This document shows, one piece after another, positions 1 through 64,000 of a DNA stretch of 64,000 nt. How positions within the stretch are numbered: position 1 is the first letter of the stretch; each line of letters starts with the position of its first letter. The notes below the pieces were generated by a model that was not told the origin of the DNA, did no database searches, and saw only the letters and a program-made list of their open reading frames with translations. Source of the stretch: Chloroflexota bacterium (GTDB lineage: Bacteria; Chloroflexota; Limnocylindria; Limnocylindrales; CSP1-4); contig JAICUI010000003.1 in NCBI GenBank assembly GCA_025935925.1, positions 13,018 to 77,017 of the forward strand. The letters run 5' to 3'. The translations under genes and the position numbers were made by a program.

Positions 1-847
1 AGAACACGGCTCGTCCCGCCGTCGCCATCGTGATGCGCACGGCCTCCGCGACCCGGTCGGGACCGTCGTGGCGCCCGAGCTCCTCGCGGAACCGGCTCGT
101 CATGAGCAGGGAGTAGTCGACGCCGAGACCCAGACCCAGGAGCGTCGCGAGGTTGAGCACGAAGATGCTCATCGGGATCACGGACGCGACGAGGAAGATG
201 GACGCCAGCGCGACGAGCACCGCGGCGCCCCCGACGGCGAGCGGCACGCCGGCCGCCACGACGCTCCCGAACACGAACAGCAGCGTCAGCGCGGCGAGCG
301 GCAGCGAGATCAGCTCCGAGCGGCGCAGGTCCTGCTCGGTCACGGCCTGGACGTCGCCGTAGAACGCCGGCCCGCCCCCGATCCGCACGGTCAGCCCGGG
401 CACCTCGTGGAGCGCGGCGGCGACGCCCGGGATCGCGTCGGGCGAGTCATCGGGCGGCAGGTCGAGGAACACGATGTCGTACGCGGTGTGGCGGTCGGCG
501 CTGACCTGGCGCGGCGCCAGCGTGTGGGACAGGATCCGGGTCACGTGCGGCGCCGACGCGACGTCCTTCGTCGCCGCCTGGACCGCGGCGACCCACTCCG
601 GCGTCCCGGCTGTCAGGGTGTCCGACGTGTAGGCGAGCACGAACGCCGACGGCTCGACGCCGAGCTCGTCCTGGAGCACCTGCTTCGCGCGGGCGGATTC
701 GAGGTCGTCGAGGATGAAGCCCCCGGCGGACAGCGCGCCGCTGGCGCGGGGCGCGAGCGGCAGCGCCACGATCACGAGCAGCGCCCACGCCGCGACGATC
801 CACCAGCGGCGGCGGACGGCGAAACGGCCGAGGCGATCGAAGCTCAT
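1..847 (-). CDS. MMPL/RND-family membrane transporter (5' part; runs off the window edge)
   Basis: Not in the ORF track. Manual translation from ATG at 847: MSFDRLGRFAVRRRWWIVAAW...GGPAFYGDVQAVTEQDLRRSELISLPLAALTLLFVFGSVVAAGVPL...LGLGLGVDYSLLMTSRFREEL, the typical MMPL signatures. Confidence 0.9.
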   Translation of the reverse strand, partial: MSFDRLGRFAVRRRWWIVAAWALLVIVALPLAPRASGALSAGGFILDDLESARAKQVLQDELGVEPSAFVLAYTSDTLTAGTPEWVAAVQAATKDVASAPHVTRILSHTLAPRQVSADRHTAYDIVFLDLPPDDSPDAIPGVAAALHEVPGLTVRIGGGPAFYGDVQAVTEQDLRRSELISLPLAALTLLFVFGSVVAAGVPLAVGGAAVLVALASIFLVASVIPMSIFVLNLATLLGLGLGVDYSLLMTSRFREELGRHDGPDRVAEAVRITMATAGRAVF

Positions 848-995
848 GCGTGATCCGGTTCGGGGAAGGTCGGCGCTTGGATCGTAGTGCCGATGCCGCG
901 ACCGGGCCGCCGGGCTCGTCTGCTAGCATCGTGCCGCCGCGTTCCAGCCGCGGCGCCGTGCGAATCGAAGCCGCCTCTCGTCGAAGGACCCGCGC

Positions 996-1331
996 GTGAC
1001 GATCTTCACGATCTGGTTCCAGGACTTCCCGAACAACATGGTCATCTTCCTGATGGCCTCGTTCGTGGCCGCCGCGTTCGTCGTCACATTCCTGCGCTCG
1101 GCGCTGGTCGCCGAGGGCGGCCGGCACGGGTGGGCGCGCCGGATCACGGGCCCCAACGCCAAGCTGCTGTTCGGTGTGCTCGTGATCGCGTGGTGCCTCG
1201 TGTTCGGCATCACGCTGCAGATCGTCCCGCACGAAGGTGCGAGCTCGCCCTACGGCGGCATCGCGCTGATCGGCATGTTCACCGGCTTCTTCATCATGAT
1301 GGGCCTGATCTGGAGCGTGATCGGGGAGTAG
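996..1331 (+). CDS. Small integral membrane protein, about 3 TM helices, unknown function
   Basis: 111 aa, strongly hydrophobic, GC3-rich codons, divergent from the MMPL gene. Confidence 0.75.
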   Translation: MTIFTIWFQDFPNNMVIFLMASFVAAAFVVTFLRSALVAEGGRHGWARRITGPNAKLLFGVLVIAWCLVFGITLQIVPHEGASSPYGGIALIGMFTGFFIMMGLIWSVIGE

Positions 1332-1427
1332 GCGCACCACCTGCGTCCATCGGCCCCTTGTCCGCGCGCCGTCCGGTCGTGTAGCGTCCGCGCAGCCGCC
1401 GGCCGAGGCGGGCTTCGAGGGGTTCGC

Positions 1428-3113
1428 ATGCTGTCGTCCCGGCGGGCACGTGCGGTCGGTCGCCTGATCGCGCTGGCGGTCGTCACCCTCGCGTCGCTCG
1501 CGCCGAGCGCGGCGCTGCCCGTCGCGGCATCGACGCCGACGACGCCGACGATCGACTTCGACAAGGTCGCGTCGGCGCACGAGATGTCGCTCATCTTCTA
1601 CGCGATCCCGGACCGCGGCTCGCCGAGGACGGTCTGGGTGTCCTGCGACGGCGGCACGACGACGAGCGATCCGTATCCGTTCGCCTCGCGGATCGACCAC
1701 GTCTCGCTCGACCTGCCCGGGTGCGAGGGCTATGGCCTGAAGACCGTCGACGTGCAGGTCGAGGACGCGCTGGGCCCCATCAAGTGGGGCCAGGTGCAGC
1801 CGGACATCGAGCCGGATCTCGTCATCGAGCGGCCGCTGCCCGCGATCACCGGCCACCCGTTCACGCTCGCGCCGAGGTACCCAGCGGACTACGCGGCGCC
1901 GGCCGATTCGATCTGCCAGTACGAGCTGCGGTGGGGTGACGACCGGTCGCTCCGCGAGAACGACTACGACGCGACGTTCGGCGCGCTCGGGTTCCGCGCA
2001 CCCGTCGTCGCCGGGAACTGCCAGAGCTGGACGTTCAGCCTCCCGTGGGTCCCGTACCCGCAGTTCGAGCTCTACCTCGAGGTCTGCCGGATCAACGCCG
2101 AGGAGATCACCTGCTGGGACCAGGCGGAGGTCTTCTTCCGCGCGGAGGTCGATGGGACGAACCCGCGAATCACGTCCTCCAACCTGCCGATCGCGCAGGT
2201 GCTGCCGAGCACCTACACGCCGATCGTCGGGCAGCCGCTGACCTATACCCGGTACCTCATCGCTGGAGCCAAGGCGGGTGCGGACAACCGCTGGACGGCG
2301 TGGCAGGGCAAGGGCGACTTCCCGAACCAGTGGAACCAGCAGGGCGGGTCGACGTTCACCTTCACGCCCTGGGAGACCGGTGACATCCTGGTCAGCTGGC
2401 AGCGCTTCTCGGGCGACTGGCTGTACGCCATGTTCGATCCGCCCGTCCGGTATCCGGATCGCTATCGCCCGAACACCACACCGCCGGTCGCGAAGCTCGA
2501 CGGCGGGACGCTCGGAACGACCGTTCCCGTCGTGCTCAGCTGGACCGGCAGCGACCGTGGCTGGGGGATCGACCGCTACCAGATCGACCGGAGTGTCGAC
2601 GGCGGCGCGTGGACGCGCGTCACGTCGCAGAAGGCGAAGACCCTGGCCCAGCGGCTGGCGACCGGTCATCGCTACCGCTACCGCGTCCGCGCGATCGACA
2701 AGGCCGGGAACAGGGGCGACTGGGACGCCGGCCCCGCATTCCGGCCGCGGATGATCGGGGACGCGAGCCCCGACGTGCGCTACTCGGCGAGCTGGAGGAG
2801 CGTCCCGGACTCGACGGCAGCCGGTGGGTCCCTCCACGAGTCCGGCGTCGCCGGCGCGACGGCGCGCTATGCGTTCACGGGCCGGTCCTTCGCGTGGGTC
2901 GCGGAACGTGGGCCGACGCACGGCAAGGCGAAGGTTTACGTCGACGGCTCGCTGGTGACGACCGTGGACCTCGGGGCGACCAGTGAGCTTGCGCGCCGGA
3001 TCGTGGTTCGCCGCTCGTGGAGCGCTGCCGGCACGCACCACGTGAAGATCGTCGTCCTGGCAACCGCGGGTCGACCGACGGTCGACGTCGATGGGTTGCT
3101 CGTGCTCCGGTAG
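1428..3113 (+). CDS. Secreted protein with a fibronectin type III-like domain and a C-terminal beta-sandwich (carbohydrate-binding-like) domain
   Basis: N-terminal signal peptide (RRARAVGRLIALAVVTLASLAPSAA); FN3-like VVLSWTGSD..GIDRYQI..YRYRVRAIDKAGN; C-terminal FTGRSFAWVAERGPTHGKAKVYVDG. Confidence 0.8.
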   Translation: MLSSRRARAVGRLIALAVVTLASLAPSAALPVAASTPTTPTIDFDKVASAHEMSLIFYAIPDRGSPRTVWVSCDGGTTTSDPYPFASRIDHVSLDLPGCEGYGLKTVDVQVEDALGPIKWGQVQPDIEPDLVIERPLPAITGHPFTLAPRYPADYAAPADSICQYELRWGDDRSLRENDYDATFGALGFRAPVVAGNCQSWTFSLPWVPYPQFELYLEVCRINAEEITCWDQAEVFFRAEVDGTNPRITSSNLPIAQVLPSTYTPIVGQPLTYTRYLIAGAKAGADNRWTAWQGKGDFPNQWNQQGGSTFTFTPWETGDILVSWQRFSGDWLYAMFDPPVRYPDRYRPNTTPPVAKLDGGTLGTTVPVVLSWTGSDRGWGIDRYQIDRSVDGGAWTRVTSQKAKTLAQRLATGHRYRYRVRAIDKAGNRGDWDAGPAFRPRMIGDASPDVRYSASWRSVPDSTAAGGSLHESGVAGATARYAFTGRSFAWVAERGPTHGKAKVYVDGSLVTTVDLGATSELARRIVVRRSWSAAGTHHVKIVVLATAGRPTVDVDGLLVLR

Positions 3114-3166
3114 TCAAGGTCGCGTAGACGGCCGCGTTCCGCCTCCGGTACGATGCCTCCATTCAG

Positions 3167-3187
3167 ACTGCATAAGTTCTATGCAGT
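3167..3187. promoter_or_regulatory. Perfect inverted repeat ACTGCATA-N5-TATGCAGT, putative operator upstream of kamA
   Basis: AT-rich palindrome just downstream of a possible -10 box (TACGAT, 3149-3154) and about 30 bp before the kamA start. Confidence 0.55.
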
Positions 3188-3214
3188 CGAGGCCCAGCGG
3201 GAGGTTCGGAGCAG

Positions 3215-4750
3215 GTGGAGTCCCAGGCGCACGGCTCGGGCATGGTGAAGGCAGAGGAGACGCCGTTCGTCAACCGGCGTGATCCCGCGCTGCAGCTCGG
3301 TCCCGACGGTCTGCCCGCACGAAGCCGCCGCGCGCCGATGTGGGACGACGTTCCCGACGAGAAGTGGAACGACTGGCGCTGGCAGCTGAGCCACCGGGTC
3401 AACGACCTCGCCGAGATCGAGCAGATCCTCGAGCTCACCGACGAGGAGCGCGAGGGTCTCAGCGCCCCGGACAAGTTCCGGGTCGACGTCACGCCCTACT
3501 TCATCAGCCTCATCGACCCCAGGAATCCGGACGACCCGATTCGCCGCCAGATCATCCCGCTCGGCCGCGAGCTTCGGAGCTTCACCGGGATGATGGAGGA
3601 CTCGCTCGCCGAGGACCGCCACTCGCCGGTCCCGGGCCTGGTCCATCGCTACCCCGATCGGGTCCTGATGCTCATCACGACCCAGTGCGCGAGCTACTGC
3701 CGCTACTGCACCCGGTCGCGGATCGTCGGCGACCCGACCCAGAACTTCAACCGCCGCGAGCACGAGGCCCAGCTCGACTACATCCGGCGCACCCCGCAGA
3801 TCCGCGACGTGTTGATCTCGGGCGGCGACGGCCTGACCCTCGCGCCGAAGCTGCTCGAATCGGCGCTCCGCGGCCTCCGCGAGATCCCGCACGTCGAGGT
3901 GATCCGGATCGGTTCCCGGGTGCCGATCTTCCTCCCGCAGCGGATCGACGACGAGCTGTGCGAGATGCTCGCGAAGTACCACCCGCTGTGGATGAACATC
4001 CACGTCAACCACCCCCAGGAGATCACCCCGGAGCTGGCGCGGGCGTGCGACAAGCTCTCGCGCGCCGGGATCCCGCTCGGCAACCAGTCGGTCCTGCTCG
4101 CCGGCGTGAACGACTGCGTGCACATTCAGCGCGAGCTCGTGCATCGGCTCGTCGAGAACCGCGTCCGGCCGTACTACATCTACCAGTGCGACCTGGTCGA
4201 GGGTGCCGGGCACTTCCGGACGCCGGTCGGCAAGGGGCTCGAGATCATCGAGGGGCTGCGCGGCCACACCTCGGGCTACGCGGTGCCGCAGTTCATCGTC
4301 GATGCGCCCGGCGGCGGCGGGAAGATCCCGGTCATGCCGAACTACCTCGTGTCGTACTCGGACCACAAGGTGATCCTGCGCAACTACGAGGGGTACATCA
4401 CGACCTACGAGGAGCCGCAGGACTACCGGCCGCATGACCAGGCGTCGTGCCAGTACTGCCAGCATCCGCGGCCGGAGCCGGGCCAGGAGGGGATCACCGG
4501 GCTGCTCGACGGCAAGCGGATGTGGATCGAGCCCGCGGGGTTCGGGCAGGTCCACGAGCGCGGCACGCAGGAGCAGCACCGCCTGAAGGACCCGTCGAAG
4601 TGGGTGCCGTTCGGAGTCGGGGCGATCGACGGAACGGCGATCGCGACCGAGCTGCCCGTGCTCCAGTCCGGTGCGGATTACGGGCCCGGCGAGGAGCCGA
4701 GGCCGGCCGAGGGGCTGCCGTCGGGCTCCGCGAACCACGAGCTGCTCTGA
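3215..4750 (+). CDS. kamA: Lysine 2,3-aminomutase (KamA-family radical SAM/PLP enzyme)
   Basis: CASYCRYC radical-SAM motif; HRYPDRVL; YQCD and VDAPGGGGKIP motifs carrying the two lysine-binding Asp and the PLP Lys. Start may be 3242. Confidence 0.92.
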   Translation: MESQAHGSGMVKAEETPFVNRRDPALQLGPDGLPARSRRAPMWDDVPDEKWNDWRWQLSHRVNDLAEIEQILELTDEEREGLSAPDKFRVDVTPYFISLIDPRNPDDPIRRQIIPLGRELRSFTGMMEDSLAEDRHSPVPGLVHRYPDRVLMLITTQCASYCRYCTRSRIVGDPTQNFNRREHEAQLDYIRRTPQIRDVLISGGDGLTLAPKLLESALRGLREIPHVEVIRIGSRVPIFLPQRIDDELCEMLAKYHPLWMNIHVNHPQEITPELARACDKLSRAGIPLGNQSVLLAGVNDCVHIQRELVHRLVENRVRPYYIYQCDLVEGAGHFRTPVGKGLEIIEGLRGHTSGYAVPQFIVDAPGGGGKIPVMPNYLVSYSDHKVILRNYEGYITTYEEPQDYRPHDQASCQYCQHPRPEPGQEGITGLLDGKRMWIEPAGFGQVHERGTQEQHRLKDPSKWVPFGVGAIDGTAIATELPVLQSGADYGPGEEPRPAEGLPSGSANHELL

Positions 4751-4802
4751 GCCCAGTCGCCGAGGCGCGCGGTTGGGCGGCGGCGGGAGTGCGGAGCGGC
4801 GA

Positions 4803-4853
4803 GCATGCCGCCGAAGCGTGCGCCCGCTCACCGGCGCGCATGCCGCCGAAGCG
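4803..4853. repeat. 16-bp direct repeat GCATGCCGCCGAAGCG x2 in a roughly 500-bp intergenic region
   Basis: Two copies about 35 bp apart, read directly from the sequence. Confidence 0.7.
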
Positions 4854-5245
4854 CCCAGCGGTTCGTGTGCGCGTTCCCCGCGTCGAGCTGACCGGGCGGC
4901 GCGAACCGCGCTGATCCGACCCGACTCGTGCCGGATCTGCCGGTAGGCGACGCGATCGGCGCGTCCGGCGTGCAGGCCAGCCGCTGGGCGAAGCGCGGGG
5001 CCCTTGGGCGAACCTGGGGGCGCAGTGCGGCGGGAACCAGGGCGAAGGTAAGCGCGACCCGCGAGAAACCGCCCGCGAAGCTGCCGCGCGCGTAGGGCGA
5101 GGCGCGGACGTTCGTGGCGGGGCGGAGGGCTGGTCGAACCTCCGGGCGTGCGACGAAGCGGGCGCGAACCCGCGGCCTGCGGGCTCCGCACCGGCGTCGC
5201 ACGGACAACCGGGGAGGCCCGTGCCGACCGTCTGTTGCCCGGTCC

Positions 5246-5932
5246 TCACCCGCCCGACGTGTCCTCCTGGTAGGGGAATCCCTGGACCGTCGAGCGGGCG
5301 GACGCGTTGTCGCACGGCGGCGGCGAGATGAACGGATCCGGCGCCGCGTCGCGGGCATCCGTGCCGAACCCGACCCAGACCGTCGACACGTCCGCCGGCA
5401 GCCCGTCGCACCAGTTGCGCCAGATCGCACGGGCGCGCGCCTTCGCGTTCGGCCGTAGCACGACGGGCGGTGCGACCGCGTCCGGCGTGTCGCCGGGCCA
5501 CGGGTCCTGCCGCGCCTCGTACGTCGTCGGGAGGCTGCCGCCACCTGCGCGGAGCCCGAGCGAGGCGGGCGCCCCGGCCAGCACGCACGGGGCGCCGCTC
5601 GTGTTCGTGACATCGATGATCAGCACGACCGTGCCGTTCGACGGCTCCCCCGCGACGTCGAGGTCGACCCCGTCCGGCGCGCACGGCGCGGCGTCCACTG
5701 ACGAACCGACGGGCGTCGGCGGGGGAGCGGTGGCCGGCGCGACCGTGACCGACGGCGTGGGTTGCGGCGCAGCGGTCGGCGAGGGCGTCGCGTTCCGCGC
5801 CGCGCTCGAGCTCGCGGCGCTCGGCGCGGACGACGCGACACCGCCCGGCGTCGGGCTGGCGGGCGTCGCGGACGCGCCACACCCCGCGACCAGGAACACG
5901 ACGCCCGCGAGCACGCCGGCGGACCTACGCAT
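5246..5932 (-). CDS. Lipoprotein with a DUF4232-like domain
   Basis: Lipobox VAGC after a short signal peptide; S/P/A/T-rich linker; C..TNTSGAPCVLAGAP pattern. Confidence 0.75.
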   Translation of the reverse strand: MRRSAGVLAGVVFLVAGCGASATPASPTPGGVASSAPSAASSSAARNATPSPTAAPQPTPSVTVAPATAPPPTPVGSSVDAAPCAPDGVDLDVAGEPSNGTVVLIIDVTNTSGAPCVLAGAPASLGLRAGGGSLPTTYEARQDPWPGDTPDAVAPPVVLRPNAKARARAIWRNWCDGLPADVSTVWVGFGTDARDAAPDPFISPPPCDNASARSTVQGFPYQEDTSGG

Positions 5933-6701
5933 GGGCGGCGTCGCGGAGATCGTCGGGCGTCAGGCGCAGACCGCGGCTCCCGCCCGTCGGGCCGTCCTGC
6001 TCGAGCAGGCGCCATCCCGGGAGGCCGGATCGGCGCTTCGATCCCGCAAGGACGTCCGCGACCGCCGCGGCAACGACGGCCGGCGCCGGATCCTCGAGCC
6101 GCGCGATCGCGGCGAGCACGTCGCGCGCGATGAGCCGTGTCGCGACAATCGGCTCGTTGCCCAGGAGATCACGCCGGACGAGGGACTCGGCGTCGTCGAT
6201 GCCCTCGGCCTCGAGCGCGGCGATCATCCGGCGCGCCGTCCGCGCGAGGCCGCGGTCGCGATCCTCGAGCTCGTCGAGCCAGGTCCGCTTCGCCGGCTCG
6301 GGCTCGGTCGCGTGGTCGGGTTCGCCGGCGGCTCCGTCGTCCTCCCCGGGCGCGTCGGCACCGTCAGTCGCGTCGCGTCGTTCGCGATCGGGCACCGCCA
6401 TGAGCCGCGGGCGCTTCGGCCGCGACGCCGCCTCCTTGATCCGCTCGGCGAACGGCGACGCCTCGGGCGCCTGGCCTCGCGCCGCGTCCGCCGCCGTCTT
6501 CGCCTCGTCGAGCGTGGCGTACGGCCCCGTGGTCCGCCCGAGCCCGAGCTCGTCGAGCGAGTCGGCGTCCGTGACGAACCACCGTCCCGAGCCCTCCGAC
6601 TCCAGCGTGAACCGGTCGTCCGACGATCGGTAGCGGCCCGCCTCGGCGCGCTGCCACGGCTTGGGCGGGGCCGCCTTCCTGGCGCGTGTGGCCTTCGGCA
6701 T
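5925..6701 (-). CDS. Hypothetical protein
   Basis: Likely start MPKATRARK (ATG at 6701); GC3-biased; overlaps the start of the lipoprotein gene. Confidence 0.7.
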   Translation of the reverse strand: MPKATRARKAAPPKPWQRAEAGRYRSSDDRFTLESEGSGRWFVTDADSLDELGLGRTTGPYATLDEAKTAADAARGQAPEASPFAERIKEAASRPKRPRLMAVPDRERRDATDGADAPGEDDGAAGEPDHATEPEPAKRTWLDELEDRDRGLARTARRMIAALEAEGIDDAESLVRRDLLGNEPIVATRLIARDVLAAIARLEDPAPAVVAAAVADVLAGSKRRSGLPGWRLLEQDGPTGGSRGLRLTPDDLRDAAHA

Positions 6702-6748
6702 GGACGCATCGTACGAGGCGACGAGCCGCGGCACCCTAGAATCGCCAC

Positions 6749-6976
6749 ATGCCAACCCGCAAGCGCCGCGACTCGCTCGGCCAGACGATCGGCGGCGTGC
6801 TGTTCGGGTTCGAGCAGCAGGTCCTTCGCACGGAGCCGCCCGCGCAGGAGCTGGTCCACCATGCGAGACCGGACAACCCGCTGCCGGCCGGCGACGGGTC
6901 GCTCGTCACGATCGAGCTGCCGGTGCCGGACGATCCGGATCCCGCCGCGCGCCCGGACCGGGGATCCCGCGGATGA
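6749..6976 (+). CDS. Small hypothetical protein
   Basis: 75 aa; its stop overlaps the next start (ATGA at 6973-6976). Confidence 0.65.
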   Translation: MPTRKRRDSLGQTIGGVLFGFEQQVLRTEPPAQELVHHARPDNPLPAGDGSLVTIELPVPDDPDPAARPDRGSRG

Positions 6977-7416
6977 CCGCCGACGCCGCCCCGTTCGACC
7001 GCCGGCCGCTCCCTGCCGGCTTCCCGGCCGACCGTCCGCAGCCGCCGGTGATCGCGGAATCGGGCGATCCGTTCGCGGCGCTTCGGGTGATCGACGCCGT
7101 CGCGCGCCTGGAGCGCGGCCGCGAGGTCCGGATCGACCACCTCGTCGATCGCCTCAACGCGGCCCACCTGGACTGGGTGTTCCCGAAGCCGGCCGTGATC
7201 GACGCGTTGATCGCCCTCCAGGCGAACTGGACCGCCGACTACCGGTCCGGCAGCGGCATCCTCGTCGACGAGGGCGACCGCGGTGCGACGCTGACCGTGG
7301 AGGACACGTCGCGGATGGACCCATGGCTCGTCGCCCAGGCGGAGCGGCTGGCCGCGGAGTGCCGCGAGGCGCTGCGCGCCTTCGCCCGCCGCGACACCCC
7401 GTTCGGCGGCGGCTGA
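6973..7416 (+). CDS. Hypothetical protein (possibly winged-helix-like)
   Basis: C-terminal part of track ORF 6661..7416; true start MTADAAPF, coupled to the upstream gene. Confidence 0.7.
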   Translation: MTADAAPFDRRPLPAGFPADRPQPPVIAESGDPFAALRVIDAVARLERGREVRIDHLVDRLNAAHLDWVFPKPAVIDALIALQANWTADYRSGSGILVDEGDRGATLTVEDTSRMDPWLVAQAERLAAECREALRAFARRDTPFGGG

Positions 7417-7417
7417 C

Positions 7418-8272
7418 CTACAGCATCCCCGGGTTCGGCAGGAGCCGCAGCGGGTCGACGAGCGACGCATCGGTCGCGAGGAACTGGTCGCGGTCGACGA
7501 TCCGGAACCGGGCGTCCAGCAGCGAGCGCAGCAGCGGGTTCGGACCCGGCACCTCGACGTGGAGCAGCGGGTTGTCGCGCGCCGCCCGGCGCATCGCGGC
7601 GAACCCGACCGCCACCCGGTCGGCGCCCGGCCGCACGAGCAGCCGATCGAGGGCCCGCGCCGGGCCGGCCTGGCGCGCCCGGGCATACCCGATCGCGGCC
7701 GCACCGAGCTCGTCCTCGACGATGAACGCGTCGCCGTCCGGCGCGGCCGCCCAGTACGCGTGGTCGACGGTCCGGTCCGCGCCATCCCACGCGAGCTCCA
7801 GCTCGGCGCCCTCACCCGGCGCGGCCGAACGGACCCTCACGCCTCGGCGCGGCTCGGGCAGCGTCGCGACGTCGCCCTCGAGGTAGAAGTCGGTCCAGAG
7901 CGGCACCATCCCCGCGCGAACGTACAGCGGGATCGCGCGCGGGTCGTCGGACGCGAACGTCGCCCGCGCGCTCGCCCCGTCGAACACGGCGTCGAGCAAC
8001 CGCCGCCCGATCCCGGACCCCAGCCGGTCCGGGTGTACGAACAGGTCCGACAGCATCCGGCACCAGCCGGTGTCGAGCGCCGCGCCGAAGCCGACGACGT
8101 CGCCGCCGTCGACCGCCACGCGGACGATGTGGTGGCCGACGAGATGACGGACGTACGGACCGACGATGTCGATCCCACCGGGCTCGACGACCGTGTCGTT
8201 GTCGTGTGCGCGGAGGAGCGCGCGGATCGCCGGGATGTCGGCCGTCGCCGCCGGACGGATCTCGGGCGCCAT
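7418..8272 (-). CDS. GNAT-family N-acetyltransferase
   Basis: MAPEIRPAATADIPAI...LSDLFVHPDRLGSGIGRRLL (acetyl-CoA motif A)...AIPLYVRAGM. Confidence 0.85.
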   Translation of the reverse strand: MAPEIRPAATADIPAIRALLRAHDNDTVVEPGGIDIVGPYVRHLVGHHIVRVAVDGGDVVGFGAALDTGWCRMLSDLFVHPDRLGSGIGRRLLDAVFDGASARATFASDDPRAIPLYVRAGMVPLWTDFYLEGDVATLPEPRRGVRVRSAAPGEGAELELAWDGADRTVDHAYWAAAPDGDAFIVEDELGAAAIGYARARQAGPARALDRLLVRPGADRVAVGFAAMRRAARDNPLLHVEVPGPNPLLRSLLDARFRIVDRDQFLATDASLVDPLRLLPNPGML

Positions 8273-8277
8273 CGCGC

Positions 8278-9453
8278 CTACGCGGCCCGCGGACCGCGAC
8301 CGTGGCGGGCGAGGATGTCGAGGAGCCTTCCGTGGTCGATGGCGTAGGCCGTGATCCCGTCGCGGCCGGTCATCGTCTCGGCGGCGAGCAGTGCGTTCAC
8401 GACGGCCGCCTCGACCGCCTCGACGGTCGCCTGGAACAGGGGCGACATCGCGCGGTCGACGACGAACCGGGCTTCCAGCGTCCGCCGCGGGTCGCGTTCG
8501 GTTCCCACCGGTCCGAGCCCGCGGTTGCCGGTCGCGAACGCGAGGAACAGGTCGCCCGAGCCGTTCGACGCGATGCTGCCCATCCGGGCGAGGCCGAGGC
8601 CCGCCCGCTGCGCGATCCGCTCGCACTGGTGCGGCAGCAGCGGGGCGTCCGTCGCGAGGATCACGATGATCGACCCGCCGGACGGGCCGGACCGGCTCGA
8701 CGGGATCGGCGGCGGCTCGTGGCGCGCGGCGTCGAGCGCATCCATGGCGTCCCACGGGCTGGGGACCTCCGACACGGGGATCGCCTGGCCGACGGGGACG
8801 CCGTCGACGCGCAGCAGCTCTCGCGAGCCGTAGTTCGCCTGGACGAGCGCGCCGACGGTCCACCCGCCGTCGGCGTCGGGCACCCGCCGGGACGCCGTGC
8901 CGATCCCGCCCTTGAACTCGTGGAGGATCATCCCGGTCCCGCCACCGACGTTGCCCTCCGCCACGTCAGCACCCCTCGCACCGGCGAGCGCCGCGTCGAC
9001 GTGCTCGGCGCGCACGTGCTGGCCGTCCATGTCGTTCAGCGCGCCGTCGAACGTCTCGCCCACGACGGGCAGCGACCAGTACACGCCCTGGCCCGCGTTC
9101 TCCCGGGCGGCGTGCGCCACCAGCGCGTCGCGCACGACGCCGACGCTGTGCGTGTTCGTGATGGCGACGACGCCGCCCAGCATCCCGGACTCGCGGACCC
9201 ATTCGAGCCCGGTGAGCTCGCCGTTGCCATTCAGGCGGTGACAGCCGGCGAACACGGGCTCGGTCCAGACGTGGTCCTCGTGCGGGACCACGACGGTCAC
9301 GCCAGTGCGGATCGGGCCCTCCCCGACGACGAGGGGACCATCGCCCTCGATGAGCGTGGTGTGGCCCACGAGCACGCCCGGCACGTCGGTGATGGCGTCG
9401 CGCCGCCCGGGTTCGAACAGGCCGATCCGCAGGCCGAGCTCTCGCGCGCGCAA
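8278..9453 (-). CDS. P1/S58-family peptidase (DmpA-like L-aminopeptidase/D-esterase)
   Basis: TTG start after AGGAGG; RARELG..G..DAITDVPGVLVGH; GNVGGGTGM; GSIIVILATDAPL (autocleavage G-S); NGSGD. Confidence 0.9.
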   Translation of the reverse strand: MRARELGLRIGLFEPGRRDAITDVPGVLVGHTTLIEGDGPLVVGEGPIRTGVTVVVPHEDHVWTEPVFAGCHRLNGNGELTGLEWVRESGMLGGVVAITNTHSVGVVRDALVAHAARENAGQGVYWSLPVVGETFDGALNDMDGQHVRAEHVDAALAGARGADVAEGNVGGGTGMILHEFKGGIGTASRRVPDADGGWTVGALVQANYGSRELLRVDGVPVGQAIPVSEVPSPWDAMDALDAARHEPPPIPSSRSGPSGGSIIVILATDAPLLPHQCERIAQRAGLGLARMGSIASNGSGDLFLAFATGNRGLGPVGTERDPRRTLEARFVVDRAMSPLFQATVEAVEAAVVNALLAAETMTGRDGITAYAIDHGRLLDILARHGRGPRAA

Positions 9454-9615
9454 ACGATCCCTCCTGCGTGCCCCGGGCGGGGCAGGTGGCCCCCCATCCC
9501 GTCCGGGCGCGTCCCGGCGTCCGCCTATCATCGCGGCGTGCCCGACGTCCCGGAAGCCCGTCTCGTTTCCTACCCGCCGGCGCCGGATTCGGTTGCACGC
9601 CGCGACGGCGCCGCG

Positions 9616-11010
9616 ATGCGGGTGCGGCGGGTGCCCTCGCTCGACACGGTGGCGCCGATGGACGCCGCCGAGGCGTTCCGCGACCTGCCGGGCGTCGCCC
9701 TGCTCGAGAGCGCGCGGCCCGGCCGGACCGGACGCTGGAGCTACCTCACGGCGGACCCGCTGGCGGTCATCGACGCGCCGGCCGAGGGCCCGGACCCGTT
9801 CGCGGAAGCCCGGGCGTTGCTCGGGCGCATGGCATCCGATCCGGCTGCCGGGGCGACCGGTCTGCCTCCGTTCGCCGGCGGGCTCGTCGGATACCTCGGC
9901 TACGACCTCGGCCGGCGGTTCGAACGGCTGCCGTCCATCGCCGCGGTGGACCAGCACCTGCCGGTGCTGCGGCTGGCGCTTCACGATTGGGTGCTCGCGT
10001 GGGACCGGCGCTCGGGTGCCGCGTGGCTCGCGAACCGGGCGATCGACGGGGACGAGCGCAGGGCGCTGCGTCGCGCCGACGAGGTGCTCGAGCGGCTGGC
10101 CCGCCTTCCCGGGGGGACGGCTCGAGGTCACGCGGATGGCACGGAACCCCCGTCCGCGTTCGTCTCGGCAACATCGAAGCCGGCCTGGGTCGACGGCGTC
10201 GAGGCGGTTCGCGCGGCCATCGGTCGCGGCCACATCTACCAGGCGAACCTCACGCGGCGGCTGGCAGCGCCGTTCGCCGACGACCCGTGGCCGGTGTTCC
10301 GCCGGCTGCGAACGGGCGATCCCGCGCTGTTCGCGGCGTTCCTGGACCTCGGGCCGTCGCCCGCGACGGGAACGCCGCGCGCGCTGCTGTCCGCGTCGCC
10401 GGAACCGTTCCTCTCGGTCGACGGCGAGGGGCACGTCAGCGCGGACCCGATCAAGGGCACGCGGCCCCGAGGCCGGACACGGGACGAGGACCGGGCGCTG
10501 GCCCGCGAGCTCCTCGGCTCGGCCAAGGACCAGGCGGAGAACGTGATGATCGTCGACGTCCTGCGCAACGACCTCGGGCGGGTCTGCGAGCCCGGCTCGG
10601 TGCGGGTCCCGCGACTCCTGCGGCTCGAGCGGACGGCGGCGGTCCAGCACCTCGTGACGACGGTGACGGGCACGCTCCGGCCGGGCATCGACGCCTTCGA
10701 CCTCCTGGCCGCGTCGTTCCCGGGCGGCTCGATCACCGGGGCGCCCAAGATCCGCGCCATGGAGCTCATCGAGCAGCTCGAGCCGGTTCGCCGGGGCCCG
10801 TATTGCGGCGCGATGGTCTGGCTCGGTCCGGACGGCCGCCTCGGTTCGTCGATCCTGATCCGGACGTTCGTCGCGGACGGCGAGCGAATGACGCTGCACG
10901 TCGGCGGCGGGATCACCTGGCGCAGCGACCCCGAGGCCGAGTGGGACGAGACCGTGGCCAAGGCGCGCGGGCCGCTGTCGTCGATCGGCGCGCTCGAGGT
11001 GGCGGGATGA
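9616..11010 (+). CDS. pabB: Aminodeoxychorismate synthase component I / anthranilate synthase-like chorismate-binding enzyme
   Basis: LLESA, YLGYDLG, IYQANLT, SPEPFL, PIKGTRPRG, AENVMIVDVLRNDLGRVC, FPGGSITGAPKIRAME. Start uncertain (9538 or 9616). Confidence 0.88.
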   Translation: MRVRRVPSLDTVAPMDAAEAFRDLPGVALLESARPGRTGRWSYLTADPLAVIDAPAEGPDPFAEARALLGRMASDPAAGATGLPPFAGGLVGYLGYDLGRRFERLPSIAAVDQHLPVLRLALHDWVLAWDRRSGAAWLANRAIDGDERRALRRADEVLERLARLPGGTARGHADGTEPPSAFVSATSKPAWVDGVEAVRAAIGRGHIYQANLTRRLAAPFADDPWPVFRRLRTGDPALFAAFLDLGPSPATGTPRALLSASPEPFLSVDGEGHVSADPIKGTRPRGRTRDEDRALARELLGSAKDQAENVMIVDVLRNDLGRVCEPGSVRVPRLLRLERTAAVQHLVTTVTGTLRPGIDAFDLLAASFPGGSITGAPKIRAMELIEQLEPVRRGPYCGAMVWLGPDGRLGSSILIRTFVADGERMTLHVGGGITWRSDPEAEWDETVAKARGPLSSIGALEVAG

Positions 11011-11915
11011 CCGGCGACGGACCGCGGTTCGTGTGGATCGACGGGTCGATCCGCGCCGCCGGCGAGCCGCATCTCACCGTGTTCGATCGCGGGTTCCAGC
11101 TGGGCGACGGCGTGTTCGAGACCCTCCGCGCGCGAGCCGGGCGCACGATCGAGCTCGCCGAGCACGTCGCGCGCCTGCGCGCGTCGGCCTCGGCGCTGGC
11201 GATCGACCTCCCGGACGGCGTCGGCGCGCTGCTCGAGACCGGCATCGACGAGCTGCTGGCGGCGGAGGGTCTGGACGGCGCCGATGGCGACGCATCGATC
11301 CGGATCACGGTCTCGCGCGGCTCGTGGGCGTCGCGCGGCCTGCTCCCGCCGAGCGACCTCCAGCTGCGGCCGACGATCGCGATCCAGGCATGGCCTGTCC
11401 TCCCGCCGCCGGCGGACCACCTGGAGCGCGGGCTGTCGCTCGTCGTGTCGTCGATCCGCCGCGACCCGGCGAACCCGGTCGTGACCCTCAAGACGACCTC
11501 CCGCGCCGACTACGTCTACGCCCGGCTCGAGGCCCGCCGCGCCGGCGCTGAGGATGCGGTGTTCCTCACGATGTCGGGGCACCTGTCCGAGTCGACGACC
11601 GCGAACATCTTCCTCGTCCGCCGGGCGGCCGACGGGGTCGAGGAGCTGGCGACGCCGGCGCTCGACTGCGCGATCCTGCCCGGGACGACGCGCTCGTGGC
11701 TCCTCCGGTGGGCCGGCGGCGCCGGGCTGCGGCCGTTCGAGGGCTGGCTCACCCGCGACGAGCTGGCCGCCGCCTCGGAGGCGTTCGTGTGCTCGAGCGT
11801 CGCCGGCGTCCTGCCCGTGACACGGCTGAACGGCCACGCGATCGGGGACGGGACGCCCGGCCCGTGGACGCTGCGCGCACGCGCCGACCGCGACGCCGTG
11901 TTCGGTTCGCGCTAG
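11007..11915 (+). CDS. Class IV aminotransferase (4-amino-4-deoxychorismate lyase / BCAT-like)
   Basis: DRGFQLGDGVFETLR, LKTTS (PLP Lys), ESTTANIF, ILPGTTR, EAFVCSSVAGVLPV; ATGA overlap with pabB. Confidence 0.88.
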   Translation: MTGDGPRFVWIDGSIRAAGEPHLTVFDRGFQLGDGVFETLRARAGRTIELAEHVARLRASASALAIDLPDGVGALLETGIDELLAAEGLDGADGDASIRITVSRGSWASRGLLPPSDLQLRPTIAIQAWPVLPPPADHLERGLSLVVSSIRRDPANPVVTLKTTSRADYVYARLEARRAGAEDAVFLTMSGHLSESTTANIFLVRRAADGVEELATPALDCAILPGTTRSWLLRWAGGAGLRPFEGWLTRDELAAASEAFVCSSVAGVLPVTRLNGHAIGDGTPGPWTLRARADRDAVFGSR

Positions 11916-12529
11916 CCGCTCGTCGCCGGACGGCCGCTCGTCGCCGGACGGCCGCCCACCTCGGCCGGTCGCTCCCCGCGGCGGCACGCGGCGACGAGCG
12001 AGGCGAGCCGCTTCTCGCGGGTCTCGGGCCGCTTCGCGCTCATCACCCATTGCGTGACGAGCCGCCGGTAGCTCTTCGGGTAGGCCTCGAAGGTCGCCCA
12101 CGCGACCGGGTCCGCCTTGAGGGCCGCCTCGGCGGCGTCGTCGAGCGCCCAGTTCCCGTCGAACGAGTAGATCGCGGTCCGGTCGTCACGGCGCGCCGCG
12201 AACGCCGCCTCGCCCGCGGGCCGCATGCGGCCCTCGGCACGGAGGGCCGCAACCCGGGCCACGTTCCTCGCGCTCCAGTTGCTGCCCGCGCGCCGGGGCG
12301 TGATCCGGATGACCGACCCGTGCTCGCCTTTCTTGCGGATCCCGTCGATCCAGCCGAAGGCGAGGACCTCGTCGACGACCTCCTCCCAGGTCACCGTCGG
12401 CAGCCCGGCCGCCTTCGGACGCATCCCGACCCACTTCTCGGGGGCCGTGGCGTGGTTCGCCTCGAGCCAGGCGCGAAGCTCCGCGGGCGATTCGAACCAG
12501 GTGATGTCGTACGGGGTGAGGTCGGCCAC
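11912..12529 (-). CDS. YdeI/OmpD-associated family protein
   Basis: FESPAELRAWLEANH; EVLAFGWIDG; ITPRRAGSNWSARN; AKRPETREKRL. Confidence 0.85.
   Translation of the reverse strand: MADLTPYDITWFESPAELRAWLEANHATAPEKWVGMRPKAAGLPTVTWEEVVDEVLAFGWIDGIRKKGEHGSVIRITPRRAGSNWSARNVARVAALRAEGRMRPAGEAAFAARRDDRTAIYSFDGNWALDDAAEAALKADPVAWATFEAYPKSYRRLVTQWVMSAKRPETREKRLASLVAACRRGERPAEVGGRPATSGRPATSG
11916..11953. repeat. 18-bp tandem duplication GCCGCTCGTCGCCGGACG x2 at the 3' end of the YdeI gene
   Basis: Encodes the repeated RPATSG at the C-terminus. Confidence 0.75.
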
Positions 12530-12570
12530 GCGCCGAGGGTATCGAGGCGACGCGCCATAGACTGGCGTGA

Positions 12571-13110
12571 ATGACGCGTGACGAGCTGATCCTCCGGACC
12601 CGCCAGCTGATCGCCGAGGGCGAGCGCCTCGACGCCCAGCCCTCGCTCACCGCCCTCCAGACGTGGCTCCAGCTGTCGGACGACCTGCTCGCGACCGCGT
12701 GGGGATCGATGGACCGCTATCACCTCGCGTGGCTGCTGGTCGGCAAGCCGAAGGACACGATCCGCGGGCGCGCGCTGACGGCCGCCGAGGAGGCCGCGTA
12801 CGTCCGCGAGGTGGCCGTGCAGAAGACCGCCGCGCTCCGGATGAGCCTCGACGCCGTCGAGCGGCAGGGCATGCCGTTCCGTGGCGAGACCGGTGGGATC
12901 GCCGCGGGCCAGGGGATGGGCGAGGTGCCGTCGACCGAGCCGCTCGACCGTCCGGGGACGGACCGTCACGAGCACCCGCAGCTCGAGTCCCGCCGCTCGA
13001 TCCCGCTCGACGCCGACCTCCAGGCGCGTCTCGACGCCGCCCGCCGCGCCGCGGCCGAGCACCCGGACCACGTCCGCCGGGCGCCGCGACCCGAGAAGCT
13101 CCAGCGGTGA
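12571..13110 (+). CDS. Hypothetical protein
   Basis: 179 aa, helical N-terminal domain, GC3 bias. Confidence 0.75.
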   Translation: MTRDELILRTRQLIAEGERLDAQPSLTALQTWLQLSDDLLATAWGSMDRYHLAWLLVGKPKDTIRGRALTAAEEAAYVREVAVQKTAALRMSLDAVERQGMPFRGETGGIAAGQGMGEVPSTEPLDRPGTDRHEHPQLESRRSIPLDADLQARLDAARRAAAEHPDHVRRAPRPEKLQR

Positions 13111-13135
13111 CGGCGTCCTCGCCGGCGGACGGCGG

Positions 13136-13645
13136 TCAGCGGGCCCGATAGGCAGCAACCAATGCGCCCACGACCAGCGCCGCCGGCGCGACGAGCCAGT
13201 ACCGCTCGGCGACGTACGGCACGTAGCCCATCACGCCGCCCTGGGTGAGCCCGTACAGCCAGTCGAGGAGCGTGCCGGCGACGACGGACCAGCCGCCGAG
13301 GAACGCCGCGGTCGCCATCCGGGTCTGTGACGCGCGGATCGCCGCGTCGCGACCCTTGTAGACCAGCGCGACCGCCGTCGCCCAGCCCACGAACGCGGCG
13401 ACGGCGACGAGCCCGAACCCGAGGTCCAGCAGCCCGAGCACGAAGAACGCGACCGCGCCGGCATCCGCCACGATGACCGCGGCGATGATCCAGCGGGACC
13501 CGCCGCCGGCCGAGGTCGCCGCCGGCGATGCCGCCGCGCCCGACTCGGCCGCCGCCGCGTACCGGTCGCCGGGCGCACGCTCCAGGCGCCGTCGCTCGCC
13601 GCCGTCGCTGGGCGGGCGGGTCGCTGGGTCGGGTCCCGTGGCCAT
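13136..13645 (-). CDS. Hypothetical membrane protein (about 4 TM)
   Basis: Several hydrophobic segments; ATG start. Confidence 0.75.
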   Translation of the reverse strand: MATGPDPATRPPSDGGERRRLERAPGDRYAAAAESGAAASPAATSAGGGSRWIIAAVIVADAGAVAFFVLGLLDLGFGLVAVAAFVGWATAVALVYKGRDAAIRASQTRMATAAFLGGWSVVAGTLLDWLYGLTQGGVMGYVPYVAERYWLVAPAALVVGALVAAYRAR

Positions 13646-13690
13646 GGCCTGATGCTACGCGCGGCGACCCGGCACGGTATCCTCGCCGCC

Positions 13691-14179
13691 GTGAGCCATC
13701 CGACGCTCGGCAAGCCGCCGCGCAGCCTCCACGCCGGGTTTCCGGACGGCGCCGCGCGCCTTCGCTCGATGCGCGCCCCGCTCGCCGTCCGTGCGCTGGA
13801 GATCGCGGTCGACGCCGACCCGACCCTCAACATCCGCTACGACGAGCCCGGCCTGCGGAACCTGCTGCGCGACGCCGAGGTGTTCGTCGAGCGCCTCGCG
13901 CTGTGCGTCGCGGCCGACGATCCGTACTTCCTCGAGCACTTCGCCGATCAGACCGCGACGATCTTCCGTCGGCGCCTCGTGCCGATGGACGACGTGAGCC
14001 GGATCCTCGAAGGCCTCCGGTCGGGCGCCCGGGGAATCCTGTCGCCGGCCGAGATCGGCGCGGCCGATCGGGGCATCGACGCCGCCATCGCCGTGTACGC
14101 CTGGTATCGCCAGATCGCAGGCGACCCGCGCAAGAAGAACCCGATCCTGCAGGCGATCTACAAGGGGATCGGCTCGTGA
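13691..14179 (+). CDS. Globin/phycobiliprotein-fold-like protein of unknown function
   Basis: YDEPGLRNLLRDAEVFVERLALCVAADDP..LVPMDDVSRIL aligns by eye, in register, with allophycocyanin helices. Start 13652 or 13691. Confidence 0.75.
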   Translation: MSHPTLGKPPRSLHAGFPDGAARLRSMRAPLAVRALEIAVDADPTLNIRYDEPGLRNLLRDAEVFVERLALCVAADDPYFLEHFADQTATIFRRRLVPMDDVSRILEGLRSGARGILSPAEIGAADRGIDAAIAVYAWYRQIAGDPRKKNPILQAIYKGIGS

Positions 14180-14505
14180 CCATCAAGTGGGTCAAGGTCG
14201 ACCCCCTGGTCATGAACGGCGAGCCGTTCTGCTACGGCACGCGACTCACCGTCCGCCAGGTCCTGGAGCTGCGCCGCAACGGCTACGCCCTCGTCGACCT
14301 CCTGAAGGACCATCCCGAGCTGCGGCTCATGGGAATCGCCTCGGCGTACGCGTACGCGGCCGACCATCGCGATCACTACGCCGACTTCTTCGAGGCCGAC
14401 GGGTCGCTCGTGGGGCCCGGCTACACCGCCGACGAGGCCGCCGCGCTGCCCGAGCGGCTGCGGATCCCGGGCATCGTCGTCAAGGCCGTGGCGACACCCG
14501 TCTAG
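14176..14505 (+). CDS. DUF433 domain protein
   Basis: VDPLVMNGEPFCYGTRLTVRQVLELRRNG....LLKDHPEL; GTGA overlap with the upstream gene. Confidence 0.85.
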   Translation: MTIKWVKVDPLVMNGEPFCYGTRLTVRQVLELRRNGYALVDLLKDHPELRLMGIASAYAYAADHRDHYADFFEADGSLVGPGYTADEAAALPERLRIPGIVVKAVATPV

Positions 14506-14993
14506 CGGGCCTGATCCTCGGGCTTCACGTACGGCCCCATCACCACGACCTCGGCGGTCTGCTCCGAGCCGTCGGGCGACCGGACGACGAACGCGTGGTG
14601 GAGTTCCGCCGAACCCGACGCGAGCGTCGACCCGACCGAGCAGTACTTGCGGCTCGACAGGTCGATCGCGCGGCGGACGGCCGCGAGGTCCAGGCCCTCG
14701 CCGTCGAGGACGTGGACGACGTCGAAGCGGACGAACGCGTGCGGGTTGGTCTCGCGCTGACGCCCGGTGACGCGGATCTGGTAGCCCGTGACCGGCTGGC
14801 GCTGCTTGCGCAGGATCGCGATGACGTCGATCGCGGTGCAGCCGCCGAGCGCGATCCCGACGAGCTCGGCGGGGCTCGGCGCGTCCGCGATGTCCGAACC
14901 TCCCTCCATCGCGATCCTCGCGCCCGCGGCCGTCGTCGCCTCGAAGCGGGAGTCGCCGGTCAGCGTGATCGTCGCCACCTTGGTCGTGCTCAT
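14502..14993 (-). CDS. OsmC/YhfA-family protein
   Basis: PSPAELVGIALGGCTAIDV...AIDLSSRKYCSVG (two Cys). Start 14993 or 15005. Confidence 0.88.
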   Translation of the reverse strand: MSTTKVATITLTGDSRFEATTAAGARIAMEGGSDIADAPSPAELVGIALGGCTAIDVIAILRKQRQPVTGYQIRVTGRQRETNPHAFVRFDVVHVLDGEGLDLAAVRRAIDLSSRKYCSVGSTLASGSAELHHAFVVRSPDGSEQTAEVVVMGPYVKPEDQAR

Positions 14994-15063
14994 GACCGCC
15001 ATCATGCCGCCCGCGCGCAGGCCGGGTGCCCCGGCTCGGCATTCCCGACCATCGTGCTAGGAT

Positions 15064-15408
15064 TTGGCCACGATGACCGAGACGCAGCAGCCCGCCCAGC
15101 CCGCGACCGCCGACCCCGGGTTCGACGCGCAGCGGCGCGCCACCGAGCTCGCGATCCTCGACGCGTTGCGTGCGGTCGTGGACCCGGAGATCGGGATGAA
15201 CGTCGTCGAGCTGGCCCTGATCAAGCAGATCCTGCTCGGCCAGCAGGAAACCGAGATCAAGATGATCCTCACGACGCCGTTCTGCCCGTACGCCGGCGCG
15301 ATGATCCAGCAGGTGCGCGAGCAGGCCGAGAGCGTCGTCGAGCACCCGGTCAAGGTCACGCTGCTGGCCGAGCGCTGGGACCCCCGCGACGCGGGGCTGA
15401 TGTGGTGA
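15064..15408 (+). CDS. DUF59/SufT-like metal-sulfur cluster assembly factor
   Basis: VVDPEIGMNVVEL...LTTPFCP...WDP motif. Confidence 0.88.
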   Translation: MATMTETQQPAQPATADPGFDAQRRATELAILDALRAVVDPEIGMNVVELALIKQILLGQQETEIKMILTTPFCPYAGAMIQQVREQAESVVEHPVKVTLLAERWDPRDAGLMW

Positions 15409-15428
15409 CCCCGCCACCAGCGCGCGCG

Positions 15429-16085
15429 ATGAGCCAGCGCCTCGACTACCGCTCGGCGGTCGCCACCGGCCGCGGCGATGACGGCACCACGGGTCTCCTG
15501 TTCGGCGGCGAGCGTGTCGCCAAGGACGACCTGCGCACCGAGGCCTACGGGACGGTCGACGAGGCCGTGGCGGCGATGGGCCTCGCGCGGGTCGAGCTCG
15601 CCGAGGCGGGCGCGACCGAGCTCACGGCCACGATCCTCAGGCTCCAGCGCGAGCTGTTCGTCGTCGGCGCGGAGCTCGCGACCAACCCGGACGCCCGGGA
15701 CCGGGCACGCGACGACGTGACCCGCGTGTCGCAGGCGATGGTCGACGGCGTCGACGCGCTGCTCCGCGAGGCCGAAGCCGGCATCGAGCTCCCGCACGAG
15801 TTCATCGTCCCCGGCGAGACGCGCGCCTCGGCCGCGCTCGAGGTCGCGAGGACGCTCCTCCGCCGCGCCGAGCGCCGGACCGTGACGCTCGCGCGCGAGG
15901 ACGCCGCGATTGCCGAGGGCCGTACCCTTCCGTACCTGAACCGCCTCGCCGACCTGCTGTGGATCCTGGCGCGAGCCGCCGAGCAGGCCGAATCGAAGAC
16001 CTCCGTCGCCGCCCGTCCGGATCGACGGCGCGGCCCGTCCCCCGACCCGGCACCAACACCCGAAGGAGCAGGAGCACCGACATGA
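15429..16085 (+). CDS. PduO-type cob(I)alamin adenosyltransferase
   Basis: TGRGDDGTTGL..G.RVAKDD.RTEAYGTVDEA; ARTLLRRAERR; YLNRLADLLW. Lies within track ORF 14187..16085. Confidence 0.9.
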   Translation: MSQRLDYRSAVATGRGDDGTTGLLFGGERVAKDDLRTEAYGTVDEAVAAMGLARVELAEAGATELTATILRLQRELFVVGAELATNPDARDRARDDVTRVSQAMVDGVDALLREAEAGIELPHEFIVPGETRASAALEVARTLLRRAERRTVTLAREDAAIAEGRTLPYLNRLADLLWILARAAEQAESKTSVAARPDRRRGPSPDPAPTPEGAGAPT

Positions 16086-16825
16086 GCGGTACCCCGTCGA
16101 ACCCCTACAACTCGTACGGACCTCCCCCGTCCCCGATCCAGCTCGGCGTCCGGCCGGCGCCCGCGCTCGTCCAGCAGCTGCTGGTCGGCGCGTTCGGCTG
16201 GATGTTCGCCGGCCTCCTGGTGTCCGCCGCCGTCGCCTATCTCGTGGGCACCAACGTCCAGCTGCTCACGACGGTCTCGCAGTGGTGGTTCCTGCTGTTC
16301 ATCGCGCAGATCGGGCTGGTCGTCGTGATCACGGCCGGGATCCGCAGGCTGTCCGCGACGGCCGCGCTCGGCCTGTTCTTCGTCTACGCGGCGACGATGG
16401 GGCTGACGATCGGCGTGGTGGTCTGGGCGTACCTCCAGACGCCGGGCGGGAGCACCGCCGTCTCGTCGGCGTTCTTCTCGGCGGCCGCCATGTTCGGCGC
16501 GGCGGCCCTCTACGGCGCCGTCACGAAGCGTGACCTCACGAAGCTCGGTGGGATCCTGTTCATGGGCCTGATCGGGATCATCGTCGCGTCGCTGATCAAC
16601 ATCTTCCTGGGGTCGAGCCAGCTGTACTGGCTGATCTCGATCGTAGGCGTGGTGATCTTCACCGGCCTGACGGCGTGGGACGTGCAGCGCATCTCCAGCG
16701 GCCAGCTGGCGGCCGTGACCGGGTCGCCGGAGAAGGGCTCGGTGATCGCGGCGCTGTCGCTGTACCTCGACTTCGTCAACCTGTTCCTGTTCCTGCTCCG
16801 CATCTTCGGCGGCAGCCGCAACTAG
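16082..16825 (+). CDS. Bax inhibitor-1/YccA-family membrane protein
   Basis: 7-TM pattern; TKRDLTKLG; TAWDVQRI; ALSLYLDFVNLFLFLLRIFG. Confidence 0.92.
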   Translation: MSGTPSNPYNSYGPPPSPIQLGVRPAPALVQQLLVGAFGWMFAGLLVSAAVAYLVGTNVQLLTTVSQWWFLLFIAQIGLVVVITAGIRRLSATAALGLFFVYAATMGLTIGVVVWAYLQTPGGSTAVSSAFFSAAAMFGAAALYGAVTKRDLTKLGGILFMGLIGIIVASLINIFLGSSQLYWLISIVGVVIFTGLTAWDVQRISSGQLAAVTGSPEKGSVIAALSLYLDFVNLFLFLLRIFGGSRN

Positions 16826-16885
16826 CCGACGCGGCCTACCGGCGCCCGACCGCGCCCGTGGCGCCGGCAGCGCCGCGGCTGCCCG

Positions 16886-16955
16886 GCGCCCGGAATCGCG
16901 CAGCAGCTGGCCGTCGCCCGGCCCATGGCGCCCCGAGCGCCCGGAATCGCACAGC
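16886..16955. repeat. 19-bp near-perfect direct repeat GCGCCCGGAATCGC(G/A)CAGC x2
   Basis: Copies at 16886-16904 and 16937-16955, in the intergenic region between convergent genes. Confidence 0.7.
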
Positions 16956-17120
16956 CAGGGCCCGTCCGGGTGGTGCCGGCGCCCGGCTGGGACCGGATTT
17001 GGCCCGGAAAGGGTCTGACCGGGCGCCCACCCCGCCCGCTGCACGTGCCCGAACGCTGAATCGTTCGCCCGGAGCGCCCGCCGGCGCGCCGGCGCGCGCC
17101 ACGTTACGCCGCGCGCCGCG

Positions 17121-20100
17121 TTACGCCGCGCCGAGGACCACGCGCTGCTCGGCCGTCCCGGCGAGCAGCCCCTCCACCGCGAGCTCGGGGAGCGGCCGCG
17201 AGAACCAGTAGCCCTGGCCACGGTCGCAGTCGAGCTCGCGCAGCGAGGCGAGCTGGGCGAGCGTCTCGATACCCTCCGCGACGACGTCGATCCCGAGCCC
17301 GTGGGCGAGCGAGACCACCGCCTGGATGATCGGCAGGTCGGCGGGATCGGAGCCCAGCCCCGAGACGAATGACCGGTCGACCTTGATCGTGTCCAGCGGC
17401 AGCCGCCGCAGGTAGCTCAGCGACGAGTATCCCGTTCCGAAGTCGTCCAGCACGAGCCTGACGCCGAGCGCCCGCAGCCCGCGCAGCCGCTCGATCGACG
17501 CCTCCGACTGGTCCATCACCACGCTCTCGGTGATCTCCAGCTCGAGCGAGCCCGGGGCGAGCCCTGCCTGGTCGAGGATCCTCGCGACGTCCCCGATCAG
17601 CCCTGACTCGGCGAACTGCCGCGCCGACAGGTTGACGCTGACGGCCAGCCGCGACGCCGACGGGAACCGCCGCTGCCAGCCCCGCACCGTGTGGCACGCG
17701 GTCTCGAGCACCCACCGCCCGATCGGCAGGATGAGCCCCGTCTCCTCGGCGAGCGGGATGAACGACAGCGGCGGCACGAGGCCGCGCGTCGGATGCTCCC
17801 AGCGCAGCAGCGCCTCGACACCCACGACGGTCCCCGACCCGAGCTCGACGAGCGGCTGGTAGTGGAGGCGCAGCTCGGAGCGCTCGAGCGCCCGCCGCAG
17901 GTCGTGCTCCATCGTCGCGCGGTCGAGCGTCTGGGCGTGCATCTCCGGATCGAACACGATGGACTTGCGGATCGGGTCCGCCTTCGCCCGGTGGAGCGCG
18001 ATCTCGGCCTGCTTCAGCAGCTCGAGCGGCTGGTGGACCGTCGCCGTCGCGGCCGCGATGCCGAGGCTGGCGCCGACGGAGACCTCCGTCCCGTCGAGGT
18101 CGAACGGGACGCCGATGGTCGCCTCGATGCGGGCGGCGACGCGTTCCGCCTCGCGCACGCTGCGGACGGGACCGAGCAGGATCCCGAACTCGTCGGACCC
18201 GAGCCGTGCCACGGTGTCGGTGGTCCGAGCCGCGCCCACGAGCCGCTGCGCGACCTGCGCGAGCAGGATGTCGCCCGCCGCGTGCCCCAGGCTCTCGTTG
18301 ACGACCTTGAACCGGTCGAGGTCGAGCAGCACCAGCGCGACCCGCCGCGCGCCGCCGCGACGCGGCTCCTGCTCGCGCGCGGCCGCCTCGATCTGCTCGG
18401 CGAGGCGATTGAGCAGCAGCGTCCGGTTCGGCAGCCCGGTCAGGTGATCGTGAAGGGCGGCGTGGGCGCGGCGCCGGACCTCGGTCTGCGCCCGCTCGAA
18501 CAGCCGCGCGTTGTCGAGCGCGATCGACGCCAGCTGCCCGAACCGCGCCAGCGCCTCGACCTCGCGCACCGAGAACGGCCGCGACGCGTCGCCCGACGCG
18601 AGGCCGATGACGCCGAGGACCTCGTCGCCCGAGGTCAGTGGCACCGCGCACATCGCGCCGAACCCGTCGGAGTGCGCGTCGTGGATCCGGTCCGCGTACT
18701 CCTGGTAGTCGTCGACGACGACCGGTTGCCCGGAGCGCACGACCTCCCACGTCACGCCCTTGCCGCGCGGCATGTGGTACCCGACGTAGCTCTCGAAGAC
18801 GCCCGTCCCGACGCGCGCGACGAGGTCCAGCGCGCCGTCCGACGCCTCGGGCCCCTCGAGCAGGTACAGGAAGCCGTGCTTCACGCCGACGAGGCCAGCG
18901 GCGCGCTCGACGATCTCGCCCAGCAGCTCCGCGGGCTCGAGCCGCTCGAGCATCCGGAGCGTCGTCTGGTCGACCGCCGCGAGGTACAGGTCGCGCGTCG
19001 GGTCGTCGTTCGGGAGCCGCACGCGGTTCGGCGGCTTCGCGAGGTACAGCGCCCGGTCGGCCGCCGAGACGAGCTCGTCCTTCTCGCGTCCGTCGTCCGG
19101 ATGGAGCGCGATGCCGGCGCTGACCGTCACGATCGGTCCCGTGCTCGCCGTCAGCGGCGCCACGGCGGCACGGACACGCTCCGCGACCTCCCGCGCGCCG
19201 GCGCCGTCGGTGTCGGGCAGCAGCACCGCGAACTCGTCGCCGCCGTAGCGGTACACCCGGTCTCCCTCGCGGATCGCCTCGCGCATCGCCGTGGCGATCC
19301 GCACGAGCAGGGCGTCGCCGGCCGGGTGGCCGTGGGTGTCGTTGTAGGCCTTGAACGCGTCGAGGTCGAGCATCACGAGCGCGAACGCCGTCCCGCGCTC
19401 GATGAGCGCCCCGAGCTCGCGCTGGAACGCGCCGTGGTTGCGGAGCCCGGTCAGCGCGTCGTGGTCCGCGAGGGTCACGACGGCGCCATGCGCCTCGGCG
19501 TTGCGGAGGGCGATGGACGCCTGCGCCGCGAACAGCTGCACGAGCTCGAACTCGTCGCGGTTGAAGTGCGATTCCTCGCCGCCCATCCGGGCGATGTTCA
19601 GGGTCCCGATGACCTCGCCCGCTACGAGCAGCGGGCACACGATCATCGACTCCGGCTCCTCCGGCGTCCCCGGGATGTTGATCGAGCGGGGGTCGACGTG
19701 GGCGTCGTTGGCCAGCACCGCCTCGGCGTTCCGGATCACCCAGCCCGTGATCCCGGCATCGAGCGGCCCCTCGTGCTGGAGGATCACGTCGGCGAACCGG
19801 TCGCGCGAGACGACGGCGCGCCTGACCATCGCCGCCCGGTCGACGCGGTAGATCGTCAGCGAGTCGTAGGCCACGACCGCCTTCAGCGAGTCGGCGATCA
19901 TCTCCAGCACGCCGCTCTGGTCCAGGGTCGCGAGCAGCCGCTCGTTGATCTCCAGCAGCCGGCGCTGGCTCTCGAGCCGGTGGCGCAGCTCGACCTGCTG
20001 GCTGTGCACCTGGCCGAAGGCCTCGGCGTTGATCATCGCCTGCGCCGCGTACCCGGCGAAGATCTCGAGCGTCCGCTGGTCGTCCTCGCTGTACTGGTCG

Positions 20101-21125
20101 AAGCCCGCCTTCGACACGACGATGGCGCCCAGGACGCGGGACTCGTACGCCATCGGCACGAGGAGCATGGATTCGGGGCCCCGGCTGCCGCCGACCTGGA
20201 GGCCTCGCCCGTCGGACCCGGCGTCCCCGAGCCGGATCGTGCGGTTGTGGAGCGCGACCCAGCCCGTCAGGCCCTCGCCGACCTTCACGCGGAGCATCTG
20301 GGCCGACGGCGTCCCGATGCCCATGAACTCGCCCTGGAACGCGATCGGCTCGCACCATTGGGTGGCCGGGTCGACGCGATAGACGCGGATCGTGTCGTGG
20401 CGGATCAGCCGGTCCGCCTCGGCGACGATCGCCTCGCCGATGCCCTGCACGTCCTGGATCCTGTTCAGGCGCGAGCTCAGCTCCTGGATCGCGCGGAGAC
20501 GCGCCGCGCCGTCGCGGACGGTGTTGAACAGGCGGGCATTCGCGACGGCGATCGCCATCTGGTTCGCGAAGGTGCGGACGAGCTCGAGCTCGTCGGGCGA
20601 CCAGTCGTACGGCGTGCGGTGGTAGAGCACGAGGAGGCCCATCGCCTCGTCCCGGAACAGCAGCGGGACGAAGTGGATCGTGCGGTACCCGTTGCGGGCG
20701 TAGACCTCCGCGAAGTGCGGCGCCGAGGCGGGGTCGTCGACGACGATGCTGCGGCGCTCCCGGATCGCGACGAGCCCGAGGACCGGCGAGTCGTGCGGGA
20801 TCTGGCCGACGGCGTCGACGAGCTCCTGCGGCAGGTCGTGGTGCGACGCCAGGCGGAACGGGAAGCGGTTGGGCGTGAGGAGCCACAGGCCCGCGGCGTC
20901 GGTGCCGAACAGCTGTCGGGTGGACTCGAGGACGTCGTCGAAGACCTCGTCGAGCTCGAGGTTCGCGCTGACCTCGGCGACGACCCGCCGGAGCGCCGCC
21001 GCCCGGACGTCCTCGGTCCGCGCGGCCTCGACGACGTCCCGTGGGCGTGCCGGGACCGCGCGGTCGGCGGGGCGCGCGGACGCGCCCTGCCGTCGGTTCC
21101 CGGTTCGGTTGTCGGCGAGCGTCAT
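17121..21125 (-). CDS. c-di-GMP signalling protein: GAF-GAF-GAF-GGDEF-GAF-GGDEF(GSDEF)-EAL
   Basis: Four GAF segments ending in A.IA..NA.; DLDAFKAYNDTHGH..REGD..RYGGDEF; second domain DLDRFKVVNESLGH..RLGSDEF; EALLRW and DDFGTGYSSL. Confidence 0.93.
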   Translation of the reverse strand: MTLADNRTGNRRQGASARPADRAVPARPRDVVEAARTEDVRAAALRRVVAEVSANLELDEVFDDVLESTRQLFGTDAAGLWLLTPNRFPFRLASHHDLPQELVDAVGQIPHDSPVLGLVAIRERRSIVVDDPASAPHFAEVYARNGYRTIHFVPLLFRDEAMGLLVLYHRTPYDWSPDELELVRTFANQMAIAVANARLFNTVRDGAARLRAIQELSSRLNRIQDVQGIGEAIVAEADRLIRHDTIRVYRVDPATQWCEPIAFQGEFMGIGTPSAQMLRVKVGEGLTGWVALHNRTIRLGDAGSDGRGLQVGGSRGPESMLLVPMAYESRVLGAIVVSKAGFDQYSEDDQRTLEIFAGYAAQAMINAEAFGQVHSQQVELRHRLESQRRLLEINERLLATLDQSGVLEMIADSLKAVVAYDSLTIYRVDRAAMVRRAVVSRDRFADVILQHEGPLDAGITGWVIRNAEAVLANDAHVDPRSINIPGTPEEPESMIVCPLLVAGEVIGTLNIARMGGEESHFNRDEFELVQLFAAQASIALRNAEAHGAVVTLADHDALTGLRNHGAFQRELGALIERGTAFALVMLDLDAFKAYNDTHGHPAGDALLVRIATAMREAIREGDRVYRYGGDEFAVLLPDTDGAGAREVAERVRAAVAPLTASTGPIVTVSAGIALHPDDGREKDELVSAADRALYLAKPPNRVRLPNDDPTRDLYLAAVDQTTLRMLERLEPAELLGEIVERAAGLVGVKHGFLYLLEGPEASDGALDLVARVGTGVFESYVGYHMPRGKGVTWEVVRSGQPVVVDDYQEYADRIHDAHSDGFGAMCAVPLTSGDEVLGVIGLASGDASRPFSVREVEALARFGQLASIALDNARLFERAQTEVRRRAHAALHDHLTGLPNRTLLLNRLAEQIEAAAREQEPRRGGARRVALVLLDLDRFKVVNESLGHAAGDILLAQVAQRLVGAARTTDTVARLGSDEFGILLGPVRSVREAERVAARIEATIGVPFDLDGTEVSVGASLGIAAATATVHQPLELLKQAEIALHRAKADPIRKSIVFDPEMHAQTLDRATMEHDLRRALERSELRLHYQPLVELGSGTVVGVEALLRWEHPTRGLVPPLSFIPLAEETGLILPIGRWVLETACHTVRGWQRRFPSASRLAVSVNLSARQFAESGLIGDVARILDQAGLAPGSLELEITESVVMDQSEASIERLRGLRALGVRLVLDDFGTGYSSLSYLRRLPLDTIKVDRSFVSGLGSDPADLPIIQAVVSLAHGLGIDVVAEGIETLAQLASLRELDCDRGQGYWFSRPLPELAVEGLLAGTAEQRVVLGAA

Positions 21126-21350
21126 GCAGGCCTTGTCGACGGGACGCCTCGCGGGCAACGGGGACCGCCCACGGCCGAGGTGTCACGCCGCACCGTACCG
21201 ATGGCCGGGGCGCGGAACGATAGTCCGGACGTACCCCCACGGCTGGGGACCCGTCTGGGGCGCCGGTCGGTGTCGCGTGCGCCGGGCCGCGGTTCGGCGC
21301 GAGAATGCGCGTGGGGGGTGCCGTGGCGGCACCGGCCAGGAGGCGTCGAG

Positions 21351-21953
21351 ATGCGGATCGCGATCATCGGGGCTGGCAACGTCGGCGGCGGGCTGGGCAA
21401 GGCGTTCACGGGGGCCGGGCACGACGTCGTGTTCGGCGTGCGTGACCCGGAGAGCACGAAGACGCTCTCGGCCCTCGCGGACATCCCGGCCGCGACCGCG
21501 GCCTCACCGTCGGAAGCCGTGGACGGCGCCGACGTCATCGTCTTCGCGCTCCGACCGGCGGCCATCAACGCGACGCTGGCCGACCTGCCGCCGCTCGACG
21601 GGCGGATCGTCATCGACGCGATGAACCGGTTCGACGGCGAGCCGGCGCGCTCCACCACCCAGGACCTCGCCGACCGTCTGCCGGGCGCGAAGCTCGCCAA
21701 GGCGTTCAACACGATCGGCTTCGAGAACCTGTCGACGGCGAGCCAGCGGGAAACGCGGGCGGCGATGTTCGTGGCCGGGGACGATCCGGACGCGAAGCGC
21801 GTGGCGATGCAGCTGGCATCCGAGATCGGGTTCCTGGCTGAGGACGCCGGTGGGCTCGCGAACGCGAAGCCGCTCGAGGAGATGGTCAAGGTCTGGCTCG
21901 CGCTCACGCAGGCCCACGGGCGAGGGATCGGGTTCGCGATCTCGCGGAGCTGA
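21351..21953 (+). CDS. NADPH-dependent F420 reductase-family oxidoreductase
   Basis: MRIAIIGAGNVGGGLG, IDAMN, KAFNTIG, VAGDDPDAK; AGGAGG RBS upstream. Confidence 0.85.
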   Translation: MRIAIIGAGNVGGGLGKAFTGAGHDVVFGVRDPESTKTLSALADIPAATAASPSEAVDGADVIVFALRPAAINATLADLPPLDGRIVIDAMNRFDGEPARSTTQDLADRLPGAKLAKAFNTIGFENLSTASQRETRAAMFVAGDDPDAKRVAMQLASEIGFLAEDAGGLANAKPLEEMVKVWLALTQAHGRGIGFAISRS

Positions 21954-22114
21954 CGCCGCGGCCGATTCCCGGCGCCTCGCGACGCTGAGTCGCTGAAACC
22001 GCCGTCTCGCCTGCCTGATCACGCGTCTCGGCGACTCACGGTCGCGATGACGGGCCGGGAGCCAGAGTTCCCGAGCTGAACGACGTGCCGTTGTGGCGCC
22101 ACGAGGCGAATCAG

Positions 22115-22174
22115 CGACCCTGCGTCGCTCGCGCCACGGGGCGACTCACCGACCCTGCGTCCCTCGCGCCACGG
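22115..22174. repeat. 25-bp direct repeat CGACCCTGCGTC(G/C)CTCGCGCCACGG x2, 35-bp period
   Basis: 24/25 identical, directly upstream of the suf promoter. Confidence 0.75.
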
Positions 22175-22188
22175 CGCGTCCGCCCTCG

Positions 22189-22243
22189 TTGACGCTGTCC
22201 CGAGGCGGGCCCTACACTAATCCCGACGAACAAGGTCGGAATT
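22189..22243 (+). promoter_or_regulatory. sigma70-type promoter (TTGACG-N18-TACACT) plus an IscR-like 25-bp operator AATCCCGACGAACAAGGTCGGAATT
   Basis: -35 at 22189-22194, -10 at 22213-22218; palindrome CCGAC-N7-GTCGG at 22219-22243. Confidence 0.7.
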
Positions 22244-22278
22244 GACTCGGCCCGTTCGATCCCGGGAGACCCACTCGC

Positions 22279-22824
22279 TTGCCGCAGCGATCGACGTTCC
22301 ATGGCTCCGGCGCCCTCGCCTTCAGCACGAAGGGCGAGTACGGCGTGCGGCTCATGGTGCAGCTCGGCCGCCGGTACGGGCACGGTCCCGCGAGCCTCGC
22401 CGAGATCGCGACCGACGAGGACCTGCCGCGGGCCTACCTCGAGCAGCTCGTCACGAGCCTGCGCGATGCCGGCCTCGTCCACTCGACGCGCGGCGCCAGG
22501 GGTGGCTACGAGCTTGCCCTCCCGCCCGACCAGATCCGGATGGGCGAGGTCCTCCGAGCCCTCGAGGGGCCGCTCGCTCCGATGATCTGCGCCACCGAGG
22601 AGCCGGACCACGCACTGTGCGACCGCTCCGCCCGGTGCACGGTGAACATCCTCTGGATCCGGGTCCGCGATGCGATCGCGGGCACGCTCGACGCCATGAC
22701 CCTTGCGGACCTCGTGCCGGTCCGCCACGTCCCCATCGATCCCCGACTCGCCACGGTCGCCGCGCCCGGCGCGGGCAGCCGCGAGGCCGAGACCGGAGCC
22801 ACCCTCGCAGGAGCCACTTCGTGA
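22279..22824 (+). CDS. Rrf2-family transcriptional regulator with 3 Cys (IscR-like, probable Fe-S sensor)
   Basis: FSTKGEYGVR; STRGARGGYEL; C-x9-C-x5-C. Start codon uncertain. Confidence 0.9.
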   Translation: MPQRSTFHGSGALAFSTKGEYGVRLMVQLGRRYGHGPASLAEIATDEDLPRAYLEQLVTSLRDAGLVHSTRGARGGYELALPPDQIRMGEVLRALEGPLAPMICATEEPDHALCDRSARCTVNILWIRVRDAIAGTLDAMTLADLVPVRHVPIDPRLATVAAPGAGSREAETGATLAGATS

Positions 22825-23702
22825 CCGACGCCAACGACCGCGAGCTCGTCATCCGCGACCTGCGGGTGGCGCCCGCCGCCAACCCCGAGCACGAGATCCT
22901 CAAGGGGATCGACCTCACGATCCGCAAGGGCGAGACCCACGCGATCATGGGGCCCAACGGCTCGGGCAAGACGACGTTGAGCTACGCCCTCATGGGTCAC
23001 CCGGCGTACGTCGTCACGAGCGGCGAGGTCCTGTGGAAGGGCCGCAACCTCCTGACGCTCAGCGCCGACAAGCGCGCGCGCCTCGGGCTGTTCCTGGCGT
23101 TCCAGTACCCGACCGCCATCCCCGGCCTGAGCGTCGCGAGCTTCATCCGCTCCGCGCTCAACGCGAAGCTCCAGGGTCTCGACAAGAACCCCGACGTCGA
23201 CCCGACGGACGCGACCCGCGGCGGCATCTCGATGCTCGACTTCCGTCGCCGCATGCGCGAGAAGATGGCGCTCCTCCGCATGGAGGACAGCTTCGCCACC
23301 CGTTACGTCAACGAGGGCTTCTCCGGCGGCGAGAAGAAGCGGCTCGAGATGCTCCAGATGGCGATGCTGGAGCCCGAGTTCGCGATCCTCGACGAGACGG
23401 ACAGCGGGCTCGACATCGACGCCCTGCGGATCGTCGCGGAGGGCGTGAACGCGCAGCTCAACCCGAACATGGGCGTGCTGCTCATCACGCACTACCAGCG
23501 GCTGCTCAACTACATCACGCCGGACACCGTCCACGTCCTGGCCGCCGGGCGCATCGTCACCAGCGGCGGCAAGGACCTCGCGCTCCGGCTCGAGGAGGAG
23601 GGCTACGGCCCGATCCTCCGCGACGCGGGCATCGAGGCCGCCGCCTCCGAGGCCGATCTCGCCGTGCCGCAGGCACCCGAGGCGGCCGTCGCCGCGCGCT
23701 AG
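22821..23702 (+). CDS. sufC: Fe-S cluster assembly ATPase SufC
   Basis: HAIMGPNGSGKTT; LFLAFQYP; VNEGFSGGEKKR; ILDETDSGLDIDAL; ITHYQRLL. Confidence 0.95.
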   Translation: MTDANDRELVIRDLRVAPAANPEHEILKGIDLTIRKGETHAIMGPNGSGKTTLSYALMGHPAYVVTSGEVLWKGRNLLTLSADKRARLGLFLAFQYPTAIPGLSVASFIRSALNAKLQGLDKNPDVDPTDATRGGISMLDFRRRMREKMALLRMEDSFATRYVNEGFSGGEKKRLEMLQMAMLEPEFAILDETDSGLDIDALRIVAEGVNAQLNPNMGVLLITHYQRLLNYITPDTVHVLAAGRIVTSGGKDLALRLEEEGYGPILRDAGIEAAASEADLAVPQAPEAAVAAR

Positions 23703-23718
23703 GAACGGGGACCGAACG

Positions 23719-25005
23719 ATGACCACGATCGAGGAGCGCCCGGTGGCGACCGAGACGGAGGCGCCCGCCCGTGCGCCGCTCGACGCCGCGGCGATCCGTG
23801 CCGACTTCCCGATCCTCGACCAGTCGGTCAACGGCCACCGGCTCGTCTATCTCGACTCCGCGGCGACCTCGCAGAAGCCGCGGGCCGTCATCGACGCGCT
23901 CGACGCCTACTACCGCCAGGACAACGCGAACGTCCACCGCGGGATCTACGCGCTCAGCGAGCGGGCGACCGCCGGGTACGAGGGCGCGAGGGTCAAGGTC
24001 GCGAAGCTGCTCAACGTCAACGACCCCCACGAGATCATCTGGACCCGCAACGCGACGGAGTCGATCAACCTCGTCGCGTACAGCTGGGGCCGCAAGCACA
24101 TCTCGCGCGGCGACGTGATCGTGCTCACGGAGATGGAGCACCACGCCAACCTCGTCCCGTGGCAGCTCCTGGCGCAGGAGAAGGACGCGGACCTCGAGTT
24201 CATCCCGATCACCGACGACGGCGTCCTGCGCCAGGACGTGTTCGACGTCCTGCTGCGCCTCAAGCCCAAGCTCGTCGCCTTCACCCACGTGTCCAACACG
24301 CTCGGGACGATCAACCCGGTCGAGGACATGACGCGCCGGGCCCACGAAGCGGGCGCGCTGGTGCTCATCGACGGTGCCCAGGCGGTCCCGCACCTGCCGG
24401 TCGACGTCCAGGCGATCGGCGCGGACTTCTACGCGTTCAGCGGCCACAAGGCGCTGGGCCCGACGGGCTCGGGCGTCCTCTGGGCGCGGCGCGAGCTGCT
24501 CGAGGCGATGCCGCCGTTCATGGGCGGCGGGGACATGATCCGCGAGGTCCACCTGCGCCGGTCCGACTGGAACGACATCCCGTGGAAGTTCGAGGCCGGG
24601 ACGCCCGACATCGCGGCGCAGATCGGGCTCGGGGTGGCCGCGGACTACCTGCGCGATCTCGGGATGGACCGGCTTCGCGACCACGAGCGCGACCTCGTCG
24701 GCTACGCGCTCGACGTCCTGCCGCGCGAGGTCCCCGGGATCGACCTGTACGGTCCGATGGATCCCGAGATCCGCGGCGGCGTCGTCCCGTTCAACATCCC
24801 GGGCGTCCATCCCCACGACGCGGCCCAGGTGCTGGACCGGTTCGGGGTCGCGGTCCGCGCCGGCCACCATTGCACGATGCCGCTCCACGAACGGCTGGAC
24901 CTCGGCGCCACCGCGCGCGCGTCGTTCCAGTGCTACACCACTCGCGACGACATCGACGCGCTGGCGAACGGCCTCAAGGAGGTCCAGCGCCTGTTCGGCG
25001 TCTGA
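23719..25005 (+). CDS. sufS: Cysteine desulfurase SufS
   Basis: YLDSAATSQKP; NANVHRG; SGHK (PLP Lys); KFEAGTP; RAGHHC (catalytic Cys, group II). Confidence 0.95.
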   Translation: MTTIEERPVATETEAPARAPLDAAAIRADFPILDQSVNGHRLVYLDSAATSQKPRAVIDALDAYYRQDNANVHRGIYALSERATAGYEGARVKVAKLLNVNDPHEIIWTRNATESINLVAYSWGRKHISRGDVIVLTEMEHHANLVPWQLLAQEKDADLEFIPITDDGVLRQDVFDVLLRLKPKLVAFTHVSNTLGTINPVEDMTRRAHEAGALVLIDGAQAVPHLPVDVQAIGADFYAFSGHKALGPTGSGVLWARRELLEAMPPFMGGGDMIREVHLRRSDWNDIPWKFEAGTPDIAAQIGLGVAADYLRDLGMDRLRDHERDLVGYALDVLPREVPGIDLYGPMDPEIRGGVVPFNIPGVHPHDAAQVLDRFGVAVRAGHHCTMPLHERLDLGATARASFQCYTTRDDIDALANGLKEVQRLFGV

Positions 25006-25023
25006 CCCGCTCCCGAAGGACCC

Positions 25024-25419
25024 ATGGACGATCTCTACCGCGACTACATCCTCGAGCACTACCGGCGGCCGCACAACTTCGGCGTCCTCGAAACCCCCAC
25101 GGCCACCTATGAGGGGTCGAACCCGCTGTGCGGTGACCGGATCACGATGCAGCTCGACGTCGAGGACGGCGTCGTGCGCGAGGTCGGCTTCACGGGGCGC
25201 GGCTGTGCGATCAGCCAGGCGTCGGCCTCGCTGCTGACCGACGAGATCAAGGGCAAGCCGCTGGCCGACGTGTCGTCGTTCGCGGCGACGGACGTCCTCG
25301 ACCTGCTGGGGATCGAGATCAGCCCGGCCCGCCTCAAGTGCGCGATGCTGTCGTTCGACGCGCTCCAGCACCTGCTCGACGAGCTGGGCGCGAAGCCGCT
25401 GGCGAACGACCCCGCCTAG
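25024..25419 (+). CDS. sufU: SufU/IscU-family sulfur-transfer or scaffold protein
   Basis: NPLCGD, GCAISQAS, RLKCA. Confidence 0.9.
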   Translation: MDDLYRDYILEHYRRPHNFGVLETPTATYEGSNPLCGDRITMQLDVEDGVVREVGFTGRGCAISQASASLLTDEIKGKPLADVSSFAATDVLDLLGIEISPARLKCAMLSFDALQHLLDELGAKPLANDPA

Positions 25420-25440
25420 CCCAGCCCGGGAGGGCCTCTG

Positions 25441-26616
25441 GTGCCCGAGTCGTCCGAGGAGATCACCACGGCCGAGGCGGCCGATCGTCTGCGCGCCGGC
25501 GGCGTCACGCTCGTCGACGTGCGCGAGCAGCACGAATGGGACGCGGGGCACCTCGACGCGGCCGTCCTCGTGCCGAAGAGCCGGCTCGCGTCGTCGATCG
25601 AGGACGCCGTCCCCGATCGCTCCGCGCCCCTGATCCTGTACTGCGGCGTGGGCCAGCGGTCGCTGGTCGCGACGCGCGCCCTCAAGTCGATGGGCTACGC
25701 CGACGTCGTGTCGATGGCCGGCGGGATCGAGGCGTGGCGGCGCGAGGGCCGCCCCGTGGCGGAACCCGGCGGATTGACGCACGACCAGCGCCAGCGCTAC
25801 AGCCGGCACCTCCTGATCCCCGAGGTCGGGCCCGAGGGCCAGGCGCGGCTCCTCGCGTCGAAGGTGCTGCTCGTCGGGGCGGGCGGGCTCGGGTCGCCGG
25901 CGGCGCTGTACCTCGCCGCGGCCGGCGTCGGGACGCTCGGGATCGTCGACTTCGACGTCGTCGACGCCTCGAACCTCCAGCGCCAGGTGCTCCACGCGAC
26001 GGATCGGGTCGGGATGCGCAAGACGGTCTCGGCCGCGCAGACGATCGGCGCCCTGAACCCGGATGTCACGGTCGTCCAGCACGACGAGATGCTGGTCGCC
26101 GACAACGTCGCGCGGCTGATCGAGGGCTACGACGTGGTGCTCGACGGGACGGACACGTTCGAGACGCGCTACCTCCTCAACGACGCCGCAGTGATCGCCG
26201 GGATCCCCGTCGTCCACGCCTCGGTGTTCCGGTTCGAAGGCCAGCTGACCGTCTTCGACCCGCCCGACGGGCCGTGCTACCGCTGCCTCTACCCGACGCC
26301 GCCGCCGCCGGAGCTCGCGCCCGGCTGCTCGGTCGCCGGGGTCCTCGGGGTCGTGCCCGGGATCATGGGCCTCCTCCAATCGAACGAGGTGCTCAAGCTC
26401 CTGCTCGGCATCGGCGACACGCTGGCGGGCAGGCTCGTGCTGTTCGACGCCCTCGCGGGCGAGTTCACCGAGCTTCGCCTCCGCCGCGATCCGGCCTGTC
26501 CCGTCTGTTCCGACGCGGCCGTGGAAGCGCGCGAGGCCGGCACCCCGCTCCCGTTGCCGGTGCCGTCGCCCGCCGACGACGCGGTCTTCACGCTCGGGAC
26601 TGCCCGGCCCGCATGA
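25441..26616 (+). CDS. moeB: Rhodanese-MoeB/ThiF (E1-like) fusion with the rhodanese at the N-terminus
   Basis: DVRE..EW..GH; LYCGVGQRS; RYSRHL; GAGGLGSP; SNLQRQ; CYRC and CPVC Zn sites. Confidence 0.92.
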   Translation: MPESSEEITTAEAADRLRAGGVTLVDVREQHEWDAGHLDAAVLVPKSRLASSIEDAVPDRSAPLILYCGVGQRSLVATRALKSMGYADVVSMAGGIEAWRREGRPVAEPGGLTHDQRQRYSRHLLIPEVGPEGQARLLASKVLLVGAGGLGSPAALYLAAAGVGTLGIVDFDVVDASNLQRQVLHATDRVGMRKTVSAAQTIGALNPDVTVVQHDEMLVADNVARLIEGYDVVLDGTDTFETRYLLNDAAVIAGIPVVHASVFRFEGQLTVFDPPDGPCYRCLYPTPPPPELAPGCSVAGVLGVVPGIMGLLQSNEVLKLLLGIGDTLAGRLVLFDALAGEFTELRLRRDPACPVCSDAAVEAREAGTPLPLPVPSPADDAVFTLGTARPA

Positions 26617-27056
26617 CGCACGACGCCGTCCGGCCCGCGCCCGGCGTCGTCGACGTGCCCGCGGCCCTGCTCGACGCCGTGATCGCCCACGCGGTCCGGG
26701 AAGCGCCGCTCGAGGCCTGCGGCCTGATCGTGGGGAGCGCCTCCCTCGCGGCGGGGGGCCGGCCGCTTCGCTACGTCGCGTGCCGGAACGCCCTGGCGTC
26801 GCGCTCGCGGTTCTCGATCGACCGCCGCGACCTCTACCGCGTGACGGTCGACGCCGACGACGCCGGCGAGGTCATCTGGGCGATCGTCCATTCGCATCCC
26901 CATTCCGCGGCGGTGCCGTCGTCGACGGACACCGGCCTCGCGCTCTACCCCGACGCCGTCCACCTCGTCGTCTCGCTCGCGGGCGCGTCCCCGGAGGTTC
27001 GCGCGTGGCGGGTCGTCGACGGGACGGCGACCGAGCTCGGGCTCTGGCGCGGGTGA
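26613..27056 (+). CDS. JAB/MPN/Mov34 (Mec-like) metallopeptidase
   Basis: PLEACG...HSHPHSAAVPSSTD (JAMM motif); ATGA overlap with moeB. Confidence 0.9.
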   Translation: MTHDAVRPAPGVVDVPAALLDAVIAHAVREAPLEACGLIVGSASLAAGGRPLRYVACRNALASRSRFSIDRRDLYRVTVDADDAGEVIWAIVHSHPHSAAVPSSTDTGLALYPDAVHLVVSLAGASPEVRAWRVVDGTATELGLWRG

Positions 27057-27472
27057 GCGGCGTGGGTCGAGGCCGCCTCGCGTGGCTCCTGCTGGGCGGC
27101 CTGGCGCTCGCGGCCGGGACGCTGCTCGGCTGGAACGGGACGCTCCTCACGACGATCGCGACGCCGCCCACGCTGATCCGCGCGTTCCTCGTCGGCGTGG
27201 CTGTCGTGGTTGCGCTGTGGTGCCTCGCCGAGGCGGTGCGCCGCCTCGAGGCGGGACGCGAGGTGCCCGCCGCGGCGCTCCAGGGCCGCGACATGGCCCA
27301 GCTCGTCCGCGGGGTCCGCTACGTGTTCCTCGCGGTCGCCGCGATGTCGGCCGCGGCCGGCTGGCTCGTGGGTCATCCGCTGCCGTTCATCGTCGCGCTC
27401 GTGATCGCCGGCGTGGACATCCTCGAGACGAGCTTCCTGCTGGTCGTCGTCTCGCTGCGCGGCGACGACTGA
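27053..27472 (+). CDS. Hypothetical membrane protein (about 4 TM)
   Basis: GTGA overlap with the JAB gene; hydrophobic helices. Confidence 0.75.
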   Translation: MSGVGRGRLAWLLLGGLALAAGTLLGWNGTLLTTIATPPTLIRAFLVGVAVVVALWCLAEAVRRLEAGREVPAAALQGRDMAQLVRGVRYVFLAVAAMSAAAGWLVGHPLPFIVALVIAGVDILETSFLLVVVSLRGDD

Positions 27473-27474
27473 CC

Positions 27475-27915
27475 CTAGCGGCCGCCGGGCAGCCACCGCC
27501 GGAGCGCCCCCTCGAGCTCTTCGGCCAGGAGCGGCTTCGCCACCACCGCGTCCATCCCGGCGGCGATGAGCCGCTCCGTGTCCTCGGGCAGGACGCTCGC
27601 CGTGACGCCGATGACCGCGATCCGCCGCGTGCCGGCGGCAGCCTCCTGCCGGCGGAGCGCCGCGGCGACGGCCGGTCCATCGGGCGCGGGCATCCGGTCG
27701 TCGAGCAGGACGAGGTCGAAGGGCTCCGTCGCGACCAGGGCCAGCGCGGCCGCGCCGTCGGCGACCCCGATCACCGTGACGAGCGCGACGTTGGAGTGCA
27801 GCAGGAGCGCCTCCGCTGCCCGCCGGTTGAGCGCGTCATCATCGACGACGAGCACCCTGACGCGTCGGCGCCTCGTCGGATCGCCGGCCTCCACCACGGC
27901 GGGGATTCTAGGCAT
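27475..27915 (-). CDS. Single-domain response regulator (receiver)
   Basis: VLVVDDD, LVLLDDRMP (phospho-Asp), GVTA, VAKP. Confidence 0.88.
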   Translation of the reverse strand: MPRIPAVVEAGDPTRRRRVRVLVVDDDALNRRAAEALLLHSNVALVTVIGVADGAAALALVATEPFDLVLLDDRMPAPDGPAVAAALRRQEAAAGTRRIAVIGVTASVLPEDTERLIAAGMDAVVAKPLLAEELEGALRRWLPGGR

Positions 27916-27969
27916 GGGGCGTGACGGTCACGGGGTAGGCTGGGTCGTGATCGCACACGGAGACTTCCG

Positions 27970-30369
27970 ATGACCGCAACCGACGCCCCTGCGGGGACCA
28001 TCCTGGGCGCCGAGGAGCTCGGCCGCATCGATGCCTGGTGGCGTGCCGCCAACTACCTCTCGGTGGGCCAGATCTACCTGCTCGACAACCCGCTGCTACG
28101 CCAGCCGCTCGAGCCCCGCCACGTCAAGCCGCGGCTGCTCGGGCACTGGGGCACCACGCCCGGCCTGAACTTCCTGTACGCGCACCTCAACCGCGTCATC
28201 AAGGCGCGCGACCTCGACACGATGTACGTCATCGGGCCAGGGCACGGCGGCCCCGGCCTCGTGGCGAGCGCCTACCTCGAGGGCACGTACAGCGAGGTGT
28301 ACCCCACGATCACGCGGGACGAGGACGGGCTCCGCAAGCTGTTCCGCCAGTTCTCGTTCCCGGGTGGCATCCCGAGCCACGTCGCGCCCGAGACGCCGGG
28401 CTCGATCCACGAAGGCGGGGAGCTCGGCTACTCCCTCTCGCACGCGTACGGGGCCGCGTTCGACAACCCGGACCTGCTGGTCGCGTGCATCATCGGCGAC
28501 GGGGAGGCGGAGACCGGAGCGCTCGCGGGAAGCTGGCAGAGCAACAAGTGGCTCAACCCGGTGACCGACGGCGCCGTCCTGCCGATCCTGCACCTCAACG
28601 GCTACAAGATCGCGAATCCGACGGTCCTCGCCCGGATCCCGGCCGACGACCTGACGCGGCTCCTCGAGGGCCACGGCTATCACCCGTACCTCGTCGAGGG
28701 CGACGACCCCGAGGCGATGCACCAGCTGATGGCCGGCACGCTGGACACGGTGCTCGACGAGATCCGCGACATCCAGGAGACGGCGCGGCGCACCGGCGCG
28801 AAGGAGGCGTCGCGACCTTGCTGGCCGGCGATCGTCCTGCGGTCGCCGAAGGGCTGGACGGGTCCCAAGGAGGTCGACGGCAAGCCGGTCGAGGGCACGT
28901 GGCGCTCGCACCAGGTCCCGTTCGCCGAGGTCCGCAGCAACCCCGGGCACCTGCGCCTCCTCGAGGCCTGGCTCCGCTCCTACCGGCCCGAGGCGCTGTT
29001 CGACGAACGCGGCGCGCTGGTGCCCGACCTCGTCGACCTCGCGCCGCGCGGCGAACGCCGGATGAGCGCGAACCCGCACGCGAACGGCGGCGTCCTCAGC
29101 CGCGATCTCGACCTGCCGGACTTCCGCGACTACGCCGTCGACGTGCCGTCCCCGGGCGCCACCCGGAGCGAGGCGACGCGCATCCTCGGCACGTGGGTCC
29201 GCGACGTGATCCGCCGGAACCCGGAGACGTTCCGGCTGTTCGGGCCCGACGAGACCGACTCCAACCGGCTGAGCGCCGTGTTCGAGGCCACGGACCGGCA
29301 GTTCCTCGGCGATCGCTACCCGACGGACGAGCACCAGGCGGCGTCGGGTCGCGTCATGGAGGTGCTGTCCGAGCAGTTGATCCAGGGCTGGCTCGAGGGC
29401 TACCTGCTCACCGGCCGGCACGGGATCTTCAACTGCTACGAGGCGTTCATCCACATCATCGACTCCATGTTCAACCAGCACGCGAAGTGGCTCGAGACGA
29501 CGAACCACATCCCGTGGCGGTCCCCGATCCCCTCGCTCAACTACCTGCTCTCGTCGCACGTCTGGCGCCAGGACCACAACGGGTTCTCGCACCAGGACCC
29601 GGGCTTCATCGACTACGTCGCGAACAAGAAGGCCGAGGTCATCCGCGTCTACCTGCCGCCCGATGCGAACACGCTGCTGTCGGTCATGGACCACTGCCTG
29701 CGCAGCCGCCAGTACGTCAACGTCGTCGTCGCCGGCAAGCAGCCGCAGCACAACTGGCTGTCGATGGACGAGGCGATCCTGCACGCGACCCGCGGGGCGG
29801 GGATCTGGGAGTGGGCGAGCAGCGACCAGGGCGGTGAGCCGGACGTCGTCATGGCGTGCTGCGGCGACGTGCCGACGCTCGAGACGCTCGCGGCCGTCGA
29901 CCTCCTCCGCCAGCACCTGCCCGAGCTCAAGGTCCGCGTCGTGAACATCATCGACCTGATGCGCCTGCTGCCCAACAGTGAGCACCCGCACGGCATGACC
30001 GACGGCGAGTTCGACGCGCTGTTCACGCGGGACCGGCCGGTCGTGTTCGCCCAGCACGGCTACCCGTGGCAGATCCACCGCCTCACGTACCGGCGCACGA
30101 ACCACGCGAACATCCACGTCCGCGGCTACAAGGAGGAGGGCACGACCACGACGCCGTTCGACATGGTCATGCTCAACGACCTCGACCGGTTCCACCTCGT
30201 CATCGACGTGATCGACCGGGTGCCCGGGCTGGGTTCGCGCGCCGGCCACGTGCGCCAACTGATGGTCGACAAGCGCATCCAGGCGCGCGCGTACACGCGC
30301 ATGGAGGGCGAGGACGCGCCCGAGATCTCGGACTGGACCTGGACGCCCCGGGAGGCGGGCTCGCGGTAG
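27970..30369 (+). CDS. xfp: Phosphoketolase (xylulose-5-P/fructose-6-P)
   Basis: [10 protein letters not shown]; GPGHG; HEGGELGYS; GDGEAETG; [15 protein letters not shown]; [13 protein letters not shown]. Confidence 0.97.
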
Positions 30370-30394
30370 CGGCGCGTTTCCCTTCGCACCGGCG

Positions 30395-31492
30395 GTGAAC
30401 GTCCTCGTCGTCAACGCGGGGTCGTCGAGCCTCAAGCTGCGCGTCGTCGGCGACGACGGGACGGTGAGCGCGTCCGAGGACCTGCCCGGCGGCGACGAGG
30501 GGACGGCCGCGCTCGGGGAGGCGGTCGAGCGGCTCGGCCCCGTCGACGCCGTGGGCCATCGCGTGGTCCACGGGGGATCGCGGTTCACGGGACCGGTCCG
30601 CCTCGACGACGACGTGCTCGACGCGATCCGAGACCTCACGCCGCTTGCCCCGCTGCACCAGCCGCCGGCGCTCGCGGCGATCGATGCCTCGTGGGCCCGG
30701 CTGCCGGATCGCCCGCACGTCGCGTGCTTCGACACGGCATTCCACGCGACCCTCCCGGCGGCGGCCTTCACGTACGCCGTGCCGGCCGAGTGGCGGGAGC
30801 GGTGGGACGTCCGGCGATACGGATTCCACGGCCTGTCCCACGCGTACGCGTCGCGCCGGGCCGCCGAGCTGCTCGATCGCGCCGGGGACCCGGGCGTGCG
30901 CGTCGTGACGTGCCACCTCGGGGCGGGCGCGTCCCTGGCCGCCGTGCTCGGTGGCCGGTCCGTGGACACGACGATGGGCTTCACGCCGCTCGAGGGGCTC
31001 GTGATGGCGACCCGGTCCGGGACCGTCGACCCGGGGCTCGTGCTGTGGCTCGCGACGGAGCGCGGGATCGCCGCCGGGGAGGTCACCGAGGCGCTCGAGC
31101 GCGGGTCGGGCCTGCTGGGCGTCGGTGGCTCCGCGGACATGCGCGCGATCCTCGCCCGTGCACTGGACGGAGACCGCGATGCGACGCTCGCGCTCGACGT
31201 GTACGTCCACCGCCTGCGCGCGCTCGTCGCGGCGATGGTCGCGTCGCTCGGCGGTCTCGATGCGATCGTGTTCACGGGCGGCGTCGGCGAGCGGTCCGCC
31301 GCGGTCCGGTCGCGGGCGGCCGACGGCCTCGGGTTCCTGGGCGTCGCGCTCGATGCCGGAGCGAACGACGCGGCGACGGGCGAGGCCGAGGCGGACATCG
31401 GGGCGCCGGGGGCCACGGTCCGCGCGTTCGTGATCCCTGCGCGCGAGGAGCTCGAGATCGCGCGGGAGGTCCGCGCGGTCCTGGCGGGCTGA
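30395..31492 (+). CDS. ackA: Acetate/propionate kinase
   Basis: VVNAGSSSLK; GHRVVHGG; LAPLHQ; FDTAFH; YGFHGLSH; HLGAGAS; TTMGFTPLEG; FTGGVGE. Confidence 0.95.
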   Translation: MNVLVVNAGSSSLKLRVVGDDGTVSASEDLPGGDEGTAALGEAVERLGPVDAVGHRVVHGGSRFTGPVRLDDDVLDAIRDLTPLAPLHQPPALAAIDASWARLPDRPHVACFDTAFHATLPAAAFTYAVPAEWRERWDVRRYGFHGLSHAYASRRAAELLDRAGDPGVRVVTCHLGAGASLAAVLGGRSVDTTMGFTPLEGLVMATRSGTVDPGLVLWLATERGIAAGEVTEALERGSGLLGVGGSADMRAILARALDGDRDATLALDVYVHRLRALVAAMVASLGGLDAIVFTGGVGERSAAVRSRAADGLGFLGVALDAGANDAATGEAEADIGAPGATVRAFVIPAREELEIAREVRAVLAG

Positions 31493-31505
31493 CCGCGGCC
31501 GACCG

Positions 31506-32486
31506 TCAGGCCGGGGATGCGGCGAGGCTGCCGATCCTCGTCGCGAGCCGGCGGAGGAACTCGTCGGCGCGCGCAGCGGTCGCGACGTCGGCATTCGGGA
31601 TCGGGGCGGACCAGTCGGCGATCGTGCGCCCGTCGTCCGGGCCGCCCGAGGCGTCGACGTCGATCCGCGCGGCCTCTGACGCGACAATCAGCGACGGGTC
31701 GAGCGCGCAGGCGGTCACGAACGGGTCGTGAATGTGGGCGCCGTAGAAGCCGTCGTACGCCTCGTGGAACTCGAAGTAGAAGCGCAGCGCGTCGAGCAGC
31801 GTGCGCTGGAGCTCGCGGTGCGTGCGCGTGCGGTGCGCGAGATCCTCCAGCCCGGGTGGCCGGAGCACCGCGCGCTCGGTCACGTCGAGGCCCATCGCCA
31901 CCATGCGGGGAACCGTCGGGTCCGCCTGGATCGCACGCTGCCAGGCGCCGAAGCACGCCCGCGCGGCCTCCGGGTCGCAGTGGACGTTCCACTCGGACGC
32001 CGGGGTCGTGTTTCCGGGCACCCGGAACGCGCCGCCCATCATGACCCAGCGGCGCAGCAGTCCCGGGAGGGCGGGCTCACGCTCCAGCGCGACGGCGAGG
32101 TTGGTGAGCGGCCCGAGCGTCACGAGGGTGACCTCGCCCGGGCGGTCGCGTGCCGTCTCGACGATCACGTCGGGAGCGAACCGCGGCGACGCCTCGCCGG
32201 GCGGCTCCCGCGGCGCCGCGTAGCCGAGGCCGCGCGGGCCGTGCGTCTCGGGCGTGACCTCGAGGGGGCGCTCCAGCGGGGCGGGCCGCCCGGCCACGAC
32301 CTCGACGTCGGCGCGACCGGCGAGCGCCAGCACGGCACGGGTGTTGCGCACGACGTCGTCGAGGGTCGCGTTGCCGGCCGAGCACGTCACGGCGACGAGC
32401 TCCGCGTCCGGGCTGCCGGCGGCGTACAGCAGGGCGAGCGCGTCGTCGATCCCGGTGTCGACGTCCAGGAGCAGCGGCGTGCCCAC
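31506..32486 (-). CDS. Nucleoside hydrolase (IU-NH family)
   Basis: DVDTGIDD motif; LGPLTNLA; MGGA..PGN.TP.SEWN..CDPEAA; HDP. Confidence 0.92.
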   Translation of the reverse strand: MGTPLLLDVDTGIDDALALLYAAGSPDAELVAVTCSAGNATLDDVVRNTRAVLALAGRADVEVVAGRPAPLERPLEVTPETHGPRGLGYAAPREPPGEASPRFAPDVIVETARDRPGEVTLVTLGPLTNLAVALEREPALPGLLRRWVMMGGAFRVPGNTTPASEWNVHCDPEAARACFGAWQRAIQADPTVPRMVAMGLDVTERAVLRPPGLEDLAHRTRTHRELQRTLLDALRFYFEFHEAYDGFYGAHIHDPFVTACALDPSLIVASEAARIDVDASGGPDDGRTIADWSAPIPNADVATAARADEFLRRLATRIGSLAASPA

Positions 32487-32501
32487 CCGAGCCGCTGCGC
32501 G

Positions 32502-34178
32502 CTACGCCAGCGTCGCCATCACCGCCCGCTCGGCGAGTCCCAGCGGCAGCGCGCCGGAGGACGTGATGCCGTCGTGGAAGTCGCGCAGCACCTCGATCGG
32601 CACGTCGCGCGGCGACACGCCGTCGAACCCGCGCGCCGCGAGGTAGCGCTCGCGGATCGCGAGGATCTCGAGGCAGCCGGTCAGGTACGAGGACGCCTGC
32701 GTCGGCCACGAGCAGTACCGGCCGACCTCGGCCTTCGCCACGGGCTCCGGCATCGCCGCCCGATCCATCATGAACGCCACCGCCTCGTCGAACGACATCT
32801 CGCCCAGGTGGAGCGACGTGTCGACGACGATCCGCGCGGCGCGGAACAGCGTGGCGTTGAGGTGGTGCAGCTCCTGGATGGGGTCCTCGAAGAACCCTCG
32901 CTCGCGCATCACGCGCTCCGCGTACAACGCCCAGCCCTCGCTGAAGTAGGGCGTCGAGTACACCCGCCGGATGTCGGACGCGCCGGCCTTGCGCATGACC
33001 ATGTGCCAGTGGTGGCCCGGGTACGTCTCGTGGACGGCCGTCGTGGGGATCGACCCGTACGAGTTGTTCGACAGCCGCGCCTGGATCTCCTGCTCGGAGG
33101 CGCCGTCAGGCGCGAACGGCACGAAGAAGTGGCCCTTCCAGCGGTCGCTGAACGCCGGCGGGGAGGAGTACGAGGCGACGCCCAGAATCGGGCGCTGGAA
33201 CACGGCCGACGGGACGACGGCGCAGGACTCCCCGGGCGGCAGGGTGACGAGCCCGGTCTCGGCGAGGAAGGCGCGCGCGCGGGCCGTCCAGTCGGCGTAC
33301 GTGTCGAGCATCGCCTGCTCCGTGGGCGGGTGACGCTCGTCGTCCGTTCGCAGGACCTCGACGTAGTCCGCGTTGCCCGCGGCGTCCTTCGCGAGCGCCG
33401 ACATCTCGCCGTCGAGCCGGTCCAGCTCGGCGCGGCCGCGGTCCCGCAGTGCGCGCGCATCGTCCCCGAGCGTCTCGCGCTCCTGGAGCACGCGCGAGTA
33501 CCGTTCCTCGCCGAGCTGCCACGTCCCGTGAGCGCGACCGACGAGCCCCTGGAGGTGCGCGACCCAGCGCTCGAGGTGCGGCGCCGCCGACTCGCCCGCC
33601 TCGCGCAGCCGCGTGCGCCGGCCGTCGTCCTCGACGTCGGCCCACACGAGGTCGCGCACGTAGCGGGTCGCGCCTTTCGCAGCGTTCATGCCGCGCTCGA
33701 CGATCAGCGGGTGGGCGAGCGCCGGGTCGAGGTTCGCGATCCCGGCATCCACGGCGTCGCCGACCTGGGACAGCCGCGAGATCGCCGCGTCGACGAGGTC
33801 CGCCTCGGGCCGCAGACGGTTGAGGAACAGCGTGAACAGCCCGCTCGTGACGGGCCCCGAGTAGGTGACCGGGTCCCGGCGCCAGCCCTCGAACGGCGCG
33901 ACGATCATCCGGCCGCGCAGCACCGCGATGGCGACGTCGCGATCGAGCGCGTCGTCGACCGAGAGCGCCTCGCCGTCGGGCCCGATGTCGCCGATCCGCT
34001 CAAGCTTCCCGAGGAACCTCGCCGCGTCCTCGTCCCGGCGCCGGACGGCGTCGGCCGACAGGTCGTCGAGCCGGTCGTCGTCATCGGTCAGGCCGACGCT
34101 GCTCGCGGTCGTCGGCGACGCGGCGAAGTCCGCGTCGAGGAGGTCGTGCAGGGTCGAGGCGAGGATCGGGTTGCTCAC
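32502..34178 (-). CDS. DUF885 domain protein
   Basis: HETYPGHH; FSEGWALYAE; PTQASSYLTG; FHD. Start VSNPIL at 34178. Confidence 0.9.
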   Translation of the reverse strand: MSNPILASTLHDLLDADFAASPTTASSVGLTDDDDRLDDLSADAVRRRDEDAARFLGKLERIGDIGPDGEALSVDDALDRDVAIAVLRGRMIVAPFEGWRRDPVTYSGPVTSGLFTLFLNRLRPEADLVDAAISRLSQVGDAVDAGIANLDPALAHPLIVERGMNAAKGATRYVRDLVWADVEDDGRRTRLREAGESAAPHLERWVAHLQGLVGRAHGTWQLGEERYSRVLQERETLGDDARALRDRGRAELDRLDGEMSALAKDAAGNADYVEVLRTDDERHPPTEQAMLDTYADWTARARAFLAETGLVTLPPGESCAVVPSAVFQRPILGVASYSSPPAFSDRWKGHFFVPFAPDGASEQEIQARLSNNSYGSIPTTAVHETYPGHHWHMVMRKAGASDIRRVYSTPYFSEGWALYAERVMRERGFFEDPIQELHHLNATLFRAARIVVDTSLHLGEMSFDEAVAFMMDRAAMPEPVAKAEVGRYCSWPTQASSYLTGCLEILAIRERYLAARGFDGVSPRDVPIEVLRDFHDGITSSGALPLGLAERAVMATLA

Positions 34179-34213
34179 GGGTTCCCTCCGGGAACGGGGC
34201 GCGGCTGGACGCC

Positions 34214-35073
34214 TCAGGTGGCCTTCGGGTTCACGAACCGGCAGCGGTCGCGAACCGGGCACAGGTCGTGGAGCGGGCGCTGCGCATGGCAGATCACCCG
34301 GCCGTGGTGGATCAGCAGCACGTGGGCTGCGTACATGTCGTCCGGCTCGAGGATGCCCAGGAACAGCTCGTGCGCCTGGTCCGCGGTCGCCTTCGCGGGC
34401 AGCAGCCCGATCCGCTTCGACACCCGCTCGACGTGACGATCGACGGCCATCAGCGGCGTGCCGAAGCAGAACGCGAGGACGATCGACGCCGTCTTCTTGC
34501 CGACGCCGTCGATGGACGTCAGCCAGTCGCGGGCCTCCAGCGCCGGCAGGTCGCCGAGGAACAGCAGCGAGTAGTCGCCGCGCTCCTCGCGGATCCGCCG
34601 CAGCGTCGCCTGGAGCCTCGGCGCCTTCTGCGGCCCGAGCCCGCCGGGCCGGATGACGTCGATGAGCTCGGGCAGGGGCGCGAACTCGACACGGGACCAG
34701 TCGGGCGGGGGCGCGGTCGACAGCCCCTCGCCGCCCCAGCCGATCCCGGGCCGGTGGACCTCGGCCTCGCGCTCGCTCGGGTAGGCCAGGCGCAACGCCT
34801 CGTACGCCTTCTCGGCGTTCACGTCGGCGGTGTTCTGGGTGAGGATCGTGAGGATCAGCTCGCTCGTGGGATCGAGGCGGGGCTCCCAGATCTGCTCGCC
34901 GTACGTCTGCGTGAGCGCGTCCAGCACGTATCGCTGGAGACCCGGCCGGTAGCGCGCGAGGTAGCTCGCCCATTGCCGGACCGGATCCGGCTTGCGCCGT
35001 GTCGGCTTCTTCCTTGCGGTCGCCTTCGGTCGCGTCGTGCCCGCCTTCGCCGGCGTTGCGGCCACCCGCGGGC

Positions 35074-35077
<4 letters not shown>
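34214..35077 (-). CDS. nth: Endonuclease III (HhH-GPD glycosylase) with a variant Fe-S motif
   Basis: ILTQNT; GVGKKTA; AVDRHV; C-x6-H-x2-C-x5-C; K/R-rich N-terminal tail; GTGA overlap with the vapC stop. Confidence 0.85.
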
Positions 35078-35728
<651 letters not shown>

Positions 35729-35735
<7 letters not shown>

Positions 35736-36838
35736 AGGCTACGCGCGACGCGTTCGGCTGCAGCTTCGATCGGCGCCGTCCCGAGCGCGACCGCCTCCTC
35801 GAGGGTGACGGGCGCGTCGTGCACGGCGACCACCTCGGCGTCGACGTTCGACAGCGCCTCGCGGCCCTCCGGGGTGACCCCGCCGCCGATCGCGACGCAC
35901 CGGACTCCGGCGGCGTGTGCCCGCCGGGCGACGCCCATCGCCGTCTTGCCGAACCCCGTCTGGTCGTCGATCCGGCCTTCGCCCGTGATCACGAGGTCCG
36001 AGCCGAGGATCGCCTCGTCGAACCCCGTCGCCTCCATCACGACCTCGACGCCCGGCACGAGCTCGAGCGAGCGGAAGCGCGTCGCGATCGACAGCAGGGC
36101 GAACCCAACGCCCCCCGCGGCGCCCGCGCCCGGCGTGTTGCGCTCGTCGCGGCGCGTGGCGGCGGACAGCGCGTCGGCGAAGCGCGCAAGCCGCGCGTCG
36201 AGCGCGGCCACCAGCTCGGGCGTCGCGCCCTTCTGCGGCCCGTATACGGCCGCGGCACCCGTCGGGCCGAGCAGGGGATTGCTGACGTCGGACGCGACGC
36301 GCAGCGTCACGTCGATCAGCCGCGGGTCCAGGTCCTCGAGGTCGACCGAGGTGAGCTCCGGGTCGATGCGCGCCCCGAGCCCGCGCAGGAGCCCGGCCCC
36401 GCCGTCCGTGGTCGCCGACCCGCCGATGCCGAGCACGATGTCCCGGATCCCCTGGTCGATCACCGTCCGAACCGCCTCGCCGGTCCCGAGGCTCGTCGCG
36501 TTCCAGGCGTCGCGCTCGCGGGGGTGGAGCATCGACAGCCCCGATGCCTGCGCCATCTCCACGAAAGCGGCGCCCTCGTCGACGCGCGCGAGCCACGCGG
36601 CGCGCGCCGGCCGGCCGAGCGGGCCATGGACGGACGCGAGCCGTCGGGACCAGCCACCCGAGCTCTCGATCGCGACGAGCGTGCCTTCGCCGCCGTCCGC
36701 CAGCGGCGCGAGGCGGACCGCGTCATCCGGTCGGGCACGCCGCCAGCCCGCGGCGACCGCCTGGCCGACCTGGACGCTGGTCAGCGTTCCCTTGAACGAG
36801 TCCGGGGCCACGAGGACGCGCAGCGGCCCCGCGGTCAT
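35729..36838 (-). CDS. Glycerate kinase (GlxK/GarK family)
   Basis: VAPDSFKGTL; PLADGGEGT; EMAQASGL; GIGGSATTDGGAG; GAGAAGG; ITGEGRIDDQT.GK. Confidence 0.93.
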
Positions 36839-38757
36839 CCCGATTCGCTCCCGTTGCCCCCCGCCTGGCGCCTCTCGAGGTACTCCGGGATCCGGATCAT
36901 CGGCGGCCGCTCGTGGTCGGCGAGCTCCATGACCTCCAGCGACAGCCGGCCGCGCCCCGAGCGGGGCAGCTTCATCGTCGAGCCGAGCTCGGCGAACAGC
37001 CGGACCCGACGCCGCTCCTCGAGCCGCTTCATCACGGCCTGGAGGATCACGAACGACATGCGCGACAGCCCCTCGAGCTCCTGGTTGCGGTGAACCCGCC
37101 GCTCGAGGTCGACCTGGCCGAGGCCGCCCATGCCGACGCGCTCCGCCGCGTCGATCAGGTGCCCGATCTCGACCGCGTAGCCGGTGAAGAACGGCATCTG
37201 CTCGAGCAGCGCCCGACGGCCCGCGTACTCGCCGGCCAGCGGCTGGATCAGCCCCGAGAGCTCCGGGAAGAACAGGTTGATGAGCGGCCTCGCGACGAGC
37301 TCCGTCACGCGGCCGCCGCCGCCCTCCTTGAGCACGCCGCCCTCGACGATCGGGCGCTGGTAGTAGCCCTTCACGTACTGCAGCCGCGGCTCGACCAGCA
37401 GCGGCCCGAGCGTCCCGTAGACCATCCGGTGGTGCCAGTTGCGGACGTCGGTGTCCGCCCACACGACGATGTCGCCGGACGTCTCGTACAGCGACTTCCA
37501 GAGCGCCTCGCCCTTGCCCCGGAACGAGCCGTAGCGCGACAGGACCTCGGGGTGCTGCACGACGCGGGCGCCCTCGGCCTCGGCGATGTCGCGAGTGTCA
37601 TCGTCCGACGCCGAGTCGATGACCAGGATCTCGTCGAGGATCCGGTAGCGCTCCTGCATCTCGCGGATCGCGCGGCGCACGATCGGCCCGATCGTCTCGG
37701 CCTCGTTGAGCGTCGGCAGGACGAGGCTGACGGAGAGGCCCTGCTTCTCCTTGAGCGCGGCGAGCCGGCCGAGGTCCGCGAACTCCGAGTGGTGGAAGTT
37801 GGCCTCGGCGAACCAGCGCTCGACGCGGGCGGGGATCGCGCGCGACTCCTCGGCCGCACGATCGGCGGCGACGAGCGTCTCGGCCTTCTGGGCCAGCTGC
37901 TCGAACGTCTGCCTGCCGATCGCCTCGCGCGTCTTGACGACGATGACCGTCGGACGGGCGCGCTGGGCGATCGCCTCCGGCAGGGCCCCGAACAGCGCGC
38001 CGCCGGGCTCGCCGGGCGGGGCCGAGGCGCCCATCACGACGAGGTCCGCGTGGTCCGCCTCGCGCAGGATCGCCGACCTCACGTTGGCCGCCTCGCGCAG
38101 CAGCGGCTCGGCGTGCGCCGTGACGTATTGGCGGCTGAGCGCCACGAGGGCCCGCTCGGCCTGGGCGCGGACCGCCTCCGTCACCCCGGCCGGCACGAGG
38201 TGCATGACCACGACGGTCGCGCCGTGGCGGTTCGCGAGGGCATCCGCGAGGCGCAGGGCGAGCTCGGCGTGCGGCCCGCCGCGCACCGGGACGAGGATCC
38301 GGCGGATCTGGCGTGCGCCGCGCTGCTTCACGACGGCGATGTCGCACGGCGCCTCGCGCACGACCTCGTCGATGGTCGGGCTGATGACGGGGCCGGAGCC
38401 CGGCTCGCGGCGCGGGCCCGACTTGCCGCCCCAGCCGAAGATCATGAGGTCGGCGTCCTGCTCTGCGGCCGCCTCGACGATCCCCGCCGCCGCATGACGC
38501 GCGATCCGGACGAGCGGGTGGATGACCGTCCCCTCCGGGACGTAGTCCAGCACCTTCTGCAGGAGGCGCCGCGCCTGGCGCGCCCGCGTCGCGCCCTCGG
38601 ACAGCGGCACGCCTTCGGGCACCTCGACGATCCCGAGCGCCGTGAGCTCGCCCGTCCGCGGCTCCATGAGCGACGCGCCGACGCGGATCAGCTCCTCGGC
38701 CGTCAGCGGGTTCGCGACCGGGATGAGGATCCGTGCGGGCAGCGGCTCCAGGGTCAC
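36835..38757 (-). CDS. gpgS: Fusion of two universal stress protein domains with glucosyl-3-phosphoglycerate synthase
   Basis: USP1 RILIPVAN..DLMIFGWGG..APCDIAVVK; USP2 RILVPVRGGPH..DLVVMGAS; GT81 LPTLNE, GKGEALW, ADTD, GGRVTELVARP, QPLAGEYAG, HRNQ. Confidence 0.88.
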   Translation of the reverse strand: MTLEPLPARILIPVANPLTAEELIRVGASLMEPRTGELTALGIVEVPEGVPLSEGATRARQARRLLQKVLDYVPEGTVIHPLVRIARHAAAGIVEAAAEQDADLMIFGWGGKSGPRREPGSGPVISPTIDEVVREAPCDIAVVKQRGARQIRRILVPVRGGPHAELALRLADALANRHGATVVVMHLVPAGVTEAVRAQAERALVALSRQYVTAHAEPLLREAANVRSAILREADHADLVVMGASAPPGEPGGALFGALPEAIAQRARPTVIVVKTREAIGRQTFEQLAQKAETLVAADRAAEESRAIPARVERWFAEANFHHSEFADLGRLAALKEKQGLSVSLVLPTLNEAETIGPIVRRAIREMQERYRILDEILVIDSASDDDTRDIAEAEGARVVQHPEVLSRYGSFRGKGEALWKSLYETSGDIVVWADTDVRNWHHRMVYGTLGPLLVEPRLQYVKGYYQRPIVEGGVLKEGGGGRVTELVARPLINLFFPELSGLIQPLAGEYAGRRALLEQMPFFTGYAVEIGHLIDAAERVGMGGLGQVDLERRVHRNQELEGLSRMSFVILQAVMKRLEERRRVRLFAELGSTMKLPRSGRGRLSLEVMELADHERPPMIRIPEYLERRQAGGNGSESG

Positions 38758-40148
38758 GCGGGACTCTCTGCCGCCGCCGCGTCCATCGCCAGCCAGCGGT
38801 CCACGAGGTACGGCTTCAGCAGCTCGAAGTGCCGCGCCTGGCGCTCCACGCGCTCCTCGGCGTCGGCGGTGGTGAGGTGGCGGTTCTCGATCACGAAGCT
38901 GCCGACCCGGCCGAAGTAGATCGGCACCAGCGACGCCACGAGCCGCCCGGTCTCGATGTCCCCGCGCCGGACCGCGAGCACGAGGTCGTACACGACCCGC
39001 GCCCACAGCTCGTCCGGGAAATGGAACGTGCTGAGGGCCTCGGCCATCTCCAGCGTCGTCGCCCGGCTGCCGTCGTTCTCGCCGCCGATGCCGAGCCGTC
39101 GCGAGGCGTCGTCCGCGAGCCGGCCCGCTTCCTCGGCGAGCGCGAGCACCGCGTCGGCGTTCGCGGGATCGAGCGCGCGGCGCCACGTGTCCGCGAGGGT
39201 CAGCGAGCCCGCGTGGAACTCCGACAGCAGCCGGATCGCGTTCACCTCGAGCGGCGGCGGGTCGATGATCCGCTCGAAGCCGTACGCCGGCACGTCGTGC
39301 GAGCCGCGGACGCCGAGCCAGGCGTCGGGATGCTGCGCCGCGAGGCTGAGGATCGTGCTGACGACCTGGCGGAACATGGGCCCGAGGTCCGCGCCGGGAT
39401 CCTTGGGGTCATGGACCTTTGCGCCAAGCCGCGTCTGGCACACCGCGAACCCGCCGGTCAGCGCCGAGGTCGTCATCCAGATGTCGATGCCGAACTTGCT
39501 GATCTCGGGCGTCCAGTCGTCGAGCGACAGGTAGTGGCGCACGAGGTCGCCCGACACGCCGAAGTCGCCGCCGATCGGCTGCCGGATCCGGTGGCCGTAG
39601 AGCGCCCGGGTCAGCGGGTAGGTGACCGTGTTCGTGATCGTCCCGTCGTACTTGTAGCGCGAGTAGAGCGGGGCCGTGAAGTCGTAGCCGCCCTTGAGGA
39701 TCGGCCCGGCGAGCAGCTCGATCCACTCCGGCACGATCGACCGCAGGTCGCTGTCGACGACGACCAGCGCCTGGACCTCGAGGGCCGCGGCGATCTCGAA
39801 GATCGTCCGCAGCGCCGCGCCCTTGCCGCCGACCCCGTCGATCTCGGGATAGGTGAGCGTGACGCGGTCGAGCTTGTTGGTCGGCCGGACGAGGAGGATC
39901 GACTCGACGTAGTCGGGCGGCTCGGTCTCGATGACGACGCGCTGGGTGCCGTCGGGCGACCCGGCGTCCGAGTTGACGAGCACGGGCTTGAGGTCCGGGA
40001 AGTACTGGACCAGGCCGGCGTGCGCCGCGCGGACGACGTAGCCGATCGTCGCGGCGTTCTTGAAGCTCGGGATGCCGACCATGATGTCGGCGCGGCCGAG
40101 GCGGGCGATCTCGTCCCGGATCGCGGGCGTCAGGGTCGTCGCTGGCAC
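38754..40148 (-). CDS. GT-A glycosyltransferase of the Ggs/Mgs type (single-step glucosyl- or mannosyl-glycerate synthase-like)
   Basis: VGIPSFKNAATI; NSDAGSPDGT; GKGAAL; VDSD; YDGTITN...YPLTRALYG.RIRQPIGGDFG; FGIDIWMT; KVHDPKDP. Confidence 0.8.
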   Translation of the reverse strand: MPATTLTPAIRDEIARLGRADIMVGIPSFKNAATIGYVVRAAHAGLVQYFPDLKPVLVNSDAGSPDGTQRVVIETEPPDYVESILLVRPTNKLDRVTLTYPEIDGVGGKGAALRTIFEIAAALEVQALVVVDSDLRSIVPEWIELLAGPILKGGYDFTAPLYSRYKYDGTITNTVTYPLTRALYGHRIRQPIGGDFGVSGDLVRHYLSLDDWTPEISKFGIDIWMTTSALTGGFAVCQTRLGAKVHDPKDPGADLGPMFRQVVSTILSLAAQHPDAWLGVRGSHDVPAYGFERIIDPPPLEVNAIRLLSEFHAGSLTLADTWRRALDPANADAVLALAEEAGRLADDASRRLGIGGENDGSRATTLEMAEALSTFHFPDELWARVVYDLVLAVRRGDIETGRLVASLVPIYFGRVGSFVIENRHLTTADAEERVERQARHFELLKPYLVDRWLAMDAAAAESPA

Positions 40149-40173
40149 GGGCCCACCGTACCACCCGGGGCGG

Positions 40174-40941
40174 TCAGCGGAGGGGGGCGGCTCCGGTCGA
40201 CCGCCCGCCTGGTCCGTCGGGCGGACGCGTCACGGCGTGGTCGGAGTTCTCGCGGCCGGCGGTGTAGCCGCTGTTCGCGCCGCGATAGTGGAGCTCGCGG
40301 AAGCCGAGGTTGCCCCACGTCACGAGCGTGAGCTGCGCCGATGCCCGGACGTAGGGCGAGATGCGCACGAGGAACGACGGCTCGAGGACGGCCTCGAGCA
40401 GCCGCTTCCGCTCCAGCAGCGGGACGTCGTCGAGCGGGACGTCGTCCAGCCACAGCAGGTCGGTCGCGACGAACGCGTGGCGCTCGCCGTGCTCCAGCGC
40501 ATCGAGGACCGCCGGCTCCATCGTCTGGACGCGGCTCTCATGGTCGCGCGCCCGGACGTACGGGTCGTCCTCGACGTTCGGGCGGACGAAGCGCGGCACG
40601 AGGATCGGCGGCCGCTCGACCTGGACCGACGGCGCGGCCGCCCCCTCGCCGCTCCGCAGCGCCTGGGTCGTGAGGCAGCCCTCGACGAGCGCGCCCGTGG
40701 CGCTGAACCCGTCGAGCAGGGCCTGGAGCAGGTCGCCCGGGACGTCCACGCGCTGGCCCTCGTGGACGAGCGCCGCCCGCGTCGGCGTGAGCGCTGCGAC
40801 GACGCGCGCGCCGGCCCAGTCGGGCTCGACCAGCGCGTCGGCGATCTCGCGCACCGGCCGCCGGCCGGGCCGCTGCGGCCGCCATGCCGCGGCCAGCTCC
40901 AGGAGCGCCTCGTGATCGTCCACGGCGCGGATCGTAACCAA
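40174..40941 (-). CDS. Degenerate ATP-dependent DNA-ligase adenylation-domain homologue (probable pseudoenzyme)
   Basis: EPDWAG for E.KxDG; ATDLLWLDDVPLDDVPLLERKRLLE; RELHYR for EGxxxK; SGYTAGR. TTG start uncertain. Confidence 0.7.
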   Translation of the reverse strand: MVTIRAVDDHEALLELAAAWRPQRPGRRPVREIADALVEPDWAGARVVAALTPTRAALVHEGQRVDVPGDLLQALLDGFSATGALVEGCLTTQALRSGEGAAAPSVQVERPPILVPRFVRPNVEDDPYVRARDHESRVQTMEPAVLDALEHGERHAFVATDLLWLDDVPLDDVPLLERKRLLEAVLEPSFLVRISPYVRASAQLTLVTWGNLGFRELHYRGANSGYTAGRENSDHAVTRPPDGPGGRSTGAAPLR

Positions 40942-40995
40942 GCGCCCCTATGATCGTCATCGGGGAGGAGCCACCAGCCGCCGCTCGAGGTTCCA

Positions 40996-42390
40996 TTGCA
41001 GGCGACCGTCACGTCGGCGATCGACGCCCCGGACCCCCACAACCTGCGACGGTCGTCGCGCCTCTCGTGGACGCTGTACGACTTCGCGAACACGATCTTC
41101 TCGTACGCGATCGTGTCCGGCGCGATGGGCCAATGGCTCGTCGACCCGGCGCGCTTCGGCGAGGCGAACGGCCAGCTGGTGTTCAGCATCGCCGTCGCAT
41201 TGAGCGTCGGGCTCAACGCGATCGTGTCCCCGATCCTCGGCGCGCTCTCGGACCGTGGTGGCCGGCGCCTGCCGTTCCTGCTCGCCTTCACGGCGCTGTG
41301 CATCGCGCCGACCGCCGTCATCGGGCTCTCGGGGCCGCTTCTCGGCACGCTCCTGTTCATCGTCGCGAACTTCGCCTACCAGGCGGCGCTCATCTACTAC
41401 GACGCCTCCATCAAGCTCGTCAGCACGCCCGACGGCCGCGGCCGGCTCTCGGGTCTCGGGACGGGAATCGGGTACTGCGGCACCGTGTTCGTGGCGCTGC
41501 TGATCCAGTTCGGCAGGATCCCGGTCGAGGCGCGGTTCCCGCTCTCGGCCCTGCTGTTCGCGTTGTTCGCGATCCCGCTGTTCGTCGTGCTCCGCGAGCC
41601 TGCGCCGGTGTCCGCCGAGCGGATCACCGCCCGCGACTTCCTCGCGTCCTGGTCCCAGCTCCGGACGACGTGGCGCCACGCCGGCGACGTCCCTGGCCTG
41701 CGGCGGTTCCTCGTCGGCCGGTTCTTCTACTCCGACGCGGTCAACACGGTGATCGTCGTGATGACGGTCGTCGCGACCCAGGCCGTCGGGTTCGACACCT
41801 TCCAGGCGAACCTGATCCTGCTCGCGTTGACGCTCGTGGCGATCGGGATGTCGTTCGCGTGGGGCTGGATGTGCGACCGCGTCGGGCCGCGCCGGACGCT
41901 GCTCACGGTGCTCGGCAGCTGGGCGGTCGGGCTCGTCGTCGGGGCGGTCTCGCTGTCGCTCAACGGGACGGGACCCGACGGGCGGCCGGTGCCCGAGCCG
42001 ACCGGCGTGCTGCTGTTCATCCTCGCCGGCGCGATCCTCGGCAGCGGGCTCGGCGGCGTCCAGGTGTCGGACCGCGTGTTCATGATCCGGCTCTCGCCGC
42101 CGGCGCGCGTCGGCGAGTTCTTCGGCGTGTACGGGCTCGTGGGCAAGGCGTCCCAGGTCGTCGGGCAGGTGCTCTACGGCGCGATCATCTTCCTGCTGGT
42201 GGACTCGCTCGGGACCGCGGCGTACCAGGTGGCGATCCTGAGCCTGATCGTGACGATGCTCGTCGGGCTGTGGCTCGTGTGGCCGGTCAGCGACCGCTGG
42301 GAGGGCTCGGGCGAGCTCCTCGACGCGCGCGCGCACGAGCCGCCGCCGCGGCTGTCGCCGGATCGGGCGCCGCTCGACGAGCGGCCGTGA
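40996..42390 (+). CDS. MFS transporter (UMF1/ATG22-like)
   Basis: SWTLYDFANTIFS; LGALSDRGGRR; GRLSGLGTGIGYCG; EFFGVYGLVGK. Confidence 0.9.
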   Translation: MQATVTSAIDAPDPHNLRRSSRLSWTLYDFANTIFSYAIVSGAMGQWLVDPARFGEANGQLVFSIAVALSVGLNAIVSPILGALSDRGGRRLPFLLAFTALCIAPTAVIGLSGPLLGTLLFIVANFAYQAALIYYDASIKLVSTPDGRGRLSGLGTGIGYCGTVFVALLIQFGRIPVEARFPLSALLFALFAIPLFVVLREPAPVSAERITARDFLASWSQLRTTWRHAGDVPGLRRFLVGRFFYSDAVNTVIVVMTVVATQAVGFDTFQANLILLALTLVAIGMSFAWGWMCDRVGPRRTLLTVLGSWAVGLVVGAVSLSLNGTGPDGRPVPEPTGVLLFILAGAILGSGLGGVQVSDRVFMIRLSPPARVGEFFGVYGLVGKASQVVGQVLYGAIIFLLVDSLGTAAYQVAILSLIVTMLVGLWLVWPVSDRWEGSGELLDARAHEPPPRLSPDRAPLDERP

Positions 42391-42408
42391 GCCGACGGCT
42401 CTCCCCGA

Positions 42409-42999
42409 TCAGGGCTGCGATGCCGGCGCGTCCACGAGCGACAGGGCGGTGATCGGCCAGTAGCGAAGCACGGCGCGCCCGATGACGGACGCCACGGGGA
42501 CCGGCCCGAAGACCCGGCTGTCGGCCGACACCTCGCGGTGGTCGCCCATCACGAACAGGTCGCCGGCCGGCACGACCCAGTGCGACGTGCCGCTTGCCTC
42601 GGTCGGCTGCTCCGCGCCGTCCTCGTCGCGGAACGTGTACGGCTCGTCCAGCTCCCTGCCGTCGACATACACCGCGCCGTCGCGCAGGTCGACGGTATCG
42701 CCGCCGACCGCGATGACACGCTTGATGAGCGCCTCGTCACGCCCGGTGAGGTCGGGGGCACGGAACACGACGACCTGCCCCGGAACGTAGGGGCTCCAGA
42801 GGTGCGAGAGACGGTCGACGAGCACGTACTGGCCCTCGCTGAAGGTCCGCTCCATCGAGTGCTGCTCGACCTCGAATGGCTGCGCGACGAAGGACTGGAT
42901 CACGAAGAAGATCACGAGCGTCAGGGCGACGGTCTCGACGACCTCGATCGCCCAGCGCGGGACGCGCGGACGCGTGGCGACGGTGGCGGGCTGGTCCAT
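42409..42999 (-). CDS. lepB: Signal peptidase I
   Basis: TM anchor; SME.T (Ser); IKRVIA (Lys); FVMGDHR..S.DSR.FG. Confidence 0.93.
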   Translation of the reverse strand: MDQPATVATRPRVPRWAIEVVETVALTLVIFFVIQSFVAQPFEVEQHSMERTFSEGQYVLVDRLSHLWSPYVPGQVVVFRAPDLTGRDEALIKRVIAVGGDTVDLRDGAVYVDGRELDEPYTFRDEDGAEQPTEASGTSHWVVPAGDLFVMGDHREVSADSRVFGPVPVASVIGRAVLRYWPITALSLVDAPASQP

Positions 43000-43005
43000 C
43001 GGCGG

Positions 43006-43995
43006 TCAGTCGCCGTAGCCGTCGGGATGCGCACGTCGCCACGCCCAGGCGGATCCGATCATCGACTCGAGCGTCGAGCGGCGCGGCGACCATCCGAGCA
43101 CGTCCCGGGCGCGGGCGTTCGACGCGACGAGCACCGGCGGGTCGCCCTCGCGCCGCGGACCGACCGTGAACGGCACGGGCCGGCCGACGACCGCCTCGGC
43201 CGTCGCGAGGACGTCGCGCACCGAGAAGCCGGTCGAGGTCCCGAGGTTGCACACCAGGCTCGGCGCCGGCCCGGCTCCGTCGCCGGTCAGCTCGAGGGCC
43301 GCGAGGTGGGCGTCGGCGAGGTCCTCGACGTGGATGTAGTCACGGATCGGCGTCCCGTCCGGCGTGGGGTAGTCGTCGCCGAAGAGCGTGAGCGCCGGAC
43401 CGCCCTCGACCGCCGCGAGGACGTTCGGGATGAGGTGCGTCTCCGGGCGGTGCACCTCGCCCAGCCGCTCGCTGGCGCCCGCGACGTTGAAGTAGCGCAG
43501 GACGACGCTCCGGAGGCCGTACGCGGCCCCGTACCAGCGGAGCGCGCCCTCGAACGTGCGCTTCGTCTCGCCGTACGTGTTGATCGGGCGGAGGGGCGCA
43601 TCCTCGCCGATCGGCGTCGTGTCCGGGACGCCGTACACCGCCGCGGTCGACGAGAAGACGATGCGCCCGACGCCGGCCGTCCGCGCCGCCTCGAGCAGCG
43701 CGACGCCGCCCGCGACGTTGTCGCGGTAGTACTTCGCCGGGTCCTGGACGCTCTCGCCGACGAGCGACCGCGCGGCGCAGTGGAGGATCGCCTCGATCCG
43801 CTCCGAGGTCAGCAGCTCGCGCACGAACGGCTCGTCGCCGTACGAGCCCTGCACGAGCCGGGAGGCCGGCGCGACGGCGGCCGCGTGACCCGTCGTGAGG
43901 TCGTCGAGCACGACCACCTCGTGGCCCGCGGCGACGATCGCGTCGACGGACACGCTGCCGACATACCCGGCGCCGCCGGTGACCATGACCTTCAA
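43006..43995 (-). CDS. galE: UDP-glucose 4-epimerase
   Basis: TTG start after GGAGG; TGGAGYVGS; FSSTAAVYG; YGETK; LRYFNVAGA; DGTPIRDYIHV.DLA. Confidence 0.95.
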   Translation of the reverse strand: MKVMVTGGAGYVGSVSVDAIVAAGHEVVVLDDLTTGHAAAVAPASRLVQGSYGDEPFVRELLTSERIEAILHCAARSLVGESVQDPAKYYRDNVAGGVALLEAARTAGVGRIVFSSTAAVYGVPDTTPIGEDAPLRPINTYGETKRTFEGALRWYGAAYGLRSVVLRYFNVAGASERLGEVHRPETHLIPNVLAAVEGGPALTLFGDDYPTPDGTPIRDYIHVEDLADAHLAALELTGDGAGPAPSLVCNLGTSTGFSVRDVLATAEAVVGRPVPFTVGPRREGDPPVLVASNARARDVLGWSPRRSTLESMIGSAWAWRRAHPDGYGD

Positions 43996-44459
43996 GCGCG
44001 GTTCCTCCGGAGCAGGCGATCGACGAGGCTGCGCGATGCGGCGGGAGCCGAGGCGGGCTGCGGCGGCGCGCCCGGTGCCGCCGCCGGTCCATGGCTCGCT
44101 TCTCGCGACGGTGCTTGCACGCCTCCTTGTCCGGGGTCGTGCGTCGGACCCGGCGCCGGCGCCGGCCGAGGCGGCTCCCCGGCGAGGGCCTCGATGGACT
44201 CCCCACGGTACGCGTACACCTCTTCGAGCCGCTGCGCCAGCCGTTGCGCGGCCACGTTCTCGGGATCGATGCCCAGCGCCCGCTTCGCCATCCGGTAGGC
44301 GGTCGTCTCGTCGCCGCGCTCGAGCGCCACGCGCGCGAGCCCGACGACCGCGATCGAGTTCCGCGGGTCGGCGTCCGCGGCCTGCCGGTAGAGGCGCTCG
44401 GCCTCGTCGAGCCGCCCGACCGCCAAGGTCCGCTCGGCCTGGAGCAGGATCTCGATCAC
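43992..44459 (-). CDS. Tetratricopeptide-repeat protein
   Basis: AERLYRQAADADPRN...AKRALGIDPEN, TPR spacing; overlaps both neighbours. Confidence 0.8.
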   Translation of the reverse strand: MIEILLQAERTLAVGRLDEAERLYRQAADADPRNSIAVVGLARVALERGDETTAYRMAKRALGIDPENVAAQRLAQRLEEVYAYRGESIEALAGEPPRPAPAPGPTHDPGQGGVQAPSREASHGPAAAPGAPPQPASAPAASRSLVDRLLRRNRA

Positions 44460-45838
44460 GACGCCGTCCCGGACGTATCGCCCGCCATCGCCTGGGCCAC
44501 GAGCAGCAGCGTGGCGCGGTCGTTGAGCGCCGGGTCGTCGATGACCCGCTCCACGAGCGCATCGAGCACGCGCCCGAGCGCCGGCCCCGGCCGCAGCCCG
44601 AGCTCCCGGATGAGATCGTCGCCATCGATCGCGAGCGCGTCACGGTCGAGCGCCGCCTCGGCTGCGACCTCGGCGTCGAGCCGGGTGCGGAAGGCCGCCG
44701 TGCGAGGGTCGTCCGGAGCACGGCCCGACCCGATGTCGTCCGCCCGCCGCAGCGCGAACAGCGCGTCGAGGTGCCGGGCGCCGATGCGCTGGAGGAACCG
44801 GCGCACCGCCGCGTCCGTCAGCTCGGGCTCCGTGCCGAACATGTGGTAGCGCACCAGGTGGGACACGTCCTCGATCACCGGGCGCGGGTAGCGCAGCCGC
44901 CGCAGCAACGCCTCGGCCATCGTCGCGCCCACGACGTCGTGCCGGTGGAAGTGCCCGTCGGCGAGCGTCGACGGCTTGCCGAGATCGTGCAGCAGCGCCG
45001 CGAGCCGCACGACCGGCCGCGACGCCGGCGCCGCGTCCACGCTCCGCAGCGTGTGGTCCCAGAGGTCCTCGCCGGGTGCCTTGTTCTGCGCGACCCCCCG
45101 CTGGGCTTCCAGCTCCGGCGCGATCACGGCGAGGAGCCCCGTGTCCGCCATCAGCCGGAGCCCGATCGACGGCTCGGGCGCCGCCAGGAGCTTGTCCAGC
45201 TCCGCGCCGATGCGCTCGCCGGACAGGTGGGCGACCAGCGGCGCCTCGACGCGGATCGCCGCCAGCGTGGCGGGATCGACCTCGAACCCGAGCACCGCGG
45301 CCAGCCGAACCGCGCGGATCATGCGCAGCGCGTCCTCCCGGAACCTCTTCCGTGGATCGCCCACCGCGCGCAGCACGCGACGGCCGAGATCCGACACGCC
45401 GCCGAACGGATCGACGAGCCGGTTGTCTTCCTCGCCGGCGGCACGGCCCCACGCCATGGCGTTGATCGTGAAGTCGCGCCGGGCGAGGTCCGCCTCGAGG
45501 TCGTCGCCGAACTCCACCCGGTGCGGCCGCCGGTGGTCGGCGTAGTCGTGCTCGAGGCGGAAGGTCGTGACCTCGAATACCGAGCCGTCGCGCCGGACGG
45601 CGACCGTCCCGAACCGGTTCTCGTACACCGCGCCGTGGAACAGCTCGACCAGCCGGTCGGGTCGCGCGTCGGTGGTGAGGTCCCAGTCCGACGGCTGGCG
45701 GTCCAGCAGCGCGTCCCGCAACGACCCGCCCACGACGTACGCCGCGTGGCCGGCCGCGTGCAGCTGGTCCAGCAGGGATCGCACGCGGTCGGGGACCGTC
45801 TCCTCGAGCCGCTCCGCGACGGCGTCCGGCACGGCCAC
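44456..45838 (-). CDS. cca: CCA tRNA nucleotidyltransferase / poly(A) polymerase family with HD domain
   Basis: VVGGSLRD; DWDLTT; RRDFTINAMA; EDALRMIRA; WDHT..LLHDLGK. Confidence 0.88.
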   Translation of the reverse strand: MAVPDAVAERLEETVPDRVRSLLDQLHAAGHAAYVVGGSLRDALLDRQPSDWDLTTDARPDRLVELFHGAVYENRFGTVAVRRDGSVFEVTTFRLEHDYADHRRPHRVEFGDDLEADLARRDFTINAMAWGRAAGEEDNRLVDPFGGVSDLGRRVLRAVGDPRKRFREDALRMIRAVRLAAVLGFEVDPATLAAIRVEAPLVAHLSGERIGAELDKLLAAPEPSIGLRLMADTGLLAVIAPELEAQRGVAQNKAPGEDLWDHTLRSVDAAPASRPVVRLAALLHDLGKPSTLADGHFHRHDVVGATMAEALLRRLRYPRPVIEDVSHLVRYHMFGTEPELTDAAVRRFLQRIGARHLDALFALRRADDIGSGRAPDDPRTAAFRTRLDAEVAAEAALDRDALAIDGDDLIRELGLRPGPALGRVLDALVERVIDDPALNDRATLLLVAQAMAGDTSGTAS

Positions 45839-45846
45839 CGCGCCGC

Positions 45847-46362
45847 TCAGTTTCGGCCGAGGAAGAGGTAGCTGCGCCAGGCCTCGTTGCGCTCGTCGGC
45901 GAGGTACGGCGTGAACAGCGAGTAGATGTCGCTGCGCGGCTCGAACGGCGGACGCGACAGGCGGATGCGCGCCTCCTCGGGTGTTCGGCCGCCCTTGCGG
46001 TGGTTGCACGGCTTGCACGCGGCGACGAGGTTCTCCCACGAGTGCGCGCCGCCGCGGTGGCGAGGCAGGACGTGGTCGAGCGTGAGGTCGTTCGCGACCC
46101 GCCCGCAGTACTGGCAGGTATGCCGGTCGCGCGCGAAGATCTCGCGCCGGGTCAGCTTGACCCGTGGCCGCGGCCGCCGGACCTGGTGCTGGAGGCGGAT
46201 CACCGACGGCGCTCGATAGGCCTCGCGGACGGTGCGGATCGTCGCGTGGTCGTACTCGATGACCTCGGCCTTGGAACCGAACACGAGTCGGAACGCGCGC
46301 GGGATGTTGCACACGTTCAGGGGCTCGTAGTTCTGGTTCAGCACGAGCACCACGCCGTCCAT
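45847..46362 (-). CDS. HNH endonuclease
   Basis: VLVLNQNYEPL; CQYCG; TLDHVLPR.RGG.HSWENLVAACKPCN.RKG. Confidence 0.92.
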   Translation of the reverse strand: MDGVVLVLNQNYEPLNVCNIPRAFRLVFGSKAEVIEYDHATIRTVREAYRAPSVIRLQHQVRRPRPRVKLTRREIFARDRHTCQYCGRVANDLTLDHVLPRHRGGAHSWENLVAACKPCNHRKGGRTPEEARIRLSRPPFEPRSDIYSLFTPYLADERNEAWRSYLFLGRN

Positions 46363-46468
46363 CGGCCGCACGCTAGCACGGCCGTCGGTCGGGCCCGGAA
46401 GGGGACCGGCGGTCGATGCGGTCGTGGGAAACGCGTGGGTCTCGGTCTCGGGGCTCCTTTCGCCGCGC

Positions 46469-46687
46469 CTAGACCCGCGGCGGGTCCATCGCCCGCTCGA
46501 TACGGGCGATCTCGACCTCGATCCGGCCCACCTCGGCCTGCGCCAGCGCCCACTCGTGGCTGCCGAGCGGCGCGGCGTTCCGGCGGCGCCGTGCCTCGGC
46601 GTGCCGGGCGAGGAGCGAGTCGCGCGTGAGCGCCGGGAGTGAATCCGCGGCGGACGAGGTGCTCGGGGTGTCGGTCTGCTGGGCCAT
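46469..46687 (-). CDS. Small hypothetical helical protein
   Basis: C-terminal 72 aa of track ORF 46469..48004 (MAQQTD...MDPPRV); fills the gap between genes. Confidence 0.55.
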   Translation of the reverse strand: MAQQTDTPSTSSAADSLPALTRDSLLARHAEARRRRNAAPLGSHEWALAQAEVGRIEVEIARIERAMDPPRV

Positions 46688-46734
46688 CGGCCGAAATGTA
46701 GCGCGCCTTGGCGGCAGGCGTCTGCGCGGGATTC

Positions 46735-47997
46735 CTAGCGGCCTGCGGCCTCGACCCGGATCGGCATTCCGGGCGCGACCTCGCCCTCGCGGAGCACCCG
46801 TGCGTAGAACCGCGCGTCCTCGGGGTGGGCGGCGTGGCTGATCCGTCCGTACCGGCCGTCGACGAACCAGTGCGCCTGTGTCGCGCACGGCGTCGTGTAC
46901 TGGGTCAGCTCGAGGAGCGGCCCTTGGTCGCCATCGCCGATGGCCAGTCGGTCGCCCGCCGCGAGCGCGCCCCAGTCGATCCCGAGCAGCGTGAGGTTCT
47001 CGCCGAACGCGCCCGGAAACGCATGATGGCCGTCGGCGCGCACGCGCTCGATCGCCTCCTGGGCGTACAGGCACACCGCGGCGCGCTCGCCGCCATGGTT
47101 GTCCGTGTCGTGATGGGCGTCGCCGTCGAGCCCGAGGCGGCCGATGTGGGCGCGATCGACGGGTGGCTTCGGGACGCCACCATCGTTCAGATTCACCGAC
47201 ACGACCAGCCCGACCCGGCCGGGAACCGGTGACCGCCGCCGCAGCAGGCGGCCGAGCAGGCGGTACGGGAAGTCGATGAGCTCGCGACCGGCGGTGTCCG
47301 GGTCGTGGTCGATGAGGTCCCGGACGCGATCGACGAGCGCCGCTCGTTCGGCCGGCTCGAGCGCCGCGACGGTGCTGATGGAGGTGACACGGTCGATGAC
47401 GGCCTCGCGGCTCACGCGGTGCACATGCGGGACGTCGAGCTGCTCGACGAGCTCGAAATGGGCCAGCCGGTCGAGCTTCTCGCGCCAGCCGAACTGCTCG
47501 ACCGGCGATTCGCCGCCGGTCGCCTCCTCGAGGAGCTCGGTCATGCGGGCGACCCACGGGATCGATTCGTCGCGCTTGTTGTGGACGATCGCGAGCCCGC
47601 CGTCCGGCTGGATGACGCGATGGAGCTCGGACACCGCCCTCGCCTGGTCGAACCAGTGGAAGGCCTGTGCGACGACGGCGCCCGCTACCGATCCGTTGGC
47701 AAGCGGGATCGCCTCGGCCGTCCCATCGAGCGCCTCGGCCTCGCGGACCATCGACCGGAGCTGATCGCGCATGCCCGTCACCGGCTCGACGGCGATCACG
47801 TGCGCTCCGGACGGGATCAGCAGGCGCGTGAGCTTTCCGGTCCCGGCCGCCAGGTCGAGCACGGCGCGACCCGGGCCGAGGTCCATGAACCGCTCGAGCG
47901 CGTCGATGAGCTCGGGTGGATAGCCGGGCCGGCCACGCTCGTACGCGTCGGCTGCTGCCCCGAAGTTCGCCGCGAGCGGATGGACGGCGTCGGTCAC
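46735..47997 (-). CDS. Class I SAM methyltransferase-MOSC domain fusion
   Basis: YERGRPGYP, VLDLAAGTG, AQAFHWF; then GGVPK, HGG..AAVCLY, FGENLT, TPC. Confidence 0.85.
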   Translation of the reverse strand: MTDAVHPLAANFGAAADAYERGRPGYPPELIDALERFMDLGPGRAVLDLAAGTGKLTRLLIPSGAHVIAVEPVTGMRDQLRSMVREAEALDGTAEAIPLANGSVAGAVVAQAFHWFDQARAVSELHRVIQPDGGLAIVHNKRDESIPWVARMTELLEEATGGESPVEQFGWREKLDRLAHFELVEQLDVPHVHRVSREAVIDRVTSISTVAALEPAERAALVDRVRDLIDHDPDTAGRELIDFPYRLLGRLLRRRSPVPGRVGLVVSVNLNDGGVPKPPVDRAHIGRLGLDGDAHHDTDNHGGERAAVCLYAQEAIERVRADGHHAFPGAFGENLTLLGIDWGALAAGDRLAIGDGDQGPLLELTQYTTPCATQAHWFVDGRYGRISHAAHPEDARFYARVLREGEVAPGMPIRVEAAGR

Positions 47998-48163
47998 GGC
48001 GCAACGGTACCGGGCAGGCGAGCCCGTCGGCGCGTGCCGGCGGGAAGGATTCGGTCTCGGTAAAGGAATCGCAAGGTGACGCGGCCTGTCACCCAACTCT
48101 CAGACAGCTCGACGAGCGTGGGAACCAGGACCCAGCCCGCGCTCAATCGAGAGGACTTCCCGC

Positions 48164-49783
48164 ATGGATGACCCCCAGGTCGCGCGCCCCAGCGCGCAGC
48201 CGCAACCGCCGACGTTCGCGGCCCCGGGCGCGAGCCCGGCGCCGTCGCCCACCGCCGATTCGCCGACCGAGCCGTTCCGGCCCACCTTCGCGGCGCCCGT
48301 CGCGCCCCCGCCCGGCCCGTGGCGCCCGCCGACGTTCGAGTACTCGCGGTCCGCGGCGCCGGTCGCGCCGGAGCCGTTCGCACAGGCCGCGAAGCCGACG
48401 GCGCCGCGTCGCTCGTCAGGGACGGCCAGGATCGTGACCGCGGTTGCCCTGACCGCCGTTCTCGCCTCGGGCGGAACCGCGCTCGCGCTCAATGCCGCGA
48501 ACGGCAACCACGCCGTCGCCAGCCAGCCGCCCGCGTATGTTCCTGCCGCAGCCCAGTCCAGCCAGACGCCGGCCGCGAACGGCGGTCAGGCGCCCGCGGC
48601 CACGACGGCCCCGCAGACGCAGCCGCCCGCCGCCGCGAACGGCGGCCAGGGTCCGGCCGCCACGGTCGCCCCGCTTGCGCCCGGCGCGCAGGCCGACGTG
48701 CCCGCGATCGTCAAGGCCGTCAGCCCCGCCGTCGTCACCATCACGGCCGACGGCGCGACCGAGACCGATCCCACCACCGGCCAGAGCGGCACCGGGACCG
48801 CCATCGGCTCCGGCGTCATCTTCGACGCGAACGGGCTGATCCTCACCAACCATCACGTCGTCGCCGGCGATCCGTCCAAGCTCACCGTGACGCTGAAGGA
48901 CGGTCGCTCGTTCGACGCGCACGTCTACGGCATCGACACCCTCACCGATCTCGCCATCGTCAAGGTCGATGCGACCGGCCTGCCGACCGCTCCGATCGGC
49001 GACTCGTCGACGATCCAGGTCGGCCAGCAGGCGATCGCCATCGGCAGCCCGCTCGGCCAGTTCACCGACTCCGTGACGAGCGGCATCATCTCGGCCATCG
49101 GCCGATCGATCCCCGTGGACTCCGGCACCGTCCTCGACAACCTCATCCAGACCGACACGCCGATCAACCCCGGCAACAGCGGCGGGCCGCTCCTCGACCC
49201 GTCGGGTGCCGTCATCGGCATCAACACCGCGGTCGCCGGCAACAGCCAGGGCATCGGGTTCGCGATCCCGATCAACGTCGCCCGCCCGCTGCTCCAGCAG
49301 GCGTCCGCAGGCCAGAAGCTCGCGCGGCCGTGGCTGGGCATCCGGTTCCTGACGATCACACCCGACGTCAAGGCGGAGGCCAACCTGCCGGTCGACAACG
49401 GCGCGTGGGTCCCGAGCGCGGACGCGCTGGCGGGCCAGGGCAACGGCGACCAGGCCAACGGCAACCAGGGCAACGGCCAGCAGCCGGTCGACCCGAACGA
49501 CCCGAACTTCGATCCGTTCAACCAGGACCCGAACGCGCAGGGCCAGCCGGGCGGCCGCCAGGCGCCTGACGCGGTCGTTGCCGGCGGACCGGCCGCGAAG
49601 GCGGGGCTCAAGGCCGGCGACATCATCACGGCGGTCGACGGCACGGTGCTCGACGGCGCGCATCCGCTCGACGTGGTGATGAGCCAGCACGCCCCGGGCG
49701 ACACGGTCACCCTCGACGTGCTCCGTGACGGCCAGATGATCAAGCTCCAGGTGACGCTCGGGACTCGCCCGGCCGGCAACTAA
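48164..49783 (+). CDS. htrA: HtrA/DegP-like membrane-anchored serine protease with PDZ domain
   Basis: Pro-rich N-terminus and TM; TNHHV; DLAIVK; INPGNSGGPL; PDZ GPAAKAGLKAGDII. Confidence 0.93.
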   Translation: MDDPQVARPSAQPQPPTFAAPGASPAPSPTADSPTEPFRPTFAAPVAPPPGPWRPPTFEYSRSAAPVAPEPFAQAAKPTAPRRSSGTARIVTAVALTAVLASGGTALALNAANGNHAVASQPPAYVPAAAQSSQTPAANGGQAPAATTAPQTQPPAAANGGQGPAATVAPLAPGAQADVPAIVKAVSPAVVTITADGATETDPTTGQSGTGTAIGSGVIFDANGLILTNHHVVAGDPSKLTVTLKDGRSFDAHVYGIDTLTDLAIVKVDATGLPTAPIGDSSTIQVGQQAIAIGSPLGQFTDSVTSGIISAIGRSIPVDSGTVLDNLIQTDTPINPGNSGGPLLDPSGAVIGINTAVAGNSQGIGFAIPINVARPLLQQASAGQKLARPWLGIRFLTITPDVKAEANLPVDNGAWVPSADALAGQGNGDQANGNQGNGQQPVDPNDPNFDPFNQDPNAQGQPGGRQAPDAVVAGGPAAKAGLKAGDIITAVDGTVLDGAHPLDVVMSQHAPGDTVTLDVLRDGQMIKLQVTLGTRPAGN

Positions 49784-49802
49784 CCCTTCGTCGCACACCA
49801 GA

Positions 49803-49837
49803 GAAGACGGTCCCCGGCATGCCGGCGGGCCGTCTTC
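49803..49837. terminator. GC-rich hairpin between convergent genes (possible bidirectional terminator)
   Basis: GAAGACGG...CCGG-CATG-CCGG...CCGTCTTC; only weak U-tracts. Confidence 0.5.
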
Positions 49838-49880
49838 CGTGTTCTCGGACCGGTTCGGGGGAGCCGGGCCCGGCGAACGG

Positions 49881-50162
49881 TCAGCCTGGCTGTACGAGGT
49901 CCGAGAAGTCGAATCGAAGGCGATCGACCACGAGCGCGTCTCGGAGCGCGGCGTGCGCGGCCAGCATCGTCTCGCCCGAAGCCGCGCTTTCCCGATCTCG
50001 GTCGCCCAGTCGATAGCGCGCGACGAGCCGGACCCCGGGATCAGCAGGCTCAGGGAGCAGCTCGAGCATCTCGGCGCCCGGCCCGAGGAGGAGCTCGCAG
50101 TCATCCTCGATCCAAGCGAGGTGCTCGACCTCAGCCGCCGTGAGTGAAGGGCGTGGCGTCAC
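49881..50162 (-). CDS. Small hypothetical protein
   Basis: VTPRPSLT...FSDLVQPG; plausible codon usage; directly downstream of the BMC operon. Confidence 0.6.
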   Translation of the reverse strand: MTPRPSLTAAEVEHLAWIEDDCELLLGPGAEMLELLPEPADPGVRLVARYRLGDRDRESAASGETMLAAHAALRDALVVDRLRFDFSDLVQPG

Positions 50163-50218
50163 GAGCCGCAGTGTGCTACTCAGCCGCCGCGTCCACAAGA
50201 CGCTCGGGTCGCAGAGCG

Positions 50219-50557
50219 TTACGTCGCCCGGGGAGTGCGTCGGCGGGTCGTCCCCTTCGCCACGGGCGGTGGAGCGCTCGCGGAGGTCGTCGGCGCGTCC
50301 ACGTGATCGACGATCCCCACGATGACCGTCCTGAGCGGTCCGTATGGCGCGCCGACGATCTGGCGCGCGCTCGACCCCTCGTCGAGCACGAGGACGGTCT
50401 CGCCCGCCCCGGCTCCGACCGTGTCGACCGCCACGAGATAGCCGGAACCGGGCCGGCCGTCGGGCTCCAGGAGGTCCACGAGCAGCAGCGCCCGTTCCTC
50501 GAAGATCGGTGCCTTGATCGTCGAAACCACCGTGCCGACGACCTTCGCGAGCTTCAC
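50219..50557 (-). CDS. BMC vertex protein (BMC-P, EutN/CcmL family) no. 3, with a basic C-terminal tail
   Basis: VKLAKVVGTVVST.K..VAVDTVGAG.GE.VLV..GSSAR..IVGIVD. Confidence 0.92.
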   Translation of the reverse strand: MKLAKVVGTVVSTIKAPIFEERALLLVDLLEPDGRPGSGYLVAVDTVGAGAGETVLVLDEGSSARQIVGAPYGPLRTVIVGIVDHVDAPTTSASAPPPVAKGTTRRRTPRAT

Positions 50558-50829
50558 CGTCGGAGCTCCGACACGGCGTCCACGATCCCGACGATCGCGT
50601 GGTCCACGGGCACGAACCGGTTGGGCATCGCCTCGGCCGCCTCGCGCGCGCCGACGATGAACACCAGCTCGCCGGGTCCCGCCATCTCGACCGCGTCGGC
50701 GGCCACGACCGCTTGGCCGGCGGGCTGCAGCTGGCGAGTCAGCGGCTGGACGATGAGGAGCCGAAGGCCCTCCATGTTGTCCGCCTTGACCGTCGCAACG
50801 ACGGTGCCGATGACCCGCGCGAGCTGCAT
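50554..50829 (-). CDS. BMC vertex protein (BMC-P) no. 2
   Basis: MQLARVIGTVVAT.K..AADAV..GPGE.V..GAREA..PVDHAIVGIVD. Confidence 0.92.
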   Translation of the reverse strand: MQLARVIGTVVATVKADNMEGLRLLIVQPLTRQLQPAGQAVVAADAVEMAGPGELVFIVGAREAAEAMPNRFVPVDHAIVGIVDAVSELRR

Positions 50830-50831
50830 CG

Positions 50832-51440
50832 CTACGCCTCGCCGCCGGCGGCGCCCAGGCGGTCGCGGAACCGCGGCGCACCCTCGAGCTCCGCGCGCAT
50901 CTCGTGGTGGAGCTGCGGGATCACCCGGGCCACGGGGAGCCGCGACGAAGGCGCCGACGCGTCCGAGATGCGCTCGACCGCGATCGCCACCGCGGCCTCG
51001 ACGTCCGAGACGGACCCGTCGAACAGCAGGTAGCCCTTGCCACCCAGCCCGTCGGCCAGGCGGAGCTCGAGCAGCTCGACCGCCGCACCCTTCACGCCCG
51101 CATCGGCCGCCTCGATCGTCGACGCGACGGTCGCCGTCTCCACGACCCCCAGCGCATCGCCGCCACCCGCGCGCCGATCGCCCCGGAGCGCCCCGACGAC
51201 CTGTGCGTGGACGTTGGGCAGCAGGACGACGTCGACCAGCGACGCCTCGCCGACCTCGACACCCGCCCGGAACGCCTCCTCGACGTCGGCGACCTCGCCC
51301 GTCACGAGCACGAGGTACCGGCCGGGATGCACCGTGCCGGCTCGCAGCACCTCCACCGGCGCCCGCTTGACCATCGCGTCGCCGGCCTCGATGCCCACGG
51401 CGATCGAGGCGAGCTCCAGCAGCGCGAGCGCAGGCCCCAC
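50832..51440 (-). CDS. Tandem-domain shell protein (BMC-T, single-layer type)
   Basis: Two BMC domains: LELASIAVGIEAGDAMVK..GEVADV and VETATVASTIEAADAGVK..GSVSDV. Confidence 0.92.
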   Translation of the reverse strand: MGPALALLELASIAVGIEAGDAMVKRAPVEVLRAGTVHPGRYLVLVTGEVADVEEAFRAGVEVGEASLVDVVLLPNVHAQVVGALRGDRRAGGGDALGVVETATVASTIEAADAGVKGAAVELLELRLADGLGGKGYLLFDGSVSDVEAAVAIAVERISDASAPSSRLPVARVIPQLHHEMRAELEGAPRFRDRLGAAGGEA

Positions 51441-52892
51441 TCAGACGATCCGCATCGCGCCGACGACGGTGATCCGTCGCTCGCGCGAGAACGTCCGGGG
51501 CCGCGTCATGCCGTCGCCCGACGGGCTCGCGATCGACATCGTCGCGAAGCCTTCCCCGCCCTGGCCCAGGCCGGAGAAGTTCGGCCCGTTGGCCACGAAG
51601 ATCGAGCAGTTCATCGCCCGCGCCATCGCGGTGATCGCGGTGACGTTCGTCGAGTGGATCGAGGCCGTGTGCCGGAACGAGTGCTCCGCCCGGACCGCGA
51701 GGTCGATCGCGGCCGTGACGTCCGGCACCCGGACCACGGGCATCACCGGCATCATCTGCTCGGTCCAGACGAGGCTGTGCTCCACGGGCACCTCGGCGAC
51801 GAGCAGCCGCGGCTCGACCGTCGGCCGGACGCCGATCTCGGCCAGGATCCTCGACGCGTCCCGCCCGATCCACGCCGGGTTGACGTGCCCGGGCTTCCCC
51901 GGCGCGCCGAGCTCCGTGAAGATCACGCGCTCGAGCTTGCGCAGCTCGTGCTCCGCGAGGACGTACGCGCCGCTCTCGGCCATCGAGCGGACGAGCCGGT
52001 CCGCGATCGAGGCGACGGCGATCGTCTCCTTCTCGTCGGTGCACACGATGTTGTTGTCGAACGACGCGCCGAGGACGATGTCCCGGCCGGCCTTGTCGAC
52101 GTCCGCCGTCTCGTCGACGACCGCCGGCGGATTGCCGGGACCCGCCGTGATCGCGCGCTTGTCGCTCTTGAGCGCCTCGCGGACGACGCCGGGGCCGCCG
52201 GTGACGAGGAGGACGCGGACGTCGCGATGCGACATGAGCAGCCGGGCCGACTCGATGGTCGGTTCGACCGTCGAGACCACGAAGTGCGGCGGCCCGCCGG
52301 CATCGACGATCGCCTTGTTCACCAGCCGCACGGCGGCGTTCGAGACCCGCCGCGCCGATGGGTGCGGGTTGAACACGACCGCGTTTCCCGCGGAGACGAT
52401 GGCGATCGCGTTGGACAGGATCGTGGCACCGGGGTTCGTGACGGGCGTGATCGCGCCGACCACCCCGAACGGCGCCCATTCGGTGACCATCATCCCGCGG
52501 GCGCCGGTCACGGCCTCGACCTCGAGGTCCTCGGGCCCCGGCGCCTTCTCGAGCACGAGCCGGTTCTTCGTGATCTTGTCGTCGATGCGGCCGAGGCCGG
52601 TCTCCTCGACGGCCATCCGCGCGAGCACCTCGGCCTGCTCCAGCCCGGCCTTCCGGACCGCCGCGATGATCGTCTTCCGCTGGTCGAGCTCCATGCGCGT
52701 GCCGCGATACGCGGCCGCGGCCGCGGCGATCGCCTCGTCCAGGGTCGGGAAGACGCCGTCGCCGGTCGCGGTCGACGATGGCCCGGCCAGGGCGTCCTGG
52801 ACCGCGATCCGCTTGCCGAGCTGCGGCCCGGGCTCACCGACCCGCCGCCGGACCCGCTCGATGATGTCGCTGATCTCGCGCTCGTCGACCAT
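51441..52892 (-). CDS. CoA-acylating aldehyde dehydrogenase (EutE/PduP family) with an N-terminal encapsulation peptide
   Basis: EETGLGR..DKITKN; PFGVVGAITPVTNP; TGGPGVV; AGPGNPP; SFDNNIVC; EQMMP; HTASIHS. Confidence 0.93.
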   Translation of the reverse strand: MVDEREISDIIERVRRRVGEPGPQLGKRIAVQDALAGPSSTATGDGVFPTLDEAIAAAAAAYRGTRMELDQRKTIIAAVRKAGLEQAEVLARMAVEETGLGRIDDKITKNRLVLEKAPGPEDLEVEAVTGARGMMVTEWAPFGVVGAITPVTNPGATILSNAIAIVSAGNAVVFNPHPSARRVSNAAVRLVNKAIVDAGGPPHFVVSTVEPTIESARLLMSHRDVRVLLVTGGPGVVREALKSDKRAITAGPGNPPAVVDETADVDKAGRDIVLGASFDNNIVCTDEKETIAVASIADRLVRSMAESGAYVLAEHELRKLERVIFTELGAPGKPGHVNPAWIGRDASRILAEIGVRPTVEPRLLVAEVPVEHSLVWTEQMMPVMPVVRVPDVTAAIDLAVRAEHSFRHTASIHSTNVTAITAMARAMNCSIFVANGPNFSGLGQGGEGFATMSIASPSGDGMTRPRTFSRERRITVVGAMRIV

Positions 52893-52895
52893 CGG

Positions 52896-53183
52896 TTACT
52901 TGTGGTAGACCTCCGCGCCGCCCACCTCGAAGGTGTCGACGATCGCCATGATCACGGCGTCGCACGGCCGGTCCCGGGTGATCTCGGTCTGCCGGGCCGA
53001 CGAGCCCGACGCGTACAGCACCACCTCGCCCACGCCCGCGCCGACGGCGTCGGTCGCGACGACGTAGCCGCCGGTCGGCTGGTTGTCGACCCCGAGCTGC
53101 TGCACGACCAGCAGCCGCCAGCCCTCCATCAGGGGCTCCTTGCGGGTGGCGACGACCGTGCCCGCGATCCGTCCGAGGAGCAT
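52896..53183 (-). CDS. BMC vertex protein (BMC-P) no. 1
   Basis: [44 protein letters not shown]. Confidence 0.93.
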
Positions 53184-53267
53184 GCGTGTCCTCCGTGCCC
53201 GCCACCGGGACGGCGACGCGGATCGCCGCGAACGCCGTCCCGCCGAGGGTCCGACCTGTCGAGCCGC

Positions 53268-53570
53268 CTACCCGAGCTCCGCCCGCGCCTCGTCCGCGCG
53301 GCCCAGCGGCAGCACCGTGTCGACGTTCGCGTGCGGCCGGGCGATGACATGCGTCGAGACGACCTCGCCGACCTTCGAGGCGGAGCGCGCGCCCGCCTCG
53401 ACCGCCGCCTTGACGGCCGCGACGTCGCCACGGACGACCGCGGTGACGTAGCCGCCGCCCGTCTTCTCGTAGCTCACGAGCTCGACCTTGGCGGCCTTGA
53501 CCATCGCGTCGGCCGCCTCGACCACCGCGGCGAACCCGCGGGCCTCGATCATCCCCAGTGCTTCTGCCAT
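53268..53570 (-). CDS. Hexameric shell protein (BMC-H, PduA/EutM-like)
   Basis: [48 protein letters not shown]. Confidence 0.96.
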
Positions 53571-53610
53571 CGGACCCTCTCCCTGTGTGGTTGCCTGTCG
53601 TTGCTGTTCG

Positions 53611-54240
53611 TTATCCCTTGGCGTCGCGGCCGTCGATGCCCTCGATGGCGGCCGCGGCCGCCTGCCAGCCCACGTCGATGTCCCGCTCCTCGCCGCCCAG
53701 GTACACGCGGCCCATCGACCCGAACGAGCGGACCTCGAGGACGTTGATCGCCGCCGCCTTCTCGGCCTCGTTCGCGGCGAGCGGCGCATACGCGGCTGGC
53801 TCCATCTCGAGCACGTACAGCGACTGGCCGCCGAGGATCATGTGGCCGTGGCGCGTCCTGTTGATGAGCTGCGCCTGGTGATCGTCGAGGCGGCGGATGA
53901 TCTGGCTCGACAGGATCCGCGGCTTGATCCGCGCGGTCTCCTCGACGCCGATCTCCTGGAGGATCGCCGCGCCGGCCGCCCGGACCTCGGCCTGCGATGG
54001 CGAGTGGATCTCGAGCAGGCCGAAGTAGCGCTCGATGATCTGCATGCCGGGCTTGACCTGCGTCGACTTGAGCGCGATGTCGGTCAGGCGGTTGATCTCG
54101 ATGCCCGGCGCGACCTCGATGTACAGCGAGGCGTCGCCCGGCAACGGCAGGAAGCCCTGCGCCACCGTCCCCAGGAACGCGGCGTACTGCGGCTGGAGGT
54201 TGTCCAGGAAGCAGAACGCCCTGAGCTCAATACCGGCCAC
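53611..54240 (-). CDS. Circularly permuted double-stacking shell protein (BMC-Tdp, CcmP/CsoS1D-like)
   Basis: [11 protein letters not shown]; [16 protein letters not shown]; [10 protein letters not shown]; QLINR; [22 protein letters not shown]; GRVYL.G. Confidence 0.9.
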
Positions 54241-55120
54241 TGGCGGCCCCTCCCTCTCCGGTCACGATCTTCACGCCCGCCGACGCCCCGATCCGGGTGG
54301 CGCCGGCGGCGATCATCTCCTCGACGTCGTCCCTGGTCCGGATGCCGCCCGAGGCCTTGACGCCCATCCGCGGCCCGACCGCCTCGCGCATCAGCGCGAC
54401 GTCGAACACGGTGGCGCCGCCGGAGGCGTACCCGGTGCTCGTCTTGACGAAGTCGGCCTTCGCCTCCTTGGCGAGCCGGCTCGCGATGACCTTCTCGCGG
54501 TCGTCGAGCAGCGCGGTCTCGAGGATGACCTTGTTGAGCGCGCCCGACTCGTGGCAGGCGTCCGAGACCCGCGCGATGTCGTCGCGGACGACGTCGAACA
54601 TGCGCGACTTGAGCGCCCCGATATTGATCACCATGTCGATCTCTCGCGCTCCGGCGCGGATGACCTGGCGTGCCTCGTGCGCCTTGATCTCGGCCGACGT
54701 CGCGCCGAACGGGAAGCCGACGACGCTCGCGACCGGGATCCCGGTGCCCTTGAGGTTGGCGGCGGCGCGCGGGACCCAGAACGGGTTGATGCACACGCTG
54801 GCGAACCGGTGCTCCACCGCCTCGGCGCACAGCTTGTCGATGTCGGCGCTGCAGGCATCCGGCTTGAGCAGCGTGTGGTCGATGTAGCGGGCGAGGTCGT
54901 CGGGGACGTGGCCGGCCTGGCCGGTATAGGAGACGCGCGAAGCGCCGCCGGCGACGACCTCCGCGACCCGCGGCGCGCACTGGCCCGCGCACGCGCCCGA
55001 GCAGGTGCCGCCGCAGCCGTCACACACGGCGGACGAACCGCGGCTGGCCGCGAGCGTCGCCATCACCTCGCGGGTGATCGCCTCGATGAGGAGGGCGCGG
55101 TCGTCCGTCTGGGTGGTCAT
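54227..55120 (-). CDS. deoC: Deoxyribose-phosphate aldolase with an N-terminal encapsulation peptide and Cys-rich insert
   Basis: IDHTLLKP; VVGFPFG; EIDMV; KVILET; FVKTSTG; VKASGGIRT; RIGASAG. Confidence 0.93.
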
Positions 55121-55731
55121 CGCTGGGCGTCCGTGCTGTAGCGGTCCTCGATCGCGGAGATCTTCTGCACGCGCTTGCCGTGGCGCTCGGCGCCCCACGG
55201 CGTGGCGAGGAACGTGTCCACGACCTCGAGCGCCAGCCCCTCGCCGATCATCCGTGCCCCGAGCGTCAGCACGTTCGCGTAGTTGTGCTCGCGGGCGTTG
55301 CGGGCCATCGAGACGTCGTGGGCGTTCGCCGCACGAACGCCCGGCACCTTGTTCGCGGCCATCGCCGAGCCGATCCCGGCGCCGTCGATGACGATCCCGG
55401 TCGCACAGGCCCCGGACGCGACGAGCCGCGCGACGACATGCGCGAAGTCGGGATAGTCGACGGCGTCGGCCGTGGTCGTGCCGCAGTCCGTGACGCCGTA
55501 GCCGCGCTCCTGGAGGTGCTTCGCGAGCACCGCCTTCAGGCCGACGCCCCCGTGATCCGCGCCGATCGCGACCGCGTTCGAGGCGCCGCCGGAGGCCGGA
55601 GCCGGGACCGGGCTCGGGGGTGCGGATGTCACGGCGGTCGATCCCGTCGCGGTGCGGGTCTCGGCGGCCGCCATCGCGCGCTCGACGAGCTGCCGGACCA
55701 GGGCCTCGTCGGGCGTCCGCGTCTCAGCCAT
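55117..55731 (-). CDS. rpiB: RpiB/LacAB-family sugar-phosphate isomerase with an N-terminal encapsulation peptide
   Basis: IGADHGG; VDYPD; [20 protein letters not shown]; [14 protein letters not shown]; RH..RV. Confidence 0.9.
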
Positions 55732-56698
55732 GGGCGAGCACCCACGATGCCGTCCCGTCGTCGCACGCCAGCACGTTCACGACCGCCGCGCGGATCGCGG
55801 CGAGCGCGATCGGGCCGCGGCCGGTGCCGGCCGCCACGCCGACGCGCAGCGGCTTGGCGCGCAGGTCCTCGAGCGAGATGCCGACCGCCCGCCGATCGAG
55901 CTTGCGCCACGCGATCTCGCCCTGCGCGTCGAGGAACCGACCGACGACGTCGCCGACCGCGCCCTTCTCGCGGAGCCGGGCCTGCTCGTCGGGCGTGACG
56001 AAGCCGGATCCCAGGTGGGGGCTGTCCGGGGCCGGGATGCCGAGGCCGAACACCGCGGTGTGGGCGGCGCGCGCGGCGTCGAGCGCCTCCTCGACGGCCG
56101 GATCGCCCGCGAGCGCGGTGCTCAGCTCGGCCGTGCCGACGATCGCGGGCGCCGCGAGCGTCCGGAACGACGCCCCCGTCGTCGCGGCGAACCGCTCGAC
56201 GATCTCGTTGGCCCGGGTCGGCTGCTCCGAGCGCGACGTGGCGCCGTTCAGCTGCACGATCTCGTCGGCCTTCGTCCAGCCCATCGGGAGGCGGCGGGCG
56301 ACGGCGAGCATCGTGCGGCCCCACGACACGGCGATCGTTCCGACCGGCGCCCGCTGGGCCAGAAGGTCGACCGCGACCTCGGCGACCGCGTCACGCGCGA
56401 CGTCGTCCGCGGCGAGTCCCTGGGTCGCCGCCGGGACGTCCGCGACGACCGCCGCATCGAGCCCGAACCGGGCCATCAGCGCGTCCTCGAGCTCGACCAG
56501 CCGGGCGTCGGGATGGACGACCTCGATCCGCACGATCGACTCCTCGACCGCGCGATCCAGGAGGCGCCCGACCTGGAAGCGGCTCAGCCCCACGCGCTCG
56601 CCGATCTCCTGCTGGCTGAGGTGCAGCCGGTAGTAGAGCTGGGCGACGCGCACCATCAGGCGGACGTCCGCGTTGCTCCGCCGCTGAACGGCCAGCAC
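55724..56698 (-). CDS. SorC/DeoR (sugar-binding) family transcriptional regulator
   Basis: VAQLYY..HLSQQEIG.R.GLSRFQVGRLL; VSWGRT; GAVGDVVGRF.DAQG. GTG start after GGAGG. Confidence 0.92.
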   Translation of the reverse strand: MLAVQRRSNADVRLMVRVAQLYYRLHLSQQEIGERVGLSRFQVGRLLDRAVEESIVRIEVVHPDARLVELEDALMARFGLDAAVVADVPAATQGLAADDVARDAVAEVAVDLLAQRAPVGTIAVSWGRTMLAVARRLPMGWTKADEIVQLNGATSRSEQPTRANEIVERFAATTGASFRTLAAPAIVGTAELSTALAGDPAVEEALDAARAAHTAVFGLGIPAPDSPHLGSGFVTPDEQARLREKGAVGDVVGRFLDAQGEIAWRKLDRRAVGISLEDLRAKPLRVGVAAGTGRGPIALAAIRAAVVNVLACDDGTASWVLAHG

Positions 56699-56716
56699 CC
56701 TTCGTCGGCCTCCAAT

Positions 56717-56785
56717 GCGCACATCTGAGCAGCGATCCGCTCATGTGTGCGCGGCGAAGCCTACCGCTCCATGCAGCGGTGTCAA
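56717..56785 (-). promoter_or_regulatory. BMC operon promoter (TTGACA-N16-TAGGCT) and a 36-bp palindromic operator
   Basis: -35 at 56785-56780 and -10 at 56763-56758 on the minus strand; arms GCGCACATCTGAGC / GCTCATGTGTGCGC at 56717-56752 (12/14 match, 8-nt spacer). Confidence 0.7.
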
Positions 56786-56805
56786 GGGTGCGGGCCGGGC
56801 CCGGA

Positions 56806-57861
56806 CTACGCGATCGCGCCGTAGACCGCCAGCTGCACGGCATCGATCAGCGGGTCAGCGCCGGACCACGTGCCGCTCAGGAACACGAGCACGAGGTCGC
56901 GCTCGGGGTCGACCCAGAGCCGCGTGCCGCTGACGCCGCCGTGCCCGAACGCCGACGGCGAGCCCGCGCTCGTCGGTCCGGGCTTTCCCCAGCCGATCGC
57001 GTAGTGGTCGTCCATGAGCCGGTCCGCGGTCGCGCCGAGCCCGTCGACGGTCACCTCGCGCGTCATGAGGTCGACGATGGGGCGGCCCAGGATGCGCACC
57101 CCGTCGAGCTCGCCGCCGCGCAGGAATGCCCGCCCGAAGCGGACGAGGTCGTGCGCGGTGCTCCACAGGCCCCCGCCGGCGAGCCGCAGCGAGCTGAACG
57201 CCGCGACGGCGTCGTCGTCCGTGACGCCGGCCATCCGCGGCATCGATCCCGGCAGGTCGCCGTACACGACCGGCGCGCGGCGGTCCGCGGTCGGCAGGTC
57301 GAACCCGGTGTCCGTCATCGCGAGCGGGTCGAGGACGGTCTCGCGCAGCAGCGTCTCGAACGGCGCGTCGAGCGCGCGCTCGATGGCGCCCGTCAGCAGG
57401 TCGAACGTGTCTGATGCGTACCGGAACACGCTCCCGGGCGGCGTCGCCTGACCGCCGGCGATCGTCAGACGTCGCAGCTCGTCCCGGCCGCCGCCCGCGA
57501 GCAGCATGCCCACGAGGTCGATGTCGCCGAGGCCCGTCGTGTGGGTCAGCACGTGCCATGCCGTGAACGGCCGGATCCCTGCGGCGTCGAGCTCGGGGAG
57601 CCACCGACCGAGCGGCGCGCCGAGCGGGAACCGGCCCTCCTGGGCGAGCCGCATCACCGCGGCCGCGACGATCGGCTTGGTGATCGACGCGAGGAGGCAG
57701 ATCGCATCGACGCCGATGCGGTTCCCGCCGCGGCGGCCCCACGCGTCGCTGCGGACCAGGCTGTCCCGGTTCGCCACGGCGACGATCGCGAACGGCAGGT
57801 CACCCTCCTCGACGTGCCGGGCCGCGATCGCGAACGCGGCGTCGAGATCCTTGGCGCGCAT
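56806..57861 (-). CDS. Beta-lactamase-family serine hydrolase
   Basis: SITK (SxxK); LTHTTG; FRYAS; GGGLWST; FGHGGVSGT.LWVDP. Real start at or near 57861; the track's upstream extension is spurious. Confidence 0.88.
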   Translation of the reverse strand: MRAKDLDAAFAIAARHVEEGDLPFAIVAVANRDSLVRSDAWGRRGGNRIGVDAICLLASITKPIVAAAVMRLAQEGRFPLGAPLGRWLPELDAAGIRPFTAWHVLTHTTGLGDIDLVGMLLAGGGRDELRRLTIAGGQATPPGSVFRYASDTFDLLTGAIERALDAPFETLLRETVLDPLAMTDTGFDLPTADRRAPVVYGDLPGSMPRMAGVTDDDAVAAFSSLRLAGGGLWSTAHDLVRFGRAFLRGGELDGVRILGRPIVDLMTREVTVDGLGATADRLMDDHYAIGWGKPGPTSAGSPSAFGHGGVSGTRLWVDPERDLVLVFLSGTWSGADPLIDAVQLAVYGAIA

Positions 57862-58112
57862 CACCGCCAAACGATACGTGGCGTCGAAACGGCTCGGGCA
57901 GGTCGTGCGCCGCTCGTAGTCGCTGCATTCCTGGCCGCTGGCTACGGGCCGAGACAAGGCCCGCTTGGAGCCTCCGTTGGCGGCCTTGACCGCCGGCCGA
58001 TGCGTGGACGAACTCGCGTAAGCGAGAAGGAACCGCGATTCTCGGCGATTCGACCGGCTGCCCGCCGGGCTGAGCCACCCAACGCAACGTCGAGAAATGG
58101 GGCGCATCGGCC

Positions 58113-58173
58113 GGGGAGCTGCGTCCGGACCGCGGAGCTGCGTCCGGGCCGCGGAGCTGCGTCCGCGCCGCGG
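58113..58173. repeat. 19-bp tandem repeat, about 3.2 copies (GCGGAGCTGCGTCCGGGCC)
   Basis: Units start at 58113, 58132 and 58151. Confidence 0.85.
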
Positions 58174-58299
58174 GATGTGCGGGACCTTGCCCAGCACGGA
58201 ACAAGCAGGCAAGGGCGCGGGAACGCGGGAGCCGGAAATCGGCTAATGACGAGGCGCAGGTTTCCCGCGACGCGCCGCCTGGCGGAGTAGCATCTGGGC

Positions 58300-59040
58300 G
58301 TGACCGACGCCGCCCGCGTCCTCGACGCCGCCCCGCCCGGCTCCCCGATCGCGGAGGAGATCCGGCTGCGCCTCGCCGACGCCTGGGGCGAGATGGGCGC
58401 GGCGTGGGGCGTCGCGCCGGCGATCGCCCGCGTGCACGCGTACCTGATGGCCCGCCAGGAGCCGCTGACCGAGCGCGAGGTGAGGGAGGCGCTGGGCCTG
58501 AGCCACCGCGCCGCGAGCCTGGCGCTCGCCGAGGCGGAGTCGTGGGGTCTCGTCGAGCGCATCGCGGAGCCGAGGCGCGTCGGCCGGCGAGGCCCCGCGG
58601 GCGCGGCCTACCAGGCGATCGGCGACCACTGGCGGTGGTTCGGCCGCGTGGTCGCGGAACGCAAGGTCCGCGAAGGAGACCCGATCATCGTCGTCCTGGA
58701 GCAGACGGTCGCCGACACGTCGACCGCCCTCCGCGAGAACCCCGCCGACCCGGACCTCCTCCGGCTGCGAGACTGGCTGTCGACGTTCCTCGTGTTCGTG
58801 CGCCTCTTCGACCGTGCGGTGGGTCTCGTCAGCCGCCTCGAGCCGACCGAGCTCGAGCGGGCCCTGCGCCTCCTCGGCGAGGTCCCGGACGAGACGATCC
58901 TTCGCCTCGTGACCCTCCTCGACGGCCTCGCCGACGAGGACGTGCTCGGGCTGGTCGACGCGCTGAGCCGCCTCTCTCCGCAGGCCGCCGGCCGCGCGAC
59001 GCGGATGATGTCGGGGGTGGTCCGGACGCTCGTCCGCTGA
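58300..59040 (+). CDS. GbsR/MarR-like transcriptional regulator with a C-terminal helical extension
   Basis: WGEMGAAWGV...ARVHAYL..QEPLT..E..E.LGLS....S.AL..AESWGLV. Confidence 0.82.
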   Translation: MTDAARVLDAAPPGSPIAEEIRLRLADAWGEMGAAWGVAPAIARVHAYLMARQEPLTEREVREALGLSHRAASLALAEAESWGLVERIAEPRRVGRRGPAGAAYQAIGDHWRWFGRVVAERKVREGDPIIVVLEQTVADTSTALRENPADPDLLRLRDWLSTFLVFVRLFDRAVGLVSRLEPTELERALRLLGEVPDETILRLVTLLDGLADEDVLGLVDALSRLSPQAAGRATRMMSGVVRTLVR

Positions 59041-59057
59041 CCACCCCGCGACCCCGC

Positions 59058-59498
59058 TCAGCGGGTGATCGTGCCGGAGTAGCTGTCGAGGATGCCGTCC
59101 TCGAGAGGGCCACCGACCATCGATCCCGCGCCCTGGATCCCGGCGACGTCGCCCCACGCATCGATCACGGCCCACCTGCCGACGGAGCCCGAGCCGCCGA
59201 AGCGCGCGTTCAGCCGGAGCACGAAGCCCGTCTGCTCGTCGCAGGTGAACTCCTTGTAGCCCGCATGGACGTTCGTGCCGCGCTGGAACTCGAAGTGGAC
59301 CGGCCCGTCGACCACGGTCCCGTCCGCGCAGGCCGCGCCGCGGCCGGTCGCGGTGAACGGATCCGGATCCGTGGTGAAGGACGTCTGGACCGTGATCGTG
59401 ATCGCCTGCCGATCGGCCGCAACCGCGGGCATCGCCGCGAGCAGCAGGAGGACCGTCGCCACCATCGTGGCAAACGTGAAGGTGCGCCGCGTGACCAA
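59058..59498 (-). CDS. Secreted hypothetical beta-rich protein
   Basis: Signal peptide (RRTF..VLLLLAAMPAVAA). Start uncertain (TTG 59498 or ATG 59465). Confidence 0.7.
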   Translation of the reverse strand: MVTRRTFTFATMVATVLLLLAAMPAVAADRQAITITVQTSFTTDPDPFTATGRGAACADGTVVDGPVHFEFQRGTNVHAGYKEFTCDEQTGFVLRLNARFGGSGSVGRWAVIDAWGDVAGIQGAGSMVGGPLEDGILDSYSGTITR

Positions 59499-59745
59499 CC
59501 CTCCTGGCCCCCCGGGAGCGGGACGACCTGCCCCGTCATCTCCATAGATGCCGCCGACACCCGAAACGTTGAGAAATTGCCGCGTCCGAAGGAGATCCGG
59601 GCCGGAAACGGGAGTTGGGTCGTTCCGGACGCGCGTGCGATAATCGATCCGCTGACGTCTGACCGACCCGGTTCGAACGGGCGACGACCCCGGGGCCAGC
59701 CGGCCGGCAGACCGCTCGCGTTCGTCCCGGAGAGCCCAACCCACC

Positions 59746-60630
59746 ATGACCGAAACCTCCACCTGGGCCACCAAGAAGGGTCTCGCCCAGATGCTCAAGG
59801 GCGGCGTCATCATGGACGTCGTCACCCCCGACCAGGCGAAGGTCGCCGAGGAAGCGGGCGCGGTCGCCGTCATGGCGCTCGAGCGCGTCCCCGCCGACAT
59901 CCGCGCCGCCGGCGGCGTCGCCCGGATGTCGGATCCCGCGATGATCGCCGGGATCATGGACGCCGTGACGATCCCGGTCATGGCGAAGGCCCGCATCGGC
60001 CACTTCGTCGAGGCGCAGGTCCTCGAGGCGCTCGGCGTCGACTACATCGACGAGTCCGAGGTCCTCACGCCCGCGGACGAGACGAACCACATCGACAAGC
60101 ACGCGTTCAAGGTCCCGTTCGTGTGCGGCTGCCGGAACCTGGGCGAGGCGCTGCGGCGCATCAACGAGGGCTCGGCGATGATCCGGACGAAGGGCGAGGC
60201 GGGCACCGGCAACATCGTCGAGGCGGTCCGCCAGCTGCGCGACGTCCTGTCGGCGATCCGCCGGCTCCAGTCGATGCGCGAGGACGAGCTGTTCGTCGCC
60301 GCCAAGGAGCTGGGCGCGCCGTACGAGCTCGTGACCCAGGTGGCGAAGGACGGCAAGCTGCCGGTGGTGAACTTCGTCGCGGGCGGCATCAGCACCCCGG
60401 CGGACGCCGCGCTCGTGATGCAGCTGGGCGCCGAGGGCGTCTTCGTCGGGTCCGGGATCTTCAAGAGCGAGGACCCGGCCCGCATGGCGAACGCGATCGT
60501 CCAGGCGACGACGCACTTCCAGGACGCGAAGATCATCGCCGAGGTGTCGAAGGGCCTCGGGAGCCCGATGCGCGGGATCCCGATCGAGGCGATCCCCGAG
60601 GGCGAGCGGCTGGCCGTCCGCGGCTGGTAA
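59746..60630 (+). CDS. pdxS: Pyridoxal 5'-phosphate synthase lyase subunit
   Basis: [10 protein letters not shown]; [13 protein letters not shown]; [13 protein letters not shown]; [10 protein letters not shown]; FVGSGIFKS. Confidence 0.97.
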
Positions 60631-60638
60631 CGGCACGA

Positions 60639-60692
60639 CGTCCTCGAGCCGATGGCTCGCAGGAGCGTCGTCCTCGAGCCGATGGCTCGCAG
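60639..60692. repeat. Two 24-bp copies (30-bp period) of CGTCCTCGAGCCGATGGCTCGCAG, each with a hairpin CGAGCC-GAT-GGCTCG
   Basis: In the pdxS-pdxT intergenic region. Confidence 0.85.
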
Positions 60693-60725
60693 AGCATCGC
60701 CTCGGACCTCGGAGAGTGCGTACCA

Positions 60726-61364
60726 GTGAAGATCGGCGTCCTGGCAGTCCAAGGTGCGTTCGCGGAGCACGTCGAGGTGCTGCGCCGGATCGGCGTGGAC
60801 GCCGTCGAGGTGCGCCTGCCCGAGCAGGTGCCGGACCTCGACGGCCTGATTCTTCCGGGCGGCGAGAGCACGACCATGCGCCGCCTCGTCGACCGTTGGG
60901 GGCTGCGCCAGCCGATCCTCGACCTCGCGTCCCGCGGGGCGCCCGTGTTCGGGACGTGCGCCGGGATGATCATCCTCGCGAGGGACATCGCGGACGGCGA
61001 CGAGCCGGTCCTGCCGCTGCTCGACGTGACCGTCGAGCGCAACGCGTTCGGCCGCCAGCTGGACTCGTTCGAGACGGAGCTCGCCGTTCCCTTGCTGGGT
61101 GACCAGCCCGTGCACGGCGTGTTCATCCGGGCCCCCGTCATCGAGCGGGTCGGGCCGGAGGTCGACGTCATGGCGCGGCTCGACGATGGGCGCGTCGTCG
61201 CCGTTCGGGAGCGCAACGTCATCGCCACGTCGTTCCACCCCGAGCTCGCGGGCGAGACGCGGTTCCACCGCCTCGTCGCCACGATGGCGGCCGAGCACGC
61301 GGACCCCGGCGAAGGCGTCGGCCGGCGGCCATATCCCACGCGCCGCAGCCGGCAGGCAGGGTGA
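60726..61364 (+). CDS. pdxT: PLP synthase glutaminase subunit
   Basis: IGVLAVQGAF.EH; LPGGEST; GTCAG; RNAFGRQ.DSF; FIRAP; SFHPEL. Confidence 0.96.
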   Translation: MKIGVLAVQGAFAEHVEVLRRIGVDAVEVRLPEQVPDLDGLILPGGESTTMRRLVDRWGLRQPILDLASRGAPVFGTCAGMIILARDIADGDEPVLPLLDVTVERNAFGRQLDSFETELAVPLLGDQPVHGVFIRAPVIERVGPEVDVMARLDDGRVVAVRERNVIATSFHPELAGETRFHRLVATMAAEHADPGEGVGRRPYPTRRSRQAG

Positions 61365-61371
61365 CGAGGCG

Positions 61372-62418
61372 ATGGCCAAGAGCGCTGGCAGGGTGCGCGC
61401 GGCCCGGCTGACCGACCTCGCCGCCCTCGGCGAGCTGTCGCGCCTGGCGCAGGCCGACGGCGAGGGCACTCGCTCCCTCGGCCTGCCCGTGTCGGGACCG
61501 CGGATCGGCGTGTTCAGCCTGTTCCGGCTGCCGCTCGGCGCGTTCACGCCGCACGACGTGATGTACGTCTACGATCGCGGCGGCCACATCGCGGGCCTGC
61601 TCCGCGTCGAGCGCGAGACGTCCCGTGACGAGTGGACCGTCGTCGAGCTGGATGCCGTCGGCGACATGGACGCCGGCGACGTCCGCTTCCGGCTCGTCCA
61701 GCACCTCCTCCGCGACGGGCAGAAGCGCGGCGCCGTCCGGTTCCACGTGGCGTGCGCCGACGCCGACGACAACGTCGAGCTGTTCATGCAGGCGGGCTTC
61801 GTCCGGTTCGGCGACGAGCGGGTGCTGTATCGCGACCCGTCCCGCGCGCTCCCCGAGCCGATGACCGACGAGGAGGCCGCGAGCTGCGCGATCCGCACGG
61901 CGTCGCCCCAGGACGCGCTGGCGATCGCCCGGCTGTATGCCTCCGTGACGCCGGCGCCGGTCCAGCGGCTGGAGGCCGTCCGGCTGCCCGACTGGGAGCG
62001 CCAGGGCCGTGACTCGCGCGTCCCGCGCAGCTCGCTCGCCCCGATCCTCCGGTTCGCGGATGTCGAGTCCTACGTCCAGCAGGCACCGAGCGGCGGCACC
62101 GACGGCACGCAGCTCAGCGGGTTCATCCAGGTCGGGGTGTCCAAGGAGGACCAGCCGCACTACCTCAAGATCCTCGCCCGCCCCGAGGCGGAGGTGACGC
62201 CGCTGCTCCGCTTCGGCCTGGGCGTCATCGGGCAGCGCGCCGATGCCGACACGCTTCACCGCCAGGGGGTGATCGCCCCGGTGCGGACGTACGAATCGCC
62301 GGTCGATCGCCGACTGGAGGAGGAGGGCTTCGACGCCATCGCGACGGTCACGCTCCTGATGAAGGAAACCCTCGTCCGGGTCGCCGAGCCGCGCCTCGTG
62401 CCGGCAGGCGTCCGGTGA
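61372..62418 (+). CDS. Hypothetical protein with two GNAT-like repeats
   Basis: [12 protein letters not shown] and [12 protein letters not shown] begin two halves; ELFMQAGF / LEEEGF C-terminal motifs; no clear acetyl-CoA motif A. Confidence 0.7.
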
Positions 62419-62441
62419 CGGCCGAACGGAGGTCAGCCAGG

Positions 62442-64000
62442 GTGACATCCCAGGACCGGAAGCAGCAGGCAGCCGCCGACGACCTCGACGTCCTCCTCGC
62501 GGCGCTGCCGCCGGAGATCGTGACGGCGATCCATGCCCTGCCCGATCGGGAGAGCCTCATCGAGGTCGTCCTCGACCTCGGCCGGCCGCCGGAGGCGCGC
62601 TACCCGGCGAGCGAGGTGCAGCTGCTCGACCGCGAGATCACGGAGAAGGACATCGCGCACGTCGTCGAGCACATCGGGACGTTCGGCGACGACAACCGTG
62701 CGGGCATCGAGCGGACGCTCCACCGGATCAGCGCGATCCGCAACCGGAACGGGAAGATCGTCGGCCTCACGCTGCGCATCGGCCGTGCGGTGTACGGGAC
62801 GATCGAGATCATCGCGGACTTCGTGGAGACCGGGAAGTCGATCCTGATCATGGGCCGGCCCGGGATCGGCAAGACCACGATGCTCCGCGAGGCGGCCCGC
62901 GTCCTCGCCGACGAGCAGCGCAAGCGCGTGGTCGTCGTCGACACCTCGAACGAGATCGCGGGCGACGGCGACATCCCCCACCCGGCCATCGGCAAGGCGC
63001 GCCGGATGCAGGTCCGCACGCCGAGCCTCCAGCACGAGGTGATGATCGAGGCCGTCGAGAACCACATGCCCCAGGTCATCGTCATCGACGAGATCGGGAC
63101 CGAGCTCGAGGCGCAGGCGGCCCGGACGATCGCCGAGCGCGGCGTGCAGCTGATCGGCACGGCGCACGGCAACAACCTCGACAACCTGATGCTGAACCCG
63201 ACGCTGTCGGACCTCATCGGCGGCATCCAGAGCGTGACCCTGGGCGACGAGGAGGCGCGCCGCCGGCGGTCGCAGAAGAGCGTCCTCGAGCGCAAGGCGC
63301 CGCCGACGTTCGACGTCATCGTCGAGATCCAGGACCGCGAGCGCGTCCTCGTGCACGGCGACGTCGCCGCCACCGTCGACGCGATGCTGCTCGGCGATCC
63401 CGTGGCGCCGGAGCTCCGGTGGCGCGACGAGGAGGGCGTCCATCGCTCGCAGTCGCGGCCCAAGCCGTCGGCACGCGAGGGCGCGCCTGCCGACCGGTTC
63501 AGCGGCCTGACCGGCGCGGGCGCCGGCGCCTGGGGTCGAGACCCGGGCTGGCGGGGCGCTTCGACGTACCGCACCGGCGGCTACGCGGGCGAGGACCGGC
63601 TGCCGGCGAGGCCCGGGTTCCGCCCCGGCCAGTCGGGCGGCTGGCGGGCGAACCGCGGCGCCTCGGACCGGGGCGGCGAGCGTGGGGCGCGTGCCCAGGA
63701 GGGCGACCGACCGGCGTCGCTGAGCGTCATGCCGGGCGAGCACTTCGCCGTGCCGCCGTCCACGCCGTTCGTCGCCGGCGAGATCGCGGACCGGGGGCCG
63801 CTGGAACGCGCCGAGGGTGCGGCCGCGGCGGCGGTCGACGTCCGGGCGCGCGACGCTCGCGAGCTCCAGCGCCAGCAGGCCTGGCGTCAGGAGGCGACGA
63901 AGGCCCTCAACGCGCTGCGCGAGGAGGAGGGCACGCGGCCGGTCAACGCGGACGAGCTCGAGGCCGCCGAGGAGGAGCGGATCGCCCGGATGGTGCCGGG
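62442..64000 (+). CDS. Ycf45/SpoIIIAA-like AAA ATPase (3' end beyond the window)
   Basis: Not in the ORF track. [12 protein letters not shown]; [17 protein letters not shown]; GRPGIGKTT; [15 protein letters not shown]; [15 protein letters not shown]. Confidence 0.9.

What the first reader, a model, noticed from the sequence alone, without database searches (positions are those of the whole stretch)
13691..14179. Phycobiliprotein/globin-fold protein lacking the bilin-attachment Cys, in a window with no photosynthesis genes
Seen: GAARLRSMRAPLAVRALE...YDEPGLRNLLRDAEVFVERLALCVAADDP...LVPMDDVSRILEGLRSGARGILSP. By eye this aligns in register with allophycocyanin-beta (AATTIAANAAAIVKEAV...[29 protein letters not shown]...GVPISATVQAIQAMKEVTASLVGP). 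The Arg-Asp that contacts the bilin is kept, but the chromophore Cys is Leu. Known: phycobiliproteins are globin-fold, and relatives exist in heterotrophic bacteria. Inference: a non-covalent tetrapyrrole-binding or sensor globin, possibly informative about phycobiliprotein ancestry.
Basis: partly seen in the sequence, partly recalled or inferred. Interest (0 to 1): 0.65.

Follow-up and report, generated by a model that had tools for sequence, protein, structure and literature searches.

The report
Cysteine-less phycobiliprotein-like globin paired with DUF433
This small gene encodes a relative of the algal light-harvesting pigment proteins in a non-photosynthetic soil bacterium; it has lost the pigment-anchoring cysteine, always sits directly before a small DNA-binding-type gene, and probably forms a still untested two-protein sensor switch.

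Summary
Window 13691-14179 (+) encodes a 162-aa protein with a confident phycobiliprotein-type globin model. The bilin cysteine of CxRD is Leu58, and no Cys/Ser/Thr occurs there in 50 family sequences. The pyrrole-binding Asp61 is invariant.

Its nearest known relatives are the photoglobins and the photocobilin globin domain (hhalign 97.5%, E 8e-12), not light-harvesting phycobiliproteins (65%, E 6e-5).

It differs from published photoglobins. It has no B12-binding partner. Its gene is always followed, often overlapping, by a highly conserved DUF433/COG2442 gene, a family whose studied member binds promoter DNA.

The pair is present in all 28 genomes sampled from its order. That includes 1.1-1.4 Mb streamlined genomes, and one genome where the globin is cut off at a contig end. 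It is absent from 18 sister-family genomes. It also appears in five divergent metagenome contigs.

None of the 28 genomes has heme oxygenase, bilin reductase, HemS, HugZ-type or reaction-centre genes, so the ligand is unknown.

Best reading: a non-covalent (probably linear tetrapyrrole) sensor globin that controls its DUF433 partner. This is a new variant of a known kind. An earlier agent in this scan noted the same module.

The parts
13691..14179 (+). Globin gene (162 aa, GTG start; stop included). Phycobiliprotein/photoglobin-fold protein without the bilin Cys.
   Evidence: ORF. Homologues start at M/V-SHP. AF2 model and Foldseek. hhalign.
13652..13690 (+). In-frame upstream extension (ATG 13652) that gene callers sometimes include. 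Probably not translated.
   Evidence: pLDDT is below 50 for these residues. Many orthologues begin at ATG/GTG-AGC-CAT-CC.
13678..13683 (+). TATCCT, a -10-like TAnnnT hexamer 7 nt before the GTG start. It suggests a leaderless mRNA.
   Evidence: TATCCT/TAGACT/TACCCT/TACGCT lies at the same distance from the start codon in 22 of the 33 loci printed, 31 distinct. This is an inference; no transcript data.
13862..13873 (+). Codons for L58-L59-R60-D61, the counterpart of the phycobiliprotein C-x-R-D bilin motif. Asp61 aligns with the BV-binding Asp270 of the photocobilin SasPcob.
   Evidence: hhalign register. HMM alignment to 8J2W read with the paper's residue numbering. Column counts.
14176..14505 (+). 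DUF433/COG2442 partner gene (109 aa). Its GTG start overlaps the globin stop (GTGA).
   Evidence: Pfam PF04255, E 1.4e-12, 47.7 bits. It lies immediately downstream in all loci. Co-occurrence is 28/28 against 0/18.

Best explanation
The gene encodes a stand-alone, Cys-less member of the bilin-binding globin superfamily, on the photoglobin / BBAG-2 side of that tree. The likely mechanism has three steps. First, the globin binds a small ligand non-covalently in the pocket between the helices that carry Asp61 and Phe92/Arg93/Arg95; the ligand is most likely a linear tetrapyrrole of the biliverdin type. Second, the globin forms a complex with the product of the translationally coupled downstream gene, a DUF433/COG2442 protein of the DNA-binding three-helix type. 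Third, ligand state (and possibly light) changes that complex and so changes transcription. In short, the globin occupies the place that a PIN toxin holds in COG2442-PIN pairs, giving a two-protein sensor-regulator switch. The pair is a vertically inherited core module of one Chloroflexota order; sources name its close homologues Candidatus Limnocylindrales. SHOWN: the fold, the homology, the pocket residues kept and lost, the strict gene pairing and its distribution, and the absence of B12 domains and of known bilin-making enzymes. INFERRED: ligand identity, physical complex formation, DNA binding by this DUF433 protein, and any role of light.
For: Fold: AF2 pLDDT 83; the top 50 Foldseek hits are almost all phycobiliproteins plus photocobilin. 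Homology: the family profile hits the photocobilin globin domains 8J2W/8J2X at E 0.002. It hits a genuine photoglobin-B12 fusion in genome G226 at E 8.4e-12. hhalign gives 97.5%, E 7.8e-12. Pocket: Asp61 aligns with BV-binding Asp270 of SasPcob. R49, D61, R93, D101, G144 and D145 are invariant in 50 sequences, and F/Y/W/M/L at position 92 aligns with the phycobiliprotein Tyr. Trp at the SasPcob Trp296 position is kept in 20/50. Partner: the DUF433 gene is immediately downstream in 30 genome loci and 5 divergent metagenome contigs. The gap is 0-11 nt in most, and DUF433 is 59-83% identical where the globin is only 36-70%. Phyletic co-occurrence is 28/28 in the order and 0/18 in sister families. 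The pair is retained in four 1.1-1.4 Mb genomes. A COG2442 protein (VapB10) binds its promoter, and its partner abolishes that binding (PMC3834315).
Against: No canonical heme oxygenase (0/46), bilin reductase (0/28), HemS/ChuS (0/28) or HugZ-type DUF2470 (0/28) is present, so there is no evident bilin source. IsdG/MhuD-type enzymes were not tested. There are no spectra, no complex model and no expression data. The AF2 model of the DUF433 protein was poor (pLDDT 69) and gave no structural match. No conserved operator-like palindrome was seen upstream. In the window's own subclade the Trp296 equivalent is Gln.
Confidence: 0.5

Rival explanations
1. The fold is the same but there is no tetrapyrrole. 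The globin is a ligand-free or differently liganded (for example lipid, as in RsbR-type non-heme globins) protein-interaction module that partners DUF433. The invariant Asp/Arg residues would serve structure or the partner interface.
For: None of the four bilin-producing or heme-degrading families tested is present in 28 genomes, including very small ones. The strongly conserved N-terminal HPxLGxPP and C-terminal GDxxKxN...YKG segments are modelled with low confidence, as expected for interface peptides.
Against: The one residue known to hold the bilin pyrroles in both phycobiliproteins and photocobilin (Asp) is 50/50 invariant. Invariant Arg residues that could bind carboxylate groups flank the pocket helices. 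Foldseek's top 50 contains no RsbR-type globin.
Confidence: 0.27
2. The globin is the trans-acting partner of a separate CarH-type B12-binding protein, that is, a split photocobilin, as described for most stand-alone photoglobins.
For: The genome encodes a stand-alone B12-binding_2 + B12-binding protein with Wx9EH and DxHxxG motifs on another contig. A PduO-type adenosyltransferase lies 1.3 kb downstream.
Against: Clear orthologues of that B12 module occur in only 5 of the 28 genomes with the pair, and in none of the four small genomes. The B12 gene is never adjacent. The DUF59-PduO backbone is also present in sister-family genomes that lack the globin, so it is background synteny. The Trp that touches the corrin in SasPcob is Gln here.
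Confidence: 0.05
3. A toxin-antitoxin-like module in which DUF433 is the antitoxin and the globin-fold protein is a new toxin.
For: DUF433/COG2442 is best known as the antitoxin of PIN toxins (PMC2701414). The two genes overlap.
Against: The pair is single-copy and found in the same genomic position in every genome of the order. It is kept in 1.1-1.4 Mb streamlined genomes, and nothing mobile flanks it. The gene order is reversed relative to vapBC. The globin fold has no known toxic activity.
Confidence: 0.04
4. A true light-harvesting phycobiliprotein.
For: The fold, and weak PF00502 hits of relatives.
Against: There is no attachment Cys. There is no bilin synthesis and there are no reaction centres. 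The aligned region starts only at about phycobiliprotein residue 36, so the X-Y hairpin is not matched. It is closer to photoglobins.
Confidence: 0.01

Closest known systems
Photoglobins (Schneider et al. 2021, PMC8717448) and the biliverdin-binding globin domain of photocobilins SasPcob/AbPcob (PDB 8J2W, 8J2X, 8J2Y; Zhang et al. 2024, PMC10979010)
   Same: Same fold and detectable homology (hhalign 97.5%, E 7.8e-12; 25-28% identity to 8J2W/X in Foldseek). No attachment Cys. The same pyrrole-binding Asp. A hydrophobic residue at the Tyr/Leu position of the next helix. An Arg at the position of the pocket residue AbPcob Arg297.
   Different: It is neither fused nor adjacent to B12-binding_2/B12-binding domains, which the 2021 survey reports for 'almost always' all stand-alone photoglobins. 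Its constant partner is DUF433, which neither paper mentions. It has family-specific invariant N-terminal HPxLGxPP and C-terminal GD..K.N......YKG segments. The corrin-contacting Trp is not conserved.
BBAG-2 / BBAG-1/3 bilin biosynthesis-associated globins (Rockwell, Martin & Lagarias 2023, PMC10151467)
   Same: Phycobiliprotein paralogues in heterotrophic bacteria. BBAG-2 also lacks CxRD, and the authors place it in the same lineage as photoglobins. That paper reports BV adducts after acid denaturation for BBAG-2 proteins, so whether binding is covalent is not clear to me.
   Different: BBAGs are defined by linkage to heme oxygenase and pre-PcyA reductases. Here neither enzyme exists in any of 28 genomes.
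Light-harvesting phycobiliproteins (Pfam PF00502; e.g. allophycocyanin 1B33)
   Same: Globin core superposes at about 2 A. The xxRD motif, the GDP/DDP helix end and the aromatic residue before the F-G loop align in register.
   Different: No Cys. No matched X-Y hairpin. No lyases, bilin synthesis or photosystems. 13-20% identity.
COG2442(DUF433)-PIN VapBC-type pairs (Makarova et al. 2009, PMC2701414; VapBC10, PMC3834315)
   Same: A small DUF433 protein is co-transcribed and tightly coupled with a partner protein. In VapBC10 the partner switches off DNA binding by the DUF433 protein.
   Different: The partner is a globin, not a PIN nuclease. The gene order is reversed. The pair is a vertically inherited core gene pair, not a mobile element. 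The 2009 survey found no COG2442 neighbour other than PIN.

Membership tests
Phycobiliprotein (PF00502, light-harvesting) | Phycobiliprotein-type globin fold | tested here: met
   Foldseek top hits are APC/PC/PE, TM 0.55-0.81, rmsd about 2 A.
Phycobiliprotein (PF00502, light-harvesting) | Scores above the Pfam gathering threshold | tested here: not met
   The window protein has no hit at E<=1. Some homologues pass marginally (P0107, 26.0 bits against 22.2; 14/31 hit at E<=10).
Phycobiliprotein (PF00502, light-harvesting) | Conserved Cys of CxRD forming the thioether to the bilin | tested here: not met
   Leu58 aligns with ApcA Cys81. 0/50 family sequences have C/S/T there.
Phycobiliprotein (PF00502, light-harvesting) | Genomic context of bilin synthesis and photosystems | tested here: not met
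   PF01126 0/46, PF05996 0/28, PF00124 0/28.
Photoglobin (Schneider et al. 2021) | Profile-level homology to photoglobin domains | tested here: met
   hhalign 97.5%, E 7.8e-12 over 117 columns. HMM hit to the G226 photoglobin-B12 fusion at 8.4e-12. 8J2W at E 0.002.
Photoglobin (Schneider et al. 2021) | Conserved Asp on the third core helix (D49, equivalent to phycocyanin D83) | tested here: met
   D61 is 50/50. It aligns with SasPcob Asp270.
Photoglobin (Schneider et al. 2021) | Hydrophobic residue on the fourth helix (L80, equivalent to phycocyanin Y115) | tested here: met
   F92 aligns with ApcA Y116. The alignments show F/Y/W/M/L at this position.
Photoglobin (Schneider et al. 2021) | Fusion to, or operon adjacency with, B12-binding_2 + B12-binding domains | tested here: not met
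   No B12 domain lies within the conserved locus. A CarH-like module is present elsewhere in only 5/28 genomes.
BBAG (Rockwell et al. 2023) | Association with heme oxygenase and/or pre-PcyA bilin reductase | tested here: not met
   0/46 and 0/28 genomes.
BBAG (Rockwell et al. 2023) | Self-assembling bilin binding in vitro or in E. coli | not testable with these tools
   Needs co-expression and spectroscopy.
COG2442-PIN toxin-antitoxin | DUF433 antitoxin gene | tested here: met
   PF04255, E 1.4e-12.
COG2442-PIN toxin-antitoxin | PIN-domain toxin partner | tested here: not met
   The partner is the globin. No PIN hit for any neighbour.
COG2442-PIN toxin-antitoxin | Patchy, mobile distribution | tested here: not met
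   Single-copy in all 28 genomes of the order, at a syntenic site.

The most novel reading that the evidence does not exclude
The globin-DUF433 pair is a previously undescribed class of gene switch. A B12-independent, Cys-less phycobiliprotein relative would sense either an exogenous or non-enzymatically formed bilin (for example from heme damage or from neighbouring cyanobacteria), possibly in a light-dependent way, or a wholly different ligand. It would pass the signal to a COG2442 DNA-binding protein. The module would be indispensable enough to survive genome streamlining to 1.1 Mb in freshwater Limnocylindraceae. That would make it a compact two-part sensor and a new functional branch of the phycobiliprotein superfamily.
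Probability: 0.3. Interest if true: 0.8.

Novelty: new variant of a known kind. Interest (0 to 1): 0.55.

Why it matters
Bilin-binding globins outside cyanobacteria were recognised only in 2021-2024. So far they are understood as partners of B12 light sensors (photocobilins) or of bilin-synthesis genes (BBAGs). This family fits neither pattern: it has no B12 domain, no heme oxygenase and no bilin reductase. Instead it has a strictly conserved DUF433 partner, a family known almost only as an antitoxin of PIN toxins.

If the pair is a ligand- or light-controlled transcription switch, two things follow. DUF433 gains a second physiological role. The phycobiliprotein superfamily gains a compact two-component sensor, of interest for optogenetic or near-infrared tools.

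The pair is retained in every genome of an abundant soil and freshwater order, including 1.1-1.4 Mb genomes. That argues for an important function. The lack of any known bilin source makes the ligand a real open question.

Tried and rejected
1. Sequence-only searches with the window protein gave nothing usable: Pfam and NCBIfam had no hit, and phmmer against the PDB gave only weak hits.

2. The search for related loci with the diverse alignment failed because no stretch was conserved enough. The genome search and the look-up of encoding contigs replaced it.

3. PduO adenosyltransferase and DUF59 as functional partners: rejected. The same up179-DUF59-PduO backbone exists in sister-family genomes without the globin.

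4. Split photocobilin with the stand-alone CarH-like B12 module on contig C10: rejected as a general mechanism, since only 5/28 genomes have it.

5. Cys72 (Cys85 in the 175-aa numbering) as an alternative attachment site: rejected. It is invariant only in the window's close relatives, and across the family it is C21/A16/S13.

6. N-terminal His as an ATCUN-type metal site: rejected. Members with N-terminal extensions place the His internally.

7. AF2 of the DUF433 protein from a 5-sequence alignment gave pLDDT 69, and Foldseek returned no meaningful match. phmmer of it against the PDB found nothing relevant.

8. Rfam scan of the window: no riboswitch or other RNA family.

9. No conserved palindrome was seen by eye upstream of the promoter.

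11. A complex model of globin plus DUF433 could not be run, because the tool takes single chains only.

12. A rooted tree with BBAGs and photoglobins was not built, because too few outgroup sequences were in hand.

Full report
**What is there**

The finding's coordinates match a real ORF. An ATG at 13652 opens a 175-aa frame that ends at 14179. Homologues begin at M/V-S-H-P, which corresponds to the GTG at 13691.

In 22 of the 33 loci printed (31 distinct sequences), a TAnnnT hexamer sits 6-8 nt before that start codon. The hexamer is TATCCT here, at 13678-13683, and TAGACT, TACCCT or TACGCT elsewhere. That spacing is the signature of a leaderless mRNA. I therefore take 13691..14179 (162 aa) as the gene, and I number residues from that start (add 13 for the 175-aa frame).

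**Is the phycobiliprotein resemblance real?**

Yes. The window protein alone hits nothing in Pfam or NCBIfam. A search of 5.8 billion proteins nevertheless found 266 relatives. All of those that carry a source name are called 'hypothetical', for example HEU0244757.1 from Candidatus Limnocylindrales.

- Pfam: 14 of 31 aligned relatives hit PF00502 Phycobilisome. The best is 26.0 bits against a cut-off of 22.2.
- Profile comparison: hhalign of a diverse family alignment (A2) against four phycobiliproteins gives E 6.1e-5 over 118 columns.
- Structure: an AlphaFold2 model has pLDDT 83, with the core (175-aa numbering 31-156) above 90. Its Foldseek hits are almost all allophycocyanins, phycocyanins, phycoerythrins or smURFP (TM 0.55-0.81, about 2 A rmsd). 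The photocobilin globin domain also appears, at 25-28% identity.

**Which known family is closest?**

The photoglobins are closest. The family profile's best PDB hits are the biliverdin-binding globin domains of photocobilin SasPcob, 8J2W and 8J2X (E 0.002). [quoted passage not shown]

I read the HMM alignment together with the residue numbers in Zhang et al. 2024. The chain index is the paper's number minus 6 for SasPcob. I cross-checked that offset with Trp296 and with the Asp-to-His replacement in AbPcob. On that basis, the BV-holding Asp270 aligns with Asp61.

In 50 unique family sequences, R49, D61, R93, D101, G144 and D145 are invariant. The Cys-equivalent position is always L/F/V/I/R. 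The Trp296-equivalent is Trp in 20 of 50 but Gln in this window. The Cys72 that looks invariant among close relatives is C/A/S across the family.

**What is different from published photoglobins**

Schneider et al. 2021 state that stand-alone photoglobins are 'almost always' adjacent to B12-binding genes. Their text never mentions DUF433.

Here the next gene (14176..14505) overlaps the globin's stop codon (GTGA). It is a DUF433/COG2442 protein (PF04255, E 1.4e-12). The same arrangement is seen in:

- three long metagenome contigs;
- the genome loci returned by the genome search;
- five divergent metagenome contigs whose globins are only 36-46% identical to this one. There the downstream ORF again begins MTIKWVKxDPLV....

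DUF433 is the better conserved of the two proteins (59-83% identity against 36-70%).

The globin was found in 27 of 28 genomes of the order and the DUF433 orthologue in all 28. In the one genome 'lacking' the globin, the DUF433 gene sits at base 35 of a contig, so the globin is cut off. Neither gene is found in 18 genomes of the sister families of the class. Four of the positive genomes are only 1.1-1.4 Mb.

This pattern matches the CSP1-4 and Limnocylindraceae sister families described in PMC13212565. That assignment is my inference from genome sizes and from the names given to homologues.

**What is not linked**

Three apparent leads did not hold up.

- Neighbouring genes. The DUF59 and PduO-type adenosyltransferase genes are syntenic throughout the order. 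The same backbone also exists in sister-family genomes without the pair, so the link to AdoCbl synthesis is background synteny.
- The B12 module. The genome has a stand-alone CarH-type B12 module with Wx9EH and DxHxxG motifs on another contig. Clear orthologues occur in only 5 of 28 genomes, and in none of the small ones.
- Bilin supply. Heme oxygenase (0/46), ferredoxin-dependent bilin reductase (0/28), HemS/ChuS (0/28), HugZ-type DUF2470 (0/28) and type II reaction centres (0/28) are all absent, while the positive controls responded.

**Mechanism**

The only biochemically studied COG2442 protein I found, VapB10, binds an inverted repeat in its own promoter, and its PIN partner abolishes that binding (PMC3834315). 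The 2009 survey found no COG2442 partner other than PIN.

By analogy, I propose that the globin is the signal-receiving partner that modulates the DUF433 protein. The invariant Asp61 and the surrounding Arg residues fit a protonated linear tetrapyrrole with propionates, held non-covalently as in SasPcob.

The lack of any known bilin-making enzyme is a serious objection. It keeps my confidence at about 0.5. The main rival, at about 0.27, is a different ligand or no ligand at all. Toxin-antitoxin, split-photocobilin and light-harvesting readings are each contradicted by features tested here.

**Novelty and limits**

The protein belongs to a known superfamily and a known lineage. The constant DUF433 partnership, the independence from B12 and the absence of bilin synthesis are not in the papers I could read, so I rate it a new variant of a known kind.

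An earlier agent of this scan reached the same reading from another genome (e1-934407). I reproduced its core claims independently. I added:

- the order-level presence/absence pattern;
- the negative tests for HemS, HugZ, bilin reductase and reaction centres;
- the background-synteny result for PduO;
- the 5/28 result for the B12 module.

Several things could not be done. There is no complex model and no rooted tree. The model of the DUF433 protein was poor.

Noticed in passing
window 13678-13693 and loci L001-L031: A TAnnnT hexamer lies at a fixed 6-8 nt before the GTG/ATG start of the globin gene in 22 of the 33 loci printed, with no Shine-Dalgarno sequence. This suggests a leaderless transcript. 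It also suggests that the 173-175-aa gene calls with an 'MLR...' extension are over-extended.
   Followed up: partly
G000 contig C10, locus L037:1417-2121 (+) (outside the window): A stand-alone CarH-type cobalamin-binding protein (B12-binding_2 + B12-binding, with Wx9EH and DEHHVIG motifs) that has no DNA-binding domain. It lies beside a methylmalonyl-CoA-mutase-like gene on the opposite strand. Clear orthologues occur in only 5 of 28 genomes of the order.
   Followed up: partly
window 15064-16085 (+): A DUF59/FeS_assembly_P gene followed by a PduO-type ATP:cob(I)alamin adenosyltransferase and a Bax1-I membrane protein. This backbone is conserved across the whole class, including genomes without the globin pair.
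   Followed up: yes
window 12571-13110 (+) and 13136-13645 (-): Two conserved proteins without any Pfam or NCBIfam family. One is a 179-aa soluble protein found across the class (39-78% identity). The other is a 169-aa protein with a hydrophobic, apparently membrane-spanning C-terminal half, divergently placed just upstream of the globin in many CSP1-4-like genomes.
   Followed up: no
window 17121-21158 (-): A very large (about 1345 aa) multi-GAF protein with two GGDEF domains and an EAL domain, syntenic in relatives. I did not examine whether any GAF domain is of a bilin-binding type.
   Followed up: no
G178 contigs C1 and C2 (L030, L033): The whole globin-DUF433-DUF59-PduO stretch occurs twice, with identical scores, in one genome. 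This is probably an assembly duplication and not a true paralogous pair.
   Followed up: no
family alignment, position 87 (175-aa numbering: 100): The residue equivalent to SasPcob Trp296, which contacts the bilin D ring and the corrin, is Trp in 20/50 family members. It is Gln/His/Met in the window's own subclade, which instead has an invariant Cys72. This may reflect a pocket change within the family.
   Followed up: partly
window 14502-15005 (-): An OsmC-like peroxiredoxin gene is inserted between DUF433 and DUF59 only in the window's genus-level relatives. It is absent from the other genera.
   Followed up: partly

Follow-up and report, generated by a model that had tools for sequence, protein, structure and literature searches.

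A run of ten intact open reading frames on the minus strand of the window (50219-56698, from gene calls and Pfam) reads, in every feature that can be judged from sequence, as a complete SPU3-subtype metabolosome operon. The window is the whole 64,000-nucleotide stretch of DNA that was analyzed, and its source is a metagenome-assembled genome of an uncultured high-GC member of the Chloroflexota (assembly 87% complete). We consider it quite probable that the locus encodes an SPU3 organelle in which deoxyribose-5-phosphate (dR5P) is broken down by an encapsulated DERA and an acylating aldehyde dehydrogenase (AldDH), together with an RPI partner of the inactive type. The most likely role of the organelle is the breakdown of dR5P from DNA.

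Gene order and shell proteins

The genes run in the order SorC/DeoR-type regulator, RpiB-like protein, DeoC (DERA), BMC-Tdp, BMC-H, BMC-P, acylating AldDH, BMC-Ts, BMC-P, and BMC-P. This is the order given in a preliminary description of this DNA, and all ten were found intact with the expected domains by Pfam or structure matches. The tight or overlapping packing it described was also evident, with junctions running from a 14-nt overlap to an 84-nt gap. The regulator overlaps the RpiB-like gene by 8 nt, which overlaps the DERA gene by 4 nt, which in turn overlaps the Tdp gene by 14 nt; gaps of 40 nt (Tdp/H), 84 nt (H/first BMC-P), 3 nt (first BMC-P/AldDH), zero (AldDH/Ts), and 2 nt (Ts/second BMC-P) follow. 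The last two BMC-P genes overlap by 4 nt, as the GTG start of the third BMC-P overlaps the stop codon of the second (GTGA).

All ten genes gave dN/dS values of 0.08-0.28 against two related genomes (L010 and L001), far below 1 for each, which indicates purifying selection on the genes of the locus. Of the 37 species genomes of the genus, 24 carried the Tdp marker and 13 did not, four of the latter being at least 90% complete. This patchiness would suit the remains of a BMC island that was acquired horizontally and is now silent or decaying, with no organelle formed. Such a remnant is highly improbable given the ten intact reading frames and the selection on every gene. Furthermore, the GC content of the locus (0.72) does not differ from that of the remaining window, the flanking genes are those of L010 as well, and the regulatory elements upstream are conserved.

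The product of the Tdp gene (53611-54240, 209 aa) scored 20.3 bits against the Pfam BMC model, under the cutoff of 24.5; it gave a full-length match to CcmP (PDB 4HT5/5LSR, E = 2.8e-83), followed by the HO shell proteins 5V76/5V74 and CsoS1D. The Glu-Arg pair in its IIERYFG motif aligned with that in FIERLYG of CcmP. On these alignments, it is a predicted CcmP-like double-stacking trimer. BMC-H (53268-53570, 100 aa; Pfam BMC, E = 3.7e-29) is the sole hexamer shell protein and the most conserved product of the locus, with 93-94% identity to its counterparts in L001 and L010 and dN/dS of 0.08-0.10. Its start codon is preceded by the Shine-Dalgarno-like GGGAGAGGG.

Three genes encode pentamers of the EutN_CcmL family. 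The first, solitary BMC-P (52896-53183, 95 aa; E = 3.8e-29) has 47-49% identity to the other two. The second (50554-50829, 91 aa; E = 3.8e-26) adjoins the third (50219-50557, 112 aa; E = 7e-22), as in the published SPU arrangement, in which one pair among the three BMC-P genes is always side by side (Sutter et al. 2021, PMC8217296). The third ends in a Pro-rich and Arg-rich C-terminal tail of about 28 aa, APTTSASAPPPVAKGTTRRRTPRAT, containing five K/R residues. L001, L010, and L002 likewise have Arg-rich BMC-P tails, which were not found in more distant SPU3 loci.

The best solved relatives of BMC-Ts (50832-51440, 202 aa; two Pfam BMC domains, E = 2.6e-34) were PduT structures (3PAC/3N79), making it a tandem-domain, PduT-like protein. 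Its TVHPGRY aligned with TICPGKF of PduT, which places a His at the position of the PduT pore Cys, and the whole protein contains no cysteine. In the locus, neither gene calls nor Pfam detected a PduS homolog.

Predicted cargo enzymes and their N-terminal extensions

DERA (54227-55120, 297 aa; Pfam DeoC, E = 3.3e-20) is the signature enzyme of the locus and the only aldehyde-generating enzyme there. Residues 73-293 align with solved DERAs (8QPS, E = 7e-71), and the motifs EIDMV, FVKTSTG, and GVKASGG are retained; by our assignment by eye, these hold the catalytic Asp and two Lys listed by Dwyer et al. (PMC11585597). Residues 1-72 form an N-terminal extension that was covered by none of the solved structures matched. 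In an AlphaFold2 model, the barrel was confident and the extension had pLDDT values below 50, with a helix predicted at residues 4-25. The extension features (54977-55099, minus strand) comprise an encapsulation peptide (EP)-like helix (residues 8-25, 55046-55099) and a 16-residue Cys-rich segment (residues 33-48, 54977-55024). Among 50 homologs (69-95% identity), C36 and C44 were invariant and C40 and C48 were at least 90% conserved. Of the first 50 related loci, about 40 had four or more Cys in the stretch examined, which includes a few upstream non-coding residues, while the extension had none in L007 and L008 and just two in L036, L039, L042, and L047.

Extensions of the helix-plus-linker kind are confined to the locus copies of DERA and RPI, being lacking in two housekeeping DeoC paralogs (contigs C9 and C107) and in a housekeeping RpiB (contig C118). 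The DeoC gene on C107 adjoins genes for a kinase, a hydrolase, and phosphorylases. With this second, cytosolic DeoC in the cell, an encapsulated DERA has no evident purpose, which counts against the organelle proposed here.

AldDH (51441-52892, 483 aa; Pfam Aldedh, E = 1.1e-30) is a putative CoA-acylating enzyme. Its best solved relatives were 5JFL (E = 1e-124) and 4C3S, both entries being titled "Aldehyde dehydrogenase", which we take to be BMC-associated aldehyde dehydrogenases. The Cys in FDNNIVCTDEKE aligned with FDNNLPCVAEKE of 5JFL. Its N-terminal REISDIIERVRRRV, a predicted EP, had a muH of 0.86, the highest among the 14-mers of the protein. A C-terminal extension is absent, whereas the AldDH of SPU6 has a C-terminal EP there.

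DERA is reversible in vitro, and the shell might serve mainly for acetaldehyde from ethanol or ethanolamine, in detoxification or assimilation, with DERA as an accessory or running in the condensing direction. Some SPU3 and SPU6 genomes do carry satellite EUT modules (EutABC and EutL), which may feed the same shell. We give this explanation hardly any weight, because further shell genes or an EutL-type gene were not found in the assembly, the only enzyme of the locus that makes an aldehyde bears an encapsulation-type extension, and DERA is the universal SPU signature (PMC11585597).

The RpiB-like protein (55117-55731, 204 aa; Pfam LacAB_rpiB, E = 3.2e-51) has a 53-aa N-terminal extension composed of an amphipathic helix (14 residues, muH 0.49) and a Pro/Ala/Ser linker, followed by the LacAB_rpiB domain at residues 54-191. 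In alignment with Clostridium thermocellum RpiB (3PH3), VIDGAGIG replaces VICGTGLG, so that the catalytic Cys is an Asp; the His of EHN and C-terminal Arg/His residues are kept. Of 20 related loci of SPU3 or SPU6 type that were checked, 19 had DGAGIG and L017 did not match it, and the Cys-to-Asp change is reported for all SPU RPIs (Dwyer et al. 2024, PMC11585597). The name rpiB in the preliminary description, which implies an R5P isomerase, is therefore misleading; a normal RpiB, with the Cys, lies on C118. From its sequence, a normal R5P isomerase role appears unlikely, and the protein is most likely a DERA-binding packaging partner.

Alternatively, it could be a working isomerase with an Asp base instead of Cys, and the organelle would handle some other sugar phosphate in place of dR5P or besides it. 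An unidentified pentose or deoxypentose phosphate would then be converted to the true DERA substrate, or a DERA product would be processed, and dR5P would be a partial story. The recurrence of Asp in 19 of the 20 loci speaks against random decay, the retained residues include the His and C-terminal ones of phosphate-binding type, and the gene has a dN/dS of 0.16-0.26. In addition, Mycobacterium tuberculosis RpiB uses a Glu base and RPIs are broad in specificity (PMC11585597), and the aligned position of the regulator does not hold the Lys seen in DeoR, which would be consistent with another sugar phosphate. The purifying selection and the kept His/Arg residues would suit a protein that binds a ligand or catalyzes a reaction as well as one that serves as a scaffold, but selection is also expected for a structural partner that must bind DERA. 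Moreover, SPU6 RPI activity on R5P was negligible, Dwyer et al. found RPI catalysis to have no obvious role in SPU chemistry, SPU5 loci are entirely without RPI, and just 18 of the 29 SPU4 loci encode one (PMC11585597). We thus hold a working isomerase to be a minor possibility and favor a packaging partner.

Upstream region and regulator

The regulator gene (55724-56698, 324 aa) is the first of the operon, and its product contains Pfam Sugar-bind/SorC (E = 1.6e-51) and N-terminal helix-turn-helix (HTH) domains, in agreement with the earlier claim that the operon has a SorC-type regulator of its own at its head. Its GTG start is kept in relatives and its dN/dS is 0.20-0.25. Orthologs head the locus in L001, L010, L002, and L012 and not in other phyla.

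Upstream of the regulator, a promoter-like element (56758-56785, minus strand) is inferred from TTGACA (56785-56780), a 16-nt spacer, and TAGGCT (56763-56758). Between the -10 hexamer and the regulator start codon is a candidate operator (56719-56750, minus strand), an imperfect inverted repeat with the arms GCACACATGAGC-N8-GCTCAGATGTGC. L010 and L001 share TTGACA without change, together with T, A, G, C, and T of the second hexamer. The repeat arms are nearly unchanged in these two genomes as well, whereas the spacer, the flanks, and the surrounding non-coding DNA diverge. A strict sigma-70 consensus scan reported nothing, and missed the element because the -10 hexamer matches the consensus at only three of six positions. 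The single promoter described earlier is thus backed only in part, by a conserved promoter-like and operator-like stretch (56719-56785) and not by the strict scan.

Among solved structures, the best match to the regulator was DeoR, the deoxyribonucleoside regulator of Bacillus subtilis (8R7Y, E = 2.6e-36), with LsrR next. The QLKGG motif of DeoR contains a Lys that presumably binds dR5P covalently; at the aligned position this regulator has an Asn (QLNGA), as do three of the four relatives examined, and the QLNGA pattern was not found in the regulator of L001. Unlike in DeoR, covalent dR5P binding is not expected here because of this Asn, and therefore the inducer may differ or may bind differently. 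DeoR, a SorC-family repressor of dra-nupC-pdp whose effector is dR5P (PMC11229326; PDB 8R7Y, 4OQP), aligned over its full length and has the same HTH and sugar-binding domain architecture. It also controls a deoxyribose-phosphate aldolase operon from an operator containing a palindrome, and SorC-family repressors act as tetramers on palindromic half-operators (PMC11229326). In contrast to DeoR, the regulator here is the first, co-transcribed gene of the operon presumably under its control, and the candidate operator is downstream of the -10 hexamer. The candidate operator and that of DeoR are unrelated in sequence.

Proposed pathway and comparison with known SPU loci

The following account of the inducer, the supply of dR5P, the assembly of the shell, the encapsulation of enzymes, and the traffic of cofactors is inferred. 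The SorC/DeoR-type repressor would bind the conserved inverted repeat that follows the promoter until a phosphorylated sugar, most plausibly dR5P or a sugar phosphate related to it, released it. A polyhedral shell would form from six proteins (a single BMC-H, three BMC-P, the CcmP-like Tdp, and the PduT-like Ts), with the N-terminal amphipathic helices recruiting DERA, the acylating AldDH, and the RpiB-like protein. Cytosolic dR5P would come from deoxynucleosides, likely through nucleoside hydrolases or phosphorylases and a PfkB sugar kinase. Inside the shell, DERA would cleave it to glyceraldehyde-3-phosphate, which would leave to glycolysis, and acetaldehyde, which would be kept in and converted by AldDH, with NAD+ and CoA, to acetyl-CoA. 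This DeoC-to-AldDH logic, as already proposed for the locus, is that of the published SPU model.

Genes for a nucleoside phosphorylase or nucleoside hydrolase adjoin SPU3 loci in other phyla (L075, L038), and the genome had seven nucleoside hydrolase, five PNP-family, and 11 PfkB matches. Phosphopentomutase (TIGR01696) was not found in the 87%-complete assembly, and therefore the classical route from dR1P to dR5P appears to be missing. The locus encodes no phosphotransacylase, alcohol dehydrogenase, or PduS, and therefore cofactors probably cross the shell, acetyl-CoA and NADH moving out and CoA and NAD+ moving in, probably via the Tdp with its large gated pore. A Tdp is typical of SPU types that have no PTAC, and acetyl-CoA has been proposed to exit through it (Dwyer et al., PMC11585597).

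The SPU-type assignment made earlier is borne out by enzyme set, shell set, and gene order. SPU3 was defined from 31 loci with AldDH, DERA (pfam01791), and RPI (pfam02502) as the only enzymes (Sutter et al. 2021, Nat Commun 12:3809, Supplementary Data 2; PMC8217296). As here, RPI directly precedes DERA, AldDH and DERA have N-terminal EPs (EP-like helices in this locus), and the shell comprises one standard BMC-H, three BMC-P, two of them encoded side by side, a CcmP-like Tdp, and a Ts with neither PduS partner nor pore cysteine. As judged by gene content and order, there is no essential difference from SPU3. RPI and DERA are separate here and fused in a subset of SPU3 loci. Lineage-specific features are the SorC/DeoR-type first gene, shared with L001, L010, L002, and L012, and the Arg-rich C-terminal tail on the last BMC-P. 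The order RPI-DERA-Tdp-H-P-AldDH-Ts-P-P recurs in genomes of Chloroflexota, Acidimicrobiia, Acidobacteriota, Calditrichia, Woeseiaceae, and Marinimicrobia, with at least 16 loci and six or more phyla represented; these groups match the published SPU3 phyla (Chloroflexi, Actinobacteria, Acidobacteria, Calditrichaeota, Proteobacteria, and Marinimicrobia). The locus, which had been called unusually minimal, is instead of the standard SPU3 layout and an ordinary member of a type already catalogued in hundreds of genomes.

SPU loci had also been described as lacking in vivo characterization. This holds for native-host physiology, of which none was found in the literature searched, but SPU6 enzymes and archaeal shells have been studied. 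In work with purified SPU6 enzymes, DERA cleaved dR5P, RPI lacked activity on R5P, and DERA and RPI associated in a complex (Dwyer, Sutter, and Kerfeld 2024, Commun Biol 7:1562; PMC11585597). The SPU6 locus of Chloroflexi bacterium GWB2_54_36 (PMC11585597) has the same AldDH, DERA, and RPI enzyme set with neither PTAC nor PduS, a DERA with an N-terminal extension of about 70 aa, an RPI with an N-terminal EP and the Cys-to-Asp change, a Tdp, three BMC-P genes, and a sugar-phosphate-type regulator in front. It differs in its order (RPI-DERA-P-AldDH-H-Tdp-P-P, without Ts), in an AldDH with 30-36% identity to the one here and a C-terminal EP, in a Tdp of another clade with about 50% identity, and in a GntR/UTRA regulator in place of SorC.

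Shells of archaeal SPU homologs are reported to self-assemble and to recruit cargo in an EP-dependent manner (bioRxiv 2025.11.08.687404; PMC12747264). The Hodarchaeales loci carry an additional flavoprotein-DERA fusion, PTAC, MNdh, and a Cys-pore Ts, which this locus lacks. One of their BMC-P paralogs has a K/R-rich disordered extension of 36-137 aa that is reported to bind DNA; the Arg-rich tail on the last BMC-P here is much shorter, at about 28 aa. Both have a core of DERA and AldDH, and the predicted EP-like helices of the locus liken it to the Hodarchaeales BMCs in cargo recruitment.

Gene order, upstream region and regulator

The operon comprises ten intact genes on the minus strand (50219-56698), and the gene list, order and strand given in the preliminary description proved correct in light of Pfam and structure matches. 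From its upstream end, it encodes a SorC-type sugar-binding regulator (Pfam E 1.6e-51), an RpiB/LacAB-family protein (RPI, E 3.2e-51), DeoC (DERA, E 3.3e-20), a BMC-Tdp shell protein (53611-54240), BMC-H (E 3.7e-29), a first EutN/CcmL-type BMC-P (E 3.8e-29), an aldehyde dehydrogenase (AldDH, E 1.1e-30), a BMC-Ts with two BMC domains (E 2.6e-34), and a second and third EutN/CcmL-type BMC-P (E 3.8e-26 and 7e-22). Start codons were refined for the SorC gene (GTG at 56698, conserved in relatives), DERA (ATG at 55120), BMC-H (ATG at 53570), and the last BMC-P (GTG at 50557). Neighboring genes overlap or are spaced by 0-3 nt, except at two junctions, where gaps of 40 nt and 84 nt contain Shine-Dalgarno-like sequences. 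The three PF00936-type shell genes (BMC-H, BMC-Ts, and BMC-Tdp) and the three PF03319 genes are clustered within 4.1 kb, and the operon has the same GC content (0.72) as the remainder of the window.

A strict sigma-70 consensus scan of 50000-57000 returned no promoter, and a minus-strand terminator was also not found there, so the upstream region was judged by its conservation across genomes. A promoter-like element on the minus strand consists of TTGACA (56785-56780), a 16-nt spacer, and TAGGCT (56763-56758), and is followed by a candidate operator, an imperfect inverted repeat of the form GCACACATGAGC-N8-GCTCAGATGTGC (56750-56719, minus strand). When the region was aligned with two related loci from other genomes (L010 and L001), the TTGACA hexamer, the -10 hexamer at five of its six positions, and the two arms of the repeat showed little or no change, while the surrounding non-coding DNA had accumulated substitutions and indels. 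This stretch is a phylogenetic footprint, which does not in itself prove function. The preliminary description had proposed one promoter for the operon; a single regulated promoter ahead of the regulator gene is plausible given the conserved hexamers and repeat, and additional internal promoters are possible. The conserved element could be used in reporter or binding assays.

The best solved relative of the regulator is DeoR of Bacillus subtilis (8R7Y, E 2.6e-36), followed by LsrR; the protein has a SorC-family architecture with DeoR as its closest characterized relative. The Lys in the QLKGG motif of DeoR, which we take to be Lys141 and the residue that binds deoxyribose-5-phosphate (dR5P) covalently, is replaced by Asn (IVQLNGA) in this protein and in L010, L012, and L002, out of four relatives examined; the pattern was not found in the fourth (L001). 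DeoR represses dra-nupC-pdp and is released by covalently bound dR5P (PMC11229326). The regulator encoded here may work like DeoR, and a sugar-phosphate effector is likely, but because of the Asn aligned with the QLKGG Lys it is predicted not to be a covalent dR5P sensor of the DeoR type and should not be filed as one. Among the related loci, those led by a SorC ortholog are all from Chloroflexota (L001, L010, L002, and L012). The gene upstream of related loci in other phyla encodes a TetR-family (L007) or AsnC-family (L050) regulator, a nucleoside phosphorylase (L075), or a signal peptidase (L028, L038, and L048); the L038 locus also has a nucleoside hydrolase gene close by.

Enzymes and shell proteins

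Residues 73-293 of DERA align with solved DERA structures (8QPS, E 7e-71), and the motifs EIDMV, FVKTSTG, and GVKASGG, which hold the catalytic Asp and two Lys listed by Dwyer et al. (PMC11585597), are retained. Residues 1-72 are covered by no solved structure. This extension is made up of an amphipathic helix and a Cys-rich segment; two of the Cys (C36 and C44) are present in all of 50 homologs of 69-95% identity, and C40 and C48 are at least 90% conserved among them. Counted by hand, some 40 of the first 50 related loci, which belong to the SPU3 and SPU6 subtypes of the sugar-phosphate-utilising (SPU) class, have at least four Cys in this stretch; two Thermoanaerobaculia loci have none and four Anaerolineae loci only two. 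The spacing is C-x3-C-x3-C-x3-C here versus C-x2-C-x3-C-x3-C in most relatives. An AlphaFold2 model built from a 50-sequence alignment was confident for the barrel, with pLDDT below 50 for the extension. The other DeoC paralogs in the assembly (on contigs C9 and C107) have no N-terminal extension. With a PF01791 domain, a BMC-specific extension, and the catalytic Asp and two Lys, the protein carries the SPU-type DERA signature. We found no discussion of the conserved four-Cys stripe in the SPU literature consulted; in the 2024 study of SPU enzymes, the DERA extension caused insolubility (PMC11585597).

The RPI protein adjoining DERA (PF02502) contains VIDGAGIG versus VICGTGLG in RpiB of Clostridium thermocellum, which places Asp at the position of the catalytic Cys, and DGAGIG was present in 19 of 20 related loci checked. 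A second RpiB encoded in the assembly (C118) has an intact ICGSG motif and lacks the N-terminal extension. The 53-aa extension of the operon-encoded protein has only a helix plus a Pro/Ala/Ser linker, leaving no room for a docking module of the EutQ-N type. SPU6 DERA has been shown to be active on dR5P and to form a complex with RPI, which is itself inactive and in which the Cys-to-Asp change is universal (PMC11585597). A reading that goes beyond the published scheme from dR5P to GAP and acetyl-CoA, and that we consider rather improbable, would make RPI a re-tooled isomerase or ligand-binding subunit and the four-Cys stripe of DERA a metal-binding or redox-active assembly module. The suggestion for RPI stems from the replacement of Cys by Asp at almost every SPU locus checked, together with purifying selection. 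No explanation for either the Asp-type RPI or the stripe was found in the accessible SPU literature.

The best solved relatives of AldDH are 5JFL (E 1e-124) and 4C3S, presumably both BMC-associated acylating enzymes, and the aligned Cys is retained. Its N-terminal segment REISDIIERVRRRV is the most amphipathic 14-mer in the entire protein (muH 0.86), an N-terminal amphipathic helix and the putative encapsulation peptide (EP) of this acylating AldDH (PF00171).

The BMC-Tdp gene scored 20.3 bits against the Pfam BMC profile, below the cut-off of 24.5, and annotation by Pfam only would leave it hypothetical. Over its full length, the protein matches carboxysomal CcmP (4HT5, E 2.8e-83; 5LSR, E ~3e-83), to which it is about 65% identical, followed by Haliangium shell trimers and then CsoS1D (2e-53). 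The weak Pfam match is a genuine BMC-Tdp, CcmP-like as judged by its best solved relatives. BMC-Ts is PduT-like, with TVHPGRY aligned to TICPGKF of PduT; the protein contains zero Cys and consequently no pore cysteine, and a PduS partner is absent from the locus. The three BMC-P proteins share 39-49% identity with one another, and the second and third are encoded by adjacent genes with overlapping stop and start codons. No further shell genes were found elsewhere in the host assembly.

The C-terminal tail of the last BMC-P (APTTSASAPPPVAKGTTRRRTPRAT, 50219-50305, minus strand) is rich in Pro and Arg. Arg-rich tails are also found in the closest relatives (L001, L010, and L002) and are absent from SPU3 loci at a greater distance. 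In archaeal SPU-type shells, one BMC-P has a longer tail rich in K/R that is reported to bind DNA (PMC12747264, a 2025 preprint). We found no discussion of the tail of this Chloroflexota clade in the SPU literature consulted.

Substrate supply and inheritance

The host assembly is 87% complete, so that gene absences are not conclusive; within it, a PduL-type phosphotransacylase (PTAC, PF06130) and a phosphopentomutase (TIGR01696) were both absent. A genome search for PTA_PTB gave only a weak partial match (31 bits), and one good Fe-ADH is encoded on C90, unlinked to the operon. The lack of PTAC, ADH, and PduS is a known issue common to SPU2, SPU3, and SPU6. Where an SPU type has no PTAC, it typically encodes a Tdp, and exit of acetyl-CoA through its large gated pore has been proposed (PMC11585597).

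Seven nucleoside hydrolase, five PNP-family, and eleven PfkB kinase matches were found in the genome. One region beyond the window (C107:30548-35897) encodes a PfkB kinase, a DeoC without extension, an inosine-uridine nucleoside hydrolase, and two PNP/UDP-family phosphorylases, and is apparently a second, cytosolic nucleoside/deoxyribose cluster. This cluster and the genome-wide matches make a route to dR5P by hydrolase and deoxyribokinase plausible in the host. Inside the window, an inosine-uridine nucleoside hydrolase gene is located at 31554-32471 (minus strand), about 18 kb from the operon. Another of the seven hydrolase matches lies just past the window end (C75:78470-79366), on the contig that also carries the operon.

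The closest genomes are metagenome-assembled genomes (MAGs) labeled 'uncultured Chloroflexia bacterium'. One of these, a 3.6-Mb single chromosome (L010), has PdxS/PdxT, a small regulator, and a beta-lactamase-like gene as flanks in common with the host. Directly upstream of the operon, the window contains the beta-lactamase-like serine hydrolase (56806-58212, minus strand) and the small regulator (58300-59040, plus strand); this pair is syntenic in L010 and partly so in L001, and a functional link to the BMC is not evident.

Of the 37 species genomes that represent the genus, 24 have the Tdp marker; it was detected in none of 24 genomes sampled from a small-genome sister family (G037-G060). 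Genomes of this family, which belongs to the same order, are only 1.0-1.4 Mb in size at 78-93% completeness. Two genomes of the genus without an SPU3-type Tdp, G033 (C4:392584-394126) and G034 (C11:161164-162700), instead have two adjacent divergent Tdp genes (40-44% identity), a sign that the genus may also harbor another type of BMC. In comparisons with L010 and L001, dN/dS was 0.08-0.28 for all ten genes; extreme GC3 bias makes dS imprecise, and the direction of the ratio is clear. Overall, the locus is a trait that the genus maintains and passes on mostly by vertical inheritance.

Subtype and comparison with known SPU loci

The SPU class was defined in 2014, and by 2021 it had grown to seven subtypes, with over 280 loci from 26 phyla. 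SPU3 loci encode AldDH, pfam01791, and pfam02502 as their only enzymes, with N-terminal EPs on AldDH and pfam01791 (PMC8217296, Supplementary Data 2). Their shell comprises one standard BMC-H, a BMC-P triplet, a CcmP-like Tdp, and a Ts without PduS or pore cysteine, and their hosts include Acidobacteria, Actinobacteria, Calditrichaeota, Chloroflexi, Proteobacteria, Marinimicrobia, and other phyla (PMC8217296). In this operon, AldDH, DERA, and RPI are likewise the only enzymes, no PTAC or PduS homolog is encoded, and every item of the SPU3 description that can be tested by sequence was found. With DERA, RPI, AldDH, and both shell protein families present, the earlier proposal of an SPU-type locus is upheld, and the published description and gene order point to a typical SPU3 member.

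The ten proteins were compared by tblastn with 80 loci retrieved with DERA. The order RPI-DERA-Tdp-H-P-AldDH-Ts-P-P was identical in five 'Chloroflexia' MAGs (L001, L002, L003, L010, and L012), in Acidimicrobiia (L005 and L006), in Thermoanaerobaculia and other Acidobacteriota (L007, L009, L058, and L062), in Promineifilaceae (L038), and in Woeseiaceae (L075 and L080). It also occurred in Ardenticatenaceae-type loci with insertions (L032 and L048) and in Neomarinimicrobiota up to a contig edge (L079). The preliminary description had also called the operon unusually minimal; since the locus is a typical SPU3 member, with standard content and an order found in many phyla, this part of its interpretation does not hold.

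The Chloroflexota host might suggest SPU6, the type found in Anaerolineae including the cultured Levilinea saccharolytica (L014). SPU6 loci, however, have the order RPI-DERA-P-AldDH-H-Tdp-P-P, and their AldDH is only 30-36% identical to that of the host and carries a C-terminal EP. EP-like AldDH helices were C-terminal in the SPU6-type loci L013 and L014 and N-terminal in the host and its syntenic relatives. Together with the presence of Ts, these differences rule out SPU6. SPU2 fits less well, since it has an additional BMC-P of the green clade, Ts proteins mostly with a Cys pore, and other host phyla, leaving SPU3 as the assignment. In one SPU6-type locus from a 'Chloroflexia' MAG (L049:9870-12876), tblastn matches for BMC-P, AldDH, and Tdp were split, either by frameshifts, which would mean that the locus is decaying, or by errors in the assembly.

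Few metabolosomes are as widespread as the SPU organelles, which are believed to enable bacteria in soil and sediment to feed on DNA debris. The statement in the preliminary description that such loci lack in vivo characterization stands insofar as the searchable literature contained no work, physiological or other, on an SPU organelle in its native host; it now has to be set beside the in vitro work on DERA and RPI from 2024 and the 2025 preprint on archaeal shells. Archaeal SPU homologs have been reported to assemble shells and recruit cargo in an EP-dependent manner (PMC12747264, preprint), and shell assembly, encapsulation, and enzyme activity have been published for homologs only (PMC11585597 and PMC12747264). 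The questions posed by this locus are those of the published loci, namely the missing cofactor recycling and the roles of the Asp-type RPI and the DERA extension. Because the host is uncultured, it is no better a test system than cultured carriers such as L. saccharolytica (SPU6). Nothing sets the locus apart from published SPU3 loci, and we regard it as a solid annotation that contributes a compact and clean example of SPU3, with a recognizable SorC-type regulator, from a Chloroflexota genus common in soil.
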